From contig RQSC01000520.1 of the NCBI GenBank assembly GCA_013416795.1, positions 1 to 10,041 of the forward strand: DNA of 10,041 nucleotides, read 5' to 3'. The position numbers and the translations under genes are program-made. Below the pieces are notes generated by a model that was not told the DNA's origin, searched no databases, and worked only from the letters and a program-made list of their open reading frames with translations. Positions 1 through 10,041 of the stretch are shown piece after piece. The number at the start of each line of letters is the position of its first letter. Position 1 is the stretch's first letter. The DNA comes from Prasinococcaceae sp. CCMP 1430 (taxonomy: Eukaryota > Plantae > Prasinodermophyta).

Positions 1-169
1 TCGCGGCTGGGAGCGCGCTCGCGCGCTCGCTCGCGTGCGCGCGCGCCCGTTCGCGCGTGGGGTGGAGGGGCGCGCGAGAGAGTGCTGGCTGGTGCGCGAG
101 TTGAGCGCCGGTGCGCGCGCGCCCACCTGAAGCAGAAAAGATGGGCTCGGCGAAAAATGGGGGCAACGA

Positions 170-185
170 CGCGCGCGCGCGCGCG
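170..185. repeat. (CG)8 dinucleotide run, Z-DNA-prone
   Basis: cgcgcgcgcgcgcgcg read directly; purine/pyrimidine alternation extends over 169..189. Confidence 0.85.
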
Positions 186-197
186 TGCGGGAGGCCC

Positions 198-219
198 GGG
201 GGGAAGGGGAGGGGGCGGG
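198..219 (+). other. Canonical G-quadruplex motif
   Basis: GGGGGG-AA-GGGG-A-GGGGG-C-GGG: four tracts of at least 3 G with 1-2 nt loops. Folding is predicted, not shown. Confidence 0.6.
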
Positions 220-630
220 AGGTTTCTGGGGTGTGCGCGCGCGGCGCCCGGCAGGGCTTCGGGTGAGGGTGCCGCAGTGCCCTGCCCGCGCGGCGCGCAG
301 GAAGGCCCGCGGCAGGGTCGGGGGCGCGCCTTTCGAACTCTGGGTCGCGCGTGTCTCGGCGTGCACCAAAGTTCCTCGCCTCATGTTTTGGTGGAGTTTG
401 GCGTGGATGCGTGGCGCGGTGCCCGCGAGCGGAGCACGCGGCAGCCGGTGGGCTGCTGTCGCTTGCCCCGCTTCGTCATCTTGCTCGTGCTCGGTCGAGT
501 CGTTTCAGACGCACGAAAAGACCGCCACGCTTTGAACGCAGCGCCCCAAGGAGCGCCGGCTGACGAACGGCGCGCGCGCCCATCCTCCTTGCCTCGCCGC
601 GCTCGCCCGCGCAGCCTCCCGCCTGCCGCC

Positions 631-1209
631 ATGTTCAAGAACACGTTCCAGAGCGGCTTCCTGTCGATCCTGTACTCGATCGGCTCGAAGCCGCTCGCCA
701 TCTGGGAGAAGAAGGTGCGCAACGGCCACATCAAGCGCGTGACCGACAAGGACATCCAGTCGCTCGTGCTCGAGATCGTTGGTGCGAATGTCACCACCAA
801 CTTCATGACGTGCCCCGCGGAGCCGACGCAGACGCTCGGCATCAAGCTGCCGTTCCTGGTGATGATCATCAAGAACCTCAAGAAGTACTTCACCTTCGAG
901 GTGCAGGTGCTCGACGACAAGAACGTCCGCCGCAGGTTCCGCGCGTCCAACTACCAGTCGACCACGCGCGTGAAGCCCTTCATCTGCACGATGCCCATGC
1001 GCCTCGACGAGGGCTGGAACCAGATCCAGTTCAACCTTAGCGACTTCACGCGCCGCGCATACGGCACCAACTACATCGAGACGCTGCGCGTGCAGATCCA
1101 CGCCAACTGCCGCATCCGCCGCATCTACTTCTCGGACAGGCTCTACTCCGAGGAGGAGCTGCCGCCTGAGTTCAAGCTCTTCCTGCCCATCCAGAAGGGC
1201 AGCGAGTAA
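631..1209 (+). CDS. CFAP20: Cilia- and flagella-associated protein 20 (CFAP20/BUG22/FAP20), 192 aa, intronless
   Basis: The translation [22 protein letters not shown]...VRNGHIKR...[68 protein letters not shown]...[26 protein letters not shown] is the near-invariant CFAP20 sequence. The ATG at 631 is in a gccgccATG context and codons are strongly C/G-ending. The ORF-track extension from 82 is not part of the protein. Confidence 0.97.
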
Positions 1210-1236
1210 GCGCGCGGCCACGCGGCCGCGCTCACA

Positions 1237-1256
1237 CATACGCATCCATACGCATC
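1237..1256. repeat. Perfect 10-nt tandem duplication (CATACGCATC)2 in the CFAP20 3' region
   Basis: catacgcatc at 1237..1246 and 1247..1256. Confidence 0.8.
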
Positions 1257-1530
1257 AATCCTACCTACGAATTAGCTGGAATAGCACATGGCATGCGAGT
1301 CCTCTCGGAGGGCGGCTCTGCTACTCTAGGCAGCAGAGCGGGCCAACGTGAGCCCGCGCTCTGAGACACGGACGAAAGACGCTGCGCGCTTCAGCAACAC
1401 GCTCACTCTTTGTAAACGACAACTTCAGACGACCGACCTCCCTGCGCGGCCCGCTCTGGCTGCCTGCGCGCGGCCCTCGGCAGCCACCATCAGCGACGGC
1501 GCCCCCCGCGGCAAGCGCCGTCGCGCGCCA

Positions 1531-1546
1531 GAGCGAGCGAGCGAGC
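1531..1546. repeat. (GAGC)4 microsatellite
   Basis: gagcgagcgagcgagc read directly. Confidence 0.75.
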
Positions 1547-2019
1547 GCGCTGGCGAACGCCGCCACAGCAACAGCGGCGCCGCTCCATCTGAAAAAATCC
1601 AAAATCAAATCCGCCCCGCATGTCCCGCAGCCGTGCAATGTAATCCTAATGAGGCAGACCACGAGGCGGGGGAACACGGATGTTGATGACGAGCCGAAAA
1701 AACAGCTGCGGCCGTGATTGAGTCATGCACCCGAAAGTTCCTTTCAACGAGAGTCGATCAAATCTCGCAGGCGTGCATCGGTCTCACAGTCAGCGGTGGG
1801 TCGCGGCGCGGATAACGCGCTGGGATCGATGGCACTCACGCCACGTTGCTGCTGTTGCCAGCAGCGCGGGTAACCCCCCTAAACCCCAAATGGCATTTCG
1901 CACGTGATGTCCGCATATTTTGAACTCGTTTTATTTGAGGGGGAGTTCGCATGCGCGTGGTCATTCCGTGTTTTTGTTTTCCCCCCAGCTGCAGCGCGCG
2001 CGTTCCTCACCCGACACCA

Positions 2020-2042
2020 GGGGGGGGGGAGGGGAGCGGGGG
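2020..2042 (+). other. G-quadruplex-type G-rich tract upstream of XDH
   Basis: G10-A-GGGG-AGC-GGGGG; the G10 run can supply two tracts. Confidence 0.55.
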
Positions 2043-2083
2043 AGCGAGAGGCGCGGCGCCGCGCCACAGGGGTGGCCCGCGTA

Positions 2084-2131
2084 CCACCCCACCCCACCCG
2101 TCGCCCCCTCCGTCCCCCCCTCCCCCTCCTC
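2084..2131 (-). other. C-rich tract on + strand (G-quadruplex on - strand, i-motif or polypyrimidine tract on +)
   Basis: ccaccccaccccacccgtcgccccctccgtccccccctccccctcctcc: at least six runs of 3 or more C. Confidence 0.55.
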
Positions 2132-2224
2132 CTCTGGTGGCAGCGGTGCGCCGCCGCCGGGGCTGATGCCGCCGTGCGACGCGAGCGCGGCCAGGCACCG
2201 CCGGCCGCCTCGGCAGCAGCGGCG

Positions 2225-5200
2225 ATGCGCGGCGCGCTCGGCGCGCGGGGCACGCTGTCGCAGGCCGCGCCGATGTGCTACGTCAACGGCCGGCGGCATG
2301 CGCTGCCGCACGGCGCTGGTGACGTCACGCTGCTCGAGTTCCTGCGCGAGAGGCGGCTCACGGGGACGAAGCTCGGCTGCGGCGAGGGCGGCTGCGGCGC
2401 TTGCACGGTGATGGTGTCGTCGTGGGACGGCGCGGCCGGCAAGCCACGGCACCGCGCAGTGAATGCGTGCCTCGCGCCACTGTACAGCGTCGAGGGCTGC
2501 CACGTGGTGACGGTGGAGGGCATCGGCAACCGCAATGCGGGGCTGCATCCGCTGCAGGCGCGGCTCGCGGCCGCGCACGGCTCGCAGTGCGGCTTCTGCA
2601 CGCCTGGCTTCGTGATGAGCGCGTATGCGCTCATGCGCGAGAACGCGGCACCGCAAGATGCCGACGTGGAGCGCGCGCTTGCGGGCAACCTGTGCCGCTG
2701 CACGGGCTACCGCCCCATCATGCGCGCATTCACCGAGCTGGCCAGGGAGGCACGCGAGGGAAAGGCCTCGGCCAAGGAGGTCTCGCCTGCGGGGGGCGTC
2801 TGCCCGTCGACGGGCAAGCCGTGCGGCTGCGGGGCGAAGAGTACCGCGAGTGCGGACGTCGCGGACGAGGGTGCCGCTGCCGCGAGGCAGGAGGAGGGGC
2901 TCGTGACGCCAGCCGAGCCCATCTTCCCGCCCGAGCTGCGCCGTCGCGTCGCAGTGCCGCTCTACCTTCCGGGCGAGCGCGCCACGTGGCACCGCCCGCA
3001 CGAGCTTCAGGCGCTGCTCGAGCTCGTGCGCGCGCATCCAAAGGCGCGGATCGTCGGTGGCAACACCGAGGTCGGCGTCGAGGCGCGCTTCAAAGGCGTC
3101 GAGGACGCGGTGTTGATTGCCCCAACGCACGTGCCAGAGCTCACCAAGCTCGAGGAGACCCCTAATGGCCTCCGCGTCGGCGGCGCGGTCACCCTTACCG
3201 ACCTCGAAATGCTCTGCCATGAGATCGCTGCCGAGCGTCCCGCGGCGTGCGCAGCCGCCAAAGCCGTCGCGTCGCAGCTCGAGTGGTTTGCAGGCGCGCA
3301 GATCCGCAACGTGGCGACCATCGCGGGCAACATCTGCACAGCGTCGCCCATCTCCGACCTCAACCCAATTCTCATTGCGTGCGGTGCCACGTTCACTCTC
3401 GCCAAGAGCGACGGCAAGGGCGCGGCCACGACGCGCGAAGTTGCCGCCGCGGACTTCTTCGTCGGCTACAGGAAGACGCTCTTGGAGGAGAGCGAGGTAC
3501 TTCTGGCGGTCACGCTGCCGCGGTCGGCGGCGGAGGGCGTTGGGGGTGCGCTCGACATCGTGCACGACTTCAAGCAGTCGCACCGCCGCGAGGACGACAT
3601 CGCCATCGTAACTGCCGGCGTGCGCGTGCTCATCGTGCCCCGCGCAGATGGCGCCTACCTAGTCAAAGAGGCGGGCGTCGGCATGGGCGGCGTCGCGCCC
3701 CGCACAATCCGCTGTGCGGCCGTCGAGGCGGCTCTTGTGGGCAGGGTTTGGGGCGAAGGTGCGCTCGACGCGGCGCTCAAGGCCGTGCGCCGGGACGTCT
3801 CGCTTCCGGAGAATGTCCCTGGCGGCATGCCCGAGTACCGCATGTCGCTGTCTTCGGCAGTCATCTTCAAGTTCTATGCCAAGGTGAGCCTGGAGCTGCC
3901 TGAGTCTTCCGTGGTCGATTTTGGCGGCCGTGCGCGCGCAGAGCTGCAGTCGGCCGCAGGCAGTGTCCCCCGGCAGGCGTGCACGGGCGAGCCCTCGTGG
4001 GCGCCGCCAATCGAGGGCACCCAGGAGGTCGGCCACGAGCGCGTGCACGTCGCCGCCGAGATGCAGGTGACCGGCGAGGCACAGTACGTCGACGACGTCC
4101 CGTACCCGGCGGGGTGCCTTTTCGCGTACCCCGTGCTCTCCGAGCGCCCGCACGCGAAGCTGCTGGCCGTGGACCCCACCAAGGCGCTGGCAATTGAGGG
4201 CGTCGAAGGGTACTTTGGGGCGGACGATGTGCCCGGCAACAACGCGATTGGGCCCGTCGTGCAGGACGAGCAGTGCTTTGTGGCCGTGGGGACGGCGGTG
4301 CCGTGCGTGGGCGCCGTGATCGGACTCGTTGTGGCGGAGAGCGAGGCCGCCGCGCGTCGCGGGGCGCGCGCGGTGGAGGTGCAGTATGAGGAACTCAGGC
4401 CCGTCCTGACCATCGAGGATGCCATCGCCGCGGGCTCGTACCTAGCAGGCACGGGAGAGAAACCGCACACGCTCGTCAAGGGCAATCCTGAAGGTGTCAT
4501 TGCCGCGGTCGAATGCGGCGAGGGGCCGGCCGGTGCCAAAGTTGTGCGCGGTGAGATAAAGATCGGTGGGCAGGAGCACTTCTACCTCGAACCGATGAGC
4601 ACGGTTGTGATCCCGGGAGAGGGGGGCGAGATGGTGATCCTCCAGTCGACGCAGTGCCCCAACAAGAGCCAGCGTATGGTCGCCGGTGTCCTGGGCTGTG
4701 ACGCCAACCGCATCGTGTGCCGCACCAAACGCATGGGGGGTGGCTTCGGTGGGAAGGAGACACGCGCCGCCTTCCTCTGTGCGGCAGCCGCCGTGCCCGC
4801 GCGCCACCTCGGGCGTAGTGTGCGCCTCGTGCTGGACCGCGACGTCGATATGAAGACTACTGGCACGCGCCACCCGTTCATGGGCCGCTACGCCGTCGCG
4901 CACGATGCCGAGGGCAAGGTTCTCGCCGCCGACGTGCAGCTTTGGTCCAACGGCGGCTATTCGTGCGACCTGAGCATCCCGATCATTGATCGCGCGGCCT
5001 TCCACTCGGACAACTGCTACGGCGTTGAGAACTTTCGTGTGCGCGCGACCGCCTGCAAGACCAACCTGCCGACCAACACGGCCTTCCGTGGCTTCGGTGG
5101 ACCGCAGGGACTTATTGTAGCTGAGACATGGATCGCGCACGTGGCCGTGTCGGCAGGCCTCGCCGAGGAAGTCGTGCGCGAGCGAAACATTTATACGGCG

Positions 5201-6367
5201 GGATCTGCGACGCCGTTCGGGCAGGAGCTGCCGGCGGACGAATGGAACGTGCCCGCCATTTGGTCGCAGCTCAAGGACCGAGCTGCCTTCGCGGCGCGCC
5301 AGGCCGAGGTGGATACCTTCAACGCTGCCAATCGCTGGCGCAAGCGCGGCCTCGCGATGGTGCCCACCAAGTTCGGCATCTCTTTCACGACCAAGTTCAT
5401 GAACCAAGGCGCTTCGCTCGTGCACGTGTACACCGACGGCACGGTGTTGGTGACGCACGGCGGCACGGAGATGGGACAGGGCCTGCACACGAAGGTGTGC
5501 CAGGTGGCTGCCGAGTCGCTGGGCGTGCCTCTGTCCGCGGTGCACGTGGCGGACACCACCACCGACAAGATCCCAAACGCTTCGCCCACCGCGGCCAGTG
5601 CGTCGAGCGACCTGTACGGCATGGCCACCAAGCTCGCGTGCGACGAGCTCATGAAGCGCCTTGCGCCGTACCGCACAGACGAGGGGCGCGACTGGCTTGC
5701 GAGTGCGGCGATGTCGGCGCACCTCGACCGCGTTGATCTCAGCGAGCACGGCTTCTACGCCACGCCTGACATCAGTGGGTGGGACTGGGACAACCCCTCG
5801 CCAAAGGGCCGTCCCTTCAACTACTTCACGCAGGGCGCGGCGGTCGCCGAGGTTGAGCTGGACTGCCTCACGGGCGACGCCGCCGTCAGGCGCGCGGACG
5901 TGCTCATGGACCTCGGGCGTTCCATCAACCCGGCCATCGACGTGGGGCAGATCGAGGGCGCCTTCGTGCAGGGCCTTGGCTGGTGCATGCTCGAGGAGCT
6001 GAAGTGGGGCGACTCGGCGCACGCGTGGGGCAGGCCGGGGCACCTCATCAGCGTGGGGCCGGGCGCGTACAAGATCCCCGCCGCGAGCGACGCCCCTGCT
6101 GACTTCCGCGTGCACCTGCTGCAGGGGGTCGAGAACCCGCGCGCGGTGCACTCGTCGAAGGCAGTCGGTGAGCCGCCCTTCTTCCTCGCGGCGAGCGCAT
6201 GGTGCGCGTTGCGGCAAGCGGCGGCCGCCGCGCGCTCTGACGCGGGCCACTCGGGTTTCTTCCGCCTCGACGCGCCCGCGACGCCCGAGCGTGTCCGCAT
6301 GGTATGCGCCGATGCGATCACCGCGGACGTGGCGGGCCCGCACTTTGTCGCCAGGCTCAGCTGCTAG
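2225..6367 (+). CDS. XDH: Xanthine dehydrogenase (2x[2Fe-2S], FAD, molybdopterin), ~1380 aa, intronless
   Basis: Fe-S motifs GTKLGCGEGGCGAC, QCGFCTPG and GNLCRCTGY. FAD region FAGAQIRNVATIAGNICTASPISDLNP and KQSHRREDDIA. Moco region GGQEHFYLE, GGGFGGKET (bovine Glu802), IIDRAAFHSDNCY (Arg880), TAFRGFGGPQ (Phe914), KFGISFT (Phe1009/Thr1010) and SKAVGEPP (Glu1261). The Glu802 and Arg880 equivalents favour XDH over aldehyde oxidase. The start is uncertain (ATG 2225 or 2273); the ORF-track start at 1904 is low-complexity and probably non-coding. Confidence 0.93.
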   Translation: MRGALGARGTLSQAAPMCYVNGRRHALPHGAGDVTLLEFLRERRLTGTKLGCGEGGCGACTVMVSSWDGAAGKPRHRAVNACLAPLYSVEGCHVVTVEGIGNRNAGLHPLQARLAAAHGSQCGFCTPGFVMSAYALMRENAAPQDADVERALAGNLCRCTGYRPIMRAFTELAREAREGKASAKEVSPAGGVCPSTGKPCGCGAKSTASADVADEGAAAARQEEGLVTPAEPIFPPELRRRVAVPLYLPGERATWHRPHELQALLELVRAHPKARIVGGNTEVGVEARFKGVEDAVLIAPTHVPELTKLEETPNGLRVGGAVTLTDLEMLCHEIAAERPAACAAAKAVASQLEWFAGAQIRNVATIAGNICTASPISDLNPILIACGATFTLAKSDGKGAATTREVAAADFFVGYRKTLLEESEVLLAVTLPRSAAEGVGGALDIVHDFKQSHRREDDIAIVTAGVRVLIVPRADGAYLVKEAGVGMGGVAPRTIRCAAVEAALVGRVWGEGALDAALKAVRRDVSLPENVPGGMPEYRMSLSSAVIFKFYAKVSLELPESSVVDFGGRARAELQSAAGSVPRQACTGEPSWAPPIEGTQEVGHERVHVAAEMQVTGEAQYVDDVPYPAGCLFAYPVLSERPHAKLLAVDPTKALAIEGVEGYFGADDVPGNNAIGPVVQDEQCFVAVGTAVPCVGAVIGLVVAESEAAARRGARAVEVQYEELRPVLTIEDAIAAGSYLAGTGEKPHTLVKGNPEGVIAAVECGEGPAGAKVVRGEIKIGGQEHFYLEPMSTVVIPGEGGEMVILQSTQCPNKSQRMVAGVLGCDANRIVCRTKRMGGGFGGKETRAAFLCAAAAVPARHLGRSVRLVLDRDVDMKTTGTRHPFMGRYAVAHDAEGKVLAADVQLWSNGGYSCDLSIPIIDRAAFHSDNCYGVENFRVRATACKTNLPTNTAFRGFGGPQGLIVAETWIAHVAVSAGLAEEVVRERNIYTAGSATPFGQELPADEWNVPAIWSQLKDRAAFAARQAEVDTFNAANRWRKRGLAMVPTKFGISFTTKFMNQGASLVHVYTDGTVLVTHGGTEMGQGLHTKVCQVAAESLGVPLSAVHVADTTTDKIPNASPTAASASSDLYGMATKLACDELMKRLAPYRTDEGRDWLASAAMSAHLDRVDLSEHGFYATPDISGWDWDNPSPKGRPFNYFTQGAAVAEVELDCLTGDAAVRRADVLMDLGRSINPAIDVGQIEGAFVQGLGWCMLEELKWGDSAHAWGRPGHLISVGPGAYKIPAASDAPADFRVHLLQGVENPRAVHSSKAVGEPPFFLAASAWCALRQAAAAARSDAGHSGFFRLDAPATPERVRMVCADAITADVAGPHFVARLSC

Positions 6368-6535
6368 GACGTCGCACAAGGGCGCGCGGTGGCGGCCGGG
6401 TCACGTGCACTGTATTTGTAGCTATTTTGATTAATATTCGATTCTGTCTGAAGAGGTCTTTCTTGCGAATGGTGTGTTTGTGCGTTGGCGAGCACCGCCC
6501 GCCCGCAGCAAGCCGTGCGCAGGTGTGGCTTCCGC

Positions 6536-7609
6536 TCAGAGCTTGGCGTCCACCATGGCAGCCATCATGACGACGTCCTCGGGGATGTCCTCGGTGGCCG
6601 TGGAGCCCACCACGAGGTCCATGTACATGGGCGAGATGCCGCTGCCCGGACCCTTGGTGGTGATCATCTCGCGCGTGATGGTGGTGCCCTTGGGGATCGC
6701 GACCGCCGACACGACCGACTTCGCGAGCTTGGTGAAGACGGGGGCCTCGCTCTCCATGCGCTTCTTCTCGCACGAGCCGAGCGCCTCCTCCACCACCGCG
6801 ATGTCACGAATGAGCGTCTCGATGCCCTTGGGCTCGAGCGAAGCCGCGTGGTCGCCGCCCTTCATGGTGCGATCGAGCGTGATGTGGCGCTCGACGACCT
6901 TGGCGCCCATCGCCACCGCGGCGAGCGAGATCTGCAGGCCCTTCTCGTGGCCGGAGTAGCCGATCACGCACTGCGGGAACTCCTTCTGGTACGTGCGCAG
7001 CACGCGCAGGTTGGTCTCGCTGACCTTCGTCGGGTAGGTGGAGGTGCACTGCAGCAGCACGATCTTGTCGACGAAGCGCGTCACCAGCTTGAGCGCCGTG
7101 CGCACGGTCTCCATCTCGGCCATGCCGGTCGAGAGGATGAGCGGCTTGCCCTTGCGCGCGGTGTGCTCCAGCAGCGGGAAGTTGGTGAGGTCGGCCGAAG
7201 CCACCTTGTAGAAGGGGCAGCCGACGCGGTCGAGGAAGTCCACGCTGTCCTCGTCCCAGCCCGACGCGAAGAAGAGGATGCCGACCTCGTCGGCGTACTT
7301 CTTCATCTCGTTCCACTCGGGCTCGCCCAGCTCGAGCGCGTGCTTGTGCTCGCCGTAGGTGGGGCCGAAAGAGTTCTTGTTCACGTACGGCTTCATCAGG
7401 CCCTCCTTGGAGAGGATGCGCTCCACGGTGCGCTTCTGGAACTTGACGGCGTCGCAGCCCACGTCCTTGGCCATCTTGATCAGCTTCTTGGCGATCTCCA
7501 CGTCGCCCTGGTGGTTGATGCCGGCCTCGCCGATCACGAAGCACTTGTTGGTGCCGCCCACGCTCACGCCGGGGGCGATGTCGAAGGCCTTGTCACAGAA
7601 GGGGACCAT
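6536..7609 (-). other. NANS: NANS/NeuB unit 2 (C-terminal): TIM barrel plus SAF/AFP-like domain
   Basis: [79 protein letters not shown]: the conserved catalytic and metal-binding motifs of NeuB/NANS. Confidence 0.92.
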
Positions 7610-9947
7610 GTCGGGCTTGATCGTCAGCGCCTGGCTGTTGACGGGCGACTCGGTGGACGCCTCAGGGAAGGTCGCGCTCACCACCTCGGGCTTCATCACG
7701 ACGTCCTCGGGGATGTCCTCGGTGGCCGTGGAGCCCACCACGAGGTCCATGTACATGGGCGAGATGCCGCTGCCCGGACCCTTGGTGGTGATCATCTCGC
7801 GCGTGATGGTGGTGCCCTTGGGGATCGCGACCGCCGACACGACCGACTTCGCGAGCTTGGTGAAGACGGGGGCCTCGCTCTCCATGCGCTTCTTCTCGCA
7901 CGAGCCGAGCGCCTCCTCCACCACCGCGATGTCACGAATGAGCGTCTCGATGCCCTTGGGCTCGAGCGAAGCCGCGTGGTCGCCGCCCTTCATGGTGCGA
8001 TCGAGCGTGATGTGGCGCTCGACGACCTTGGCGCCCATCGCCACCGCGGCGAGCGAGATCTGCAGGCCCTTCTCGTGGCCGGAGTAGCCGATCACGCACT
8101 GCGGGAACTCCTTCTGGTACGTGCGCAGCACGCGCAGGTTGGTCTCGCTGACCTTCGTCGGGTAGGTGGAGGTGCACTGCAGCAGCACGATCTTGTCGAC
8201 GAAGCGCGTCACCAGCTTGAGCGCCGTGCGCACGGTCTCCATCTCGGCCATGCCGGTCGAGAGGATGAGCGGCTTGCCCTTGCGCGCGGTGTGCTCCAGC
8301 AGCGGGAAGTTGGTGAGGTCGGCCGAAGCCACCTTGTAGAAGGGGCAGCCGACGCGGTCGAGGAAGTCCACGCTGTCCTCGTCCCAGCCCGACGCGAAGA
8401 AGAGGATGCCGACCTCGTCGGCGTACTTCTTCATCTCGTTCCACTCGGGCTCGCCCAGCTCGAGCGCGTGCTTGTGCTCGCCGTAGGTGGGGCCGAAAGA
8501 GTTCTTGTTCACGTACGGCTTCATCAGGCCCTCCTTGGAGAGGATGCGCTCCACGGTGCGCTTCTGGAACTTGACGGCGTCGCAGCCCACGTCCTTGGCC
8601 ATCTTGATCAGCTTCTTGGCGATCTCCACGTCGCCCTGGTGGTTGATGCCGGCCTCGCCGATCACGAAGCACTTGTTGGTGCCGCCCACGCTCACGCCGG
8701 GGGCGATCTGGAACTCGTTGGGCTCGAAGGGCGCGATCTTGGCGCCGAAGTACCCGTACTTGGGAGCGAGCTTCTGCATGATCTCCAGGTCGACCTGGCT
8801 GTCAATCTCCTGATACGTGTGCTCGGGCATCTCGTAGTGGGCAATCTTGCCGCCGAGGCGCGAGCCAGTGTCCTTGAGCGTGGCCGCGCGCGTGAGGTAG
8901 AACGCGCCGTTCTCAACGAGCTGGCCCTGCCAGTCCTGGCGGCGGGGGCGCTTGGCGGGGTTGTAGTCCAGCGCCTCGCCCGCCTCGTTCCAGTGGAAGC
9001 GGTGCGTGCGCACGACGGTCACGAGCGAGTCCGCCTTCTCCTCCTGGAGCTTGGCGATCGCGTTGGCGAAGTCGGTGGGCTGCGTGAGCGGCGAGGTCGG
9101 CTGGATCATGCAGATGACGTCAAACTCGTCCTTGTTGGAGCTCACGAAATCCTCGAGCACGGACTCGGACGAGGCCGTGTCCGTCGAGGCTGCGGCGGAG
9201 CGCATGTGCACCTTGGCACCCGACGCCTGGGGGAGGCGCGAGCGGCCCGCCAGGTTCAGCAGCGGGGTGTCCGCGGCGAGCTGCGTGTCAGCACGGGCAG
9301 GCGGACGATCGGGCGCGGTCGTTCAGGGAGCGCCCGATCGGAGCGGAGGGCAAGGCAGGGCCGACCTGCGCCTGAAGGGCGCGGCCGCCGTGGACACTGC
9401 GAAACGCACGCGCGCGCGATGGACCCAGGCGCGCGCGCGCGATGGACCCAGGCGGGGCGGAGTCGCGGCTGACCGCCGCACGTCGGTGACGAGAAAAGCG
9501 ACATGCTGGCCGCCGCACGCGGCGCAGCGCGGCGCGGCGCCGTGCGGGGTCCTCCCGAGGCATGCACGTGCAGCGCGTCCTCGAGCCGAGGAGTGCACCA
9601 CTCATGCGCTGCGTTGCGCTGCGCTGCGCTGCGCTGCGCTGCCAAGCGAGGGGGTGAAACGATTCCACGGAAAGGGGCGGCGCGGGGCGGCGGCGTGCCG
9701 CTGCCGGCCGGCCCCACCCCCGCAGCAGAAGCAGAATTCAATTCGCGCCGGGCGGGCTGCGCACCTTGGCGACGGCGGCGACCTCGTCGTCATCGGTCGA
9801 CACCCAGACCGCGCCGAAGGCGCCCGAGTCGATCGCCGCGCAGATCGTCCAGTCAATGAGCGGCCGCCCGCACAGGTGGCGCACGTTCTTGCGCGGCACG
9901 CCCTTGCTGCCGCCGCGCGCGGGGATGACGGCGACGACGCGCGCCAT
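6536..9947 (-). CDS. CMAS-NANS-NANS fusion: CMP-sialic acid synthetase domain plus two tandem sialic acid (9-phosphate) synthase units; exon 1 9765..9947, exon 2 6536..9226; 957 aa
   Basis: Exon 1 (61 codons) gives [21 protein letters not shown]...[13 protein letters not shown] phase-0 splice joins it to [10 protein letters not shown]..., restoring the CMAS segment VAKxxGAxVHxRS with no gap. Exon 2 is an open 896-codon frame with [21 protein letters not shown] and YGYFG, then two copies of the NeuB fold. Confidence 0.9.
6570..7579. repeat. 1010-nt direct repeat, copy A
   Basis: No mismatch found by eye against 7698..8707 (offset 1128). The overlapping off-frame ORFs 6804..7544 and 7932..8672 also translate identically. 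Confidence 0.92.
7667..8737 (-). other. NANS: NANS/NeuB unit 1 (middle of the fusion)
   Basis: Same motif set as unit 2; begins about 2 codons after the CMAS-terminal YGYFG. Confidence 0.92.
7698..8707. repeat. 1010-nt direct repeat, copy B
   Basis: Identical by eye to 6570..7579; separated from it by a unique in-frame 118-nt spacer (7580..7697). Confidence 0.92.
9409..9454. repeat. Perfect 23-nt tandem duplication inside the intron
   Basis: cgcgcgcgcgatggacccaggcg at 9409..9431 and 9432..9454. Confidence 0.85.
9606..9640. repeat. (GCGCT)7 pentanucleotide microsatellite inside the intron
   Basis: gcgct gcgtt gcgct gcgct gcgct gcgct gcgct (one imperfect unit). Confidence 0.85.
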
Positions 9948-10041
9948 CGCTGGCGGCTGCTGCGCGCGGCTGGCGGGTACGAATAACAACGGCGGCTGCG
10001 GGCGGGCGGGCGGCGCGCGGGCGCCCGGCACGTCCGCTGTG

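Follow-up and report, generated by a model that had tools for sequence, protein, structure and literature searches.

The question raised by this locus was whether a single gene of a marine microalga can encode, in one continuous chain, both the enzyme that activates nonulosonic acids and two copies of the enzyme that makes them. Within the window, that is, the whole 10,041-nucleotide stretch of DNA that was analysed, a minus-strand gene of two exons (9947-9765 and 9226-6536) was found, whose spliced length of 2874 nt corresponds to 957 codons with a sole, terminal stop. We consider it likely that we are dealing with an authentic nuclear gene that a GC-rich marine picoeukaryote expresses, with a CMP-nonulosonate synthetase and two identical synthase units in one 957-aa chain, and that it was doubled before a species split, was subsequently gene-converted, and would yield a pseudo-dimer with CMP-Kdn as its product. 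The features of the gene, in the order of transcription, are as follows.

9765-9947, minus strand: exon 1 (start codon 9947-9945, 61 codons), with the P-loop at the N terminus of the CMP-sialic acid synthetase (CMAS) module
9227-9764, minus strand: spliceosomal intron of 538 nt, GT..AG, with short tandem repeats inside (9409-9454 and 9605-9642)
8747-9226, minus strand: first part of exon 2, the remaining CMAS module, with dimerisation segment, metal-site motif EIDSQVD and gatekeeper Arg codon (8860-8858)
7698-8707, minus strand: synthase unit A, made up of a NeuB TIM barrel and a SAF/antifreeze-like domain; copy 1 of an exact 1010-bp repeat
7580-7697, minus strand: linker between the units, unique and in frame, 118 nt, 39 aa, Pro/Ser/Thr-rich and predicted to be disordered
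6570-7579, minus strand: synthase unit B, again a NeuB and a SAF domain; the second copy of that exact 1010-bp repeat
6536-6569, minus strand: C-terminal tail MAAMVDAKL and stop (stop codon 6538-6536)

From the N to the C terminus of the 957-aa protein, the modules thus run CTP_transf_3, NeuB plus SAF, the 39-aa linker, and NeuB plus SAF again. The three-module CMAS-NANS-NANS frame that had been proposed by the sequence-only reading was borne out by the open spliced frame and by the Pfam domains, as two NeuB stretches (PF03102; profile positions 1-240 of 241; summed E 1e-163) and two SAF stretches (PF08666) were all above gathering scores; the TIGR03569 NeuB_NnaB model additionally scored 657 bits summed over both units. 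Its claim that no stop separates the modules also held, the frame being open throughout both in this species and in the sister species described below. The minus-strand ORF is open over 6536-9211 and was prolonged to the acceptor at 9226 before being joined with exon 1. The CTP_transf_3 domain (PF02348) is split by the intron, with profile positions 1-57 in exon 1 (E 1.5e-17) and positions 60-181 in exon 2. An intronless orthologue, P0002, is colinear with exon 1 and aligns without gaps over the splice site, and no equivalent of the intron at 9227-9764 is present either in P0002 or in P0251, the sister species lacking it. Furthermore, metatranscriptome contigs from cDNA libraries had the 538-nt intron removed precisely as predicted, with the joint 9225|9764 (cut +1), skipping 538 nt, seen in RNA contigs from two runs (X16 and X17) and a loose end matching the same joint in a third (X15). 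The exon 1 RNA contigs extend from 9764 to about 10040.

A feature absent from the sequence-only reading is that 6570-7579 and 7698-8707 are identical over 1010 bp, with zero mismatches and a period of 1128 bp, while the intervening linker (7580-7697) occurs once in the window. The 118-nt linker was present together with both of its junctions in the DNA run X1 and in the RNA runs X15 and X17. As this unique linker has repeat sequence on both sides, at least two units are required. In X1, the repeat had a k-mer depth of 64.1, compared with 34.2 in the linker, 29.4 in the CMAS part and 37.5 in the tail contig, so that the linker lies at single-copy depth and the repeat at about 1.9 times that depth; in X15, the repeat had a depth of 33.7 and the linker 16.2. 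The X1 tail contig joins the C-terminal tail to the repeat end at single-copy depth, although, with the read analysis covering 7480-10041, the junction of unit B with the tail is seen solely via a 35-nt overlap of this contig. The same layout was found in Tara metagenome scaffolds L001 and L009, which are 99.2% and 98.4% identical to the window and represent slightly different strains, and, over two species, at least five Tara scaffolds yielded the two-unit form. At the RNA level, one contig joins the CMAS part to a synthase unit and another contains the repeat start, the linker and one entire unit; the 1010-bp repeat is too long for short-read contigs to cross, and no single read or cDNA covers all three modules. 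On the linker, the depth ratios and the independent scaffolds, an artefactual origin of the second synthase unit was rejected.

The best-surviving alternative, which we nevertheless regard as unlikely, is that the locus is polymorphic, with one-unit and two-unit alleles coexisting through unequal crossing-over and a doubling that is neutral or transient and has no special structural role. A perfect 1-kb tandem repeat would be an ideal substrate for unequal exchange, and one-unit as well as two-unit forms occur in the assemblies of both species, the former being represented by the proteins P0239 (513 aa) and P0002 (582 aa) and by several low-coverage genomic contigs (L002, L003, L007 and L008). 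In X16, which gave no linker contig, RNA contig 14 passes straight from the repeat end into the tail. However, all of the one-unit contigs are short-read MEGAHIT or SPAdes products, the SPAdes pair L003 and L007 is labelled cov 5, and skipping of the loop is the outcome expected of an assembler at low coverage. Moreover, the linker-to-repeat depth ratio of 0.48 in X15 implies that about 90% of transcripts are of the two-unit form, and this form, its linker in frame and equally long, has been kept in two species that are separated by a dS of about 0.5 to 0.9.

It was also considered whether the modules are uncoupled once the gene has been transcribed or translated, through alternative splicing, an internal start or cleavage of the linker by proteases, giving separate CMAS-NANS and NANS proteins or separate CMAS and NANS. 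The disorder predicted for the linker is in keeping with this possibility, as is an RNA depth that is about two- to three-fold higher over the linker and units than over the CMAS part (8.5 in the CMAS part versus 16.2 in the linker for X15; 14.8 in the CMAS part versus 44 in the contig with unit and linker for X17). Such a gradient is, however, consistent with the ordinary 3' bias of cDNA libraries, the intron joint was the only joint reported from the metatranscriptome contigs, with no clustered molecule ends, and the reading frame is uninterrupted in both species; we judge uncoupling to be decidedly improbable. The remaining explanation, that the assembler traversed a repeat loop twice and that the true gene encodes about 581 aa in a 1:1 CMAS-NANS arrangement, would account for the one-unit contigs of both species and for X16 contig 14, but is ruled out as a serious candidate, at a very small residual probability, by the presence of the repeat-flanked linker, by the depth ratios in both X1 and X15 and by the independent two-unit scaffolds of two species.

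The two-unit gene indicates that the alga expresses the two key enzymes as one protein, and its history can be followed in a sister species of 85% amino acid identity, in which the same 1:2 gene (P0251) was found on L004-L006. The two units of either species match each other at 100% identity, which is partly forced in de Bruijn assemblies, and between the species the units are 86.1% identical. Because the units are identical within species yet 14% different between species, the repeat is, judged from these comparisons, an older duplication under concerted evolution. Both species have a linker of 39 aa and the same leader motif in unit B (PFC..FD), and independent duplications in the two species were rejected on these two features together with the common period of 1128 bp. 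An in-frame tandem duplication of 1128 bp would predate the split from the sister species, and gene conversion since then would keep the core of about 1 kb identical inside each. In comparison with the sister species, dN/dS was 0.14 for the units, 0.20 for the CMAS module and 0.86 for the linker. A homogenised internal duplication seen in two species would provide a tidy natural example of intragenic concerted evolution.

NeuB enzymes work as domain-swapped homodimers, each active site being covered by the SAF domain of the partner chain. In the AF2 model of the paired units (pLDDT 93, pTM 0.91), this swapped arrangement lies inside one chain, with the unit B SAF domain sitting on the unit A barrel and the centre of the linker at pLDDT below 50. 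A whole protomer of Neisseria meningitidis NeuB (NmNeuB) superposes on unit B at an rmsd of 2.5 Å over 345 residues (for one unit of the model, TM 0.90 and rmsd 2.5-2.7 Å), and Bacillus subtilis SpsE (1vli) superposes on the unit A barrel plus the unit B SAF domain (model range 14..737). The alignment of unit B was shallow in the fold job, since MAFFT put every single-unit homologue on unit A, but the model was still confident. According to this model, the two units may be packed like a domain-swapped NeuB homodimer, as a natural single-chain dimer; as AF2 is prone to arrange tandem copies in the manner of the parent family's homodimer, this packing is to be read as a prediction.

Should the packing be correct, the tandem units would supply the NeuB-type swapped dimer within one chain, and the CMAS module could thereby enter the homodimer that it obligatorily forms. 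Such a protein is predicted to assemble as a dimer that combines two CMAS with four synthase sites, the latter adding capacity at the slow synthase step; NeuB-family enzymes have a kcat of about 1 to 15 per min (PMC6200933). This full proposal, of a single-chain domain-swapped dimer whose units are gene-converted to stay identical, with CMAS freed to dimerise and a 2:1 ratio of synthase to activator, is a tentative one, to which we attach a little less than an even chance. If true, the protein would rank as the first CMP-Kdn 'assembly line' of a eukaryote and its gene as a clear natural instance of intragenic concerted evolution preserving a pseudo-homodimer, and it may also exemplify the natural covalent linking of a domain-swapped dimer.

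The catalytic residues of the units were compared with those of NmNeuB (PDB 1XUU/1XUZ), which shares the TIM barrel plus antifreeze-like SAF fold but is only 28% identical to the units and forms its dimer between two chains, whereas the dimer here is predicted inside one. Conserved positions relative to 1xuu are E25, K53, Q55, K129, S132, S154, Y186, S213, H215, H236 and D247, comprising the metal-binding His pair and the PEP/sugar site, and the same positions were invariant in an 80-sequence alignment. N184 of NmNeuB is Ser in these units. Arg314, which in NmNeuB is contributed by the partner's SAF domain and is essential, aligns with the Gly of TKGPGSG, the preceding Lys being conserved, and K-G-P-G occupies this position across the whole clade of close relatives. 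The Gly is probably a sign that the sugar substrate differs, not that the units are inactive.

Sialic-acid-type sugars are a recent discovery in microalgae and are thought to be important for how cell surfaces and viruses interact. The best solved relative of the CMAS module is PpNeuA, the CMP-Kdn synthetase of the microalga Prymnesium parvum (9t4z; E 4e-44, about 52% identity over 158 residues, counted on the alignment). The P-loop PxRxGSKGxxxKN, the cytosine-binding Arg, the dimerisation segment and the metal-binding D-x-x-D motif are all present, and in the alignment to PpNeuA the equivalents of Arg78 and Thr82 and the motif EIDSQVD are matched. The spliced protein has Arg at residue 184, as does the sister species, and this hydrophilic gatekeeper aligns with PpNeuA Arg196 (chain residue 214, the offset of 18 having been checked on R78 and T82), while mouse CMAS (1qwj) has Leu, the residue of Neu5Ac-type enzymes. 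PpNeuA is homodimeric, its active sites lie at the interface, Arg196 gates its Kdn specificity, and its kcat is 4.7 per s (PMC12934254). As the gatekeeper arginine is kept, the likeliest product is probably CMP-Kdn, made from a mannose-type substrate and PEP, with Man-6-P, ManNAc-6-P and the free sugars as candidate substrates of the synthase; the gatekeeper residue is, however, an imperfect predictor, since omCMAS prefers Kdn despite Leu at this position (PMC12934254).

The two microalgal systems share these CMAS residues, but CMAS and synthase are separate proteins in P. parvum and are fused here, one CMAS with two synthase units, and the C-terminal transmembrane segment of P. parvum CMAS has no counterpart in the present CMAS sequence. 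The P. parvum synthase uses a 6-phosphosugar, and if the same applied here, the fused activities would be the non-consecutive steps 1 and 3 of the pathway and a separate phosphatase would be needed for Man-6-P as substrate. The fusion contains no phosphatase module, and as a production unit, the term of the sequence-only reading, it is accordingly incomplete. With its predicted activity, the protein would offer a ready-made multi-enzyme scaffold for chemo-enzymatic CMP-Kdn synthesis. Transcripts of this oceanic picoalga's fusion gene were present in several marine metatranscriptomes, and the gene would serve as a compact handle with which to trace Kdn/sialic-acid capacity in metagenomes and metatranscriptomes.

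That CMAS and NANS are normally separate, as the sequence-only reading had it, proved to be overstated, as 1:1 CTP_transf_3-NeuB-SAF fusions form several large bacterial clusters. These bacterial or virus-like proteins of about 570-590 aa (Planctomycetota, Actinomycetota and Bacteroidota; metagenomic P0004-P0015), known from automatic annotations, have the first two modules in the same order (42-64% identity by best local BLASTP at 36-57% query coverage) but one synthase unit only, and no biochemical study of them was found. Fusions of NeuB, CMAS and a phosphatase filled the Nonomuraea match list. With regard to the 1:2 architecture, literature searches for a natural CMAS-NANS fusion or a double-NeuB protein returned nothing relevant, in agreement with the earlier statement that no description was known; archaeal double-NeuB plus CMAS proteins with the order reversed are, however, already in public databases, and no paper on either order was found. 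These NeuB-NeuB-SAF-CMAS proteins of Woesearchaeota and related archaea (about 950-985 aa; P0016, P0019, P0043, P0078, P0086 and P0262) were the only true two-unit family among the best 150 matches when one unit was used as query against a representative library. In them, too, one polypeptide carries a CMAS and a pair of synthase units, but they are prokaryotic and uncharacterised, carry CMAS last where it is first here, and contain old, diverged paralogues (38% and 32% identical to the present unit) in place of identical copies. Both enzyme families, their fusion and the dimeric architecture being already known, the gene represents no new kind of biology, and its novelty is limited to a real but modest variant of enzyme fusions common in bacteria.

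The contigs on which the nearest 1:1 fusions sit are dense, rich in glycosyltransferases and not algal nuclear DNA. For the present locus, the eukaryotic host proposed earlier was confirmed, because the spliceosomal intron is spliced out in RNA and two neighbour genes are of eukaryote type. One of these encodes a single-chain xanthine dehydrogenase, whose nearest named relatives are from chlorophytes and land plants, at about 50% identity, which is a hint of the green lineage. The other is an ORF which, judged from its translation, we take to encode a CFAP20-like flagellar protein.

The fusion gene was followed on the minus strand, where translation of the window gave an open reading frame from 9211 to 6536 and, upstream of it, a short open reading frame with a start of 17 residues (letters not reproduced). 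Its exons are as follows.

9947-9765, minus strand: exon 1, with donor GT at 9764-9763
9226-6536, minus strand: exon 2, with acceptor AG at 9228-9227

Joined, the two exons comprise 2874 nt, or 957 codons with one stop, which is terminal. The intron divides the CTP_transf_3 domain, the N-terminal 57 positions of the Pfam profile being found in exon 1 and those from position 60 in exon 2. Pfam placed two full NeuB and two SAF domains in the protein, in agreement with NCBIfam, in which NeuB_NnaB scored 657 bits across two stretches. A marine metagenomic orthologue that lacks the intron (P0002, 85% identical) aligned without gaps through the exon junction. When RNA contigs of three metatranscriptome runs (X15, X16, and X17) were placed on 7480-10041, those of X16 and X17 skipped exactly 538 nt, bounded by GT..AG on the gene strand, and the X15 contig stopped at the acceptor, where its loose letters match the end of exon 1. 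The splice is therefore real. The spliced 957-residue CMAS-NANS-NANS frame proposed in the sequence-only reading was thus confirmed by the open reading frame, the Pfam and NCBIfam domains, and the RNA contigs skipping the intron, and the gene is a eukaryotic, intron-bearing, and expressed one.

The intron itself (9227-9764) is not present in the sister-species orthologue, shows indel differences between strains, and contains a 23-nt x2 repeat and (TGCGC)7. In DNA run X1, its part at about 9372-9543 had a k-mer depth of 69-184, compared with 29 in the flanks, and loose ends there led into many other contigs. The intron has the look of a recent gain, repeat-bearing and perhaps introner-like.

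In the assembled contig, synthase unit B (6570-7579) and unit A (7698-8707) show no difference over 1010 bp, repeating every 1128 bp (376 codons) with a unique linker of 118 nt between them, a pattern consistent with gene conversion. Homologous but diverged sequence flanks the identical block on both sides, as seen in the paired ten-residue unit leaders and in the trailing sequences, ten residues versus MAAMVDAKL. As the linker has the repeat on either side, two units are required. In X1, the 1010-nt repeat contig had a k-mer depth of 64.1, about 1.9x that of its flanks, compared with 34.2 for the linker contig (178 nt, with 30-nt overlaps), 29.4 for the CMAS-plus-intron contig, and 37.5 for the tail-plus-neighbour contig, summed contig depth not being equal to copy number. 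This 2:1:1:1 pattern in a single-organism run is hard to explain otherwise than by two units. RNA run X15 gave a depth of 33.7 for the repeat and 16.2 for the linker, and one X17 RNA contig covers 7550-8707, that is, the start of the repeat, the linker, and one whole unit. The two-unit layout was also seen in Tara metagenome scaffolds L001 and L009, whose identities to the window (99.2% and 98.4%, respectively) mark them as different strains.

One-unit contigs were found for both the window species (L007 and L008, which are genomic since both contain the intron) and the sister species (L002 and L003). All are short-read MEGAHIT or SPAdes assemblies, both SPAdes ones carrying the label cov 5, and as a de Bruijn assembler may legitimately bypass a repeat loop, they were read as collapsed. 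Copy-number polymorphism, with one-unit and two-unit forms of the locus, was nevertheless kept as a rival explanation, because RNA run X16 also takes the one-unit path: a 1992-nt contig runs through exon 1, exon 2, and one unit straight into the tail and 3' UTR, and no linker contig was among those placed on 7480-10041 (site 7693-7697). Either that population carries a one-unit allele or the contig is a path taken by the assembler. An origin of the doubling as an assembly artefact was rejected on the basis of the repeat-flanked linker, the depth pattern, and the two Tara scaffolds.

The sister-species cluster includes a two-unit protein of 958 aa (P0251), found on three Tara scaffolds, and the underlying DNA contains an exact 1026-bp repeat, again with a period of 1128 bp. 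A four-way unit alignment gave 86.1% identity between species and 100% within each, the exact zero-difference figure being subject to short-read assembly, which forces repeat copies to be identical, although unit divergence above a few SNPs would have escaped such collapse. Common to both species are a linker of 39 aa and the unit-B leader motif PFC..FD, which differs from that of unit A (PFEP.EFQ). Judged from these shared features, the duplication is older than the species split, with the units homogenised since by concerted evolution. Two species thus retain the internal duplication of the fusion gene in homogenised form.

Divergence between the two species, by part of the fusion gene
CMAS: dN/dS 0.20, dS 0.92
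Synthase units: dN/dS 0.14, dS 0.50
Linker: dN/dS 0.86, dS 1.07

In the comparison of 6570-8707 with sister-species DNA (L004), synonymous divergence of the units was below that of CMAS.

NeuB is a domain-swapped homodimer. The two-unit part (P0001:150-889) was folded with AF2 from an 80-row alignment, giving a model with a mean pLDDT of 93 and a pTM of 0.91, in which predicted disorder is confined to the linker centre. Over 345 residues, at an rmsd of 2.5 A, the whole NmNeuB protomer superposed on unit B (model 387-737). PseI superposed on unit A, and B. subtilis SpsE, in which the SAF domain is positioned on its own barrel, on the barrel of unit A together with unit B's SAF domain, within model range 14..737. 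According to these superpositions, each unit's SAF domain caps the barrel of the other unit in the model. The predicted structure thus has the NeuB dimer formed in cis, AF2 being prone to packing tandem copies like the parent homodimer. Doubling would let the synthase dimer form inside one chain, with the CMAS module dimerising between chains; PpNeuA is a homodimer with active sites located at the interface (PMC12934254). It would also raise the slow synthase sites twofold, the synthase being called the slow step because NeuB-family kcat values are about 1-15 per min (PMC6200933) versus 4.7 per s for PpNeuA (PMC12934254). The product of the fusion gene is plausibly a synthase dimer within a single chain.

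The metal-binding His pair and PEP-site residues of NmNeuB are kept in each unit. The sole exception seen among essential residues was NmNeuB Arg314, contributed by the SAF domain of the partner chain, which aligns with Gly in the units. This Arg has been reported as essential (PDB 4IPI, R314A; 4IPJ, R314K). The best solved relative of the CMAS part, whose P-loop and metal-site motif are intact, was PpNeuA (9T4Z; E 4e-44), a CMP-Kdn synthetase from Prymnesium parvum, a haptophyte, with about 52% identity as counted on the printed alignment, followed by mouse CMAS (1QWJ). Arg196 of PpNeuA gates Kdn specificity, R196L shifting preference to Neu5Ac (PMC12934254). With the deposited chain numbered 18 above the paper (an offset verified on Arg78 and Thr82), this position is Arg in the window (GSRLGGK, codon 8860-8858) and likewise in the sister species, and Leu in mouse CMAS.

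The closest relatives of the unit are single-domain proteins, 60-69% identical and mostly from marine metagenomes, with a few named bacteria and one amoebozoan transcript among them. A fish prediction (Caranx melampygus) was about 52% identical. The C. melampygus gene prediction P0003 (616 aa) has two to three NeuB stretches and one SAF domain only, probably because tandem nans genes were merged into one model.

While the earlier observation and its reading were right, the novelty is narrower than was then supposed. Bacterial 1:1 CTP_transf_3-NeuB-SAF fusions are common, forming several protein-atlas clusters of 50-190 members, and NeuB-CMAS-phosphatase fusions dominate the matches from Nonomuraea and relatives. 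The 1:1 fusions nearest to the window protein are found on dense contigs, rich in glycosyltransferases and of viral or bacterial appearance. Woesearchaeota-like archaea have two-unit proteins too, but with CMAS last and units that are old, diverged paralogues; among the best 150 representatives of 1.84 billion clusters, no further true double occurred besides this archaeal family. A literature search found no paper describing the bacterial 1:1 fusions, the NeuB-CMAS-phosphatase fusions, or the archaeal two-unit proteins.

The closest 1:1 CMAS-NeuB fusions (L010:6122-7843 and L012:4969-6702) adjoin a DegT aminotransferase amid many glycosyltransferases, methyltransferases, DUF1796, and Glyco_transf_17, and their tightly packed contigs resemble glycan islands of giant viruses or bacteria. 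A further unusual sialic-acid-pathway fusion, the ENA metagenome protein P0009 (595 aa; 60% identical to the synthase unit), joins NeuB to a GT29 sialyltransferase domain (PF00777), and P0011 (830 aa) carries CTP_transf_3, SAM methyltransferase, NeuB, and SAF in one chain.

Two further genes lie in the window.

2222-6367, plus strand: eukaryote-type xanthine dehydrogenase, intronless, convergent with the fusion gene
640-1209, plus strand: CFAP20-like (flagellar) protein, as read from translation

The product of 640-1209 reads like CFAP20, a flagellar protein. The 3' ends of the xanthine dehydrogenase and fusion genes are about 170 bp apart, and the sister species shares this adjacency, its two-unit gene again lying beside a convergent xanthine dehydrogenase gene. 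The nearest named relatives of the xanthine dehydrogenase, about 50% identical to it, come from chlorophytes and land plants.

Follow-up and report, generated by a model that had tools for sequence, protein, structure and literature searches.

The window, that is, the whole 10,041-nt stretch of DNA analysed here, carries two tandem units of a NeuB-type synthase module that are identical base by base over 1010 nt. We consider it probable that these units stem from an old duplication, and that gene conversion or unequal exchange has since homogenised its core in one lineage independently of the other. The repeat is exact, its boundaries are sharp, the units cluster by lineage in comparison with a database relative, and the identical run starts and stops at other positions in one lineage than in the other. 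From these observations we infer the recombination mechanism itself.

Gene layout and the exact repeat

The repeat sits in a single minus-strand gene of two exons, which were handled separately and together encode approximately 957 aa. The domain order is CMP-sialic acid synthetase (CMAS), NeuB/SAF, and NeuB/SAF. Exon 1 (9765..9947, minus strand), located by tblastn, contains the ATG and the first 61 CMAS codons, including a PARGGSKG nucleotide-binding motif. Its product was identical at 48 of 58 positions (83%, E 3e-30, tblastn) to residues 2-59 of P0135, a database relative of 958 aa that shares 86% identity with the window protein. The intron (9227..9764, minus strand) is 538 nt long, has GT..AG borders and lies in phase 0; it was placed from the sequence and from homology to P0135, which ended at 9768 and restarted at 9223 in tblastn. 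This intron also holds a 23-nt tandem pair and a GCGCA-type microsatellite. The first part of exon 2 (8744..9226, minus strand) encodes the C-terminal two thirds of the CMAS domain, as indicated by tblastn with the P0135 N-terminus and by a match to Pfam CTP_transf_3 (PF02348) at profile positions 64-181, with an E value of 1.4e-9 that was above the curated cut-off.

The remainder of exon 2 is occupied by the two units, all parts of which are on the minus strand. Unit 1 starts with an N flank of 12 residues (8708..8743), which has diverged from its counterpart in unit 2 but keeps the same register, and continues with a core (7698..8707) that comprises the first NeuB TIM barrel and the first SAF/antifreeze-like domain. 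A linker of 118 nt (7580..7697) separates the two cores. It begins with the diverged unit 1 tail (KPEVVSA...) and ends with the N flank of unit 2 (..PFCDKAFD), which is diverged as well; approximately 23 codons of low conservation lie in between. The unit 2 core (6570..7579) comprises the second NeuB and SAF domains, and is followed by a tail (6536..6569) that ends in a ten-residue peptide and the TGA stop codon at 6536-6538; this tail is diverged from that of unit 1 and in register with it. Both cores were defined by their exact match to each other and by Pfam. The Pfam NeuB profile (PF03102) matched in two stretches (E 1e-163, profile 1-240/241), and the SAF profile also in two (E 1.4e-20). 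PDB homologues were found with E values of 1e-40 to 1e-45.

Residues E30, K58, Q60, H223, E242, and H244 of the 735-aa query were invariant in the alignment and correspond to Glu25, Lys53, Gln55, His215, Glu234, and His236 of Neisseria meningitidis NeuB, the catalytic and metal-binding residues being named after PMC6795526. The position equivalent to Arg314, which the SAF domain contributes, is occupied by Lys, as judged by the alignment to 1VLI; the R314K variant of N. meningitidis NeuB retains activity (PMC6795526). Judged by sequence, both units are putative synthases of the sialic-acid or Kdn-9-phosphate type, and the gene as a whole is a putative, green-alga-like gene for the synthesis and activation of a sialic-acid-type sugar.

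A zero-mismatch repeat of 1010 nt had been described in an earlier note on this DNA, and base-by-base comparison bore this out. Positions 6570-7579 and 7698-8707 form a single exact run at an offset of 1128 nt, or 376 codons, and the first mismatches beyond it fall at 6569/7697 and 7580/8708. A repeat search of the window recovered the same pair together with nested families. An exact repeat of 1010 nt in a 10-kb window cannot have arisen by chance. The peptides quoted in the earlier note, including VMKPEVVSA versus VMMAAMVDA on the C side and a pair of 12-residue peptides on the N side, were all found in the minus-strand translation, and the synonymous GTG/GTC difference that marks the boundary at 7697/6569 is present as described. 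A further repeat family (8707-8743 versus 7435-7471, 70%) was taken as chance.

At both edges, identity dropped from 100% in the core to approximately 57% within approximately 30 nt, and the copies stayed in register. The N-side flanks were identical at 20 of 36 nt (null 11.3 ± 2.8, p ~0.002) and the C-side flanks at 16 of 27 nt (null 8.5 ± 2.4, p ~0.003), where the null was obtained from random in-frame, codon-aligned segments of the window's own genes. Since both values exceeded the null, the claim that the copies diverge outside the core while remaining homologous was upheld. No flank similarity was detectable more than approximately 12 codons beyond the core on either side. When the 118-nt linker was aligned freely and locally with the 3' UTR and with the CMAS end, no significant match resulted; therefore, an origin of the mid-linker from an old 3' UTR could not be shown. 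The GC content was approximately 67% across the 500-nt blocks of the window. GC-biased conversion was considered and dropped, since the GC3 of the core (0.979) was not distinct from that of CMAS or CFA20 (0.94-0.97).

The units in a second lineage and the source of their identity

P0135 has the same layout as the window protein: its period is likewise 376 aa, and its linker is 40 aa long. Over 343 aa its units are identical to each other, against 338 aa for those of the window, and the run is shifted at either end. When the units of the window were compared with those of P0135, 30 of 336 core residues differed, and every difference was common to the two units of a lineage. Within a lineage the units did not differ at all (0 differences in both lineages, at the protein level for the sister). 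The earlier note had proposed that clustering of the units within a sister species would support concerted evolution. This comparison was run on proteins, and in the tree the units grouped by lineage, with a support of 100/99 for the four-unit clade. The proposal of an old duplication with a homogenised core thus gains support from P0135, as the units are alike within each lineage and unlike between the two.

The linkers bear on the age of the duplication. The window and P0135 have 12 of 40 linker residues in common. Among the residues without a counterpart in unit 1, both lineages share L.I.P, followed by PFC and FDI. In the N flank of unit 2, two unit-specific residues (C and D in PFC..FDI) are common to both lineages, the corresponding part of unit 1 being PFEP.EFQI. 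For unit 1, 9 of the 12 N-flank residues before PGVS are common to the window and P0135. Over 12 aa, the N flank of window unit 2 gives an ambiguous count of identities, matching unit 1 and unit 2 of the sister equally (6/12 each). The equal period, the equal linker length and the common unit 2 residues together point to one duplication before the lineages split. Support for a duplication older than the split of the window lineage and P0135 is moderate, the characters being few. The P0135 cluster could also be a paralogous locus instead of another species. When metagenome contigs were searched with a protein alignment, only one distant locus (L001, 39% identity) was found; the viral contigs yielded no relative, and no genome contig matched a degenerate pattern derived from a clade-specific peptide.

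An artefact of assembly or polishing could also produce such a repeat, either from what is truly one unit or from two distinct units made identical by the assembler or a short-read polisher. Graph assemblers collapse 1-kb exact tandem repeats or traverse them twice, and the two-unit contigs in the database may be derived from short reads, in which case a double pass through a collapsed core would give identity by construction. That assemblers have difficulty here is evident from the one-unit contigs and from the contigs of P0122 and P0125, which break at the core edge, these two proteins beginning just before the linker. The published Prasinoderma coloniale assembly was polished with short reads (PMC7455551), which would count towards an artefact if the window belongs to it; in a PacBio assembly, by contrast, single reads would span a 2.2-kb repeat. 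However, the linker is real. At least eight distinct database proteins, which stem from other assemblies and from four haplotypes, contain it (P0001, P0121 with 12 contigs, P0126, P0130, P0131, P0133, P0122, and P0125), and a linker is possible only with at least two units; thus, two or more units exist. Moreover, collapse presupposes near-identity, while the lineages differ at 9% of the core residues, so that the similarity within a lineage is far above that between lineages either way. The artefact, which the earlier note had listed as its alternative, is therefore weakened to a very improbable explanation. Certifying the base-perfect identity would take the reads themselves.

The earlier note had also predicted copy-number alleles. 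The database contains one-unit forms (513 and 582 aa) for both lineages, which may have arisen by collapse during assembly. Among the database proteins, none with three units was found. The various forms call for caution in annotation and metagenome assembly, since one gene appears in the databases as proteins of 513, 582, 889, 938, and 958 aa.

If the one-unit forms were a still-segregating ancestral state, they would fit two independent recent tandem duplications, one per lineage, in which the units are identical because they are young and homogenisation plays no part. The identity of the units in each lineage would be equally expected. However, the two lineages have the same 376-codon period and 40-aa linker, the linkers share residues (L.I.P, PFC, and FDI) that are absent from unit 1, and a young copy would not give flanks of approximately 57% nucleotide identity beside a core of 100%. 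We consider independent duplications very improbable. That purifying selection and extreme codon bias have maintained two old identical copies in the absence of recombination is next to impossible: NeuB is a conserved enzyme, the core GC3 is 0.98 and many amino acids are encoded by a single codon, but none of the 338 core codons showed a synonymous difference where 80-132 are expected at saturation under the window's codon usage, so that codon bias does not explain the identity at third positions, and independent copies under selection cannot yield 30 between-lineage replacements that are each present in both units.

Under the preferred explanation, an old duplication homogenised in each lineage, an in-frame tandem duplication of 1128 nt would have doubled the NeuB/SAF module of a CMAS-NeuB fusion gene before the window lineage split from its relative of 86% identity. 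The central region of approximately 1 kb would then have been homogenised time and again, in either lineage independently of the other. The units probably exchanged sequence by homologous recombination, which may have taken the form of non-reciprocal gene conversion during double-strand-break repair, of unequal sister-chromatid exchange via one- and three-unit intermediates, or of both. At either end of the duplicated segment, the outermost 12 or so codons would escape homogenisation. These edges would be diverged and yet in register because a conversion tract requires homology on both sides, and the C-side edge would escape also because the protein would be truncated by any tract that ran as far as the stop codon of unit 2. 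The mechanism has long been known; the case is an unusually clean illustration of it and holds no new principle.

Comparison with known systems

Classic concerted evolution of tandem duplicates is known from the human G-gamma/A-gamma globin genes, which have a sharp conversion boundary, from polyubiquitin repeats and from rDNA. The fungal NWD/HET-E genes, with their WD40 repeat arrays of high identity, are another case of concerted evolution. As in the classic cases, paralogous units of the same genome resemble each other more than the orthologous units of the two lineages do, silent sites are identical, the boundary to the diverged flanks is sharp, and contraction and expansion alleles are predicted. 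In contrast to these cases, the window gene has just two units, each a complete catalytic module of approximately 340 aa, in one reading frame. It is neither an array of short repeats nor a pair of separate genes, and the second lineage was compared at the protein level.

Each unit resembles N. meningitidis NeuB (PDB 1XUU, 1XUZ, 2WQP, and 4IPI) in that a NeuB TIM barrel is combined with a SAF/antifreeze-like domain. However, the window protein joins two such units in one chain, fused behind CMAS, and has Lys at the Arg314 position in its units. Synthase and cytidylyltransferase are also found in one polypeptide in the CMAS-NeuB fusions P0004-P0008 (unnamed environmental proteins of approximately 575 aa), and they occur together in actinobacterial NeuB-phosphatase-CMAS fusions, such as that of Nonomuraea (approximately 678 aa). 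Nevertheless, these fusions contain one NeuB unit, whereas two identical units were seen only in the window's cluster and its sister. P0016 and P0017 (964 aa) likewise combine two NeuB-type modules with one CMAS-type module, arranged as NeuB-SAF, a second NeuB-like-SAF, and cytidylyltransferase. They differ from the window protein, with which they share 34% identity, in the reversed domain order and in the strong divergence between their NeuB modules, which argues that no homogenisation takes place there.

In the beta-carbonic anhydrase of Porphyridium purpureum, internal duplication of a homodimeric enzyme has given a single-chain pseudo-dimer. The likeness is that the monomer of an algal enzyme is a tandem repeat, and that this repeat would recreate the homodimer formed by related enzymes. 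However, the halves of the Porphyridium enzyme are diverged whereas the units in the window are identical, and the pseudo-dimer of the window protein is only a model (pTM 0.91).

A proposed single-chain dimer and its implications

The AlphaFold model of the two units had a mean pLDDT of 92.4 and a pTM of 0.91. The linker alone was disordered, with a pLDDT below 50 at model residues 365-376. One model unit overlaid the entire chain of N. meningitidis NeuB over 350 columns, with a TM score of 0.89-0.90 and an rmsd of 2.7 Å. NeuB is a domain-swapped homodimer (PMC6795526). By its pTM, the fold model is compatible with the twin units acting as a single-chain NeuB homodimer. We infer that the duplicate may have been kept because the units would pack as a covalently linked, domain-swapped NeuB homodimer. 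A wider proposal, which we regard as possible but rather doubtful, is that the units are a natural single-chain dimer that continual conversion has kept symmetric since the algal split, and that one-unit and two-unit alleles coexist in the wild in both lineages.

The case presents concerted evolution in compact form, within one gene whose two catalytic modules are complete, whose core is exact to the base and whose edges are not homogenised, and the second lineage adds an identical run with different ends. The system may be of use for measuring the limits of conversion tracts and their rates and, if the genome is that of Prasinoderma coloniale, would allow this in a haploid picoalga of known mutation rate. 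If the wider proposal is true, the coexisting alleles would be a natural experiment in which covalent and non-covalent dimers of an enzyme of sugar synthesis could be compared. If NeuB indeed forms a single-chain dimer here, joined to the enzyme for the activation step, this would also bear on the synthesis of Kdn or sialic-acid-type sugars in microalgae.

The exact repeat and the gene that carries it

The two cores were compared base by base at an offset of 1128. A single exact run of 1010 nt was found, in which 6570-7579 (unit 2) is identical to 7698-8707 (unit 1), and the repeat search found the same pair; the zero-mismatch repeat described in the earlier note was therefore borne out. The identity in 30-nt windows was 1.0 over the whole run. 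Outside the run, successive windows gave 0.83, 0.53, and 0.30 towards higher coordinates and 0.57 and 0.47 towards lower coordinates, with background beyond. The flanks had been described as diverged and still in register, and their in-register identities, 20/36 nt (p ~0.002) and 16/27 nt (p ~0.003), were indeed higher than those of random in-frame coding segments of the window. The GTG/GTC difference reported at 7697/6569 was present, as were all the quoted peptides in the minus-strand translation. Past the immediate flanks no similarity was detectable, and the free alignment of the linker (7580-7697, minus strand) with the 3' UTR or the end of the CMP-sialic acid synthetase (CMAS) part was not significant. 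The codon bias of the core was extreme (GC3 0.98); no silent difference was observed between the cores, compared to 80-132 of 338 core codons expected at saturation.

The repeat lies in a minus-strand ORF (6536-9211), which encodes the C-terminal part of CMAS and then two NeuB domains, each with an antifreeze-like (SAF) domain. An upstream exon supplies the CMAS N-terminus: tblastn with the N-terminus of P0135, a 958-aa relative, gave matches at 9941-9768 (83% identity) and from 9223 onward. The gene model, whose exons were handled separately, consists on the minus strand of an ATG start codon (9947-9945), exon 1 (9947 to 9765), a phase 0 GT..AG intron of 538 nt (9764-9227), and exon 2 (9226 to the stop codon at 6536-6538), all from sequence reading, with exon 1 also from tblastn. 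The predicted product is approximately 957 aa, versus 958 aa for P0135. At 9406-9451 and 9606-9644 the intron carries a tandem pair of 23 nt with 96% identity and a microsatellite of the GCGCA type; the microsatellite is in addition an imperfect inverted repeat of 9507-9545. P0135 is a continuous call across the intron site, so either the sister is intronless there or P0135 is transcript-derived.

An uninterrupted plus-strand ORF of 1487 codons (1904-6367), with the complete 2Fe-2S, FAD, and molybdopterin domain set of xanthine dehydrogenase/oxidase, runs towards the sialic-acid gene in convergent orientation, and the two stop codons lie only 168 nt apart. On the plus strand, a flagellar gene (82-1209) has a domain of CFA20 (cilia and flagella associated protein 20) spanning residues 184-367 of its ORF. 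This would be of note if the genome is that of Prasinoderma coloniale, a non-flagellate species in whose genome paper retained flagellar genes are discussed. With these neighbours, the window is of eukaryotic origin. The window has a GC content of approximately 67% across 500-nt blocks; the published P. coloniale genome is haploid, with 69.8% GC and a PacBio assembly polished with short reads (PMC7455551; PMC11884799).

Units compared between two lineages

A word search of the protein database with the ORF yielded two close clusters of relatives, 98-100% identical (cluster 1) and 86% identical (cluster 2) to the window; the latter, the sister, is either another species or a paralogue. All evidence from these relatives is at the protein level, and no DNA of a close relative was found in scans of metagenome, viral, and genome contigs.

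The units of P0135 (cluster 2) are mutually identical over 343 aa at an offset of 376 aa, and the window run covers 338 aa at the same offset; compared with the window run, that of P0135 begins two residues and ends seven residues further along. Over the common core of 336 aa, 30 positions differ between the lineages, and at every one of them the two units of a lineage agree. The CMAS parts are 78% identical between the lineages, and the 40-aa linkers share 12/40 residues. In the maximum-likelihood tree of the four units and eight outgroup NeuB domains, the units grouped by lineage, and the four-unit clade had a support of 100/99. The within-lineage clustering that the earlier note had looked to sister species for was thus recovered, in the protein tree and in the 30 differences common to both units. 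VDAKL is common to the unit 1 tail of the sister and the unit 2 tail of the window, suggesting an ancestral tail that may have been overwritten to a differing extent in each lineage.

Copy number, assembly, and origin of the duplication

Cluster 1 comprises two-unit proteins (P0001, P0121 from 12 contigs, P0126, P0130, P0131, and P0133; 889 or 938 aa), one-unit proteins whose 513 aa fall short of 889 by exactly 376 (P0123, P0124, P0127, P0128, and P0132), and two fragments (P0122 and P0125) that start just before the linker and continue through unit 2. In cluster 2, the two-unit P0135 likewise has one-unit counterparts of 582 aa, again 376 fewer (P0002 and P0136, the latter encoded on a 26-kb contig). 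In both lineages the one-unit layout is the unit 1 N flank, one core, and the unit 2 tail, and the one-unit forms share flanking haplotypes with the two-unit forms, except P0127, which has a private C-terminal variant. Copy-number alleles had been predicted in both directions: the one-unit proteins were found, whether as genuine pop-out alleles or through assembly collapse, but no three-unit protein appeared in the ORF word search, which would have included one. Among approximately 11 distinct allelic proteins of cluster 1, the 338-aa cores showed no amino-acid polymorphism. The variable sites of these proteins, Q/H and A/S in CMAS, S/I in the linker, and K/Q at the C-terminus, all (4/4) lie outside the cores.

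The core identity can be produced by assembly, when a collapsed core is passed twice by a graph assembler or a few differences are erased by short-read polishing. Contigs breaking at the core edge, together with the one-unit contigs, indicate that assemblers have trouble at this repeat. As judged from the database proteins, the duplication is nonetheless real: at least eight distinct proteins, covering four haplotypes, contain the linker, which cannot exist with fewer than two units. Collapse needs near-identity, and 9% of core residues are different between the lineages; the main inference is therefore unchanged by a possible artefact. The core identity is base-exact in the assembly as given, an exactness that cannot be certified base by base given the collapse and polishing risk.

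Independent duplications in the two lineages are unlikely, as the 376-aa period and the linker length are equal in both, the N flanks read PFC...FDI in unit 2 and PFEP.EFQI in unit 1 of both, and the linker middle, which has no counterpart in unit 1, has L.I.P in both; plain counts of identical residues in the flank of 12 residues are a less clear guide on this point. The identical period, the linker length, and these few shared characters argue for a single origin.

Probable homogenisation and the twin units

Read from the sequences, the pattern is the signature of concerted evolution, because of the within-lineage identity, the lineage substitutions in both units, the identical silent sites, and the sharp boundaries that differ between lineages. 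It is compatible both with gene conversion and with cycles of unequal sister-chromatid exchange. Since a conversion tract would have to be bordered by homologous sequence at either end, codons at the very edge of the duplicated segment would seldom be included; on the C side, a tract copying the unit 2 tail into unit 1 would import a stop codon and truncate the protein. These two effects may account for the diverged edges. If the published P. coloniale mutation rate of ~2e-10 per site per generation (PMC11884799) applies, zero differences in 2 x 1010 nt would place the last homogenisation within ~7 million generations at 95%.

In Neisseria meningitidis, two NeuB chains pair as a domain-swapped homodimer: each active site is covered by the antifreeze-like domain of the partner chain, which also contributes Arg314 (PMC6795526). 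For the two-unit part (735 aa), the AlphaFold model built from an alignment of homologues had a mean pLDDT of 92.4 and a pTM of 0.91, with pLDDT below 50 only at the first six residues and at linker residues 365-376. One modelled unit overlaid the entire NeuB crystal chain (350 columns, TM 0.89-0.90, rmsd 2.7 A), with barrel and cap in the same relative orientation. In the alignment, both units retain the catalytic residues, and the position equivalent to Arg314 is Lys. The model is compatible with the hypothesis of an intramolecular NeuB dimer formed by the twin units.

The literature searched on Prasinoderma and sialic acid yielded no paper on this gene, PMC13213038 treating other matters, and the main paper on microalgal Kdn synthesis has no mention of Prasinoderma, gene fusion, or duplication. 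CMAS-NeuB fusions occur in other database proteins. P0016 and P0017 (964 aa) carry NeuB-SAF, a strongly diverged second NeuB-like-SAF, and then a cytidylyltransferase, in reversed domain order compared with the window gene; given this different architecture, two NeuB modules per chain arose more than once. That tandem duplicates can evolve in concert is a textbook matter; the process is already known, and this gene is a clean new example of it.
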